Below, piece by piece: positions 1 to 61,064 of a stretch of 61,064 nucleotides of DNA (position 1 is the first letter of the stretch; the number at the start of each line of letters is the position of its first letter). The stretch lies in contig CAZWVK010000003.1 in the NCBI GenBank assembly GCA_964636785.1, forward strand, positions 1 to 61,064, read 5' to 3'. A model generated the notes under the pieces. It did no database searches. It was not told where the DNA came from and saw only the letters and a list, made by a program, of their open reading frames with translations. Both the position numbers and the translations under genes were made by a program. This stretch comes from an uncultured Pseudobdellovibrionaceae bacterium. GTDB lineage: Bacteria > Bdellovibrionota > Bdellovibrionia > Bdellovibrionales > UBA1609.

Positions 1-18
1 CTGAGACAGTTTCTCAGA

Positions 19-1782
19 GTGGTTTCGATGAAAGAACATGATGTTAGTATATCGAATCTAAATGCGTTGCTTAGACCAGGTTTCAAAATCCTCGGTTTGT
101 TTAGCCTTTTGGCTGGTCTAATTTCTTGTGGTCAAGCAGCGATCGAGCCATCCGAGCACGATACCGCTCGAGAGATTGCCGCTGCACCAAAGTCATTTTC
201 AAAAAAGAAAATCAAAAGTAATTCGCCAGACCCGGCTGATATATTTATTAAGAATAAACTTTCTGAGCTCAGCCTCGAACAAAAAGTGGGGCAGTTTTTA
301 GTGATTGGATTTGGTGGAAAAACTCTGACTAAGAAGTCCATAACACTTCTTAAAAAGATCAAACCCGGAAGCATTATCCTATTTTCGAGGAATATCGAAA
401 ACTTCAATCAGGTTCGAAAACTCACAAACTCACTTCAAGAAATTTCACAAGAGAATAGCTCTCTTCCAATGCTTGTTATGATTGATCAAGAGGGTGGATC
501 TGTTACTCGAGTCAAAGTTGGAACCTCTCTTCCTTCGGCCCTCGCATTGGCGCAAACGCGCCATCCCGCATTTATTAGGGATTATTCCATGACCATGGCT
601 TCCATACTTAATCACCTCGGAATCAATATGAATTTGGCTCCTGTGATGGATGTTTCAAATCCGAATTCCTCTTCATTTATAGGATCAAGAAGCTTTGGCC
701 AGTCTCCGGATGAGGTTTCTCAGTTAGCTTCTGCTTTTGCATTGGGGCAGTGGGATGCTGGTGTGATTCCAACAGCAAAACATTTTCCCGGTCATGGAAA
801 TGTTAAAGCTGACAGTCATAAAGAAACCCCAACAAAAAATTTGAGCCTTTCTGATCTGAGTTCCTCTGATCTATTGCCATTCAAATCCTTCTCCGATTTG
901 AATATCCCTTCTGCGATGATGCTCGGTCATGTCAGTTTCCCAAAGATCGATCCTAGCGGATATCCTGCGGCATTCTCCCGGCCACTCAATCACGAACTTC
1001 TTCGTGATCATTTAAAATATGAAGGGTTAGCAATCACCGATGATCTTGAAATGCAGGGCGCTGAGCGCGTTGGCGATATGTCTGCTCGAACCATTCAAGC
1101 CATTCTTGCGGGAAATGACATGGTTATGGTGGCGTGGAGTGAAAAGCGACAACTAAAGGCATATAACACCATTCTTCAAGCTGTTAAAAGCGGACGCATC
1201 TCTGAAGAAAGACTCAATGAATCTTTGAGTCGAATTTTGAGAGCGAAATACTCCGTCAGCCAACAAACAAAGACCTATGATAGTGCAGAGGTTGAAAAAT
1301 TAAGATCAAAGCTTGTTGGTCTTTCCAAAGATGTAAAGCGCCTCAGTTTTCAAAGCTCACTTAAGAGCAAAGAAGCATCAAAGCCGTTTCCAAATTTTGG
1401 AAATGAGATCAGCGTTTACTCGTCAGATCGAACTTTTTTTAATCTCTTTCACAGTCATTATTTAAAACGCAGTCGCTGGATTCATTTAACAAAGAAGAAT
1501 GTCAAATCACGAATTCTTTCCTTGAATCAGACTGCGCCGAAGGGGCCATTCATTTTCTATGTCTCTGGAATTGGAACATCCAAATGGATTGATCGCTTGT
1601 CACCGGAACATAAACGCTATGCGATTGTTATTAATACCAATCAACCTGGAGCGATTAAAAATCCACAGGATTATTTAAAAGTGGTTCACTTAAACTCACA
1701 AAGCCCCGAAAGCGGGGCTTGGCTTGCTGATTATTTAAATCAGATGGAATCTCTTCGTAGACCTTCCTCCGATCTGGAGTGA
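19..1782 (+). CDS. nagZ: Glycoside hydrolase family 3 beta-N-acetylhexosaminidase (NagZ-like) lipoprotein with a C-terminal extension of about 200 aa
   Basis: 587-aa ORF. GH3 motifs DQEGG, KHFPGHG and ITDDLEM are present. Lipobox LISC follows a hydrophobic N-terminus. The start could be GTG19 or ATG28. Confidence 0.8.
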   Translation: MVSMKEHDVSISNLNALLRPGFKILGLFSLLAGLISCGQAAIEPSEHDTAREIAAAPKSFSKKKIKSNSPDPADIFIKNKLSELSLEQKVGQFLVIGFGGKTLTKKSITLLKKIKPGSIILFSRNIENFNQVRKLTNSLQEISQENSSLPMLVMIDQEGGSVTRVKVGTSLPSALALAQTRHPAFIRDYSMTMASILNHLGINMNLAPVMDVSNPNSSSFIGSRSFGQSPDEVSQLASAFALGQWDAGVIPTAKHFPGHGNVKADSHKETPTKNLSLSDLSSSDLLPFKSFSDLNIPSAMMLGHVSFPKIDPSGYPAAFSRPLNHELLRDHLKYEGLAITDDLEMQGAERVGDMSARTIQAILAGNDMVMVAWSEKRQLKAYNTILQAVKSGRISEERLNESLSRILRAKYSVSQQTKTYDSAEVEKLRSKLVGLSKDVKRLSFQSSLKSKEASKPFPNFGNEISVYSSDRTFFNLFHSHYLKRSRWIHLTKKNVKSRILSLNQTAPKGPFIFYVSGIGTSKWIDRLSPEHKRYAIVINTNQPGAIKNPQDYLKVVHLNSQSPESGAWLADYLNQMESLRRPSSDLE

Positions 1783-1819
1783 AGCGACGCTTTGTGTCCC
1801 GCAAATTGAACCGGGAACC

Positions 1820-2227
1820 TTAGGAGTTGAGAGCTTCTAGGCGAGCATTTGCTTGCTCAAGCTGAACTTGAAGTTCATGTATCTGATCCTTACCAATATA
1901 ATAAGGATCAATCAGCCTTTCTTGCGCTTTTTTAGCAGCTTCTTCCACTTGCTTACGATCAAGTTCTTCTAAGGACTCTGCGGTTTCTGCCAGAATAGAT
2001 ACGCCCTCTGGATGTACAGAGATATATCCCCAGCTGACCACCACAGGATTAAAAGTGTTTTGACCTTTTAATCGATATTTCAAAACACCAATTCCTAAAG
2101 TTGCAACCAAAGGAGCGTGTCCTGGAAGAATGTCCATTTGGCCATTCTCACCAGGCACAATAACCTCTTCAATTTCAGCATTGGTTACTAGTTTTCTTTC
2201 AGGCGTAACCAAGTTTAGCATAAACAT
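1820..2227 (-). CDS. atpC: F1 ATP synthase epsilon subunit
   Basis: 135 aa, immediately downstream of atpD. The N-terminal beta-sandwich and C-terminal helical pattern is typical of epsilon. Confidence 0.9.
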   Translation of the reverse strand: MFMLNLVTPERKLVTNAEIEEVIVPGENGQMDILPGHAPLVATLGIGVLKYRLKGQNTFNPVVVSWGYISVHPEGVSILAETAESLEELDRKQVEEAAKKAQERLIDPYYIGKDQIHELQVQLEQANARLEALNS

Positions 2228-2240
2228 GTTCTAACACTCC

Positions 2241-3653
<1,413 letters not shown>

Positions 3654-3674
3654 CTATTTCTCAAATCAAATCAT

Positions 3675-4550
3675 TTAGCCGTTTAATGCTTCAGCACCAC
3701 TGGTGATCTCAATCAACTCGGTTGTGATCGCTGCTTGTCTCATTTTGTTGTAAGTTAACGTTAGGCTCGAAATCATTTCGCCAGCGTTTTTGGTTGCGTT
3801 TTCCATCGCAGCCATTCGCGCACCATGCTCAGCCGCAACACTTTCAGAAAGAACTCGATAAACTTGAATCGCAAAGTGCTTCTCTAAGAGCTTATCAATG
3901 ATCAACTCAGGAGCTGGTTCAAAAATTAAGTCTGGAGAGGTCAATGTTTCATCAGTGATATGGGATTCGCTGACATCAATTGGTAAAAGTCTTTCGCAAA
4001 CCACATTTTGTGAAATCGCAGACTTAAACTCATTGTAAATCATGTAAATGGCGTCGTAATGACCTTCTGTGAAATTAGCCATGAGGTCTTTGGCCACATC
4101 TGCAGCCAAGTCATATGAAATTTCACGAGCAAGATTTAAAATCGTGCTTTTCGGAGGCAAGTTTCTCTTCTTAAAAAAGTCAGAGGACTTTCTTCCAACA
4201 GACATAATATCCATTTGCTCATACTTGCCGCTATTTTCTTTATAATAATTCATCGCAAATCGATTGATGTTTGCGTTGAATCCCCCGCATAGACCACGAT
4301 CACTTGTTACTACAACAAGCAGAACTCGCTTTGGATTTTCTGCAGGATTTAAGAGGGGATGGTTAACCCGCTGAGTGATGGAGATATCAGCAATCACCTT
4401 TAAAATCTCACGCGCATAAGGGCGAAGATTCACGATGTTTTGCTGGGCTCGGCGAAGTTTTGCCGCCGAGACCATCTTCATCGCACGCGTGATCTGCTGA
4501 GTGTTCTTCACACTCCCGATTCGCGATCTAATGTCTTTTAAATTCGCCAT
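3675..4550 (-). CDS. atpG: F1 ATP synthase gamma subunit
   Basis: 291 aa. N-terminal MANLKDIRSRI..TQQITRAMKMVSAAKLRRAQ and C-terminal ITTELIEI motifs. Confidence 0.95.
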   Translation of the reverse strand: MANLKDIRSRIGSVKNTQQITRAMKMVSAAKLRRAQQNIVNLRPYAREILKVIADISITQRVNHPLLNPAENPKRVLLVVVTSDRGLCGGFNANINRFAMNYYKENSGKYEQMDIMSVGRKSSDFFKKRNLPPKSTILNLAREISYDLAADVAKDLMANFTEGHYDAIYMIYNEFKSAISQNVVCERLLPIDVSESHITDETLTSPDLIFEPAPELIIDKLLEKHFAIQVYRVLSESVAAEHGARMAAMENATKNAGEMISSLTLTYNKMRQAAITTELIEITSGAEALNG

Positions 4551-4570
4551 TTAAATTCGCCTCTTTATGT

Positions 4571-6088
<1,518 letters not shown>

Positions 6089-6637
6089 TTAGTGTGTACT
6101 CCTGTTCAATTGCTCTTTCATTCTTCTTAAGTGTCCGGATAATGAATCGTCAAAAGTGTAACTTCCGACTTCTGCTTTTAATCCACCAATCAAATTTGGA
6201 TCGACTTCAAACTTTAACTCAGGTTTTTTCTGAGTGACGCTTTGAACTCGATCTCGGATGGCCTTCTGTTCTTCGCCACCAAGCACATAGGATGCACGAA
6301 CAGTTCCGCGCACGATTCCTGACTCTTCATCTGAAATCGCCTGATAGGCATTTACTACATCTGAAAAAATCTCGAGACGATTCTTCTTTGCCAAAAGAAA
6401 ACAAAATGTCTTTACCACCGCCGAAACAGAAGACTCAGATAAAGCCGTCATTAACGCTTTCTCTTTGTCCGATGGAAGAACTAGGGGTGAGTTCATGAAA
6501 TCTTTGAATTCATCTTTTGAGAAAATATCCGCCTCAAGTGCTTTCAATTCTGAAAAAACAAGGCTTTGATTTTTTCCTTCTTTAGCAAGCTCATACAGAG
6601 CTTTTGCATATCTTAATGAGATTTGACTCGGTTTCAT
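6089..6637 (-). CDS. atpH: F1 ATP synthase delta (OSCP) subunit
   Basis: 182 aa between atpF and atpA. N-terminus has the YAKALYELA pattern typical of OSCP/delta. Confidence 0.85.
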   Translation of the reverse strand: MKPSQISLRYAKALYELAKEGKNQSLVFSELKALEADIFSKDEFKDFMNSPLVLPSDKEKALMTALSESSVSAVVKTFCFLLAKKNRLEIFSDVVNAYQAISDEESGIVRGTVRASYVLGGEEQKAIRDRVQSVTQKKPELKFEVDPNLIGGLKAEVGSYTFDDSLSGHLRRMKEQLNRSTH

Positions 6638-6650
6638 GTTGTGCTCACTC

Positions 6651-7217
6651 TCATTGGTTTACCAGCTGGATTTTCTTAATAAATTCTGTCTGCAAGCGAT
6701 TTTGATCGTCTTGTGATGCCTCGCTGCTCAACTTGTTCTTCGCTGCTTCTATCGCCTGAGACAATGCATAGGCCTGAATCTCATTCTTCGCCTTTTGAAT
6801 TTCAATCTCTGCGGTCTTTTTTGCTTCCTCGCGAAGCTTTTGAGAAACTTCATCAGCTTCCTTCAAAAGATTTGATTTCAATTGATCCGCTTCTTTTTGT
6901 GCTCTCATCGCATTTTCTTTTGCAGAGGTTTCAAGTTCTGCCAAGCGAGCGGAGATTTCTTTATGATTGGCTTCTGCTTCTTTTTTTGCTGCCTCTGCTC
7001 TTCCCACAAGGTCGATGTATGAGCGTTTTCTTTCTTTAAAATGCGAAACAACGATTCCTTTTAATACGTAAAACAGGAGCGAGAACAAAAGAAGGAAGTT
7101 AAAAGCCTGCACTCCGATCGTTGTCCACGGAACAGCATGAGGATCGCCGCCGGCAGGAGCCGCGATAGCGTAAATCGGAAGAAAAACAATCAGTGTAAAT
7201 AAAAGACGTGAAACCAT
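6651..7217 (-). CDS. atpF: Fo ATP synthase subunit b
   Basis: One N-terminal TM helix followed by a long charged coiled coil. The ATG at 7217 lies 1-2 nt after the upstream stop. The ORF-track start at 7238 would overlap the upstream gene by 20 nt. Confidence 0.8.
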   Translation of the reverse strand: MVSRLLFTLIVFLPIYAIAAPAGGDPHAVPWTTIGVQAFNFLLLFSLLFYVLKGIVVSHFKERKRSYIDLVGRAEAAKKEAEANHKEISARLAELETSAKENAMRAQKEADQLKSNLLKEADEVSQKLREEAKKTAEIEIQKAKNEIQAYALSQAIEAAKNKLSSEASQDDQNRLQTEFIKKIQLVNQ

Positions 7218-7218
7218 A

Positions 7219-7662
7219 TTAATGCAGATCCTTTCCAAGAAGGCGCGAAGAGATCATTTCACTGATTTGTGGAAGCTCCTGTTTGATTTCTTTTTTTGCA
7301 GCCTCGGCCGCTTTTGAGATCTGCGCTCGAGCCGCATCAACGTCTTCCTTTGCTTTGTTTCGGGCAAAGACAATGCGCTCTTCGTAGATCTTCAGCGCTT
7401 CTGAGCGGGTTTTATCATAGATATTTTTGTATTCTTCATTAATTTTACGAGCCTTCAAGGAGTAGTCTTCTTGAAGTCGTTTTGTTTCCTGAATATATTG
7501 CTCGGCTTCGTCGACCTGACCCACGGTTTGCCTTGAGCGCTCGGTAAAAGCGGCAAAATAGGGATCAAATAAAACGTATTTCAAAAAGACGAAAGTCACT
7601 AAGAATACGCCAATTTGTAGATATAGGGTTGAATCAATGCCAAGGGCGGTAAAGAGCTCCAT
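7219..7662 (-). CDS. Fo ATP synthase subunit b-prime (second b-type stator subunit)
   Basis: 147 aa. One TM helix plus a coiled coil, directly upstream of atpF. This is the paralogous b/b' arrangement. Confidence 0.75.
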   Translation of the reverse strand: MELFTALGIDSTLYLQIGVFLVTFVFLKYVLFDPYFAAFTERSRQTVGQVDEAEQYIQETKRLQEDYSLKARKINEEYKNIYDKTRSEALKIYEERIVFARNKAKEDVDAARAQISKAAEAAKKEIKQELPQISEMISSRLLGKDLH

Positions 7663-7722
7663 TCACCAATCCTTCATTAAATTGTGTGGAAATTGTATAT
7701 GCGGGTTTCGGCCCGATGTAAA

Positions 7723-8070
7723 TTACTTCTTAGACATATATGAGGCTCCCTCGAAGAGAACCCCTTCATCTATTCTTAGGGAAGGTGTAGTCACCGTACC
7801 TTGGAAACGAGCGGGTGGATGCATTACCACTTTGCGTCGAGCGAAGATGTTTCCCTTCACATGACCGCTAATAATGACATTTTCAGCCTCGATTTGTGCT
7901 TCAACGGCGGCTCCGGGTCCGACAATTAATGTGTCTTTCGTAAAAATTTCGCCTTTGAAGGATCCGCTGATTCGCACGGTTCCTTCAAACGTAAGTTTTC
8001 CATCAAATTGCGCACCGTCTTCGAGAAGAGCTGTAATTTTGGATGCTTCCACTATGCCTCGCTTAACCAC
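7723..8070 (-). CDS. Bactofilin (polymer-forming cytoskeletal protein, DUF583)
   Basis: 115 aa. Repetitive beta-helix pattern G.F.G.I....L.VG..A.V.A.I.A..V.ISG.V.GNI and a C-terminal L.I.EG..FEG motif. The start overlaps the parB stop by 8 nt. Confidence 0.85.
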   Translation of the reverse strand: MVKRGIVEASKITALLEDGAQFDGKLTFEGTVRISGSFKGEIFTKDTLIVGPGAAVEAQIEAENVIISGHVKGNIFARRKVVMHPPARFQGTVTTPSLRIDEGVLFEGASYMSKK

Positions 8071-9037
8071 GCAGTCGGTCTATTATATTATTCAACTGCT
8101 CATCAGAGTAAAAATAGAGCTTTATTTTACCTTTTCCCGATTGATATTCAATATCCACCCTGGACCCAAGAAGTTTTTGAAGCTCTTCTTTGAGGTGAGG
8201 AAGTTGAGCGCTTTTAGACGGCTCGTGTTCAGTTTTAACTTTTTCAGGTCGCTTTTTTTGCTGGATGAGTTTTTCTAAGGCTCTGACGCTTAAGTTTTCG
8301 GCTTTCACTCGCAAGGCCATCTCGATTTGATCTTTTTTATCGGGCAATGAAAGCAAAACCTTGGCTTGCCCTTGGCTGATTTCTTCAGCAAGCAGCATGT
8401 GGCGGAGTTCCGGCGTTAGCTGTAAAAGCCGCAATAAGTTCGCTACGGTCGCTCGATCTTTTCCAACTCGATCTGCCATTTCCTGCTGAGTCAGATGAAA
8501 GCGCTTCATAAGAAGGTCATAAGCTTCAGCTTCTTCAATGGGATTAAGATCTTTTCTCTGAATATTCTCGATGAGGGCTAGCTCGAGCACTTCTTGTGGA
8601 CCGAGATTCTTAATCAGCGCAGGAACTTCTTTGAGCTCCGCTTTCTGTGCGGCTCTCCAGCGTCTTTCACCCGCGATAATTTCGTATTTATCCGTGGCGA
8701 TTTTTTTAAGAAGGATGGGCTGAATGATTCCTTTTTCTTTGATCGAGTTTGCTAATTCTTCAAGTGCTTCTTTTTCAAAGCGCTTTCGCGGTTGCTCTTT
8801 ATTAGGTTGAATATTTTCAATTGGAATATTCCAAATTCGGCTCTCTGGTGGCACCTGAGGCTGAATCGGAATATCTTTTTTCTCAGATTTTTCAATCGGC
8901 GGAGTCGCTGGCTTTGTTTCTGAATCAGCGGTCATTTTTGAAAATGCACCGTTTTCACCACCGAGAAGACTTCCTAAGCCGCGACCAAGGTTTTGCTTCT
9001 TCGATTTTTGCTGTGTGGATGGACTTGGTTTAGACAT
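8063..9037 (-). CDS. parB: Chromosome partitioning protein ParB
   Basis: 324 aa. N-terminal GRGLGSLL and the arginine patch IIAGERRWRAA are present, with an HTH region. It overlaps parA by 8 nt. Confidence 0.95.
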   Translation of the reverse strand: MSKPSPSTQQKSKKQNLGRGLGSLLGGENGAFSKMTADSETKPATPPIEKSEKKDIPIQPQVPPESRIWNIPIENIQPNKEQPRKRFEKEALEELANSIKEKGIIQPILLKKIATDKYEIIAGERRWRAAQKAELKEVPALIKNLGPQEVLELALIENIQRKDLNPIEEAEAYDLLMKRFHLTQQEMADRVGKDRATVANLLRLLQLTPELRHMLLAEEISQGQAKVLLSLPDKKDQIEMALRVKAENLSVRALEKLIQQKKRPEKVKTEHEPSKSAQLPHLKEELQKLLGSRVDIEYQSGKGKIKLYFYSDEQLNNIIDRLRG

Positions 9038-9866
9038 GGACTTCTGGCTCTCTTTTTTCTTCTATTGGATTTGGCGCATCTGTTTTTTCTGTTGTTCTTT
9101 CGGTGGCTCTTTCGATTAGTTCTTCAGCAAGTTCCAAATAAGCTTTTGCTCCTGGAGACTTTAGATCGTACTCAATAATTGTTTGGCCGTGGCTTGGCGC
9201 TTCGCTCAAACGCACGTTTCTTGGAATTACAGCTTGAAAAACTTTCTCTTGAAAGTGGGTGCGAATTTCAGAGACCACTTGATGGCTAAGATTATTTCGC
9301 TGATCGAACATTGTAAGAACGATTCCCTCGATTTTAAGTTCTGGATTTAGTCCTTTTTTGATCAATCCTGCCGTATTCAGAAGCTGGCTCAGTCCTTCTA
9401 ATGCGTAATATTCGCACTGAAGAGGCACTAAAAACGTATTGGCTGCAGAAAGAGCATTCACAGTTAAAAGTCCAAGTGATGGAGGGCAATCTATAAGGAC
9501 AAAATCATAATCATTTGCGACTTTCGCGAGCGCGTCCTTAAGCCGATATTCTCGATGCGGCATGTCAACTAACTCAATTTCCGCTCCTACGAGGTCTGGA
9601 TTGGCCGGGACGATCTTGAGACTATCTGTTTGAGTATTCTGGCTAGCCTCGTGAATAGTCTTTTCGCCGATCAAAACTTGATAAATATTGTTCTCGTGGT
9701 TCTCATGACGCTTGATGCCAAGCCCGCTGGATGCGTTTCCTTGGGGATCAAGGTCCACAATGAGTACTCGCTTATTCAGCTTGGCTAGTCCCGCTGCCAA
9801 GTTCACAGTTGTTGTTGTTTTTCCAACCCCACCTTTTTGATTAGCCACACAGATCACTCTTGCCAT
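9030..9866 (-). CDS. parA: Chromosome partitioning ATPase ParA/Soj
   Basis: Deviant Walker A KGGVGKTTT is present. I prefer the ATG at 9866 (MARVICVANQ), preceded by GGAGAA. The ORF-track TTG at 9920 adds 18 implausible residues. Confidence 0.95.
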   Translation of the reverse strand: MARVICVANQKGGVGKTTTTVNLAAGLAKLNKRVLIVDLDPQGNASSGLGIKRHENHENNIYQVLIGEKTIHEASQNTQTDSLKIVPANPDLVGAEIELVDMPHREYRLKDALAKVANDYDFVLIDCPPSLGLLTVNALSAANTFLVPLQCEYYALEGLSQLLNTAGLIKKGLNPELKIEGIVLTMFDQRNNLSHQVVSEIRTHFQEKVFQAVIPRNVRLSEAPSHGQTIIEYDLKSPGAKAYLELAEELIERATERTTEKTDAPNPIEEKREPEVHV

Positions 9867-9972
9867 GATGTCTTTCTCCTCACCAACTAAAGTTTTAATC
9901 TTCTCGAGAATAATAAACAAGTTTCAAATTGAAAAATTTTCGAGCTAAAGGAGCTTTTCTGAGATGCCGAGA

Positions 9973-9988
9973 AGTTCCACGTGGAACA
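9973..9988. promoter_or_regulatory. parS centromere site (AGTTCCACGTGGAACA, 15/16 palindromic)
   Basis: Matches the parS consensus TGTTNCACGTGAAACA. It lies about 107 bp upstream of the parA start. Confidence 0.85.
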
Positions 9989-10481
9989 TTTCGCGAAATA
10001 TTCTATTCGATTCCTAGCCGTGATTACTCTTTCTTTTGTGATGTCTGGCTGCCGATCAAAAGATCCTAATCCAGAACTGAAAGATCCTATATTTCAGTCA
10101 CTCAAAAAGGAAGCTGATGATGCCGAGCGAGCATTTAAGGAGGCTGAAACGGCAAAAGATGAAGCCTATAAAGCATTCCAGTCCGCAACAGCCCAGACAA
10201 TTGAGCTCAAAGAAGCGGAGAAAGAATATTGGAAAGCTGTTAAGCGAGTGGATTCCCTGCGTCCAACAGTTCGATATCTAAAAATTCGCACTGAAAGGCG
10301 AAAAGTGGAGGCTCGAGCGGCTTATGCGGCTGCGTTTGCAAGGGGAGAGGAAGCCAATTGGCCAAACCCAGAGGAATTTGAAGCCTATCAGACAAATAAA
10401 CGTTTAAGAGAAGCCTCACTGAATTGGAATCGCAGAGTTCCTAAACTGCAAGATCGAATACCCACATCCAAAAGCGATTAA
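9981..10481 (+). CDS. Hypothetical coiled-coil lipoprotein
   Basis: 166 aa. Signal peptide with lipobox VMSGC, then a Lys/Glu/Ala-rich helical body. It is one of only two plus-strand CDS called left of the strand switch (the other is nagZ at the window edge). The GTG start lies inside the parS site, so the start is uncertain. Confidence 0.55.
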   Translation: MEHFAKYSIRFLAVITLSFVMSGCRSKDPNPELKDPIFQSLKKEADDAERAFKEAETAKDEAYKAFQSATAQTIELKEAEKEYWKAVKRVDSLRPTVRYLKIRTERRKVEARAAYAAAFARGEEANWPNPEEFEAYQTNKRLREASLNWNRRVPKLQDRIPTSKSD

Positions 10482-10486
10482 CCAAA

Positions 10487-10502
10487 TGTTCCACGTGGAA
10501 CA
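10487..10502. promoter_or_regulatory. parS centromere site (TGTTCCACGTGGAACA, perfect 16-bp palindrome)
   Basis: Perfect palindrome matching the parS consensus. It sits in the 28-bp gap between the lipoprotein stop and the rsmG stop. Confidence 0.9.
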
Positions 10503-10509
10503 AGTCTGA

Positions 10510-11169
10510 CTACTTAATTTTCTTTGTTAGAATCACTGCCCGCCGAGCTTGAGAAAGGGGTAGCGAATACTCCCCAGAAAGCTCCGGAGCCCAGAAAGCG
10601 CAGAGCTGAGAGGGCATTTCACCCACTTCTCGCACCCAATTCGTGCCTTTCATGTGAAAAACAACGCCGCCAAGAGCCACAACGTCTTTACAAACCAGAC
10701 AAACCTTAGAAACGGAGGCATATCCGCGTGTAATCGCAGCAGGAATCTTCCGCTCCAGCTCTTCGACCCGCTTAACTAAGACTTCTGTATTTGAAAGCTT
10801 CAAATGAAAAACAATATGCTTAAGGAATTCGCCCTTGCGCTCGTCGGAATCGACCAGCTTAACTTTCAAGTTCGGAGAAGCTTTCGATGCCAGTAGAGCA
10901 AGAATTACTCCCGGAAGCCCATTTCCAGATCCCAAATCAAATATCTCCTGAGCATCACCTAATTTTTCCAAGACAATCTCACAGGCGGAAATACAGTCTG
11001 CAAAATGCTGCTCATCCGCATCGCGCTCAGTCTGACGTCCAATCAGATTCAAACGGGCATTATAACGAATCAATTCCGAATGATAGGCTTTCAACCCACT
11101 TAGGACCTCTGAATCCAAGTGGGAAAACCATTTCTCAACTCTCCAAAGTACATTTTCTTCCGTGCTCAA
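10510..11169 (-). CDS. rsmG: 16S rRNA (guanine527-N7)-methyltransferase RsmG/GidB
   Basis: 219 aa. SAM motif [10 protein letters not shown] is present. It follows mnmG with a 4-nt overlap. Confidence 0.9.
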
Positions 11170-13052
11170 TTCGCTCTCCCAATACTCGACTGACGATCTT
11201 GACCCTTTAGAAAAATCATCAAAGCCTGGATTGCAGAAGGATTGACGCCGCTCACTCGTCCGGCCTGTCCAAGTGACAAAGGACGTACTGAAGTCAATTT
11301 CTCCACTTCCTCGTTTGACAACCCCCTGACTCTTTTAAAATCCAAGTCAGCCGGGATCTGCAAATTTTCTAGACGAACAGCCTGCTCTATCATCTCATTC
11401 TGACGCTTAATGTAACCTTCATATTTCACCTGAATCTCCACAGGCTCATAAACAAGATCATCCTCATCGACAGAAACTCCAAACTTCATGAGGTCTAAAC
11501 ATGCTATTTCTTCGCGCCGCATCAACTCCTTTGCAGACACAGGTTTTAATAAAACCGGACTATCAAGCTGTCTCAAAACGGACTGGGTTCTTTCATTGGG
11601 AACCAGCTTAAACCTCTCTAAGTCTTCAAGCATTTTACGTCTTCGACTTAAAAGTTTCTCCGCCTTTTCCCATTCCACGTCACTCAAAAGTCCTACTTCA
11701 TTCGCTCTCGGAGCCAATCTCTCCAAGGTATTGTCCTCACGAAGTGCCAATCGAAACTCCGCTCTGGAGGTCATCATCCGATAGGGCTCTTTCGTTCCCT
11801 TTGTAACCAGATCATCAACCAACACACCCATATAAGCTTCATGACGTTTTAAAATAAAAGCGTCTTTATTTAGAACTTTTAAAGCTGCATTTGCACCTGC
11901 GATCAGACCTTGAGAAGCAGCCTCTTCATATCCACTGGTCCCATTGATTTGGCCTGCAAGAAATAAATTTGATATCGCGCGGGTTTCGAGAGTTAAATTC
12001 AACTGAGTCGGCTCAACAAAATCATACTCAACCGCATAACCAGGTTTAAGCATTCGAACATTTTCTAAACCAGGAATAGTTCTAAGAAATTCGTATTGCA
12101 CATCTTCAGGAAGGCTTGTTGAGATCCCTTGAAGATAAATTGAATTTGTATCCAAACCTTCCGGCTCCAAAAAAGTTTGATGACGATCACGATCAGCGAA
12201 CCGAGTGATTTTATCTTCAATACTCGGGCAGTAACGAGGACCAAGTCCCTTGATCACACCTTGAAACATGGGAGATTGATGAAGATTTTTACGGATGATC
12301 TCGTGAGTTCTTTCATTTGTATAAGATAAAAAGCATTTCACTTGCGGAAGTTTAAGCTCGCGATCGCTTTTAAAGCTGAAAGGATAAAACTTTTTATCAC
12401 CCTCTTGCGGCTCTGTTTTTGACCAATCAATGGAGTCACGATCAAGGCGGGCAGGGGTTCCTGTTTTTAAGCGCTGAACTTTAAAACCAAAGGCTGCCAG
12501 CTGATCAGAAATTCCAGTTGTTGCTTTCTCTCCAACCCTTCCACCAGAGTAACTCTTTAGTCCAATGTGCATCACACCATTTAAAAATGTCCCCGTCGTA
12601 ATAACGACGGAGCGACCAAATATCTCGCTTTGATCTTTTAAGCGCACGCCTTTGCAAACAGAGCCCTCAAGAATAAGAGAGTTAACCTCGCCTTCGAATA
12701 ATTCCAGTCCGCTCTGCTTCGCAAGGCGGTCTCTCATATAAACGGAATAAAGATTCTTATCGCATTGGGCCCGCGAACCTCGAACCGCTGGTCCTTTTCG
12801 AGCATTTAATCTTTTGAATTGAAGGCAGGTTCCATCGGCTGCAAAGCCCATCTCCCCACCAAGAGCATCAATCTCTCGGACCATATGACCTTTGGCTAGA
12901 CCCCCAATGGAAGGGTTGCAGCTCATAAAGCCTGTCTTTGAAAAGTCCGTGGTAATAATGAGAGTTGAGCAGCCCAGCCGAACGGCTGCCAAGGACGCTT
13001 CAATACCGGCATGACCCGCGCCAACCACAATCACATCATAGCTCTTCATCAT
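11166..13052 (-). CDS. mnmG: tRNA uridine 5-carboxymethylaminomethyl modification enzyme MnmG/GidA
   Basis: 628 aa. FAD motif [11 protein letters not shown] is present, with full-length similarity. Confidence 0.97.
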
Positions 13053-13055
13053 TTC

Positions 13056-14426
13056 TTACTTTCCGATGCAAAATTGATTAAAAACCTGGTCCATCACCTG
13101 GTCGTCGTAAACCTCACCGAGAATGGAGTAAATCTCTCTCAAGGCTCCATGAAGATCCAACGCCACAAGGTCAGGACTTTCGTCGTTTACCATAAGCGTC
13201 AAAGAATCACCTAGCATTTTCTCAGCCTGAGTTAGGTGATTGAAATGTCTCGCATTTAGAGAAACTGTGGACTCTTCAGAAGGCACCTCGCGAAGAATCC
13301 ATTTCAAAATCTCAGCTTTAAGACCTTCAAGGCCTTCACCCGTCAGAGCACTCACCCTTAAAAATGAGAAATCCAGGCTCGAAAGGTCCAGTCTCGTCTG
13401 CTTGTCAGATTTGTTAACAAGCACAAGCGTTCGCGCTTTATCTAACTCTTTCAATAGCTTAGCTTCATCCTCATTCAAGCTCTGTTCACCATCAAGGACG
13501 AATAAAACCATGTCCGCGCTCTGCATTTTTCCTTGAGCACGAACCTGACCAAGCTTTTCAATCTCATCCAAAGACTCCCGAAGCCCGGCTGTGTCTATAA
13601 GGTCCACCTGGTACCCATTTATAAAAATCCGGCCTTCAATCAGATCTCGAGTGGTTCCTTCAATGGGAGTCACAATCGCTTTTTCTTCACCAAGAAGAGC
13701 ATTGAGCAAACTAGACTTTCCTACATTAGGACGTCCAATTAAGACCACTTGGTATCCTGATTTCAGAATCCGCCCTGCACGGTAGCCCTCGAGAAGCTTT
13801 CGAATCCGGCCTTGCGCAGAGCCTAGTCGGGACACCAAATCCTCTTTCGCAGCGATTTCAATATCTTCCGATGAAAAATCAATATTGGCTTCTAGATGAG
13901 CTAAAATCCCAGTGATCAATTCTTTAATTTCCAAAAGCTGTTTGGAAAGATCGCCCTCAATTTGTCGCAAAGAAAGCGCCGCTGACTTTCTAGTTTGGCT
14001 CTGGATGACATCTAAAACGCCTTCCGCCTGGACCAGGTCAATTCGACCATTCATAAATCCACGGAATGTAAACTCACCCCGTTCCGCCATTCGCGCACCA
14101 TGATCCACCAAGAGTTCCAAACAAAGATCAACGATCGTAGGATTCCCATGAAGTGAAATTTCAATGGTATCTTCACCGGTAAAACTTCGGCCATTTTCAA
14201 AAAAAGTCGTAAGAACCTCATCGACAACTGCGCCATCGACAGGGTTCTTCAATTTTCCGTAATAAACTTGATGAGATTTTGGATGTTGTGGAAGAAACCC
14301 ACAGACTTTTCTACATATTTCAACTGATTGTGGCCCGCTCACGCGAACCACAGAAATTCCCGCCTGCCCTGGGGCCGAAGCGAGAGCACATATTGTATCC
14401 TTATCTCGATTCAGAAGTGCGGTCAT
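13056..14426 (-). CDS. mnmE: tRNA modification GTPase MnmE/TrmE
   Basis: 456 aa. G1 motif GRPNVGKSSLLNAL and the C-terminal CIGK are present. Confidence 0.97.
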   Translation of the reverse strand: MTALLNRDKDTICALASAPGQAGISVVRVSGPQSVEICRKVCGFLPQHPKSHQVYYGKLKNPVDGAVVDEVLTTFFENGRSFTGEDTIEISLHGNPTIVDLCLELLVDHGARMAERGEFTFRGFMNGRIDLVQAEGVLDVIQSQTRKSAALSLRQIEGDLSKQLLEIKELITGILAHLEANIDFSSEDIEIAAKEDLVSRLGSAQGRIRKLLEGYRAGRILKSGYQVVLIGRPNVGKSSLLNALLGEEKAIVTPIEGTTRDLIEGRIFINGYQVDLIDTAGLRESLDEIEKLGQVRAQGKMQSADMVLFVLDGEQSLNEDEAKLLKELDKARTLVLVNKSDKQTRLDLSSLDFSFLRVSALTGEGLEGLKAEILKWILREVPSEESTVSLNARHFNHLTQAEKMLGDSLTLMVNDESPDLVALDLHGALREIYSILGEVYDDQVMDQVFNQFCIGK

Positions 14427-14943
14427 CTTTCTCCGAATTTTGCTCTTTCATTGGAAAGATTTTAATTTTTTTAAAGTGGCCATCACCAACTGATCGACTC
14501 TTCACACGACCATCTTCTGCTAAGTATTGATGAACGACTTTTCGATCTTTCGGTGGAAGTGCACGAAAATAAACTGGCTTTCCTTTGCTAAGAGCAATGT
14601 CTTTTAATTTATCTGCCAATTCAATCAACGCCTGCTCAGCATCTTTTCTGAAATTCGCACAATCCAGATTAACATGAATTTTCTCATCAGGCATTTGGTG
14701 CTGAACCACTCGTCGAATATATAGCTGCATAGAATCAAGAAGCTGACCTTCTTTTGAGGTCAAAAACTCTTCGTCCTCTCCAAAAAAATTAACCGTGATT
14801 TCGTCTTCTTTTCTCTCGAGATCAAAGGAAAGTTTCAAATGGGTCAAATCCATAAGATCTTTCAGTACATCATCAATTAAAGTTTCAAGATCGCTTCCGC
14901 CCTTTTTCTTTCCTCCAAATAATTTTCCCAACAGACCAGTCAT
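14401..14943 (-). CDS. jag: Jag/KhpB-type RNA-binding protein (KH + R3H)
   Basis: 180 aa in the conserved position between yidC and mnmE. R3H-like LPPKDRKVVHQYL is present. Confidence 0.8.
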   Translation of the reverse strand: MTGLLGKLFGGKKKGGSDLETLIDDVLKDLMDLTHLKLSFDLERKEDEITVNFFGEDEEFLTSKEGQLLDSMQLYIRRVVQHQMPDEKIHVNLDCANFRKDAEQALIELADKLKDIALSKGKPVYFRALPPKDRKVVHQYLAEDGRVKSRSVGDGHFKKIKIFPMKEQNSEKDDRTSESR

Positions 14944-14952
14944 TTTCGTCTC

Positions 14953-16584
14953 CTATTTCTTATTAGTTTGCACAGGCGCTTCCACCTGGTTGAATTTCAT
15001 AAAATAAAGTTGTTGTAAGACTCCAAACACGCCACTCACAAAAATATAAAGAGTAAGCCCGCTTGGAAGAGAAAGCATAAAGAAAGAGAACAATACGGGC
15101 ATCGCCGCCATCACTTTCGCTTGAGCTGGATCCAAAGTGTTCGGTGTGATTTTTTGCTGAACAAAAAGCGTCACTCCCATCAACACAGGTAAAACATAAT
15201 AAGGATCTCTCGCGCTCAAATCTTGAATCCAAAACGCAAACGGCGCTTGATAAAGTTCGATCGACTGACCTAACACCTGATAAAGCGCAATGAAAATTGG
15301 AAACTGAAGAAGCATTGGCAAGCAACCGCCAATTGGATTCGCTTTATTTTCTCTCATCAAACCCATGATCTCTTGATTCATTTTCTGCTGATCGTCTTTA
15401 TACTTCTCGCGGATGGCTTTCATCTGCGGCTGTAGGACCTGCATCACTTTCATAGATTTATAAGACATGATGTTAAACGGAAGAACCAACACTCGCACTG
15501 CGGCGGTCAGTAATATAATTGCAACTCCCCAGTTACCGACGAATCCATAAATACTTTTTAAGAAGACCAAAATGTACTTTGCAATCCAGCTGAAAAAGCC
15601 AAAATCAATCACATTGTCTAATTCTGAATCGACGGAGCGTAGAAGATTCACATCCTTTGGCCCAATAAATGAGGAGTAGCTCGCATTGAAATTTTCACCG
15701 CTCAGTTTTTGATACGCAATCTGCGCAAACGCGGTCTTTGCTTTTTGAGTGATGTTGAGGCGAAGTTCAGGGAGAGTGTCCGCCTTGTTCACAAAGGCTT
15801 GGGTGAAATATTGGCTCCCTAAAGAAACCAAACGGAGTTTTGAAAATGTCTTTGCATCGTCTTCTTCGCCAATATGAACTCTTTCAGTGGTGTCATTTCC
15901 TGCGACATAAAACTCTTGGCGTTCATATTGAGGAGTAAACCAGCTGCCACCTTGAACCGGAACAATTGTTTCATAAAGGGATGTCGAAACTCCAATAAAA
16001 TTTGGATGTGTGCCCTTTATCTCAATATCCGTTCGAAGCTCATATCGAGCGGCAATGATTTCAATCTTCTTTACAATCTCAAGGTCTCCCCATTGAGCAC
16101 GACCAACAAATGTTCGGTCATCGATTTTAGAAAGATCAAAATGAATCGGGCCGTTCTGACCTAGAAATCCCGTAGAAAAAGTCGCCTGCTCGGAATCCGG
16201 TGAGCCCATACGAATGGTCGCTCCGCTTCGATCTGTATATTGATTCAGGCGGATGTTTCTAAATCCCATTCCTCTTGAGGAAACATCGAAACTCAGCTGA
16301 GGAGATTCAAAAACCAAAATCGTTTCTTCTTTGGTCTCAATAATAGGCGCAGCTTGTCCCAGGGTAGATGTAACTGGACGCTCAGATGAAGCTTCAGAAA
16401 CTTCAGGAGGTTGAGAATCTTTTGGCTCGCTTTCCGGAGTTTCAAGAACTGTTTCCTCTTTAACTTGCTCGAACACATGCGGATATTTTTTTTGCATGTA
16501 GTGCTGCCAGCCCATCCAAACCACAAAAACAACAGCGACCGCACCCAATGTTCTGCCATCAAAAAAATTCGGCTTATCGTTCAT
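14953..16584 (-). CDS. yidC: Membrane protein insertase YidC
   Basis: 543 aa. N-terminal TM helix, large periplasmic domain and a C-terminal 5-TM core (NPIGGCLPMLLQFPIFIALY). Confidence 0.95.
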   Translation of the reverse strand: MNDKPNFFDGRTLGAVAVVFVVWMGWQHYMQKKYPHVFEQVKEETVLETPESEPKDSQPPEVSEASSERPVTSTLGQAAPIIETKEETILVFESPQLSFDVSSRGMGFRNIRLNQYTDRSGATIRMGSPDSEQATFSTGFLGQNGPIHFDLSKIDDRTFVGRAQWGDLEIVKKIEIIAARYELRTDIEIKGTHPNFIGVSTSLYETIVPVQGGSWFTPQYERQEFYVAGNDTTERVHIGEEDDAKTFSKLRLVSLGSQYFTQAFVNKADTLPELRLNITQKAKTAFAQIAYQKLSGENFNASYSSFIGPKDVNLLRSVDSELDNVIDFGFFSWIAKYILVFLKSIYGFVGNWGVAIILLTAAVRVLVLPFNIMSYKSMKVMQVLQPQMKAIREKYKDDQQKMNQEIMGLMRENKANPIGGCLPMLLQFPIFIALYQVLGQSIELYQAPFAFWIQDLSARDPYYVLPVLMGVTLFVQQKITPNTLDPAQAKVMAAMPVLFSFFMLSLPSGLTLYIFVSGVFGVLQQLYFMKFNQVEAPVQTNKK

Positions 16585-16913
16585 AAAAACTCCTGTTTTG
16601 GCTTAGGAGCTGGATCGTAGCCGAACGCTCCAAATGGTCGACATTTTAAAAGTCTGCGTATAATCAAAACAAAGGCGGGAAAAATCGGATGGGTCTGAAA
16701 AACTTGAACTGCATATTCTGAGCATGACGGATGAAATCGACAATTGCCCCCAAAGTATGGGCCTAAAAACGCTCGATAAAAGCTTAATAAGAATAGAAAA
16801 ACCCGATTAATGAGCTTCTTTTGATATTTTTTCGTAGGCTCTGAAAAAAGCTGATCCAAAGTCCTCTCGACTGAGTTCCTTATAAAAACCCGCCGCCTTT
16901 TTCTTAAAAACAA
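16581..16913 (-). CDS. yidD: Membrane protein insertion efficiency factor YidD
   Basis: The CRFHPSCSEY motif is present. The ATG at 16913 gives an atypically long 110-aa product overlapping rnpA by 107 nt. An in-frame ATT at 16811 overlapping the rnpA stop (ATTAA) would give a typical 76-aa YidD. The start is unresolved. Confidence 0.8.
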   Translation of the reverse strand: MFLRKRRRVFIRNSVERTLDQLFSEPTKKYQKKLINRVFLFLLSFYRAFLGPYFGGNCRFHPSCSEYAVQVFQTHPIFPAFVLIIRRLLKCRPFGAFGYDPAPKPKQEFL

Positions 16914-17172
16914 AGTTCAAATCAAAAGACTCTGACCACTGGTCAAAATCCCACACCTTTACCCTTTCGCGGCCCCACCTCCTCATTCGATTTCGAACGA
17001 CAGCTGTGCCAACATATCGGGGTAGGGTCCACCCCACTCGACTGATGCCATCTTCATTCGACTGATATACAACCATCAGCCAATGGGTCACGTGCATCAC
17101 CCGTCCCTCGTTCCTTAACTTCTCAAAATCACGTTTCTTTTTTAAAGAAATGAGGTTCGGCTTATTTTCCAC
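16807..17172 (-). CDS. rnpA: RNase P protein component RnpA
   Basis: RnpA-like core ([13 protein letters not shown]...VVRNRMRRW). The ORF-track start at 17235 lies inside rpmH. I prefer the GTG at 17172 overlapping the rpmH stop (GTGGAAAATAA), which gives about 121 aa. Confidence 0.85.
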
Positions 17173-17311
17173 CAGAAGTGACTGATAAACGCTTTCGTCC
17201 CTTCGCTCGACGGCGAGACAATACTTTTCTTCCATTTTTAGTGGCCATTCGGGAACGAAAACCGTGAGTTTTTTTACGGCGCTTTTGACTCGGTTGATAA
17301 GTGCGCTTCAT
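17162..17311 (-). CDS. rpmH: 50S ribosomal protein L34
   Basis: Hand translation gives [49 protein letters not shown] (49 aa), a clear L34. It is below the ORF-track length cutoff. GGAG lies upstream of the ATG. Confidence 0.95.
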
Positions 17312-17500
17312 GACTGACTCCTCTACTATCTTACGTCATTAATCATCTGAGATTGAGACTCGAGGCGCCAATTAATCATAGCGGGTTGGGTTCGTCAAGA
17401 AACGCCTTACGTCAGGACCTCTCGGTCATTGAAAGATCTACTTAGCCATGATAGCTCTGCCTCTTACCGGATCGGGGTCCTAAGTTTTTGGGGGAAATGC

Positions 17501-18898
17501 GTGCTTATTCAAGAGGAAAAGTTTTGGGACCAAATTAAAGGGAATCTCAAAGCTAAGAATCAAAATAACAAACCACTACAGATGTGGTTTGAGCCCACTC
17601 AGTTGGTGCGCACAGAAGACCGTCAAAGCGGAAGATGTTTTTTTCTAGGAGTTCCAACAGAATTACATAAGTATTGGATTTCACAAAATCTTTTGGATCG
17701 AATCTGTTCAGAAATTTCTGCTATTTATCAAAACCCTTTTCAAATTGAAATCCTGGTTACTGGTGAAAAAAATTCAACCCAGGAAGAGTTCGCAATCCCT
17801 GAAACGGAAAATCCTCTACCGAAATTTGATTCGGGTTTTCACGCGGCCTCGGGGCCCAATTATCCCCGGGACATGTTGAATCCAGATTATACGTTTTCAA
17901 CTTTTGTCGTCGGACGAAACAACGAATTTGCTCACGCGGCTTCTTATAGTATTTCCGAGAATCCCGGTAAGGGCACGATCAATCCACTCTTTATTTGCGG
18001 TCCCACAGGTATGGGTAAGACCCATCTTTTAACGGCTGTAGGAAACCAAATCCGCATGAAGCAACCCGAAAAGCGGATCATGTATGTCAGTGCTGAACGG
18101 TTTTTGAACGAGTGGATTTCAAGTATTCGCAGAAAAGAGATGCATAAGTTTAGAATGCGATACCGTGAACAATGCGACATTTTGCTTATGGATGATGTGC
18201 AAGTTCTTGGGCGCGGTGAAGCGGTTCAGGAAGAGTTTTTCCATACCCTCAATGATTTCTTCGAAAAGGGTCAGCAAGTGGTTGTCGCGAGCGATCGTTT
18301 TCCAAAAGACATTAAGGGTTTGGAAGATCGCATTCGAACACGCCTTGAATGGGGAGTCGTTGCCGACATTCAAATGCCTGACATAGAAACCCGGGTCGCC
18401 ATTCTTCGTTATAAAGCGGAAGCTAAGAACATTTTTCTTCCCCAGGATGTTGTGACCTATATCAGCCGTATTTCGAAACGCTCTATTCGTGAACTGGAAG
18501 GAAACCTAAATAAGGTCAAAATGTTTTCAGAGCTCCAAGGGCTCCCAATTAACCTGGAGCTTGCAAAGCGCGTTTTGGCCGCACACGACGATGCGGGAAC
18601 TTTAACCATTGAAGATATTCAGAAGCTGGTGGCTGATCATTTCAAAGTGCGTCTGCCTGATTTAAAAAGTAAAACTCGCACCAAACCTCTCGTCACAGCA
18701 CGTCAAACAGCAATGTATTTGGTTAAAAGGCACCTCGATAAATCATTGATTGATATCGGAAGAGCCTTCGGCGGTAAGGATCACACAACCGTTATTAATG
18801 CTTTGCGCCGAATCGAGAGTCAACTGGCCAAGGATTTAGAAATCAAGAGAGCAATCGAGGAGTTAGAGTCCCGAATCCACAATATCACAGGGGTGTGA
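17501..18898 (+). CDS. dnaA: Chromosomal replication initiator DnaA
   Basis: Walker A GPTGMGKTHL is present, with a C-terminal DNA-binding domain. I prefer the GTG at 17501, preceded by GGGGGAAA. The ORF-track TTG at 17429 adds 24 non-DnaA-like residues. Confidence 0.97.
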   Translation: MLIQEEKFWDQIKGNLKAKNQNNKPLQMWFEPTQLVRTEDRQSGRCFFLGVPTELHKYWISQNLLDRICSEISAIYQNPFQIEILVTGEKNSTQEEFAIPETENPLPKFDSGFHAASGPNYPRDMLNPDYTFSTFVVGRNNEFAHAASYSISENPGKGTINPLFICGPTGMGKTHLLTAVGNQIRMKQPEKRIMYVSAERFLNEWISSIRRKEMHKFRMRYREQCDILLMDDVQVLGRGEAVQEEFFHTLNDFFEKGQQVVVASDRFPKDIKGLEDRIRTRLEWGVVADIQMPDIETRVAILRYKAEAKNIFLPQDVVTYISRISKRSIRELEGNLNKVKMFSELQGLPINLELAKRVLAAHDDAGTLTIEDIQKLVADHFKVRLPDLKSKTRTKPLVTARQTAMYLVKRHLDKSLIDIGRAFGGKDHTTVINALRRIESQLAKDLEIKRAIEELESRIHNITGV

Positions 18899-19119
18899 AT
18901 GTGGACTGTGGAAGAACCAGTGGATAAATGGGATAGCTTAAATGTGGGTTCGATTACTCCACAATTTCGAGCACAAAAAGAACTTGTTTCTCAGGAGTTT
19001 ATCCACATAAAAAGACGAAGGGTTTCAAAGATTTAAAAGAAAAGAGCAGATATCAACGGACCTACTACTACGACTATATTAAATATACTTATAGCTCTTA
19101 TTTAAGAGGGGGAAACCAA
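18899..19119. other. Candidate oriC (DnaA-box cluster, DnaA-trio-like tract, AT-rich unwinding element)
   Basis: There is a perfect TTATCCACA at about 18999-19007 and an 8/9 box (AGTGGATAA, reverse orientation) at about 18919-18927. Several 6-7/9 boxes lie at about 18876-18963. GC cluster CGGACC is followed by CTACTACTACGACTA at about 19062-19076. An AT-rich stretch runs to about 19105. Gene orientation switches here. Confidence 0.7.
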
Positions 19120-20232
19120 GTGAAACTTGAGGTAGAAAAAAAAGACCTGCTTACTTTGTTAGGCCGATCACAAAACATCGTTGAAAAAAGAAACACGATG
19201 CCGATCTTGATTAATATTTTGATGGAGGCCGATCAAAATCATTTGAGGGTTTTTGCCACAGATCTCGAAGTGAGTTTAAAAGATCAGATTTCTGCCAAAG
19301 TTCACCAAACCGGAAAAGTGGCCGTAAGCGCTAAAAATCTTTTTGAAATTATTAAGGAACTTCCAGAGGGTCCTATTCTTTTGGAGAAAAAGGAAAACAA
19401 CTGGTTGAGACTGACTCAAAAAAAATCTGTTTTCAATCTCGTGGGAATGAGTCCTGATGAATATCCGGTTTTCCCAACTTTTAAGACCGATCATTTTATT
19501 GAGATTGATTCTGAAATTCTTTCGGAAATGATTGAGAAAACGCTTTACTCCGTTTCCACCGATGAAACTCGATATCATTTAAACGGAGTATATTTCGAAA
19601 CACGCAAAGAAACTTCATCGTTGAGAATGGTTGCAACCGACGGGCATCGATTGAGTATGGTCGACCGAAAAACATCGGGCTCTGACCAACTTCAACTTAC
19701 AACTGGTGTGATCGTTCCTCGAAAAGGTCTGAATGAAATTAAAAAACTTTTAGATTCCACGAGTGAATCCGTAGAACTCGCAATCGAAGGCTCTCAGCTT
19801 ATTATTCGAAACAATGAGACACTTCTTCTTATTCGATTGATTGAAGGTAAATATCCCAATTATCAACAGCTTGTTCCACAAAACTTAAGAGAGACACTTC
19901 GTGCACCTAAGGAAACATTACTAAGTTCTCTAAAGAGAGTTTCACTTCTGTCCAATGCGAAATCAAAAGGAGTCACTTTAAGTTTAAGCAAAGGGAAAAT
20001 GGAAATTGCTTCCAATAACCCTGAACTTGGAGATGCCAAAGAGGAAATCGAAATCGATTATGATGGCAAAGAAATTAAAATTGGTTTTAACGCGAGATAC
20101 ATTCTCGATGTTTTAGGTTCGATCAACGAGGAAATTATCGAAATCGATTTTAACGATCATCTATCTCCAGGAGTCGTAAGGCCGGATAAAGACAACTCGT
20201 ATACTTGTGTTGTTATGCCAATGAGAATTTAG
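19120..20232 (+). CDS. dnaN: DNA polymerase III beta sliding clamp
   Basis: 370 aa with a GTG start and full-length DnaN similarity, in the canonical dnaA-dnaN-recF order. Confidence 0.97.
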   Translation: MKLEVEKKDLLTLLGRSQNIVEKRNTMPILINILMEADQNHLRVFATDLEVSLKDQISAKVHQTGKVAVSAKNLFEIIKELPEGPILLEKKENNWLRLTQKKSVFNLVGMSPDEYPVFPTFKTDHFIEIDSEILSEMIEKTLYSVSTDETRYHLNGVYFETRKETSSLRMVATDGHRLSMVDRKTSGSDQLQLTTGVIVPRKGLNEIKKLLDSTSESVELAIEGSQLIIRNNETLLLIRLIEGKYPNYQQLVPQNLRETLRAPKETLLSSLKRVSLLSNAKSKGVTLSLSKGKMEIASNNPELGDAKEEIEIDYDGKEIKIGFNARYILDVLGSINEEIIEIDFNDHLSPGVVRPDKDNSYTCVVMPMRI

Positions 20233-20237
20233 ATGGA

Positions 20238-23803
<3,566 letters not shown>

Positions 23804-23823
23804 AATTTTTAAGGAATTAATTC

Positions 23824-26292
23824 ATGGAAAATGAGAATCCGCAAATTGCGAATGTAGATATCAATAAGGAAATGCGAGAAGCATATCTCCAGTACTCAAT
23901 GAGCGTCATTGTTGGTCGGGCGCTTCCGAGTGTTATGGATGGATTAAAACCTGTTCACCGTCGTGTCTTGTATGCGATGAATGACCTCGGGAACACTCAC
24001 AATAAGCCTTATAAAAAATCAGCTCGTATTGTTGGGGATGTGATCGGTAAATACCATCCACATGGTGATATGGCTGTCTATGACACCATTGTTCGTATGG
24101 CACAAGACTTCTCGCTCAGATATCCACTCGTCGATGGACAAGGAAACTTTGGTTCGATCGATGGCGATGCTCCAGCGGCACCACGTTATACAGAAATTCG
24201 TATGACCAAGTTAGCGGAAGAGCTGCTTGAAGATATTGATAAAGAAACAGTTCCATTTGGCTGGAACTATGATGATTCACTTTTGATTCCACATGTACTA
24301 CCCGCAAAATTTCCAAACCTTCTCGTCAATGGAAGCTCAGGAATTGCAGTCGGTATGGCAACCAATATTCCTCCACATAACATGCATGAAGTGGTGGACG
24401 GTTGTATTGCGCTTATTCAAGATCCAGAGCTTCCCGTTGATGAACTGATTAAAATCATTCCTGGGCCTGATTTTCCAACTGCTGGAGTGATTGCTGGAAC
24501 AAAAGGTATTATTTCTGCGTATAAAACCGGGCGCGGGATTATAACCATCAAAGCGGTCACGGAGATTGTTCCTCGAAAAGATCGTGAAGACATCATTGTT
24601 TCAGAAATTCCATATCAGGTTAATAAAGCAAAACTCATTGAGAACATTGCTGATCTTGTTAAGGAAAAGAAGATTGAAGGGATTTCCGATATCCGCGATG
24701 AATCTTCACGCGAAGGAATGAGAATCGTTATCCAATTAAAGCGTGGAGAAAACGCTCAGGTTATTCTCAACCGCCTTTATAAATTTACTCAGATGCAAAT
24801 GAGTTTTGGAATAATCATGCTGGCTCTTGATTCAAAAAATCAGCCAGTGACTTTTGATTTGAAGTCCATGCTCCAAGCTTTTATTGCTCACCGCAAAGAT
24901 GTGGTCACACGCCGCTGTATTTTCGATCTGAAAAAAGCAGAAGCTCGGGCTCATATTCTAGAAGGTCTTAAAAAGGCACTCGATCAAATCGATCAGATCA
25001 TTGCGACAATCAGAGCTTCACGTGAGGCGGACATTGCGAAGACAGCGTTGATTGAGAAGTTTGAGTTCTCGGAACGTCAAGCACAAGCCATCCTTGAGAT
25101 GAGATTGCAAAGACTCACCGGACTTGAGAGACAAAAAATTGAGAATGAACTTGATGAAGTCCAGAAGCATATTGCTTGGCTTAAGATGGTTCTCGCAAGT
25201 TCTGAAGAAATCTTTAAAATCATCGTTACCGAGCTCGAAGATATAAAGAAAAACTATGGCAATGCTAGAAGAACTCGAATTGAGGCGGCAGCAGATGATG
25301 AGTTCCTGGACGAGGATCTGATTGCGAAAGAAGACGTCGTTGTTTCCTTAACCTACTCTGGTTACATCAAACGAATTCCGCTTGAAGAGTATCGGGTGCA
25401 GAAACGTGGTGGAAAGGGTCTGAAAGGATCTACATCTCGTGAAGAAGATTTTGTATGGAAGATCTTTGCCGCCAACACCCATACGACCATTTTAAACTTC
25501 ACTGATCGTGGAAAGCTTTACTGGCTTAAATCCTATCAGCTTCCACAAGGATCCAGAACAAGCAAAGGCAAGGCTATTAACAACGTCATCCAGCTTTCAA
25601 GTGGTGAGAATGTCCGCGCGGTTCTTCCTGTGGAGGAGTTCAGTCCAAATTGCTTTGTAGTTCTTCTTACTGAAAAAGGAATTATCAAGAAAACCTCTTT
25701 GGAAGGATTCTCTCGGCCAAGGCCATCAGGATTGATCGCATTGACGATCGACCTCGATGATAATCTCTCTGAGGCGCAGATCACTCAAGGATCTAATGAC
25801 ATTTTGATCGTTACAAAAGAGGGAATGTCGATTCGATTTGACGAGTCGGATGTTCGGCCAATGGGAAGAAATGCAAGAGGAGTAAAGGGAATCACACTTG
25901 CGAAAGACGACAAAGTGGTCGGCATGGCCGTCATCAACAAGGACAGTGAAGAAAACCTACTGATCGTGACTGAGAATGGTTATGGAAAGCGCACACCAGT
26001 GAGCGAATACAGACGACAAAGTCGCGGCGGAGTGGGAATTATCACTCAAAAGACATCCGATAAATCCGGTCTTGTTGTTTCTGCGCGTATTGTATCAGAA
26101 GCACAGCATCTTTTACTTTCAACGAACAAGGGCCAATCTATTCGCATGAAGTGTTCTGACATTTCTATCATTGGTCGAAACACTCAAGGTGTTCGCCTGA
26201 TGAACCTCAATGAGGGTGAGTTTGTCACCAGTGTCGCATTGATTGACGAGAGCGAAGTTTCTGAGCCTGGAGATGAGGAGACTGTAAATTAA
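23824..26292 (+). CDS. gyrA: DNA gyrase subunit A
   Basis: 822 aa. QRDR-like [13 protein letters not shown] and the catalytic Tyr context AAPRYTE are present, with C-terminal beta-pinwheel repeats. Confidence 0.98.
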
Positions 26293-27092
26293 TGCATAGG
26301 CTTTTAATGAGCCTTTTTGTTTCCTTAAGCGTTACAGGATGCTTTTTATTCTCGAAAGAACCTCTCATAAAAGCAAGAGAGCTGGCCGATCGAGGAAAAA
26401 AAGTAGAAGCCGCCCAGCTCCTTTTTGACAGGATCGCGTTTGAAACAGACGATGAAGCGTCTTTAGAAATGGCTCGATATGGTTCTCAATTGAGTCATAT
26501 TGAGCTAAGAGATTACGAAAAGGCGACGTTCTTTTACCGGCATTTGGCGAATTATGCTAAAAATCCAGAAGAGCAACTTTCAGCATTAAGATATTTGGGA
26601 ATTATTTATTTTGATCATCTCAAAGATTTTGAGATGGCTGTAAGTGTTTTCGAATCGATCCTTCGCTACCCACTCTCAAAAGATGAAGATGCAAAATACC
26701 GATTAATGCTCGGGAAGTCGCACTATAATCTTGCACAGCTCGATCAGGCTGAGGCGGAGCTACAAGCATTTAATGATCTCTCTCCCTCAAAATCTCTTCA
26801 GTACGAGGGAGATGTTTTTGAAACCAATATTTTAGTCTCAAAAAAAGAACATGAAAAAGCGGCCGAAATACTTAAGCGCTTATTGAGAGAACATCCTGAA
26901 AGAGCTCGCTCAGATGGACTCGAAATGAATCTCGTGGCTTGTTATGAAGACATGAAGGATTTCGATGAAGCGATTAAAGCTATGGAAGAAATGAAAAACG
27001 GATATGCCGATCCAGAATTTTTAGAAATGAGAATCAGTCGGCTGAAAGAGCGTAAAAACAATCTGCCAGGAGCAAAGGGGCTTAGAAAATGA
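26292..27092 (+). CDS. TPR-repeat lipoprotein, function unknown
   Basis: 266 aa. Lipobox VTGC with TPR-like helical repeats. The start overlaps the gyrA stop (TAATG) and the stop overlaps the atpZ start (ATGA). Confidence 0.6.
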   Translation: MHRLLMSLFVSLSVTGCFLFSKEPLIKARELADRGKKVEAAQLLFDRIAFETDDEASLEMARYGSQLSHIELRDYEKATFFYRHLANYAKNPEEQLSALRYLGIIYFDHLKDFEMAVSVFESILRYPLSKDEDAKYRLMLGKSHYNLAQLDQAEAELQAFNDLSPSKSLQYEGDVFETNILVSKKEHEKAAEILKRLLREHPERARSDGLEMNLVACYEDMKDFDEAIKAMEEMKNGYADPEFLEMRISRLKERKNNLPGAKGLRK

Positions 27093-27310
27093 GTCCGAGC
27101 CCTAATAATAAAGGCATGGTTTTTATGGGGATGGGCTTTGAGCTTGTGGTGCTAGTCATCGCAGGGGCCTATTTTGGTGATGCGATTGATAAGCACTTCG
27201 GCTGGAAAGGCTATGCTGCTATGACTTTTATTCTTTTGTTTTTGGCGAGCTGGTTTTATCACTTGCTGATTTTATTAAAGAAGGTCAATCAGGATGAGAA
27301 AAATGAGTAG
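27089..27310 (+). CDS. AtpZ/AtpI-family small membrane protein (putative F0F1 ATPase accessory subunit)
   Basis: 73 aa with two TM helices. The AGAYFGDAIDKHFG pattern is typical of the ATPase_gene1 family. It sits at the head of the atpIBE cluster. Confidence 0.7.
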   Translation: MSPSPNNKGMVFMGMGFELVVLVIAGAYFGDAIDKHFGWKGYAAMTFILLFLASWFYHLLILLKKVNQDEKNE

Positions 27311-27674
27311 AGAATGGCGAGTTGTTCTTATTCATATTGCAATAGTTGTCGTTGGGGCTCTCTTTACAGCCTTTAAATTCGGGAATGCCGAAGCATTAAC
27401 GCTATGCGCCGGAGGCCTAATTTCCCTGCTGACCTTGGTGGGAGTTGTTTGGACCACATCACGGGTCATTGCGAAAAAACCAATTGCCCTTACGGGTTTA
27501 AGCATTGTAATCAAATACGCACTCCTTGGTGGAATTTTGTATTACTTCACCCTAGTTTATGAAATGGACGTTTTATGGCTAGGGTTTGGGGTTGCGCTAA
27601 TTTTGCCAAGTCTAGTCTTGTTCGGATTTCTTTCGGAGAACGGTTTAACGGAACCGGATGACGAAGAAGTTTAG
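27294..27674 (+). CDS. atpI: ATP synthase protein I
   Basis: 126 aa with about 4 TM helices, immediately upstream of atpB. Confidence 0.7.
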   Translation: MRKMSREWRVVLIHIAIVVVGALFTAFKFGNAEALTLCAGGLISLLTLVGVVWTTSRVIAKKPIALTGLSIVIKYALLGGILYYFTLVYEMDVLWLGFGVALILPSLVLFGFLSENGLTEPDDEEV

Positions 27675-27704
27675 ATATTAGCTTGATAGGAGCAATCAAT
27701 CATT

Positions 27705-28406
27705 ATGGCCCATTTTAATTGGCTTCAGCTTTTGCCTTTTGTTGATCATCACTATATCCACGTTTGGACAGCAATCGCCGTTGGACTTCTTTTGATCTTG
27801 ATTTCATTTGCAGGGCGCCTAGCGCTTGGCTCTGGGGAAGCTGCAGTTGCGCCGGCCGGAAAGTTCTCGTTAAAAGGAGTGATTGAAGCTCTTCTTGAGT
27901 TCATCGTTGGTTTATCTGATCTTGTCATTGGCGAGCATGGCCGAAAATTTGTTCCCATGTTTGCTGCGATTTTCTTCTTTATTCTTGTCAACAACCTGAT
28001 TGGTCTCATTCCTGGAATGACACCTGCGACGGACAACTTAAACACCACAATCGGAGTCGGTCTCTTTTCATTCTTCGTTTATAATTTTTACGGAATAAAA
28101 GAAAATGGCCTTACATACCTTAAGCATTTTCTTGGCCCAGTATTGTGGCTCGCACCACTCATGTTAGCAATTGAGGTCGTATCTCACTGTATTCGTCCAC
28201 TCACTCTTGGATTACGTCTTCAGGGAAATATCTTGGCGGATCACACAATCTTAGGTGTGTTCGTAGATCTTTTCTCTGGAGCTTGGTATATTCCTGTTCC
28301 TGCGATTTTCTACGGAATGGGAATCTTTGTATCCGGTATGCAAGCTTTCGTGTTTACAATGTTGTCCATGATCTATATATCAATGGCCATCGCACACGAG
28401 CATTAA
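27705..28406 (+). CDS. atpB: Fo ATP synthase subunit a
   Basis: 233 aa. The conserved Arg context LTLGLRLQGNILADH is present. Confidence 0.95.
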   Translation: MAHFNWLQLLPFVDHHYIHVWTAIAVGLLLILISFAGRLALGSGEAAVAPAGKFSLKGVIEALLEFIVGLSDLVIGEHGRKFVPMFAAIFFFILVNNLIGLIPGMTPATDNLNTTIGVGLFSFFVYNFYGIKENGLTYLKHFLGPVLWLAPLMLAIEVVSHCIRPLTLGLRLQGNILADHTILGVFVDLFSGAWYIPVPAIFYGMGIFVSGMQAFVFTMLSMIYISMAIAHEH

Positions 28407-28432
28407 GAACACATCAATAACGAGGAGAGAAA

Positions 28433-28753
28433 ATGAAAAACACACTAATTGCGATGATCGCAGGATTGTTCTCAGCCACTGCAATGGCCCAAGAAGCTGC
28501 TGAAACTGTAACTACTGCGGCAGCATCTAATACTGGTTGGTACGCAATCGGTGCAGCTATTGTTCTTGGCCTAGCGGCTTTCGGTGGAACAACTAGCCAA
28601 GGTAAAGTTGGAGCAGCAGCAATGGAAGGGATCGCAAGAAACCCTCAAGCAGCTAAAGCTCTAAACACTCCAATGATTCTAACTTTGGCTCTTATTGAGT
28701 CTCTAGTTATTCTTTCGTTCCTTATCGCATTCATGATTCAAAACAAGTTCTAA
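28433..28753 (+). CDS. atpE: Fo ATP synthase subunit c with an N-terminal signal-peptide-like extension
   Basis: 106 aa. It forms a hairpin of two TM helices with loop ARNPQ and the carboxylate in LALIESLVI. The N-terminal sequence [21 protein letters not shown] is extra. Confidence 0.9.
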
Positions 28754-28783
28754 TCTAAAGATTAGGAATGAATAAAGAAACCG

Positions 28784-28815
28784 GGCTAGCTGTTTTCCAG
28801 CTAGCCTTTTCTTTT
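28784..28815. terminator. Bidirectional intrinsic terminator between atpE and the PMM gene
   Basis: Perfect 9-bp stem GGCTAGCTG/CAGCTAGCC with a 5-nt loop, followed by TTTTCTTTT. An A-rich run precedes it, so it should also work on the minus strand. Confidence 0.8.
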
Positions 28816-28834
28816 ATGGATTATATCCGATTGT

Positions 28835-30205
28835 TTATAGAAGAGGTTTAATAATCTCATCGAACTGAGAGCGCATCCGAGCCAATCCCGCCTCAGTGTC
28901 TGATTCAAACCGTAGGACTAAAACAGGCTGTGTATTGGAAGCGCGAGCCAGAGCCCATCCATCTTTATAGCTTACTCGTATTCCATCAATGAGGTTGATG
29001 GAGTAATCCTCACTTGGTGAGCTGAACGCGGACTTTAGTGCTTCAACAATAGAATGTTTCTTTTCCTCTGTCGTATCGATGCGAATCTCAGGAGTATTAA
29101 ATGCCGGCGGAAACCCAGTTAGTAATTCTCTAATGGTCTTTCCAGAGTGCCCTAATACCTCAATCAATCTCAAGCCCGCATAAATCGCGTCGTCGTATCC
29201 AAAATTTCTATCATTAAAAAAGATATGCCCGCTCAACTCTCCACCAAAAGGAGCTTTTTCTACTTTGATCTTCTCTTTAATCAGCGAGTGACCGGTCTTC
29301 CACATAATTGGCTCACCACCAACTTGCTTAATGTAATTGTACATACGATCGGAACACTTCACGTCTCCGACAATTTTTGTGTTGTCTAAATTTTCAATCA
29401 CAAATGGAGTCATGAGCGAAATAAACTCATCTCCCCAGATGACTTCACCCTGATCATCAACAATTCCAATTCGGTCTGCATCGCCATCGAAACCAATTCC
29501 AACTTTTGCACCGACTTCCAATACTTTCTTTTTAAGATCGACCAGGTTCGATTCCACAGTCGGATCTGGATGATGATTCGGAAAGCGCCCATCTGGCTCT
29601 TCAAAAAGAATGGTTGGTTTTAATCCACAAGCCTCATAAAGGCGTCGAACAATAGAACCCGCAGCTCCATTGCCACAATCCACAACCACAGGGATGTTTT
29701 TTAGACCGCTAAATTCAAGCTTATGCTTTTCAATATATGGAAGAAAAATATCATATTTTTCAGAAGAGCCTTTTCCCTCTAGAAAATCTTTATTCTGAAT
29801 AATTTTGTGAAGGGTCTGGATATCCTCGCCAAATATCGTTCCCTTTCCAACCGAGATCTTGAAGCCATTGTATTCGGGAGGATTGTGCGATCCCGTAACC
29901 ATTATCGCGCCATTCAAATCCGGAATATGAAATGTCGAAAAATAACTTATTGGGGAAGTGATCAGACCCAGCTCAAAAACTTTAACCCCACTATCAACGA
30001 ATCCCCTTACGACCGCCTCAGCGATCGTGGGTGAAGAAATTCTCGCATCATATCCTACACTGACGGACAGATCCTGATTTGGAAATCGATTGGAAATAAA
30101 TTTGGCATGAGCTTTCGCTAAAAAATATGCAAATTCAGAGTCGAAATCTTGATCGTAAATTCCGCGCACATCATACTCACGAAAAATCACTGCATTCATT
30201 TTCAT
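28835..30205 (-). CDS. Phosphomannomutase/phosphoglucomutase (alpha-D-phosphohexomutase)
   Basis: 456 aa. The active-site sequence TGSHNPPEYNGFK and the metal loop GFDGDADR are present. Confidence 0.9.
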   Translation of the reverse strand: MKMNAVIFREYDVRGIYDQDFDSEFAYFLAKAHAKFISNRFPNQDLSVSVGYDARISSPTIAEAVVRGFVDSGVKVFELGLITSPISYFSTFHIPDLNGAIMVTGSHNPPEYNGFKISVGKGTIFGEDIQTLHKIIQNKDFLEGKGSSEKYDIFLPYIEKHKLEFSGLKNIPVVVDCGNGAAGSIVRRLYEACGLKPTILFEEPDGRFPNHHPDPTVESNLVDLKKKVLEVGAKVGIGFDGDADRIGIVDDQGEVIWGDEFISLMTPFVIENLDNTKIVGDVKCSDRMYNYIKQVGGEPIMWKTGHSLIKEKIKVEKAPFGGELSGHIFFNDRNFGYDDAIYAGLRLIEVLGHSGKTIRELLTGFPPAFNTPEIRIDTTEEKKHSIVEALKSAFSSPSEDYSINLIDGIRVSYKDGWALARASNTQPVLVLRFESDTEAGLARMRSQFDEIIKPLL

Positions 30206-30206
30206 A

Positions 30207-31100
30207 CTATTTACCTACCAATTTTATAGCCGTTAAAATCGCATCTCGCATTGAACCTGGATCAGCCATATTCTTTCCAAACAAATCTTTGCCGGTCCCG
30301 TGGTCTACACTGGTTCTTACAAAAGGCAAGCCAGCTGTCAAATGAACCCCCTCTCCAAACCCGTGAAGAGTTTTAAAGGGGATCAAACCCTGATCATGAT
30401 AAAGAGCTATATAAAGGCCGATTTTTTTCCTCATCTTTTCACTGAACGCGGAATCCGCAGGAAGTGGACCCAAAATACGACGCGAGCCCTTTAAAGACTT
30501 TAAAAGACGATCATGCCGTTGATCCTGATTCCCAATCAATCCTTCCTCTCCACCATGAGGATCAAGAGCCAATAATCCGAGTTTCCCTTGGATCCTTAAT
30601 TTTTGAGATAGAGAAAGCGATGTTCGAATCGCCTTCTTTAGTCGCTGTCCTTTAAGCAGGCTATGAGCAACAGATTCCAGCGGTATATGGTCGGTCGCAA
30701 GTAGCACATTCATTTTCGATCCGAGGTAAACCTGAAATAGATCTTTTGATCGGCTCAGCTTCCCCAGCAATTCCGTATGTCCAATGGCATGAAAGCCGGC
30801 ACCTTGAATTCCAGTTTTTGAGAGTGGACCCGTGACAAGTGCTTCCGACCGTGAATTTTTTAAACATTTTCTGGCACAAAGGTCGACCCATTTTGCAGGA
30901 GCCTCTTTGCTTTCAAAGATTTCTAGATTTGTGCTCAATGAAAAGTCTTTTAAAAGTGGGCGCCATTTGCGAAGGTCATTGGGGTGCGCGGCAAGGATAA
31001 ACTTTACTCCACGCTTTACGCCAATGGAGTTTAAGGCTTTAACCGCAACCTCTAAACCAATTCCGTCTCGATCTCCAGTCGTTATGTATATCGATTTCAC
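30207..31100 (-). CDS. pdxA: 4-hydroxythreonine-4-phosphate dehydrogenase PdxA
   Basis: 297 aa with a GTG start. PdxA-like motifs GHTELL and RTSVDHGTG are present. Synteny with the upstream surA-like gene matches E. coli surA-pdxA. Confidence 0.88.
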   Translation of the reverse strand: MKSIYITTGDRDGIGLEVAVKALNSIGVKRGVKFILAAHPNDLRKWRPLLKDFSLSTNLEIFESKEAPAKWVDLCARKCLKNSRSEALVTGPLSKTGIQGAGFHAIGHTELLGKLSRSKDLFQVYLGSKMNVLLATDHIPLESVAHSLLKGQRLKKAIRTSLSLSQKLRIQGKLGLLALDPHGGEEGLIGNQDQRHDRLLKSLKGSRRILGPLPADSAFSEKMRKKIGLYIALYHDQGLIPFKTLHGFGEGVHLTAGLPFVRTSVDHGTGKDLFGKNMADPGSMRDAILTAIKLVGK

Positions 31101-32047
31101 TTGTTAATTCTAATAAATGCTTCGGATCGCTTTTGGTCAAGCCAGGCCCGAAGCTGACGGGTGAATGCTTTCTGGTGGAGAACGTTCAAAATCTGCTCTC
31201 TATTTTCCTCAAGCTCGGGATCTGAAACAAGTGTTCGCTTTAGAATTTTAAAAATGTGAAAGCCTCGGTCGGTTTGTACAATATTTGTTAATCCGTCCTT
31301 TGAAGCTGAAGCAACAGCTTTTCTAAGATCCGGAGAAAGTTCTTTCGAATTGAACGTTCCAATGACTCCACCTTTTGTAAAGCCCGGGTCCTCGCTCACC
31401 TGCTCAGCCAGCTTATCAAAGCTTTGTCCGCTTTTAAGTTTCTTCAAAGCCTCTTGAGCTCTCTTCTGTGCGGCCTCAGGGCCACCGCTTCGCGGGGAGA
31501 ATAGAATATGTGCTAAAGTGTATTCATAAACCTGTGCTTTTCCAGGGCCCTTTTTTGAGAGATAATAAGCAGCAACATCCTCATCTGAAATTCGGATTCG
31601 TGAGTTCACTTCACGATCAACCAGAGCCTTGCGTTCAAGGCCCTTTTTTATAAAATGTTGATACTCAGCCATTCCAATGCCCTGACGACTAAGGGCATCT
31701 TTGAACTGAGCACGGGTTAAATTGTTTTCTCTGGCGACTCTTTGAATCTCCTGCTCGACTCGCTCAATAGTGACTTCCAAGCCTTTTTTCTTAACTTCGC
31801 TATCGATTGTTTTCTCATCAATTAAAAAATTAAGTAGGGATTCACGATCCGTTAAAAGCTTTTGACGATCATAGAGTTGAAACAGCAGATCATTGACCAG
31901 TCCTTTTCCCGCGAGCGAAGATTTTTCTTTCTCAATGTCGGAGAGAGTAAGAACTTCGGAATTAACGGTTGCAACAATTTTGTCTATCAGCTCGGCGTGG
32001 GCTGATAACGTCAGTGTAGAAAATAAGAGAGCGGCAAAAAACCTCAA
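31097..32047 (-). CDS. surA: SurA-like periplasmic chaperone / parvulin PPIase
   Basis: 316 aa. Signal peptide, SurA_N-like N-terminal domain and a parvulin core with GFHIFK. Confidence 0.8.
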   Translation of the reverse strand: MRFFAALLFSTLTLSAHAELIDKIVATVNSEVLTLSDIEKEKSSLAGKGLVNDLLFQLYDRQKLLTDRESLLNFLIDEKTIDSEVKKKGLEVTIERVEQEIQRVARENNLTRAQFKDALSRQGIGMAEYQHFIKKGLERKALVDREVNSRIRISDEDVAAYYLSKKGPGKAQVYEYTLAHILFSPRSGGPEAAQKRAQEALKKLKSGQSFDKLAEQVSEDPGFTKGGVIGTFNSKELSPDLRKAVASASKDGLTNIVQTDRGFHIFKILKRTLVSDPELEENREQILNVLHQKAFTRQLRAWLDQKRSEAFIRINK

Positions 32048-32998
32048 TCAAAACTCCTTTGTTTCAATTCGAAGATTACTGATCAAATCAGTATTCTTGT
32101 AAATGCGAGCCATTCTAATTTGCTCGTCCATCCACCGGGAGTACGCGTCTTGCTGCTTTCTCTCCATAATGCTCTTAACGATTTCGTCTCGAACTTCTTT
32201 AAGCGGCTCTCCCCGAGCGTACTTTTTACCAAGAAGTTCGAAAATATGAAACCCAAACTCACTTTTAATGACCGGACTCCTCCGCCCTATAGGCATTTTA
32301 AACGCAGTAGAAAAAATGGGGGACTCTCCCTTTTCAATCCAGAAGACCTCTGGCTTAAGGGCCTCACCCTCTGCTTTTGAGTTCAGGATTCTAGCCAGTT
32401 TTTCAATAGAGCTGCCTTTTTTTAGCTCTGTTTCAATGAGCTTGGCATCGCGCTGAAGCGGAAGGAGGATGTGTCTGATCTGAACCTGCTCCTTCTTTGC
32501 GAATCGTTCCTTGTTTTTATTATAATACTCCTGAATCTCAGAATTGCTTGGAGCTTCTAAATCTTTACTCAAATCCTCAATAACGAGCTTTTGAGTCATC
32601 GTTTGATCGATTCGCGATCGCCATTGTTTGAAAGTGAGACCTTGGGATGCAAGAGCAGATTTAAAAGAGAGCTCGTCGGGATAAGAGCCTCGAACCCTTT
32701 CGATTTCTTTCTGTAGATCTTCGGCTTTAACCAGAAGTCCTTTCTTTCGTGCCCACTGTGCGCTTAAGGAATGAATGATGAAGTCGTTTGCGATGTCTTC
32801 TTTTGTCTGCGCCAGATGGTTTGGATCCTTAACCATCAAAGCATCCTCATTACGTAAACGGAAAACGAGTTCCTTTGAGAAGTCCTCTGCCGTCCACCGA
32901 TCACCGTTTATGTCTAAAACGATTTTATTTCCCAGATCTTCTCTCGAGGTGCATCCCGCAAGAGTCAGGAAAAATAAAACCAGAGCAAGTTTTTTCAT
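32048..32998 (-). CDS. Parvulin-type peptidyl-prolyl isomerase lipoprotein (SurA/PrsA family)
   Basis: 316 aa. Lipobox LAGC and a parvulin core with GFHIFEL. Confidence 0.75.
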   Translation of the reverse strand: MKKLALVLFFLTLAGCTSREDLGNKIVLDINGDRWTAEDFSKELVFRLRNEDALMVKDPNHLAQTKEDIANDFIIHSLSAQWARKKGLLVKAEDLQKEIERVRGSYPDELSFKSALASQGLTFKQWRSRIDQTMTQKLVIEDLSKDLEAPSNSEIQEYYNKNKERFAKKEQVQIRHILLPLQRDAKLIETELKKGSSIEKLARILNSKAEGEALKPEVFWIEKGESPIFSTAFKMPIGRRSPVIKSEFGFHIFELLGKKYARGEPLKEVRDEIVKSIMERKQQDAYSRWMDEQIRMARIYKNTDLISNLRIETKEF

Positions 32999-33000
32999 TC

Positions 33001-33813
33001 TTACTTAATTTGTTTTATGGCCGCTTCATTCACTGAAACTGGATATTTCTTCTGAATGGAATTGAAGTAATTGTCAAAGATCTGATTTCGCTTAAGATCC
33101 AAAACCGCATTTCGGATTTGGGATTTATCGGCTTCATCATAACTTCGAACATCCGTCAGCTTTATAATATGAAATCCATATCGAGTTTGAACAGGTTGAG
33201 AAACGGCGCCTTTTTTAAGTTTAAGAGCACCTTCATAATATTCAGGAACCAAGGTCACACGGCTTTGAAACCCAATATCCCCACCAACAGATTTAGAAGG
33301 AATATCATCAGAATAAAGCTTTACAAATTCTTCGAATTTTCTTTTTCCACTCCGCACCTCGTTTGCGATCTCCTGTGTGCGCTTCTTTGCAGCAGCAATC
33401 ACAGAAGAGTTTGCATCAGGTTTTACGGAGATCAGAATATGACTTGTCTTAACTTCTGGGTTTTTGCGGTAATAGGATTTCATTTCAGATTCTTTGACGT
33501 TGATATTCTGGATTCTTTGGCCAACTTGTTTTTCTAAAAGAGCGTTGTAAAGAACTTGTTCCATGGCCTGAATCACTTCAGGAGTTTTTTGCAAGTTTTG
33601 CGTATAGGCTTCTTTCACTCCCATTTCAAATTTGATCCAGTCTCTAAGAAACTGCTCCTTGGAGGGAGGATTGACGGCATTCTTTTGTACTAAGTCATAG
33701 CGTTCTTGAAACTCTTTGACTGATATTTTCTTGTCTCCAACCGAAAAAGCAGTTTGAGCAAAAGCAGAAGTTGAAAATAGGGCGACTGAAATTAAAAAGC
33801 AGATTGTTTTCAT
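33001..33813 (-). CDS. Parvulin-type peptidyl-prolyl isomerase (SurA/PrsA family), secreted
   Basis: 270 aa. Signal peptide ..STSAFA/QT and a parvulin core with GFHIIKL. Confidence 0.75.
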   Translation of the reverse strand: MKTICFLISVALFSTSAFAQTAFSVGDKKISVKEFQERYDLVQKNAVNPPSKEQFLRDWIKFEMGVKEAYTQNLQKTPEVIQAMEQVLYNALLEKQVGQRIQNINVKESEMKSYYRKNPEVKTSHILISVKPDANSSVIAAAKKRTQEIANEVRSGKRKFEEFVKLYSDDIPSKSVGGDIGFQSRVTLVPEYYEGALKLKKGAVSQPVQTRYGFHIIKLTDVRSYDEADKSQIRNAVLDLKRNQIFDNYFNSIQKKYPVSVNEAAIKQIK

Positions 33814-33837
33814 AAATTTAAGGCTAACCTGATTGAC

Positions 33838-34464
33838 CTATGGACGCAAAAAATTTGAAGCCTCTTCACAGGCATTAGCAATGGCGTTAGCAAGCTGTTC
33901 AGAGTTTTTAGGGTCTTTAATATTTTCAAAGTTCAGGTCTAAAGGCTTGGAAAAATAGATTTCAATGCGAGAAAACGGTTTGGGTAGCCTTGCCTTATTC
34001 CACGCTTTCTCAAAAACAAAAAATGAACTACTGGCAATTCCAACCGGGACAATAGTCGCGTTGGTAAGTTTTGCCAGTTCAAAAACACCTGGTTTGACCT
34101 GATAGATCGGTCCTTTTGGCCCATCCACTGCCATTGAAGAGTTAAAACCACCTTTTACGAGACGAATTAAACCTTTCAATGCGCTCACTGCTCCACGAGT
34201 GGAGGATCCTTTGGAAGTTTCTCCGCCAAACTTGCGAATGACAAAATCAATAAGCTGACCATCCTTGCTTGTAGATGTCATTGTTGCAATTCGAAGTCGC
34301 TTCACCATTGGCAATACGCAAAGTTCATCACGGTGCCAGTGAGCAAAGATAAGCGCCTGATTGGAAATTGCTGGATCTTCCCAACGTAAAGAGTATCGCC
34401 AGGTGGATGACCACAGAAAGTAAATCCACCAAGCAAGCCTTGGAAGAATTAGACGACGAAAAAT
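33838..34464 (-). CDS. DUF374-family protein (lysophospholipid-acyltransferase-like), probably starting at a non-canonical ATT
   Basis: The ORF-track product (from TTG 34314) lacks the N-terminal TM segment and the conserved AHWHRDEL (FWH-type) block. Both are encoded in frame upstream with no intervening stop. There is no ATG, GTG or TTG back to the etfA stop. The ATT at 34464-34462 lies 5 nt after AAGGGG. Confidence 0.7.
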   Translation of the reverse strand: MFRRLILPRLAWWIYFLWSSTWRYSLRWEDPAISNQALIFAHWHRDELCVLPMVKRLRIATMTSTSKDGQLIDFVIRKFGGETSKGSSTRGAVSALKGLIRLVKGGFNSSMAVDGPKGPIYQVKPGVFELAKLTNATIVPVGIASSSFFVFEKAWNKARLPKPFSRIEIYFSKPLDLNFENIKDPKNSEQLANAIANACEEASNFLRP

Positions 34465-34473
34465 AAAATCCCC

Positions 34474-35436
34474 TTAACTGAGAGCCTTTTTAAACTCTTC
34501 ATTCAAATGAGGTATGATTTCAAACACATCCCCAACCAAACCGTAAGAAGCCTTTTGGAAAATAGGTGCATCGGCATCTTTATTGATTGCAACAATCACC
34601 TTGCTGCCACTCATTCCCGCCATATGTTGGATCGCTCCGGAAATTCCGCAGGCAATATAAAGACTTGGTGAAACCGTCTTTCCAGTCTGACCAACCTGCA
34701 TTCCATGAGGAACCCAGCCGGCATCTACAACGGCTCTGGAAGCACCGACAGTGGCTCCGAGCGTGGAAGCCAATTCTTCAAGAACTTGAAAGTTCTTTGC
34801 CTCACCAAGACCGCGCCCACCAGAAATAATAATATTCGCTTCCGTCAAATCGGGCTTGTTCGACTCTCCCTGGATCTTCTTTTCAAGTTGAATCGATGTG
34901 GGTGCTTCAGCCATACTAACGGTTTTGATCTCAGCTGTTGCTGATTCATCCGGAGAGTTTACTGGCAGCTGATTGGAGCGCATAAGCACAATGCTAAGAG
35001 AGTCATCAAGAAATTCGACATCCGCCGTACACTTCCCAGCATAAAGTGGTTTGGTCGCAATCACTTTCTCACCTTCGAGTTTCAGCTGAATGCAGTCGCT
35101 TGCAATCCCAGAATTCAATTCTGCGGCAAGCCTTGGAAAAACATCTTTAGCGAGCATCGATCCATTGGCTAAAACGATTTTAGCCCCGCTCGATTGAATC
35201 ATTTCTTTTAGTACATTGATGAGAGCCAAAGGGTTCATACCATCTGAGGCAGACTCACTTGTGAAAACTGTTTTAGCACCATAATTTCCAGCGAGCTTCG
35301 CAGCATCTCCTAAAGAAGATCCAACCAATCCGGCATTGATTTCGAGACTATTGTTTTTTGCCCAGCTTAAGAGTTCTATTCCGCCCTTTTTGAGCTTTCC
35401 ATCTTGAGCTTCTAAAAAGATAAATACTTTGCTCAC
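34474..35436 (-). CDS. etfA: Electron transfer flavoprotein alpha subunit
   Basis: 320 aa. The FAD-binding signature [15 protein letters not shown] is present. Confidence 0.95.
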
Positions 35437-35447
35437 AGCTTTCTCCC

Positions 35448-36221
35448 TTAAAGAACTTTGGCTTCGTTCATTAATAAATCGACCAACTTTTTGGCTTGTT
35501 CAGCAGGCGTTCCATCAATCATTTTAACGGGTGGCTTTTCAGGTGGAAGTGAGAAGTTTTTCATTCGCACTTTTGGCGTCAATTCACCAAGCCCAAGATC
35601 AGCCGCCGTGAGCTCCTTAAGAGGTTTCTTTTTGGCCTTCATGATTCCAGGCAAGCTGGCATAACGAGGTGTGTTCAGACCTTTTGTTGCTGCGATCACG
35701 CAAGGAGTTTTAACTTTAAACACTTCCTTGGCTCCGCCTTCGATATCGCGCTCAACGGACACCTGATCATTTGAGAACTCAAATTTTGAAACGGTGGTCA
35801 CATGAGGGACTTCAAGAAAGCTTGCAAGCATCTGTCCCACACTTGAGGCATTATCATCAATAGCTAATTTGCCAGTGAAGACGATGCGCAGATCGCCCTC
35901 ACTTTTAATCGCTGTTGCAAGAAGTTTGGCGCTTTGAAAAGGCTCCAGAGCTTCTGGGCAATCAATCACAATGGCTTCATCAGCTCCCATCGCTAAAGCA
36001 GTGCGCAATGTATCGACAACTCGACCTTTGGGCCCAGCACTCACAACCACGACCGTGTCGGATGTGGTGGCTTTCAACTTCAAAGCTTCTTCGACCGCAA
36101 ATTCATCATAGGGGTTCATAACCCACTTAATTCCGGATTCTTCAATCCCGGATTTATCCGCTTTGAGCTGGATCTTTGTTTCGGTATCAGGGACTTGTTT
36201 TATACATACGAAAATTTTCAT
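35448..36221 (-). CDS. etfB: Electron transfer flavoprotein beta subunit
   Basis: Starts at MKIFVCIKQVPD with GAGG upstream. The ORF-track start at 36302 adds 27 spurious residues. Confidence 0.95.
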   Translation of the reverse strand: MKIFVCIKQVPDTETKIQLKADKSGIEESGIKWVMNPYDEFAVEEALKLKATTSDTVVVVSAGPKGRVVDTLRTALAMGADEAIVIDCPEALEPFQSAKLLATAIKSEGDLRIVFTGKLAIDDNASSVGQMLASFLEVPHVTTVSKFEFSNDQVSVERDIEGGAKEVFKVKTPCVIAATKGLNTPRYASLPGIMKAKKKPLKELTAADLGLGELTPKVRMKNFSLPPEKPPVKMIDGTPAEQAKKLVDLLMNEAKVL

Positions 36222-36300
36222 GATGACCTCATCTAGACCTTTGGATCTTTGTGGGTTAATTAAATGAATGTCAATCGATAACACGAAGGAAGAGGCCTCC

Positions 36301-36960
36301 ATGAACTATATCAGATCGACCATAGGTCGAAAGCAGCTTGTCGGTGTTGCGGGATTACTTTTGAGTGGGTTTGTACTCACTCATATGCTGGGAAACATGC
36401 TTATTTTTCTGGGCCCACAGGCCTATAATGAGTACAGTCATGCATTGATATCAAATCCTCTCATTTACGCTGCAGAAGCGGGACTCGTTTTATTTTTCCT
36501 TGTTCATATTATCCTGAGTTTGAAACTTCAGCTTCGAAATTGGGGCTCTCGAGAGAGTCGCTATGCCGTCCAATCCAACGGTCAGAAGCGAACCTCACCA
36601 ATCACGCGCACATTGTGGGCTCAGGGGATCATCATTTTGGTCTTCGTCGTACTGCATTTGATCACCTTCAAGTTTGGTACCGTTTATCTGGTGAATTATG
36701 GTGAAGGAGAAGTGCGAGATCTTCACCGATTGGTTGTCGAAGTGTTTCAGAGTCCTGGCTATGTGATCTGGTATGCGCTTGCTTTAGTGATACTTTGCTA
36801 TCATCTCTCGCATGGTGTTTCATCATCCTTTCAGACACTTGGATTTAATCATCCAAAATATGGACCGAAGATCAAAAAAATCGGAATTGCATTCGCACTT
36901 CTTGTCTGTCTCGGATTTTTATCTCAACCTGTTTATGTCTACTTATTTCTAAGGGGTTAG
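36301..36960 (+). CDS. sdhC: Succinate dehydrogenase cytochrome b subunit (single large b558-type anchor)
   Basis: About 219 aa with about 5 TM helices and conserved His residues, in sdhCAB order. The ATG at 36301 is preceded by GGAAGAGG. Confidence 0.85.
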   Translation: MNYIRSTIGRKQLVGVAGLLLSGFVLTHMLGNMLIFLGPQAYNEYSHALISNPLIYAAEAGLVLFFLVHIILSLKLQLRNWGSRESRYAVQSNGQKRTSPITRTLWAQGIIILVFVVLHLITFKFGTVYLVNYGEGEVRDLHRLVVEVFQSPGYVIWYALALVILCYHLSHGVSSSFQTLGFNHPKYGPKIKKIGIAFALLVCLGFLSQPVYVYLFLRG

Positions 36961-36963
36961 GTT

Positions 36964-38895
36964 ATGGCCACTCACGAACGACTGAAATCAAATGCACCTA
37001 GCGGACCAATAGAGAATCGTTGGGATAAACATCGATTTGATATGAAGCTGGTTAATCCGGCGAACAAAAGAAAGCACACGGTTATTGTTGTTGGAACCGG
37101 ACTTGCCGGTGCAAGTGCGGCCGCGAGCCTTGCAGAGCTTGGTTATAAAGTTAAAACATTTTGTATCAACGACTCGCCAAGAAGAGCGCACTCGATCGCT
37201 GCACAAGGCGGAATCAACGCGGCTAAGAACTATCAGAATGATGGAGATTCCGTATACAGACTTTTCTACGACACTGTTAAAGGTGGAGATTTTAGAGCGC
37301 GTGAATCCAATGTTTATCGTTTGGCAGAGATCTCTCCCGCAATTATAGACCATTGCGTGGCATTGGGTGTTCCGTTTGCGCGGGAATACGGCGGCCTTTT
37401 GGATAATCGATCATTCGGTGGCGCCCAAGTATCACGAACCTTCTATGCAAGAGGACAAACGGGACAGCAGCTTTTAGTCGGAGCTTATTCAGCAATGATG
37501 AGGCAGGTCGGATTAAAACAGGTTCAGCTTTATCCTAGAAGAGAGATGCTCGATCTTGTTTTGGTCAACGGAAAAGCACGCGGAATAACAGTGAGAAACC
37601 TTATCACTGGAGAGATTGAATCTCATGCTGGAGATGCCGTGCTGCTTTGCACAGGTGGCTACGGAAATGTTTACTATCTTTCAACAAATGCAATGACTTC
37701 CAATGCGACGGCATCTTGGCGTTGTCATAAAAAGGGAGCCTTCTTTGCAAACCCATGCTTCACACAGATTCATCCCACCTGCATTCCACGTTCAGGAAGC
37801 TATCAATCCAAACTGACATTGATGTCAGAGAGCTTAAGAAATGATGGGCGCGTATGGGTTCCGAAAAATAAAGGAGATAGAAGACCTCCTAATGAAATTC
37901 CCGAGTCCGAAAGAGATTATTACCTAGAGCGAATTTATCCAAGTTTTGGAAACTTAGTTCCTCGGGATGTGGCTTCAAGACAAGCGAAATTCAGAGTGGA
38001 TGAGCAGCGTGGTGTGGGCCCGACTGGGGAAGCTGTGTACTTGGATTTTTCTGATGCAATCAAGCGGCTAGGCGAGGATAAAGTATCTGAAAAATACGGA
38101 AACCTCTTTCAAATGTATGAAAAGATAACAGGTGAAAATCCCTATCGGGTACCGATGAGAATTTATCCTGCAGTCCATTACACGATGGGTGGACTATGGG
38201 TTGATTACAATTTGCAAAGCACCATCCCAGGCTTACATGTTTTGGGAGAGGCCAACTTTTCAGATCACGGTGCGAATCGGCTCGGAGCATCTGCATTGAT
38301 GCAAGGTCTTGCTGACGGTTATTTTGTGATTCCAGCGACACTTGGAAATTACATCGGATCGACTTCACTTGAGCCGGTCACTGAGTCACACGAAGCTTTC
38401 AAAGCCAGTCGTGAGGAAGTCAGTGCGCGTCTTTCAAAGATGCTGTCTGTTCAAGGATCAAGATCCGTGGATGATTTCCACAAAGAGCTTGGTGCGATTA
38501 TGTGGGATAACGTGGGGATGTCTCGCAATGCCCAAGGACTTCAAGAAGCGATTACCAAAATCCAAGCGTTGAGAAATGAATTCTGGCAGGATGTTCGAAT
38601 TCCTGGTGAGCAGAATTATAAAAACTCAGAACTCGAAAAAGCAGGTCGTGTGGCTGACTTTCTTGAGCTTGGTGAGTTGATGGCGAAGGATGCGCTTGAG
38701 AGAAATGAGTCTTGTGGCGGACACTTTAGAGAAGAATATCAGACGCCAGAGAATGAAGCTTTAAGGCGCGATGATGAGTTTGCTCATGTTGCAGCCTGGG
38801 AATTCTCTGGTGCAGAAATGAGTCCGAACTGGTCGCGACATAAAGAAGAACTTGAATTTGAATATGTGAAACTCACTCAAAGAAGTTACAAATAA
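36964..38895 (+). CDS. sdhA: Succinate dehydrogenase flavoprotein subunit
   Basis: 643 aa. FAD motif [12 protein letters not shown] and HYTMGGL are present. Confidence 0.97.
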
Positions 38896-38905
38896 GGACT
38901 GTGGC

Positions 38906-39655
38906 ATGAACTTAAATTTAAAAATCTGGCGACAAAAGGGACCTAATGACAAAGGTCATCTTATGGATTTCAAGGCGACCGGCATATCTGAAGACATGTC
39001 CTTTCTGGAAATGATGGATGTTGTAAACGAGCAATTGATAAAGGATGGCAAAGATCCGGTGGAGTTTGATCATGATTGTCGTGAAGGAATCTGTGGGTCT
39101 TGCTCAATGGTGATTAACGGCAATCCTCATGGTCCAGATCGCGCAACCGCCACATGTCAGCTTCACATGCGAAGATTTAAAGACGGCGATACGATTGTCG
39201 TTGAACCATTTCGCGCAAAAGCTTTCCCAGTGATTCGCGACCTCGCAGTGGATCGATCCGCGTTCGATCGAATCATAGAGGCCGGCGGGTTTATTTCTGC
39301 AAACACTGGAAGTGCTCAAGATGCCAATTCGATATTGGTTTCAAAAGAATATGCGGACCGATCTTTTTCTGCCGCCACATGTATTTCATGTGGTGCATGC
39401 GTGGCGGCCTGTAAAAATGCTTCAGCCTCGCTCTTTGTCGCGGCAAAAATTGCCCATCTGGGTCTTCTTCCGCAAGGTCAGCCCGAGCGAAATGAGCGAG
39501 CATTGAAAATGGTTGCTGCCATGGATGCTGAAGGATTCGGAGCCTGTACAAACACAGGAGCTTGCTCGGCGGCATGTCCAAAAGAAATTGGTCAGGAAAA
39601 TATCGCTCAGATGAATAGGGAATTCCTGAAATACTCTGCTAAAAGCCGCGTTTAA
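38906..39655 (+). CDS. sdhB: Succinate dehydrogenase iron-sulfur subunit
   Basis: 249 aa. Three Cys clusters are present: [17 protein letters not shown] and [12 protein letters not shown]. Confidence 0.97.
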
Positions 39656-39745
39656 AAGCATTTGAGAGGGGCAAACACTATATTTAGTGTCACCATACCT
39701 TGGACCCTCCCATAAATAGGAAGTTATGAACATTAAACCACAGAG

Positions 39746-39754
39746 TTATCCACA
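39746..39754 (+). promoter_or_regulatory. Isolated perfect DnaA box TTATCCACA
   Basis: Exact consensus 9-mer inside the 643-bp sdhB-protease intergenic region. Confidence 0.4.
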
Positions 39755-39936
39755 ATTCGGATAGAAAATCGTTGTTTTTCCCATCGTTCGTCTAGATTTC
39801 TCAGAGGGTTAACCGGCTCTAGGTCTAGGTAGTGTCTACCGATTGAGACCGGAAAAATTGTTTCTCAACCCGCGAGCTCATCAAAGAAAAAACAATTCTT
39901 TCCGATATGAAAGTCTAGGAAGGGATGTGCTCCGTG

Positions 39937-40167
39937 GGAAAACTCAAGTCTGCAAAAGAAATCCTGGAAGAAATCGGCTTTAAAAAAGATGCGCCGGAAT
40001 CCACTCAACTTTCATTTTATAGATTTCTAAAGAAGAATGCCTCTTCGCTTCAACAACCCACGCCAACCATTTCAAATCCACCTGAGCAACTTGAGTTTCA
40101 GCTCGAAGACTCTGCCAAAAGCCTTTGGCCGCAGGACCCCAAAAGAAAAAAGGTTTCCACACGGTGA
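39937..40167 (+). CDS. Hypothetical small protein (about 76 aa)
   Basis: The ORF spans 39925-40167. The GTG at 39937 lies 9 nt after AGGAAGGG. I recognise no homology, and coding status is uncertain. Confidence 0.3.
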   Translation, partial: GKLKSAKEILEEIGFKKDAPESTQLSFYRFLKKNASSLQQPTPTISNPPEQLEFQLEDSAKSLWPQDPKRKKVSTR

Positions 40168-40298
40168 TATAGGCCGGTACCATTTTGGAACTGGTCGAGC
40201 TGGCTTTTTGCTGAATTATTCAGCCGTGCATCTTTAGGACGAAGATAGGGTTCAGCTTAAAACTCAAATCATTCAGCTCAAGAACGAGCGGAGGATAT

Positions 40299-41948
40299 AT
40301 GTTTCAAGGAAGAACCATTCTTACGTGGGTTTTAACAGCCTTCGTGGGAGTCGCAGCGTACGCAACCCAACAAACTGAATTTCCGGCCGTGCCTGGAGAA
40401 TTTATTGTCAAATTAAAGGACCCAAGCATCCTAGAGACGAAAGGAAGTCTGGGGGCGTTTAATTCATCCAATGTAAGGATCGTTACAAAAGCATCCGGTA
40501 CGATTGTAGTGACGCGCCCAATTGGCGAGTTGAGTTCTCAATCGATCGATATTTTATCTCAACATCCTATGGTTGAGTATGTTGAACCAAACTATATATA
40601 CACAATAGTCGGCGGAAGTTCTGAGCTTCCAAATGATCCAAAGCTTGGCGATCTATGGGGTCTAGTTAACGTGGGTCAAAAATCCACTGGAGATGCTGGG
40701 ACGATCTCGGGACTTCCTGGATTTGATATCAATGCCAAAAAGGCTTGGGAAATTCAGACAGGATCTAAAGATGTAAAAATCGCTGTGATCGACACAGGCG
40801 TAGATTACACGCTCGCAGATCTTGCTCCAAATATGTGGGTCAATGAAGCGGAATTAAATGGTGAGCCCGGCGTTGATGATGATGGCAACGGCTGTATTGA
40901 TGACATTCATGGATGTGACTTCGCAAATAACGATGGTGATCCAATGGATGATCATGGACACGGATCACATGTCTCTGGGACGATCGCAGCCAAAGGAAAC
41001 AATGGCACGGATATCGTTGGAGTTGCGTGGGATGCAACCATTGTTGGCGTTAAGTTTTTAACTCGAAGTGGCGGTGGTACACTAGAGAACGCGATCAAGT
41101 CGATCGATTATGCAACCGCAGTTGGCGTTGATATTATGAACAATTCTTGGGGCGGCGGCGGATTCAGCCAAGCTCTTTTGGAATCCATTCAGCGATCAAG
41201 AGATGCAGGAGTTCTTTTTGTAGCTGCTGCTGGAAATTCTCGCCAAGATATGGATAAGCGACCTTCTTACCCAGCAAGCTATGATGTTGAAAACGTGGTT
41301 TCTGTTGCATCGGTTGATGCCGCTGGAAATCTATCCAGTTTTTCAAACTACGGGAAATCCGTTCACATCGCAGCGCCAGGATCTAATATCCTGAGCACGA
41401 CACCACAAGGATTGAAGAGCTGGTCGGGAACTTCTATGGCATGTCCTCATGTGGTGGGAGTTGCAGCACTTCTTCTTTCTCAAAATCAAAACCAAACTTA
41501 TATGGATGTTAAAGAAAGACTGATCTCTTCTGCTCGTCCAACAGCTTCCATTCGCGGCAAAGTCGGCTCTGGAATGCTTGATGCGTATTATGCATTGAGT
41601 GGTGAAACTCCTCCAGCAGACCCGAATGACCCATCCGGCTGGGATCAGGTGGCCATCGAAATTGAAACCGCACATCCGTATGAAAACAACTTCACTCAAA
41701 GCTGGGAGATTGAAGTTCCTGGAGCTTCCAAAATGGCCGTTTTGTTCTCAAAGTTTGATACGGAAAGAAACTATGACACCGTTTCATTCTATGATCGTGA
41801 CGGAAACCTTCTTGGTCGCATTTCAGGACCAATGGGTGATGACTCATTCTCTCCGGTCTTTTCATCTGATTATGTTCGAATGGAATTTAAAACAGACCGA
41901 TCTGGTCAGCGCTTTGGCTTCATCGCAACAGCTGTTGCATATCAGTAA
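40299..41948 (+). CDS. Secreted subtilisin-family (S8) serine protease with a C-terminal CUB-like domain
   Basis: 549 aa. Signal peptide and I9-like propeptide, with catalytic triad contexts DTGVD, HGSHVSGT and GTSMACPHV. The C-terminal 102 aa are CUB-like. Confidence 0.92.
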   Translation: MFQGRTILTWVLTAFVGVAAYATQQTEFPAVPGEFIVKLKDPSILETKGSLGAFNSSNVRIVTKASGTIVVTRPIGELSSQSIDILSQHPMVEYVEPNYIYTIVGGSSELPNDPKLGDLWGLVNVGQKSTGDAGTISGLPGFDINAKKAWEIQTGSKDVKIAVIDTGVDYTLADLAPNMWVNEAELNGEPGVDDDGNGCIDDIHGCDFANNDGDPMDDHGHGSHVSGTIAAKGNNGTDIVGVAWDATIVGVKFLTRSGGGTLENAIKSIDYATAVGVDIMNNSWGGGGFSQALLESIQRSRDAGVLFVAAAGNSRQDMDKRPSYPASYDVENVVSVASVDAAGNLSSFSNYGKSVHIAAPGSNILSTTPQGLKSWSGTSMACPHVVGVAALLLSQNQNQTYMDVKERLISSARPTASIRGKVGSGMLDAYYALSGETPPADPNDPSGWDQVAIEIETAHPYENNFTQSWEIEVPGASKMAVLFSKFDTERNYDTVSFYDRDGNLLGRISGPMGDDSFSPVFSSDYVRMEFKTDRSGQRFGFIATAVAYQ

Positions 41949-41959
41949 CCGCTAAATTT

Positions 41960-42862
41960 TTATGAGCCTTCCTTTTCGGGAAGGCTCTTTTTTCGTGGCA
42001 ACGAATAGAACTGATCCATCTTTAAATTCACAAGTTCCGGCATGTCCAGCTGACTGCAGTGAGACCCAAAAGGGACAATCAAATACGAACTATTTTTAAT
42101 AAGCTGATGAATCCGTTCCTGATGTTTTAGCGGAGTTACAGAGTCGTTTTTGCCGGCAACAATCAAAGTCGGAGCTTTGATGCGCTCCAAAACCGGATGG
42201 CCATCATAATTGAGCATCGATTCAAAGATTTTAATAAAGGCTGGTAAATCCAGCGCAGCAACTCCACGCGCATAGATTTCAATATCTTTCAGCGAGGTGA
42301 GCTTTAAGTTAAATCCTCCGGCAAGTGCACTCAACTGAATAGCCAAGGGATTCTCGAGCGCAATTTTCCAAAGCTGAGTCAGTGTTTCTGGAAGCAAACC
42401 ATAGCCGCTCTTAAACATATGGAAAAAACTCAACGCTAGATCATTTCCAAACATTCCCGCCAGTGGATTCTGTACAAATCCATTTATAAAAACCAAATCC
42501 TTAAACAACTCAGGAAACATGTCGTAAGTTCGAACCAAAAGTTGCACACCAAAACTATGCCCAACAAAGTGCGCATCTTTAATGTCGAGCTCTTCACATA
42601 AAGCCTTAATATCCCAAGCCATGGAATCAATGTCCAAATGATCCAAAGATTCAGGAACATCTGAAAAGTGGTGGGCGCGGTAATCAAACGTAATCACCTG
42701 AAATTTATGTGAGAAGTGCTTCACCTGAAGATGCCAGTGATTCATAAGGCATCCGATTCCATAGCAAAAAATCATTGGTGGGCCAGAGCCGCGAACCTCA
42801 TAGTAAATGCGGGTACCATCGAAGCTTTTAAAGTATCCGGTTCGCTTTTCTGTGAAATTCAT
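41960..42862 (-). CDS. Alpha/beta-fold hydrolase
   Basis: 300 aa. The nucleophile elbow GHSFG is present, with C-terminal His context (GSHC). Confidence 0.85.
   Translation of the reverse strand: MNFTEKRTGYFKSFDGTRIYYEVRGSGPPMIFCYGIGCLMNHWHLQVKHFSHKFQVITFDYRAHHFSDVPESLDHLDIDSMAWDIKALCEELDIKDAHFVGHSFGVQLLVRTYDMFPELFKDLVFINGFVQNPLAGMFGNDLALSFFHMFKSGYGLLPETLTQLWKIALENPLAIQLSALAGGFNLKLTSLKDIEIYARGVAALDLPAFIKIFESMLNYDGHPVLERIKAPTLIVAGKNDSVTPLKHQERIHQLIKNSSYLIVPFGSHCSQLDMPELVNLKMDQFYSLPRKKSLPEKEGS
41964..41993. terminator. Intrinsic terminator for the protease gene, embedded in the 3' end of the convergent hydrolase CDS
   Basis: 9-bp stem GAGCCTTCC/GGAAGGCTC with loop TTTTCG, followed by TTTTTT. 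An A/T-rich run lies on the other side. Confidence 0.75.
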
Positions 42863-43557
42863 TCGATAAAATCCACTTCCATCTCAGTTCCAAAAATTTG
42901 AATTCGATCACCCACTCTAAGTATTTCGGTTGAAACGCTCTTTCCGTTGAGTCGTACTTCCTTTCCTAAAGCTTTAAAACCAATTCCCTCTTCAGATGGA
43001 AATACTTCAAAACAAAAGTCGGACGCTTTTTCTTCAAAAACCGGAAGGTCGATCGAGGAACGTCCAATTCTTCTTGGTCCGTACCCAAGCACCCAGCGGG
43101 TCTCAGCTTGTGGGCCCTTAAGGAAATCCAACACCAAAGCGGGCCTCATTGGCTCTAGAGTTTTTGGGTTGTTTTCAACTCGGAAGGTGGTTTTTCGTAG
43201 GAATGAGGTCAAAACCTCATTCCACTTTCGCTTGGGCTTTTTTTCTGGCTTTTTCTTCTGAGCCGGGTTGAGCTCGAACACCGCCAATCGAAAGGGGCCA
43301 ATCTCGAATTCAGTTCCCGGATTAAGAACAATTGACTCTACGCGCTCGCCATCGTTTAAAATCCCATTTTTAGAGCCCAGATCCTGGACCTCAAAAGTCC
43401 CATCCTCATTCTGGACGATTTTAGCGTGTTCTGAAGAAATTTTTGCATCATTGAGGCGGATTCCAGCCGCTCTTCTTCCAATGAGCAGCCCGTCAGAAAG
43501 TTCATAGCTTTCTCCTTGAGAGGGTCCGGATTTTACGACAATATAAATGGCCATCAT
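42859..43557 (-). CDS. FHA-domain protein (N-terminal FHA plus a second FHA-like C-terminal domain)
   Basis: 232 aa. GR....I.L.D..IS..HA.I...... followed by D.GS.NG pattern, a Lys-rich linker, and a second degenerate FHA-like module. The stop overlaps the hydrolase start by 4 nt. Confidence 0.8.
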   Translation of the reverse strand: MMAIYIVVKSGPSQGESYELSDGLLIGRRAAGIRLNDAKISSEHAKIVQNEDGTFEVQDLGSKNGILNDGERVESIVLNPGTEFEIGPFRLAVFELNPAQKKKPEKKPKRKWNEVLTSFLRKTTFRVENNPKTLEPMRPALVLDFLKGPQAETRWVLGYGPRRIGRSSIDLPVFEEKASDFCFEVFPSEEGIGFKALGKEVRLNGKSVSTEILRVGDRIQIFGTEMEVDFIE

Positions 43558-43663
43558 TGGTAGTTTAAGCCTTGTGCGATCAAACCAGCCATGTTAGATG
43601 CATAGCGTTCGTAGAATAACCTTGCTCCCATCCATTGTGGGGGCTTTAACCGAAAGGAATACC

Positions 43664-44107
43664 ATGGCCCAAGCGACTCAGCCGAATCGCAAGTATGAAG
43701 CTGTTATTATTATGCACCCGGATTGTTCTGAAGCAGAACAAAAGGCGCTTTTTCAAAAGAATAAAGACATCTTGAAGTCTTTCAATGGTGAGATCAATCA
43801 CCTCGATACTTGGGGACGAAGAAAACTCGCGAACCCCATCAATAAACTCACTCGTGGAATCTATTTTCACGCAACTTTTGAGTCTCAAGGCGAAGCCATT
43901 GCAGAGCTTGAGAGAACAATGAGAATCAATGATCGTGTTCTTCGTTTTCAGCACACCCGTCTCGATGATCGTGTGAGCTTGGCGAAGTATCTAGAAAAAT
44001 TCAAAGACTCGTTGGCTGAAACTTCAAGACGCGAAAGAGAGCGTGAAGCTAAAGCTCAAGCACGTAAAGCTGCGATGGGGGCACGTAGACCTCCTCGAGA
44101 ACAATAG
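43664..44107 (+). CDS. rpsF: 30S ribosomal protein S6
   Basis: Starts at MAQATQPNRKYEAVIIMHPD. S6 core with a basic/acidic C-terminal tail. The ORF-track start at 43598 is upstream of the likely RBS. Confidence 0.93.
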   Translation: MAQATQPNRKYEAVIIMHPDCSEAEQKALFQKNKDILKSFNGEINHLDTWGRRKLANPINKLTRGIYFHATFESQGEAIAELERTMRINDRVLRFQHTRLDDRVSLAKYLEKFKDSLAETSRREREREAKAQARKAAMGARRPPREQ

Positions 44108-44115
44108 AAGGCTCA

Positions 44116-45021
44116 ATGGCAAAAAAACGACTTGGGACTTTTTGGATGCTGTGGGCGTTTGCTTTGACAGCAGTCACCTATTTTTTAGGAGCTGGACCAT
44201 TGCGTGCGGTGCGTGCGCAACTTGGCCGTGGCTTTTATTGGGGATTCGTTTTTTTGCTAAGTGCAGTGTCTTTGGGCTTGGGATTTTCGTTAGAGGGAAA
44301 TGAATCTGCTCTGTTGATCTGGGTTGGTGCTTCTTTCCTAACGATTTCCCTCTTACTCGGATTGTTTTCAGAGTTTGAAGAATCTGGATTGAGTTTTGAT
44401 TTGAGTGCAGCCTTTTCTATCCTGGTGCTTTCTTGTTTATCAGTTGGCGCAGGTGGAATTTTATTTTGGCTACAGGGTCGAAGCTTGTTTACAAAAACAC
44501 GAATGTTTTTTGAACAGTCTTTGAAAGGTGCTCAAATTGAACTTCCTATTGATCAGATTATTTTTCAGATTCCTTCTGTGATTGTGATTTTGTGGATGCT
44601 TGCAATCTATACGGGAGTTCTTCTTGAAGGACGCATTCGCCTAGGGACTCATCGACCAAGCCTTTTAAGAGCGGAGCTTTTTCAGTTCCGTGCTCCAGGC
44701 TGGGCCGTATGGGTTTTTATTGCAAGTCTTCTGCCCGCATTCGGAGGATATGGACCGAACTGGTTACAAGTTACAGCAACGAACATTCTTAATATATCAA
44801 TTGCTGTATTCTTTTTTCAGGGGATCGGGATCATTCACCAGGTTCTCATTTTTATGAGAGTGGGTTTGTTTTGGCAGATTCTTTTGGTGGTGTTTTTAAT
44901 TCTTCAGCTCTTTTTATTTGTCAGCTGCTTAGGATTGGCTGACTACTGGTTGGATTTACGAACGAAATTAATTAAGTGGCGGCAAAATCGCCTTGAAACA
45001 TTAAAGAGGAGAGAAAAATGA
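44116..45021 (+). CDS. Polytopic membrane protein, DUF2232 (YybS-like)
   Basis: 301 aa with about 7-8 TM helices. The C-terminal GLADYWLDLR motif resembles the YybS family. The stop overlaps the rplI start (ATGA). Confidence 0.6.
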   Translation: MAKKRLGTFWMLWAFALTAVTYFLGAGPLRAVRAQLGRGFYWGFVFLLSAVSLGLGFSLEGNESALLIWVGASFLTISLLLGLFSEFEESGLSFDLSAAFSILVLSCLSVGAGGILFWLQGRSLFTKTRMFFEQSLKGAQIELPIDQIIFQIPSVIVILWMLAIYTGVLLEGRIRLGTHRPSLLRAELFQFRAPGWAVWVFIASLLPAFGGYGPNWLQVTATNILNISIAVFFFQGIGIIHQVLIFMRVGLFWQILLVVFLILQLFLFVSCLGLADYWLDLRTKLIKWRQNRLETLKRREK

Positions 45022-45467
45022 AAGTCATTCTACAAGAGGATGTAAAAAACGTAGGTAAGGTCGGACAGCTTATTGAAGTTGCGACAGGATTTGCGAGAAA
45101 TTATCTATTCCCTAAAAAATTAGCCGTTCTTGCCACAGAGAAAAAAGTGGATGAGTGGAATCACTTGAAAAAAGTCGCAGAGGCAAAGAAGAAAAAAGCA
45201 GTTGCTGCACGTCAAGAGACTGTAAGCAAATTGAAAGATGTTACGATTAAGTTTGAAATGGAAACTTCAGGAGAATCAGAAAAGATTTTCGGTTCCATCA
45301 CCAATATGGACATCTCTGACAAACTCGAAGAGCAAGGTTATTCCATCGATAAGAGAGATATTTATCTTGAAGAGCCGATTCGTACTCTTGGGCAGCACAA
45401 AGCGTTGATTAAGCTTGGAGAAGGACTCGAAGCTGAAATCACTGTTGCTGTTGATAAAAAGTCTTAA
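45018..45467 (+). CDS. rplI: 50S ribosomal protein L9
   Basis: 149 aa. The N-terminus MKVILQEDVKNVGKVGQLIEVATGFARNYLFPKKLA is canonical for L9. Confidence 0.95.
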   Translation: MKVILQEDVKNVGKVGQLIEVATGFARNYLFPKKLAVLATEKKVDEWNHLKKVAEAKKKKAVAARQETVSKLKDVTIKFEMETSGESEKIFGSITNMDISDKLEEQGYSIDKRDIYLEEPIRTLGQHKALIKLGEGLEAEITVAVDKKS

Positions 45468-45658
45468 TCCATATTTTCTTTAGCTTCGATCAGCACATCT
45501 TGCAGATAAGAAGCTAAGATTTCGCGAAGTTGCTCCAATGTCAGTGTCTCCTCGCTGGCTTTGGAGTGGCCTATCACTCTTTTAAATTCTTTCTCTAAAC
45601 TCGCACTCTCAAGACCAGTGGCATTCAGCACCGATTCGATTAAGGCTTTGCCTTCCAT
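45464..45658 (-). CDS. Hypothetical small acidic helical protein (64 aa)
   Basis: The ATG at 45658 lies 6 nt after AAGGGGA. Its stop shares a TTAA with the rplI stop. I recognise no family. Confidence 0.4.
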   Translation of the reverse strand: MEGKALIESVLNATGLESASLEKEFKRVIGHSKASEETLTLEQLREILASYLQDVLIEAKENMD

Positions 45659-45796
45659 GGCATATCCCCTTCCCCTCGTAGTTTCAGACACCTCAAGTTG
45701 AACAAGGGGTTAGGAAAATTAAAAGGGGGTGGGTTTAAAACCAGACTGAGCGAAGGTCCGGAAAGTAAAGCTTTTAGAACTTTATGAGGCCCGAAA

Positions 45797-45840
45797 AAGG
45801 TTGAATTTGTGATCAGCACAAATTGTCTTCCCTCAACCTT
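45797..45840 (-). terminator. Compound hairpin, possible minus-strand terminator
   Basis: AAGGTTG/CAACCTT (7 bp) plus AATTTGTG/CACAAATT (8 bp), with a 9-nt bulge and a 5-nt loop. On the minus strand it is followed by TTTCGG, so the U-tract is short. Confidence 0.35.
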
Positions 45841-46154
45841 ACCCGATCATGCCGTGAAGGTGACCTTCATGAATGCAGCCGCGTTTTACTCTCTGGTTGT
45901 TTTCTCAGCGACCATTCACTTTCTTCCGCTCGTCTTACTTGTTGGTTGGTATTGGTTTTAAAATTCACTTCCGCTGCGGAAGCAGTTTGCGTCATGAGTG
46001 AGCTAGTGAAGTTCTCAGGAAAACCATTGAACTTAGAACTTAATAAGGACTCCAAGGACCCCTGTTGCCAAGGTGATTGAAGCCAGAATCACTCCACCGA
46101 ATTTGCTTTCCGATCAGAAAAATTCTTTCGCAAGTTGTAGCTTTGCTGTCCAAA

Positions 46155-46409
46155 TTATTTTGGTGACTTTGATTTATCTATCAGCTTTTGAACATCTGCG
46201 CGGTCGAGCAATTCACCGCTTGCAAAGCGATGAAGAACACTGCTCACAAGAGTCTGATAGGGAATGCCGAGGCGAAGTGCTTCGGTTTTAAACCAAGCTA
46301 GAACTGAACCATCGATTCGAAGGCTGGTCGGTGTTTTTGTGGCTGAGCGATCGACCTTTAACTTATTAGATCTCTTTTTAAGATTCTTTAGATCATATTC
46401 CTTCTTCAT
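46155..46409 (-). CDS. CopG/BrnA-type type II antitoxin (orphan)
   Basis: 84 aa. MKKEYDLKNLKKR...SLRIDGSVLAWFKTEALRLGIPYQTLVSSVL matches the ribbon-helix-helix antitoxin family usually paired with BrnT/DUF497. Confidence 0.75.
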   Translation of the reverse strand: MKKEYDLKNLKKRSNKLKVDRSATKTPTSLRIDGSVLAWFKTEALRLGIPYQTLVSSVLHRFASGELLDRADVQKLIDKSKSPK

Positions 46410-46563
46410 ACCGTCTTCTTTCTCTTAAGGTCGCCTTTCGTGAGATTTCAACTCCGAAATTGGAATTGAATTCATGCAAAGTAAAAGATCAGGCGAAAGC
46501 AAAATACCGTGATCCCAATGGTTTTAAGGGCCGAGTTACGGATAGATTAAAATTTAACGGCTG

Positions 46564-48012
46564 CTACGATCCAGCACCTGGAGCGAAATTCAGAGGCTTT
46601 CCGCCAGGACGTCTTTGTCCGCCGGAGCTGCTTCCAGGGCCTGGTGGAGGAGCGGTCGGCATTGGCGCGTCGGGGCCGCGAATGAGGTTTTCAAAGATAC
46701 CATACTCTGGAACCCAACGAAGTTTTACGACATCAGTTGGACCGTTTCTTTGTTTTGCAATAATGACTTCGGCTACTCCGCGAATCTCTGGGTTGTCGCG
46801 ATCATAGTAATCTTCACGATAAAGCATTCCGATCACATCAGCATCTTGCTCAATCGAGCCTGATTCACGAAGGTCAGAAAGCATTGGTCGTCGATCCGAT
46901 CGTCCTTCCACACCTCGGTTGAGCTGAGCAAGAGCAATCACAGGGATTTGGAGTTCCTTCGCAATCGATTTTAGAAGTTTTGAAATCTCGCTCACTTCGC
47001 GTTCGCGGCTTTCAACCCTTTGCTTCATTCCCATCAACTGAAGGTAATCCACCATGATCATATCCAGCCCGTGTTTAGCCTTCATACGGCGGGCTTTGGC
47101 GCGAATTTCAAAGGGACTGATACCTGCGGTATCATCGATAAAAAGGCCTGTCTCACTCAAGGCTGCGGCGGTATTAATAAGCCTTGGCCAAGCCTGGTCA
47201 TCAATGCGACCTGTTCTTAAATCACCCATACGAATTCGTGCGGCATTTGCCAGCATACGAACCATAACTGACTCTTTTCCCATTTCCACAGAGAAGTAAG
47301 CGATTTTCTTTTTTTCTTTTAGAGCCGCATGAAGAGCAATATTCAAACTAAAAGCCGTCTTTCCCATGGAAGGTCGGGCTGCGATAATAATCAGTTCGCC
47401 TGGTTGAAATCCAGATGTGAGTTCATCCAGCTCCGCAAATCCAGAGGGAATTCCGGTCACAGTTAACTGTTGTCCGTAGAGAGACTCCAATTTCTCAAGA
47501 CTGGCTTTGACAAGCGTACTTGGATCCGTCAGACCACCTTGAGCGGTCGATTCCGTCAGTTGAAACACTTTGGCTTCAACGGTATCCATGAAAGCTTCCA
47601 TGTTCTCGTAATCGCCATCAAAAGCTTTGGTGATGAAGTCCTGGCTTGTATGGATCACTCGACGAAGAAGCGATTTCTCATGAACAATTTTAGCGTAAGA
47701 AATAATATTCGCAGCAGAAGGTGTTTGATCGATTGTTTCGGCAAGGTAAGCGGCTCCACCTACAGTTTCCAAATCCCCTTTTTCCATCAGAAGATTCGAA
47801 ACCGTGACAAGATCCGCTGGCATATCCCGGCGATGAAGGTCTCGAATCGCGCTAAATATTTTTCGATGTGAAGGCTTGTAAAAATCCTCTTCCGTCAGAA
47901 GATCGGAAACTTCGTCCCAGGCCTCTTGCTCAATCAGCAATCCCCCCAGAACAGATTTTTCTGCGTCAATGTTCTGAGGCGGTAATTTGTGATCTGAAAA
48001 CTTTGACTCCAT
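46564..48012 (-). CDS. dnaB: Replicative DNA helicase DnaB
   Basis: 482 aa. Walker A ARPSMGKTAF is present. There is no intein. A Pro/Gly-rich C-terminal tail of about 35 aa is extra. Confidence 0.97.
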   Translation of the reverse strand: MESKFSDHKLPPQNIDAEKSVLGGLLIEQEAWDEVSDLLTEEDFYKPSHRKIFSAIRDLHRRDMPADLVTVSNLLMEKGDLETVGGAAYLAETIDQTPSAANIISYAKIVHEKSLLRRVIHTSQDFITKAFDGDYENMEAFMDTVEAKVFQLTESTAQGGLTDPSTLVKASLEKLESLYGQQLTVTGIPSGFAELDELTSGFQPGELIIIAARPSMGKTAFSLNIALHAALKEKKKIAYFSVEMGKESVMVRMLANAARIRMGDLRTGRIDDQAWPRLINTAAALSETGLFIDDTAGISPFEIRAKARRMKAKHGLDMIMVDYLQLMGMKQRVESREREVSEISKLLKSIAKELQIPVIALAQLNRGVEGRSDRRPMLSDLRESGSIEQDADVIGMLYREDYYDRDNPEIRGVAEVIIAKQRNGPTDVVKLRWVPEYGIFENLIRGPDAPMPTAPPPGPGSSSGGQRRPGGKPLNFAPGAGS

Positions 48013-48102
48013 GCTCTCCCCGAACCCTAAAAGCTTTGCGGGTCATCCTACTAAAGACGACTATAGATTATGGTCCCGCCGGTGTGAATCAAAGTTGTAA
48101 AA

Positions 48103-48414
48103 TTAGGACTGTAATTTTTGTCTCACGCGGATCTTATAGCTATCAATCTTTTTCTTCAAAGTGTTGCGATTGATACCAAGCATTCTAGCCGCACGAACCT
48201 GATTTCCGCGGTGGCTCTCGAGAGCTAACTCGATCAACGGTTTTTCAACCTGCTCTAAAACCAATTTGTGAAGGTCGTCGAGTTCAACTTGAGCATCGTC
48301 TTGTTGCTGAAAAAGAACTTCCAGTTTGCTGCGGACAAGTTTTTCAAGACTAATCGTTTGAAGGTTAGCAACTAAAAGATGATCGGAGTTTTGAAGCGTC
48401 GGTTCTGGCGTCAT
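48103..48414 (-). CDS. fis: Fis-family DNA-binding protein (HTH_8)
   Basis: 103 aa. The C-terminal sequence GNQVRAARMLGINRNTLKKKI is the Fis/NtrC-type HTH. Confidence 0.85.
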   Translation of the reverse strand: MTPEPTLQNSDHLLVANLQTISLEKLVRSKLEVLFQQQDDAQVELDDLHKLVLEQVEKPLIELALESHRGNQVRAARMLGINRNTLKKKIDSYKIRVRQKLQS

Positions 48415-48471
48415 AGAAATGCATTCCTCCTGGTAGCGGTTTTAGACACATCAATTTTCATATTGGGGATT

Positions 48472-49128
48472 TTATACCCCGCGGGTGTGGGAAGACCAAA
48501 TATACTTATGTAGCTGCAATTGCAACCGTGCAACGGACTTTTCAGAAAGAATTTTTTTTGCAAGCCATTTTTCATCAATTTTATTGAATGATGGACTGTA
48601 TAAAACAATTGATTTTTTTAAAACTTTATTTTTTTGACAAAAATCTTCAGCCCACTCGAAATCCCTTTCTGAACAGATCACAAACTTAAATTCTGTCTGT
48701 GGTCCAGCAAGCTCTAAGTTTTTCATACAGAACTTATCAGGAGCTCCACTATCTGGGGTTTTAATATCAATAATCTTTAAAACTCGCGAATCCACATTGG
48801 AACAATCCAAATCCCCACTTGTTTCAAGCGAAACGGTATAGCCCAAATCACAGAGAGTCGTCATTAGCGGATAAACATTCTTTTGTAGCAGCGGCTCTCC
48901 ACCAGTTACGCATACATGGGATGCCTTGTTTGATTTTACAGTTTCAACGATGGATCCAAGATCTTTCATTTCACCTTCGTGATAAGCATAGGTCGTATCG
49001 CAGTAAGTGCAGCGCAAATGGCAACCGGACGTTCTAATAAAAGTCGTTGGATAGCCGACTAAAGAAGATTCACCCTGTATGCTGTGAAATATTTCATTGA
49101 TTTTAAGAGAGAGTTTGGAAACTTCCAT
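48472..49128 (-). CDS. queE: 7-carboxy-7-deazaguanine synthase QueE (radical SAM)
   Basis: 218 aa. FHSIQGES and the cluster motif CHLRCTYCDT are present. Confidence 0.9.
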   Translation of the reverse strand: MEVSKLSLKINEIFHSIQGESSLVGYPTTFIRTSGCHLRCTYCDTTYAYHEGEMKDLGSIVETVKSNKASHVCVTGGEPLLQKNVYPLMTTLCDLGYTVSLETSGDLDCSNVDSRVLKIIDIKTPDSGAPDKFCMKNLELAGPQTEFKFVICSERDFEWAEDFCQKNKVLKKSIVLYSPSFNKIDEKWLAKKILSEKSVARLQLQLHKYIWSSHTRGV

Positions 49129-49207
49129 ACGTTCGTCGGTTTGTATCCGATCTTTGCTCTAAAATCCAGACTTTCAAAGACAACTCGACTCACCTAGAAT
49201 TTTTAGG

Positions 49208-51592
49208 ATGGCAAAAAATCTAGAGCGTTCAAAAGATGATATTTTCGGGTTGTTATTTGCAGGACTGGGACTTTTCTTTCTTGTTTCCCTTTGGAGTTAT
49301 TACCCTTCAGACCCGTCATTAAATTCCTTCGGATCTGGGATAAAGACCCAGAATCTTTGTGGATATTTGGGCGCTATCCTCTCGGATCTGCTCTTCCAGG
49401 GCTTTGGAGGTGGATCTTGGCTATTGGTGGGAGTTCTGTTCTATCAGGCGTACATTTTTTTCACACGTAAGAATGAGGGATTAGATAGAAGGCTTTGGCT
49501 TTTTGGAGTTGTGGGCATGGTTTTGCTTTCTTGCCTTCTCTCCCTTCATCTTTCTGATTGGAAACTTCATGGCGGAAGCACCCAATCGGGCGGCTTCCTT
49601 GGCGCTATGAGTGTTGGTCTACTTCTACCTGTTTTTAATAAGGTGGGTTTATCCATTGTACTTTGGCTTTCAATGATTGCGTTCCTGTCCTTATTCACTT
49701 CCCACCGAATGTTTGAGTGGGTGAATTATGTTCGCGAATGGATCTTATTTTGTGGTTCATATGCGGTTGAACTTTCTCAAAAAACTTTCGAGGTCCTCAA
49801 AAACTCGATTCCAAGTTTTCCAGAACCTGCAACAGAGCCACAAATTATTAAATCGAGTGTCGATCGTTCATCCGAGCCTTCGAAACGCTTTTTCACTCTT
49901 CAGTCTGAGAGTGATGAAGAAGAGGAGGAAAGTTTAGAAGAAGAGGAATCTTACTCCGACGAAGATGAGGAAGTCGAAGAGGTCAAAGAACCCATTGCGG
50001 TTAAACTCTCCGGTTATCTGAGTCGAAAAACTAAAGAAAAACCTGCTCCGAAAAAACGTCGACCTAAAATGGTGACAAGAGTTGAAAACTGGGAAATCCC
50101 CAAAATAAATCTTCTGGAAGATCCTCCACATTCCCGTACGAAATTGGATGAAAAAGAACTTAAAACGAAGTCACGCCTTCTCGTTGAAAAACTGGCGCAA
50201 TTTTCAGTGAAAGGTGAGGTCACAGGAATCAAGCCCGGACCGGCCGTGACGATGTTCGAATTCAAGCCCAATGCGGATGTTAAGATCTCAAAAATCACAG
50301 ATCTTGCAGATGACTTGTCTCTGGCGCTCAGTTCTGAATCTGTGCGGATCGTTGCTCCAATTCCCGGACGAGATGTCGTGGGGATTGAAACATCAAACAC
50401 TCACCGTGAAACGGTCTTCCTTAAAAGCATCATTCAGGATGACCTATTTTGGGATGAGGATGTGAAACTTCCAGTGGCGCTGGGGCGAAAAGCAGATGGT
50501 GAGCCTAAGATTGTTGACCTTCGAAAAATGCCCCATCTTTTAGTTGCAGGCTCAACTGGTTCTGGAAAGTCGGTTTTTGTCGTGTCTCTCATCACCGGAT
50601 TACTACTACGTCATTCGCCAAAAACTTTACGACTGGTGTTGGTTGATCCAAAGCAAGTGGACTTGGCGGCGTTTAGTGACCTTCCACATTTGGTTATGCC
50701 GCCAATTACAGACTCGAAAAAAGCAGTTGGCGCATTGAGATGGGGTATTCGCGAAATGGAGAAGCGATATCGATCCATGTCCAAATTCGGAGCAAGAGGA
50801 TTAGAGGCTTTTAACGAAACAGTTTCCAATCTTTCCAAAGATCAAATTGAAGAGCATGTTGCCTATCAGGAAGAATTGGAAGGTCCATATCATCCAAAAA
50901 GCTATTACTTCGAGCCACTCCCGTACGTTTGCATTGTCGTTGAGGAGTTTGGTGATCTCATGGCCGTTGATAAGGTGAATGTTGAACAAGCTGTTGTTCG
51001 GCTTGCACAGATGGCACGCGCCTGTGGAATTCATTTGGTTTTAGCGATGCAGAGCCCGCGAAAAGATGTTGTTACAGGTCTTATTAAAACAAATATTCCT
51101 GGCAGAGCCTCTTTTAAAGTCGCCAGCAAAATGGATTCAAGAATTATTCTTGATGAAAGCGGCGCTGAGCGTTTGCTGGCTCGAGGGGATATGCTTTTCC
51201 TTGCTCCTGGAGTTTCAAAGCCAGAGCGTCATCATGGTCCTTATCTTGCCGAAGATGAGATTGAAGCGATTGTTGATTTTTGGAAGTCACAGGGTGAGCC
51301 TGTTTACGATCCTGTGGCGATGAAGGCGGTTGAAGGCGGAATGGAGCCAGGAGCGTCTTCTGAAGGATCGATATTTGATAATTCGGATGAGATCAAAGAT
51401 GAGCGCTACGATGAAATTTTGGAGTACGTGGCGACCCAAAAGGAAGTCAGTGCATCTCTTATCCAGAGACGATTTCGTTTAGGATACCCACGTGCGGCTC
51501 GCATGATCGAGATTTTTGAGTCTGAAGGAGTGGTCGGTCCTGCAAATGGTTCAAAGCCAAGACAGGTATTGATTAAAGAGCTGCCGCGATAA
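49208..51592 (+). CDS. ftsK: DNA translocase FtsK
   Basis: 794 aa. N-terminal TM helices, an acidic linker, Walker A GSTGSGKSV and a C-terminal gamma winged helix. Confidence 0.95.
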   Translation: MAKNLERSKDDIFGLLFAGLGLFFLVSLWSYYPSDPSLNSFGSGIKTQNLCGYLGAILSDLLFQGFGGGSWLLVGVLFYQAYIFFTRKNEGLDRRLWLFGVVGMVLLSCLLSLHLSDWKLHGGSTQSGGFLGAMSVGLLLPVFNKVGLSIVLWLSMIAFLSLFTSHRMFEWVNYVREWILFCGSYAVELSQKTFEVLKNSIPSFPEPATEPQIIKSSVDRSSEPSKRFFTLQSESDEEEEESLEEEESYSDEDEEVEEVKEPIAVKLSGYLSRKTKEKPAPKKRRPKMVTRVENWEIPKINLLEDPPHSRTKLDEKELKTKSRLLVEKLAQFSVKGEVTGIKPGPAVTMFEFKPNADVKISKITDLADDLSLALSSESVRIVAPIPGRDVVGIETSNTHRETVFLKSIIQDDLFWDEDVKLPVALGRKADGEPKIVDLRKMPHLLVAGSTGSGKSVFVVSLITGLLLRHSPKTLRLVLVDPKQVDLAAFSDLPHLVMPPITDSKKAVGALRWGIREMEKRYRSMSKFGARGLEAFNETVSNLSKDQIEEHVAYQEELEGPYHPKSYYFEPLPYVCIVVEEFGDLMAVDKVNVEQAVVRLAQMARACGIHLVLAMQSPRKDVVTGLIKTNIPGRASFKVASKMDSRIILDESGAERLLARGDMLFLAPGVSKPERHHGPYLAEDEIEAIVDFWKSQGEPVYDPVAMKAVEGGMEPGASSEGSIFDNSDEIKDERYDEILEYVATQKEVSASLIQRRFRLGYPRAARMIEIFESEGVVGPANGSKPRQVLIKELPR

Positions 51593-51604
51593 TAAGATCG
51601 CTGG

Positions 51605-52390
51605 ATGATCTATATCTTATTATCCACGCTATGGCTTTTTCCGGGTTTTGCGCAAAACACAGTAGATCATGTGATTGAGCGCTCCACTCAAGAAATTATT
51701 CGTAAGGATAGAGAGCAGGCACTTAAAATTCTTACAAATAAATTGGAAGAGAAAAATCTACCTAAAGATCAAAAGGAAAAACTGGCGAAAGCGATAAAAG
51801 TTGCGGCAGAGATTTTCTTCACGGACCGGGGACAAAGTCTTTATGAAGCTGGCCGAAATCGCTATTTAATTTCACCACGTGAAGCCATTTCACGAATGGA
51901 AGAAGCAAAAGGTCTTGAAGGGGAAAACTCATTGATCCTTTGGACACTCGTAAAATCACGCCTCAAAGATCAACAGTGCGAACAGGCCAAGCAGGATTTT
52001 CATAAAATTCCAAAAATGATTCGAACTCAAAAATCAGAATTTGAACCACTCTATTTCTACTGCAAAAGTGAGCCACTCGCTTTCTGGACAGATGACAAGT
52101 TAGATGAATTTTATCAGCATTTTTTTAAAGGGGTTTTTCTCTACTGGAAAGGCGCCCAAAAAGAAGCTTCATTGGAGTTGGATAAGGCCAAAAAACTAAA
52201 GCCAGAGTTCACGGAAACCTACTATTGGCTCTGGAGAATCGATCCTACTGAAAAGGATTATGCATTAAAATACAAAAGAGATTGTGAATCGAGGCGGATT
52301 CAGCTCACAAAAAAATTTGAAGACTTTCCCCAACTATGCCAGTTTGTCGCTCAGGTTGCAGAGGTCGAAGTAAACAACGGAGTGGATTGA
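51605..52390 (+). CDS. Hypothetical secreted helical-repeat (TPR-like) protein
   Basis: 261 aa. Signal peptide ..FPGFA/QN. I recognise no family. Confidence 0.5.
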   Translation: MIYILLSTLWLFPGFAQNTVDHVIERSTQEIIRKDREQALKILTNKLEEKNLPKDQKEKLAKAIKVAAEIFFTDRGQSLYEAGRNRYLISPREAISRMEEAKGLEGENSLILWTLVKSRLKDQQCEQAKQDFHKIPKMIRTQKSEFEPLYFYCKSEPLAFWTDDKLDEFYQHFFKGVFLYWKGAQKEASLELDKAKKLKPEFTETYYWLWRIDPTEKDYALKYKRDCESRRIQLTKKFEDFPQLCQFVAQVAEVEVNNGVD

Positions 52391-52575
52391 TGAAATCAGT
52401 ATTAATGGCTTTTATTTTTATTCTAGCCGGATGTGGAGTCAAAGGTGACCCTCAGCCACCAATCAAACCGCCCGATCTCGGTCGTGGTCAGCCGACCTTC
52501 AAAGAAGCTGTAAAAGGAGTCGAGACAACCCCAGTTCAACCCGTTCAGGAGGAAGACGACGATGAACAAAAATAA
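52390..52575 (+). CDS. Small lipoprotein, LptM/YifL-like
   Basis: MKSVLMAFIFILAGCGVKGDPQPP carries the LAGCG-x-KG-P motif of the YifL/LptM family, followed by a Pro-rich tail. The ATG overlaps the upstream stop (ATGA). The ORF-track start at 52336 is unlikely. Confidence 0.6.
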   Translation: MKSVLMAFIFILAGCGVKGDPQPPIKPPDLGRGQPTFKEAVKGVETTPVQPVQEEDDDEQK

Positions 52576-53449
52576 AGCTTTCACAGGAACATTCACCGCA
52601 CTGGCGACCCCGTTTAAAAATAATGAGGTCGATATCGTCTCTTTGGAAAAGCTCATACAACAACAAAATGAGGCCGGTATAAATGGCTTCATCGTAAATG
52701 GGACTACTGGAGAAAGCCCCACTTTATCAACGACAGAAGTAAAAAAAATATTTGATTGCGTGAGAGCGAATACGAAGTCTTCGCAGTCGATCATTCTCGG
52801 CGTGGGAACAAATTCAACATCCTCCACTATTGAATGGGTTCAGCGTGCATCCGAATGGAAAGCGCATGGGGCATTGGCCGTGGTCCCATATTACAATAAG
52901 CCCCCACAAAGGGGTCTGGTGAATCATTTTCGCCAAGTCGCAGCTGCAAGCCAAATTCCTGTGATTTTATACAATGTTCCCGGACGAACCATTCAAGGTT
53001 TAAGTGTGGAGAGTATTGAAACGCTATCGAAACATGAAATGATTTTAGGAATCAAAGAATCAACGGGTGATTTAAAATTTCTGGCGGAGATTCTCGAAGT
53101 GGTTCCGAAAGATTTTTCACTTTTGTCCGGAGATGATGGCACAGCTGTTGAGTTCTGTCTCAATGGAGGGGATGGACTGATTGGTGTCATGACTCATGTG
53201 ATTCCAAAAAAATCCGTTCATTTGATCTCTCGTGCTCTCGAGGGAGATCGAAGTGCACTCGAGGAGTTCAATAAATTTATCCCACTCGTAGAAAGTCTTT
53301 ATACAGAAGCCAATCCAATCCCAGTAAAGATGGCTCTTCATTTGATTAAAATCTTTGAGACTGCGGATTTGCGCTCTCCCCTTGTGACACTTTCCCAAGA
53401 AAACACGGAAAGGATAAAAAAATGTCTACAAGACCTTCAGCAGATTTAG
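52562..53449 (+). CDS. dapA: 4-hydroxy-tetrahydrodipicolinate synthase
   Basis: 295 aa. GTTGESPTL and the YNVPGRT motif are present. Confidence 0.95.
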   Translation: MNKNKAFTGTFTALATPFKNNEVDIVSLEKLIQQQNEAGINGFIVNGTTGESPTLSTTEVKKIFDCVRANTKSSQSIILGVGTNSTSSTIEWVQRASEWKAHGALAVVPYYNKPPQRGLVNHFRQVAAASQIPVILYNVPGRTIQGLSVESIETLSKHEMILGIKESTGDLKFLAEILEVVPKDFSLLSGDDGTAVEFCLNGGDGLIGVMTHVIPKKSVHLISRALEGDRSALEEFNKFIPLVESLYTEANPIPVKMALHLIKIFETADLRSPLVTLSQENTERIKKCLQDLQQI

Positions 53450-54117
53450 AACTTATTGTTTACGGTGCCACGGGGCGGATGGGCCAGCAGGTGATCCGCC
53501 TGGCTGAGGAACAAAAAGTCTTTAATGCGGTTCATCCGGTAAAAAGATTCTCTGATTTTAAATCCAAAGGAGATGTGATCATCGATTTTTCTCTGCCAGA
53601 AGCGTTGGACGCGCTGGTTGAATACGCGACAAAGAACAAAATCCCCGTGGTCAGTGGAACGACGGGGTTAGGTGCAGAACAGATGGAGCGTTTGCGAGAA
53701 TTATCAAAGATCACCCCGGTTCTATGGGCGCCAAATATGAGCCTTGGTGTAACATTGATTTCAAAGTTCCTCGAAGGGCTTTCGATTCTTTCCGACTGGA
53801 AATTTGAAATTCAAGAAACTCACCATATTCATAAAAAAGACAAACCCAGCGGCACAGCACTTCGCTTGAAAGAATCCATTGAAAAGGCGATCGGAAAGGC
53901 GATTCCTGTTCCGGAATCGATCAGAGAGGGCGAAGTCATTGGGGACCACGTTGTGAAAATCACTGGACCATTTGAGGAAATAACCCTTGAACATCGGGCA
54001 ACGGATCGAAGAATTTTCGCCCAAGGCGCCATTCGTGCTGCAGTTTGGCTTACTGAGCAGCCTCCCGGATTTTATTCACTCCAGAACATGATTGATTTTA
54101 CTGCACAGGGCGGTTAG
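53422..54117 (+). CDS. dapB: 4-hydroxy-tetrahydrodipicolinate reductase (short form)
   Basis: 231 aa. GATGRMG and ETHHIHKKDKPSGTA are present. Confidence 0.9.
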   Translation: MSTRPSADLELIVYGATGRMGQQVIRLAEEQKVFNAVHPVKRFSDFKSKGDVIIDFSLPEALDALVEYATKNKIPVVSGTTGLGAEQMERLRELSKITPVLWAPNMSLGVTLISKFLEGLSILSDWKFEIQETHHIHKKDKPSGTALRLKESIEKAIGKAIPVPESIREGEVIGDHVVKITGPFEEITLEHRATDRRIFAQGAIRAAVWLTEQPPGFYSLQNMIDFTAQGG

Positions 54118-54191
54118 ATTTTCGCGAACTCGGAATGCAATAATGCTGCTTTGCGTTCGAGTTTCTTAACCGCGAACCGTTTGGAGATTCC

Positions 54192-54830
54192 ATGCAGTTT
54201 TATATCGATTCCGCAGATATTGAAGAAATCAGAAATGCAAATAAAAGAGGCTGGGTAGATGGTGTAACAACCAATCCAAGTTTAGTGGCTAAAACAGGGC
54301 GAAAACACGAAGACGTTATTAAGGATATTTGTAAAGAAGTGTCTGGTCTGGTTTCTGCTGAAGTTTTAAGCCTTGATGCGGAAGGAATGCTGAAAGAGGG
54401 CTATGAGTTAGCAAAGATCGCAGACAACGTCGTTGTGAAAATCCCAATGTCAGAAGAAGGCTTAATTGCAGCTCGCAAACTCGCGAGTGAAGGAATCAAA
54501 ACCAACGTGACTTTGGTTTTCTCTCCACTTCAGGCATTGCTTGTTGCTAAGGCAGGTGCAACCCTTGTTTCGCCATTTGTAGGCCGATTAGACGATATCT
54601 CGTCCAATGGAATGGATATGATTAGTCAGATTACTCACATTTTCGAGACTTACGCCTTGGATACTCAGGTGTTAGTCGCAAGTGTTCGCCATCCGATTCA
54701 TATTTTAGAGTCCGCGATGATGGGTGCAGATATTGTCACTTGCCCGTACAAAGTTATGCAGCAGATTGTGAAGCATCCACTTACCGACAAAGGTATTGAG
54801 CAGTTCTTAAAAGACGCTCAAAAGGCCTAA
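54192..54830 (+). CDS. tal: Short transaldolase / fructose-6-phosphate aldolase family protein
   Basis: 212 aa. VTTNPSL and the Schiff-base Lys context VVKIP are present. Confidence 0.93.
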
Positions 54831-54838
54831 TTACTACA

Positions 54839-55294
54839 ATGCAATATAGATGGTTTGCCGCTTTCGCAGCGGCTTTCCTTTTCTCGGGCTGTTCACTCTT
54901 TTATAAGCCATTACGAATAGATAGGGCTCATCATCCATTTGGTCAGATTCGCCAAATTGCAATGAAATCACTTCCTGTTGGCCTTCGCTCATCAAGCCCA
55001 AACGGAAGAGAGCTTCATTCTCAGTACTTCTTGCCGGATAAAGGTGGATATAAAGCGGCAATCGAGGAGCCTGTTCGCCTCACCGCTAAGATTGTTATTC
55101 TGAATGAACGCAGGCCGTATGAGATTGAAATCTATGTTTTCCGGGAAGAGCGTGTGGTGTCTGGTGGTCGAGTCAGCTACAAGGTTCGCGGACAAGACTT
55201 TCGAATAGCCAACATGATCAAAGAAGATATTCAGACCCGACTCGCTCAACGTCGCGAAGATCTGAATATCATTGACGATTTTCGTGTGTTCTAA
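54839..55294 (+). CDS. Hypothetical lipoprotein
   Basis: 151 aa. Lipobox FSGC. I recognise no family. Confidence 0.5.
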   Translation: MQYRWFAAFAAAFLFSGCSLFYKPLRIDRAHHPFGQIRQIAMKSLPVGLRSSSPNGRELHSQYFLPDKGGYKAAIEEPVRLTAKIVILNERRPYEIEIYVFREERVVSGGRVSYKVRGQDFRIANMIKEDIQTRLAQRREDLNIIDDFRVF

Positions 55295-55308
55295 GTTAGA
55301 CTATTCAC

Positions 55309-57306
55309 ATGGCTAGGCTTATTGCCGTATTGATTGTTTTATTTCCATTGTCATTTGTTCGCGTGGATCAAAGAGGCCAAGCTATATCACCCGTTCTTAT
55401 TCAGCTTGAAAAAGCATCACCTGCATTCGCGGCCTTTGAAGACATGCTGAACGATTACACAGAAGACACTATATACGAAACTGCGAAACAAGCTGTTCAT
55501 CTTTCAAGCGGTGAAATATATGTGCCCGATCATCAAGATCAACACACTCCAGTTCTCTTAACGATCAAACCTCTTAAAATCAAAAAACAGTCTGAGCTTG
55601 TGGCAAGTCTCCCAGAGTGGAAGGATTCAGAATCTTTGCCATCCATTGCGGAGCGAAAAGAAATCTTAGTTGCGAAGCTTTCAAAAGAGATTCTTAGACA
55701 ACCATCACCCGCCGAGCGTGCGCAAGAATTGGTAAAAAAAGAATTGATGAATCGAGATGATGACGTTCGTAAAGTCGCCACGGCATCGGGCGGAGCAATC
55801 ATTGTAAAGAAACCTTCCAGCACCTCCTACTCACCTTATATCCAATCCTCTGGGAGCAACGATAATCCAGCTTCTAATGACGGACACTTTATAACCGGTC
55901 CAATTCGAGTTTCGGGCGGAGTCGGCGAAGCTGGGGAATATTCCAAATGGAGAATTTATCGCGAGCTGAATGGCCGTGTTGCAGAGACGGGGTCTATCAA
56001 TATCTCCGAAGGAGAATTCTCAATCCGCGTGCAAGACAAAACTGGATTTATTGTCGCAGAAGTTGCGGACCATTTTGGCCGAGTATATGGGAAGGGGCGC
56101 GTGTCGCTTCAAGAAGATCTTTTAGCTCTTAAAGTTACACCCGTTACATCCACAACCATCGCAGCTTATACAGGGGATGATTCAGTCCCGACAACATATA
56201 AACCGTTTGGAAACGCATTGCTTGAAACCCAGAGCGAAAAACCAATCGATGTTTCCCATTACTCAGACAATTCACATTTCTTTATTGAAGCTCAAACAAG
56301 AAATCATTTTTCAACAGTGATGATTGGATTTCTTGATTCACTCAAACAGATTCCTCTTTATAAAGACAAAGCGATCAAAGCATTTCGCTCTATTGTTAAG
56401 GGATTTTATCGTGCGATCGATGTTCAGGATCTCGCATTGGTTTGGGGACAAGTTCTAAGAGATGGCCGACCTGTCGAGGGGGCGCAAGTTGAAATTGCAA
56501 CCGGCGAGGGACGAACTATTTATTTCAATGAAATTGGAATACCACGCGGCCAGCTTCAGGAAACAACCTCTTATGGACAGTTTGCGATTGCAAATATTCC
56601 TGAAGGCGTTCAAAGCGTACGGGTATTATATGATGGTCAAACCTTTCCAGCTCAAATTTTTCCAACACTCGCTGGCAAGATTTCGCAATTGAATCTGGAA
56701 GTTCCAACTCAAAGTTTTCACCAGCTTTTGCGAGTTTTCTCGCTTACGGAGAATCATATTGAACCTTCCGCATCAGTAAGGATTCTAGGTTTGGATGAGC
56801 ATATTGAGATCGATGGCTCGGCTGAAATCCCAATACCAGAGCTTGCGGCCGGGGTGACCATTGAAGTCGATGCAGGAATGAATTTTGAAATGTTTAGAAC
56901 TCATCTCCCTCGTTTAAGCACAAATATGGAAATTCATCTGCCCATTATAAAGACAGAGTGGCTGAATCAGATTATGAATTCAGCTCAGGTGAACTTAGAC
57001 CGACGAATGGGCCTTGCGTTCGGATTTGCTGGGCCGTCTGATGCAGAAGTGAAACTACTGAAGAATCAGCAAGGATTACACCGAATTATTTTCTTTGATA
57101 AAGAATTTAATTACTATCCAGGAAATGTTGCGCCGGCTGGTGGTGGGTTTATTGCTGTTAATCTACCTTTAGGTTTTCAGACTTTGGAAGTACGTGGACT
57201 GCATTCAATGCAAGCGCATGCAGAGAGTTTTGTTTCAGAGCCGTACTTTCTTAATTTGATTGGAAGCCAACGTTTTATCAACATCCGCGGGCAAGAAAAC
57301 CTTTAG
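55309..57306 (+). CDS. Hypothetical large secreted protein with a carboxypeptidase-regulatory-like (prealbumin fold) segment
   Basis: 665 aa. It has a signal peptide. The segment GQVLRDGRPVEGAQVEIATGEGRTIYFNEIG...GQFAIANIPEGVQSVRVLYDG resembles CarboxypepD_reg. Confidence 0.55.
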   Translation: MARLIAVLIVLFPLSFVRVDQRGQAISPVLIQLEKASPAFAAFEDMLNDYTEDTIYETAKQAVHLSSGEIYVPDHQDQHTPVLLTIKPLKIKKQSELVASLPEWKDSESLPSIAERKEILVAKLSKEILRQPSPAERAQELVKKELMNRDDDVRKVATASGGAIIVKKPSSTSYSPYIQSSGSNDNPASNDGHFITGPIRVSGGVGEAGEYSKWRIYRELNGRVAETGSINISEGEFSIRVQDKTGFIVAEVADHFGRVYGKGRVSLQEDLLALKVTPVTSTTIAAYTGDDSVPTTYKPFGNALLETQSEKPIDVSHYSDNSHFFIEAQTRNHFSTVMIGFLDSLKQIPLYKDKAIKAFRSIVKGFYRAIDVQDLALVWGQVLRDGRPVEGAQVEIATGEGRTIYFNEIGIPRGQLQETTSYGQFAIANIPEGVQSVRVLYDGQTFPAQIFPTLAGKISQLNLEVPTQSFHQLLRVFSLTENHIEPSASVRILGLDEHIEIDGSAEIPIPELAAGVTIEVDAGMNFEMFRTHLPRLSTNMEIHLPIIKTEWLNQIMNSAQVNLDRRMGLAFGFAGPSDAEVKLLKNQQGLHRIIFFDKEFNYYPGNVAPAGGGFIAVNLPLGFQTLEVRGLHSMQAHAESFVSEPYFLNLIGSQRFINIRGQENL

Positions 57307-58482
57307 CCCTTTTGGTAGGAGGCTATTCTTCTTAACCGCATTGGCCAGATCCAGATTAAATCTTACGAATTCCTCTTCAGACAATTTATAACGCTTGAGC
57401 AATGTCTTCGGGCGTGTCGGTTTTTGAATCTGAGTAATAATAAACTTCTTCTCAGGAAGACGGTGAATATCATCAAACATCAGTTCGTGATATTTTTCAG
57501 CATGAAGTGCAGCCAGAAAGCAGGAATAAAAATTTGAAGAAGCGAATTTAAAATCACCCTTATGATAGCGACTGATAATCGTTGGTAAATGCTCTGACTT
57601 CGCAGCCTTAATGGCCTTTCGAATATTTCCAATTCCATGGTTGTAAGATGTTATTGTAAGCGGCCAGCTTTTTAGTGACCGATGATAACTCTTCAGCAAT
57701 CGTCCGGCCGCTTTTGTGGCTTTTAAAGGATTGTTTCTTTCATCAACGAAATCAGTGACTTTCATATAGGCTTTGCCCGTTCGTGGCATAATTTGCCAAA
57801 TTCCACTCGCTCCAACCCGGCTTTTTGCTTTCGTATTGAAACTCGACTCGACGAATGGCATTCGTGTGAGTTCTTTTGGAAGGCCTTGTGATTCAAACTC
57901 TTCTTCCATATGAGAGAGATAATAGGTGCTCTGTTCAAGGCCGGAATGGAAAAAGTCTTTTTGCCCAAGCTGGGTTCTCACTGAAGACGCAGCCAATGAG
58001 AGCTTTTTTTTCAAAGATGACCCAGGCGTTTCTTTAATGAGCTTCAAATATCTTTTGTGGTTTTCAGTTGGAGTTCGTGATGGGTTCTTTGCCAATTGTT
58101 TTAATATCTTTTGAACTTCGGCCTTTCGAGAGTTCACGAATTTCTGCGCGCGCTCTTTTCTTAGCCACAGCGGCCCTTTGCCACTTTGGACTCGAGCTGT
58201 GACATCAATCACCTCGTAGACGATCCAAGGATAACGGACATGATGAATAACGTGATGGTTTGAACCAAATACAGTGTATATATCAAACCAGAAAGAAACC
58301 CTGTCTTTAAGATCCTTTGGAACTTTAAATTCTGGAGAAATTCGCTGCGCAAAATCAGACAGAATCAACTCGCGCTTTTCATCTAAAGGCGAGGATTTAT
58401 CAATGGCAAATGCCACAGTGGTGAACGAAAGAGAGACTAAAACTGAGAGCCCTAAGGCTATAAAGCGCCGCACAGACATCAA
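57235..58482 (-). CDS. Lytic murein transglycosylase (SLT domain, MltD-like)
   Basis: 415 aa. It has a signal peptide. The catalytic region is FVESSFNTKAKSRVGASGIWQIMPRTG. The C-terminus is degenerate LysM-like. Confidence 0.85.
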   Translation of the reverse strand: MMSVRRFIALGLSVLVSLSFTTVAFAIDKSSPLDEKRELILSDFAQRISPEFKVPKDLKDRVSFWFDIYTVFGSNHHVIHHVRYPWIVYEVIDVTARVQSGKGPLWLRKERAQKFVNSRKAEVQKILKQLAKNPSRTPTENHKRYLKLIKETPGSSLKKKLSLAASSVRTQLGQKDFFHSGLEQSTYYLSHMEEEFESQGLPKELTRMPFVESSFNTKAKSRVGASGIWQIMPRTGKAYMKVTDFVDERNNPLKATKAAGRLLKSYHRSLKSWPLTITSYNHGIGNIRKAIKAAKSEHLPTIISRYHKGDFKFASSNFYSCFLAALHAEKYHELMFDDIHRLPEKKFIITQIQKPTRPKTLLKRYKLSEEEFVRFNLDLANAVKKNSLLPKGLKVFLPADVDKTLASNQIKKVRL

Positions 58483-58673
58483 AATCCATTAAAGCAAGAT
58501 TGATGCCCTGCATATAGATCGAACCTATTGAATCTCCTGACGAAATCTCGCTTTGGGATGTCAAAACTACCGCCTTATGACTAAAAGTGTCACAGCGTCA
58601 GATGCCTTTATCATTGATTTGAGGATGGCCTTTTGTCACTGTAGTTAGGAAATGAAACCCCGTGGAGGAACCT

Positions 58674-58868
58674 ATGTCTGAAGTTTTAGTGGTTACAAGC
58701 AAAGTAAAAAAATTCATTAAAGAGCAAGGCGGTTGCAATACTTCTGGTGAAACCATCGATATGTTGAGCAAAGCCGTTGAGAGACTTTGCCAAAAAGGAA
58801 TGGATTCAGCGAAGGCAGATGGCCGTAAAACGGTTATGGCTCGCGATATCGTTATCGATCACCTTTAA
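58674..58868 (+). CDS. Bacterial histone-fold protein (HBb/Bd0055-like)
   Basis: 64 aa: MSEVLVVTSKVKKFIKEQGGCNTSGETIDMLSKAVERLCQKGMDSAKADGRKTVMARDIVIDHL. It has an alpha1-L1-alpha2-L2-alpha3 layout. The GRKTV..RDI signature parallels archaeal HMfB GRKTIKAEDI. A strong SD (GGAGGA) lies 5 nt upstream. Confidence 0.85.
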   Translation: MSEVLVVTSKVKKFIKEQGGCNTSGETIDMLSKAVERLCQKGMDSAKADGRKTVMARDIVIDHL

Positions 58869-58871
58869 TCT

Positions 58872-60956
<2,085 letters not shown>

Positions 60957-61064
60957 TTACCACTGATCTTTCCCGAGACACGATCTAATGCATTGCCCCA
61001 GGCCGAGAGGACGTTGCCACCCCTCTTCTTTGTTGATTAGTTTACGAGGCATGATTTCAAAAGA

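Follow-up and report, generated by a model that had tools for sequence, protein, structure and literature searches.

A probable orthologue of the Bdellovibrio histone HBb beside ligA in an uncultured Pseudobdellovibrionaceae bacterium

Gene content of the locus

The window, by which we mean the whole stretch of 61,064 nucleotides that was analysed, carries on its forward strand a small hbb-like gene (58674..58868) that encodes a single histone-fold protein of 64 aa followed by a TAA stop, with 81% identity to Bd0055/HBb. The start codon ATG lies at 58674 and the stop codon at 58866-58868; the product, MSEVLVVTSKVKKFIKEQGGCNTSGETIDMLSKAVERLCQKGMDSAKADGRKTVMARDIVIDHL, has a mass of 7.0 kDa and a pI of 8.7. 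The first-pass annotation of this DNA had proposed an ORF of 64 aa with the L2/alpha3 signature GRKTV-x-ARDI. The ORF indeed runs from ATG to TAA exactly over 58674-58868, and the signature was recovered at residues G50-R-K-T-V-M-A-R-D-I59. The mechanical list of ORFs gives GTG 58662 as the start. This GTG overlaps the Shine-Dalgarno sequence, and all of the best 80 of 299 relatives encode 64 aa with their N-terminus at the equivalent Met, in the form M-[A/S]-[E/D]-V; for these reasons, we consider ATG 58674 to be the start. The GC content of the gene (41%) is close to that of the window (43%), and we therefore regard the gene as native rather than contaminating.

Both flanking genes lie on the reverse strand. 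Downstream, and convergent with the histone gene, we found the gene of the NAD-dependent DNA ligase LigA (58872..60947; 691 aa; NCBIfam NF005932, 853 bits). Upstream, a divergent gene (57235..58482) encodes an SLT-domain lytic transglycosylase of 415 aa (Pfam PF01464, E 6e-23); this neighbour is conserved only in closer relatives. The 191-bp divergent intergenic region between the transglycosylase and histone genes is taken to contain both promoters. At its other end, the transglycosylase ORF overlaps a 665-aa ORF of the forward strand (55309-57306), the two 3' ends sharing 72 nt (57235-57306). The 3' third of the window is otherwise composed of housekeeping genes: dnaB, a Fis-family gene, a radical-SAM enzyme, ftsK, dapA, dapB and a transaldolase.

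The Fis-like gene that had been pointed out at 48103-48414 is present on the reverse strand, and its product of 102/103 aa matches Pfam HTH_8 (E 1e-16) and scores 65.5 bits with the NCBIfam Fis equivalog, for which the cutoff is 99. It adjoins dnaB (46564-48012) and the radical-SAM gene. Since a Fis protein has been reported from B. bacteriovorus (bioRxiv 10.1101/2025.09.24.678257), the Fis-like gene is an expected part of the nucleoid-protein set.

The convergent arrangement with ligA is common among the relatives. Across the best 80 of the 299 relatives, ligA was found in convergent orientation at most 5 kb downstream of the histone gene in 75 loci. The five loci without a ligA match comprise three with less than 1.4 kb of downstream sequence and two with 2.5 and 3.7 kb. 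In 47 of these 75 loci the two genes are directly adjacent, with at most 150 nt between their stops, and in 14 the distance is 40 nt or less. When the stops are this close (40 nt or less), the histone terminator must lie in the last codons of ligA. In the window, 3 nt separate the two stops, and the hairpin of the histone gene falls inside the last ~20 codons of ligA (58866-58934). With this spacing and with the terminator inside ligA, there is no room for a terminator of ligA itself, and transcripts of ligA would therefore run antisense into the histone gene. We consider it very unlikely that the pairing reflects more than inherited gene order and couples the supply of histone to the transcription of DNA ligase, and hence to replication, through convergent interference or antisense RNA.

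A further observation concerns chromosomal position. In the complete chromosome of Bdellovibrio sp. HCB337 (locus L072, 41521-51712 of 4.28 Mb), the histone gene is found ~46 kb into the record. Assuming that this record starts near the origin, HCB337 and the presence of dnaB, ftsK and ligA in the window suggest that the gene may occupy a conserved position near the origin.

Expression signals and leader

The histone gene is monocistronic, with a strong Shine-Dalgarno sequence and its own terminator. The Shine-Dalgarno sequence GGAGGA (58664..58669, forward strand) is located 4 nt upstream of the ATG, as had been noted from the letters of the window, and practically every one of the best 80 of 299 related loci has a GGAGG-type sequence at this position. 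The dedicated terminator that had been proposed for the gene is supported by folding: an intrinsic-terminator-like hairpin followed by five T residues (58903..58934, forward strand) lies 35 nt downstream of the histone gene, within the last codons of ligA. Its 9-bp stem (AGCACGGGA/TCCCGTGCT) spans 58903-58929 with a 9-nt loop, and the TTTTT run occupies 58930-58934. The 86-nt terminator region folds at -25.5 kcal/mol, with z = -3.9. A consensus terminator scanner called no terminator; the scanner accepts loops of 3-8 nt and the loop is here 9 nt long. Among the related loci listed, most likewise have a hairpin and T-run after the histone gene. Judging from the Shine-Dalgarno sequence, the terminator and what is published on how the orthologue behaves, the histone gene is likely highly expressed.

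The signals upstream of the ribosome-binding site are less clear-cut. A scan for sigma-70 promoters returned one weak candidate on the forward strand (58587..58614), GTGTCA-16-TATCAT, which matches 9 of 12 consensus positions. The closest relative (L001) presents the poor hexamer TCTCGT at the position of the candidate -10 element, and the candidate is not conserved there. We also considered a leader/promoter block on the forward strand (58615..58654) as a family-wide upstream element. This candidate was rejected: the block is shared with L001 only (33 of 40 positions, and 79% over 68 nt) and the other loci match it at the level expected from shuffled sequences. Because only L001 exceeds the shuffle level, this similarity reflects close kinship and not an element of the whole family.

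Several sub-clades possess a promoter-like motif TTGxxx-17/18-TAGACT located 44-76 nt upstream of the ATG (e.g., loci L019, L024, L027, L037, L042, L049, L050, L062 and L067). This motif has no fixed position across the 80 upstream regions and no clear counterpart in the window. Separately, a search of RNA runs returned a single run, X7 (2025, type not on record), with a 247-nt contig that is 99% identical to the window over 58543-58789 at a depth of 2.2. This contig covers the leader and two-thirds of the histone gene from its 5' end and, were X7 a metatranscriptome, would represent a piece of transcript that begins 131 nt upstream of the ATG.

Conservation and family assignment

To gather relatives, each prokaryotic species was represented by one genome and scanned with a sequence pattern combined with tblastn, which yielded 299 confirmed relatives. 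Almost all of the best 80 carry one of the labels Bdellovibrionales, Bdellovibrionaceae, Pseudobdellovibrionaceae or Bdellovibrio, and the histones of these 80 present 80-95% identity to the one described here. Among the matches listed, the closest is the MAG UBA6776, with a histone identity of 95%. For LigA and for the upstream transglycosylase, identity to the UBA6776 counterparts drops to ~68-69%, and the window therefore represents a distinct lineage; relative to the LigA of other genomes, identity ranges from ~50 to 69%. The rarity of such genes in bacteria, as claimed in the first-pass annotation, holds overall. Within the order, an HBb-type gene is the rule, with 299 species genomes matched and a reported presence in 67% of Bdellovibrionota genomes (PMC10627809). 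A profile HMM built from 28 relatives scored 148 bits on the histone ORF and detected no second histone-fold ORF in the six frames of the window.

The histone gene is under strong purifying selection. Relative to the best 80 of 299 relatives, differences at the first, second and third codon positions amount to 726/312/2634. The corresponding pN/pS is ~0.06-0.12, with synonymous sites near saturation (median pS 0.74). In the alignment of the histone and these 80 relatives (81 sequences), 33 of the 64 positions are invariant. These patterns bear on whether a short ORF in a metagenomic window might be a chance ORF, a pseudogene, or archaeal or eukaryotic DNA that contaminated the metagenome bin, a scenario that we regard as virtually impossible. 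Neither the codon-position pattern, with a pN/pS of ~0.1, nor the fixed length of 64 aa in 80 relatives is compatible with a chance ORF. The GC content matches that of the window. A run look-up places the window in sludge metagenomes, and independent runs of that sludge study contain the same contig sequence, 100% identical. The flanking genes are bacterial (NAD-dependent LigA and the SLT transglycosylase) and their arrangement is kept in 75 of the 80 loci. These observations refute a chance or contaminating origin.

The assignment to HBb follows from comparisons of both sequence and fold. A phmmer search against all PDB chains returned Bd0055/HBb as the best match (8FVX, 8FW7, 8CMP, 9EZZ and 9F0E; E 8e-29), with residues 1-64 aligned on residues 1-64. 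Identity is 52/64 (81%) over the full length, and the near-identity in pattern to Bd0055 that the first-pass annotation had noted was thus recovered by direct alignment. The 12 substitutions relative to Bd0055 (A2S, L14F, K18Q, Q20G, M21C, A25G, V30M, I35V, Q37R, L40Q, V43M and E44D) spare all functional positions and sit in loop L1 and on the surface of alpha2, at positions that are variable in the family. At several of them (F14, G20, C21, V35, R37 and Q40), the residue found here is the majority residue among relatives and B. bacteriovorus is the outlier. Two cysteines can be noted in the product. Cys39, in the middle of alpha2, is invariant in 81/81 family members, and Cys21, located in loop L1 beside the DNA-contacting N22, is found in 60/81 members and is replaced by Met in B. 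bacteriovorus HBb.

The AlphaFold2 monomer, which was built on 28 relatives with a moderate pLDDT of 73 and represents a single chain of an obligate dimer, predicts alpha1 at residues 9-17, alpha2 at residues 28-48 (21 residues) and a one-turn alpha3 at residues 56-59 (4 residues). The three-helix histone-fold layout that had been read from the sequence is therefore predicted as well, with a truncated alpha3. A shortened alpha2 and a one-turn alpha3 have also been described for HBb (PMC10627809, PMC11317129). When the model was compared to the PDB with Foldseek, the top five matches were all HBb chains (probability 1.00, 81-82% identity), followed by HLp and by archaeal and eukaryotic histones. 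The TM score to the HBb chains is modest (~0.54), as expected since the model is a lone chain of an obligate dimer.

The first-pass annotation had suggested the Pfam model PF00808 and archaeal histone profiles as checks. The match to PF00808 (CBFD_NFYB_HMF) is borderline, with 21.0 bits against a gathering score of 21.4 (E 4e-4) over residues 29-59 only, and that to the NCBIfam archaeal histone NF043032 reaches 26.5 bits against a cutoff of 50 (E 6e-6). DUF1931 and the core Histone models of Pfam gave only sub-threshold matches. The name given to Bd0055 by the PDB depositors is 'CBFD_NFYB_HMF domain-containing protein'.

These weak archaeal matches, together with those to 1HTA, 1B67 and 5T5K, and the histone fold, RKT...D motif and RD clamp that are common to HMfB, are what might be expected of an archaeal HMf-like nucleosome-type histone, which would form tetramers and wrap DNA into hypernucleosomes. 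We consider such a protein extremely improbable here. The score for NF043032 is far from its cutoff, alpha3 is limited to one turn and alpha2 is short, and identity to archaeal histones is merely 24-30%. Moreover, the tetramerisation His is replaced by Ala48. Bd0055 is reported to fail to wrap DNA since it does not tetramerise, and the three changes A48H/S45F/I61L restore wrapping (Hocher et al., PMC10627809); A48, S45 and I61 are all as in Bd0055, and the archaeal tetramerisation residues are absent.

A second type of tetramer has to be considered given the weaker PDB matches, which were T. kodakarensis HTkC (9F2C) and Leptospira HLp (9QT0), ahead of archaeal histones including 1HTA, 1B67 and 5T5K. 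HLp and HTkC are the next-best matches by both sequence and fold and share the truncated alpha2 and alpha3. They could indicate a face-to-face (FtF) tetrameric histone like HLp, with ~60 bp wrapped around the tetramer. However, the present protein shares only 34% of its residues with HLp and 40% with HTkC, compared with 81% for HBb, which is strictly dimeric. This makes a face-to-face tetramer highly improbable.

The protein instead agrees with the bacterial dimer class (HBb/Bd0055, alpha3-truncated), a class defined by sequence clustering (PMC11390915), in its sequence, its truncated fold, its RKT...D motif, clamp and alpha1 lysines, and in its lack of tetramerisation residues. The features of archaeal nucleosomal histones were not recovered: NF043032 scores under its cutoff, Ala stands at the His position and alpha3 has one turn. 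Overall, our results strongly suggest that the gene is an orthologue of B. bacteriovorus HBb (Bd0055) in the alpha3-truncated class of bacterial dimers, most likely encoding an abundant, dimeric and nonspecific nucleoid protein.

Proposed function and comparison with known histones

The functional residues described for HBb are all conserved. Its main DNA contacts are reported to be N22, R57, S9, T53, T8, S24, K10, K12, K52 and K16, and its RD clamp R51-D58 to be reinforced by D49 (Hu et al., PMC11317129). Each of these residues (T8, S9, K10, K12, K16, N22, S24, K52, T53 and R57, as well as D49, R51 and D58) is present and invariant in the 81 sequences. By analogy with HBb, at 81% identity, two histone chains would form a head-to-tail dimer without tetramerisation. 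The dimer would use the L1-L2 loops and the alpha1 N-terminus to contact the phosphate backbone nonspecifically at minor grooves. As for its orthologue, the histone may be among the most abundant nucleoid proteins and may help to pack the compact nucleoid of the attack phase. Bd0055/HBb is reported to be the nucleoid fraction's most abundant protein, with 10-fold enrichment there (PMC10627809), and to rank among the top 6% of genes by expression (PMC11390915), with a transcript peak in the late growth phase (bioRxiv 10.1101/2025.09.24.678257). Attempts to delete Bd0055 are described as yielding 133 and 150 reversions and zero deletion mutants (PMC10627809), and the histone is probably essential in the present lineage as well.

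The mode of DNA binding is a matter of dispute for HBb. Isolated dimers are reported to bend DNA by ~84 degrees (PMC11317129), and HBb is also described as coating straight DNA end-on, with a nucleohistone filament at high density (PMC10627809). Published work is split between bending and coating; the residues required for both modes are present here and the sequence does not discriminate between them.

It is also conceivable that this histone fold has a non-chromatin role, for instance that of a specific transcription factor or of a protein-complex subunit, and does not organise the nucleoid globally. No in vivo function is established for HBb itself, Bd0055 is reported not to compact the E. 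coli nucleoid (10.1101/2025.09.24.678257), and the authors of two studies caution that some histone folds may have roles unrelated to DNA (PMC10627809, PMC11390915). We nevertheless judge such a role very unlikely. The orthologue tops the nucleoid fraction with the reported 10-fold enrichment (PMC10627809) and, according to published crystals and single-molecule assays, binds DNA without sequence specificity. In addition, the DNA-contact residues are invariant in 81 sequences and the gene is monocistronic, with no conserved operon partner. We therefore retain a dimeric nucleoid protein of the HBb type as the preferred interpretation.

That the family is not new, as the first-pass annotation had cautioned, is clear from the literature: HBb has already been crystallised and studied. 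The histone gene is an ordinary member of this family, whose description dates from 2023-2024 and for which crystal structures exist both in the presence and in the absence of DNA. Our analysis adds one more natural variant and indicates that an HBb-type histone is a fixed, strongly constrained and single-copy feature of uncultured wastewater-sludge Bdellovibrionales. Its value lies mainly in correct annotation, and the histone gene alone raises no new question. The 33 invariant positions out of 64 could guide mutagenesis on the bending versus coating dispute.

The closest known system is HBb/Bd0055 of B. bacteriovorus HD100. The two proteins share their length of 64 aa, 52/64 residues, the DNA contacts, the R51-D58 pair with D49, and A48, S45 and I61. 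They also share the dimer-interface residues L31, L38, V11 and I59, the predicted helix boundaries and the charge count. Their pI values are similar (8.7 here and 8.85 for HBb), as is the convergent ligA neighbourhood. Twelve substitutions, conservative in nature, set them apart; most fall in loop L1 or on the alpha2 surface, and one of them places Cys21 here (as in 60/81 relatives) where HBb has Met. The host is an uncultured sludge lineage, and the terminator is pushed into the coding end of ligA in the window and its nearest relatives.

Similarity to the other characterised histones is more distant. HLp of Leptospira perolatii (9QT0-9QT2) and HTkC (9F2C) would have in common with the present protein a single histone fold with a short alpha2, a one-turn alpha3, an RD clamp and nonspecific binding. 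At 34-40% identity, they are reported to form stable DNA-wrapping tetramers, in contrast to the strictly dimeric HBb class (PMC12701072). HMfA and HMfB (1HTA, 1B67, 1A7W and 5T5K) share the GRKT...D signature and likely also the handshake dimer and backbone contacts in the minor groove. They present 24-30% identity and possess an alpha2 one turn longer and a three-turn alpha3, neither of which is found here. The tetramer interface formed by the His49 four-helix bundle, and the hypernucleosomes, are archaeal features that are predicted from sequence to be absent from the present protein, whose closest counterpart is the dimeric HBb.
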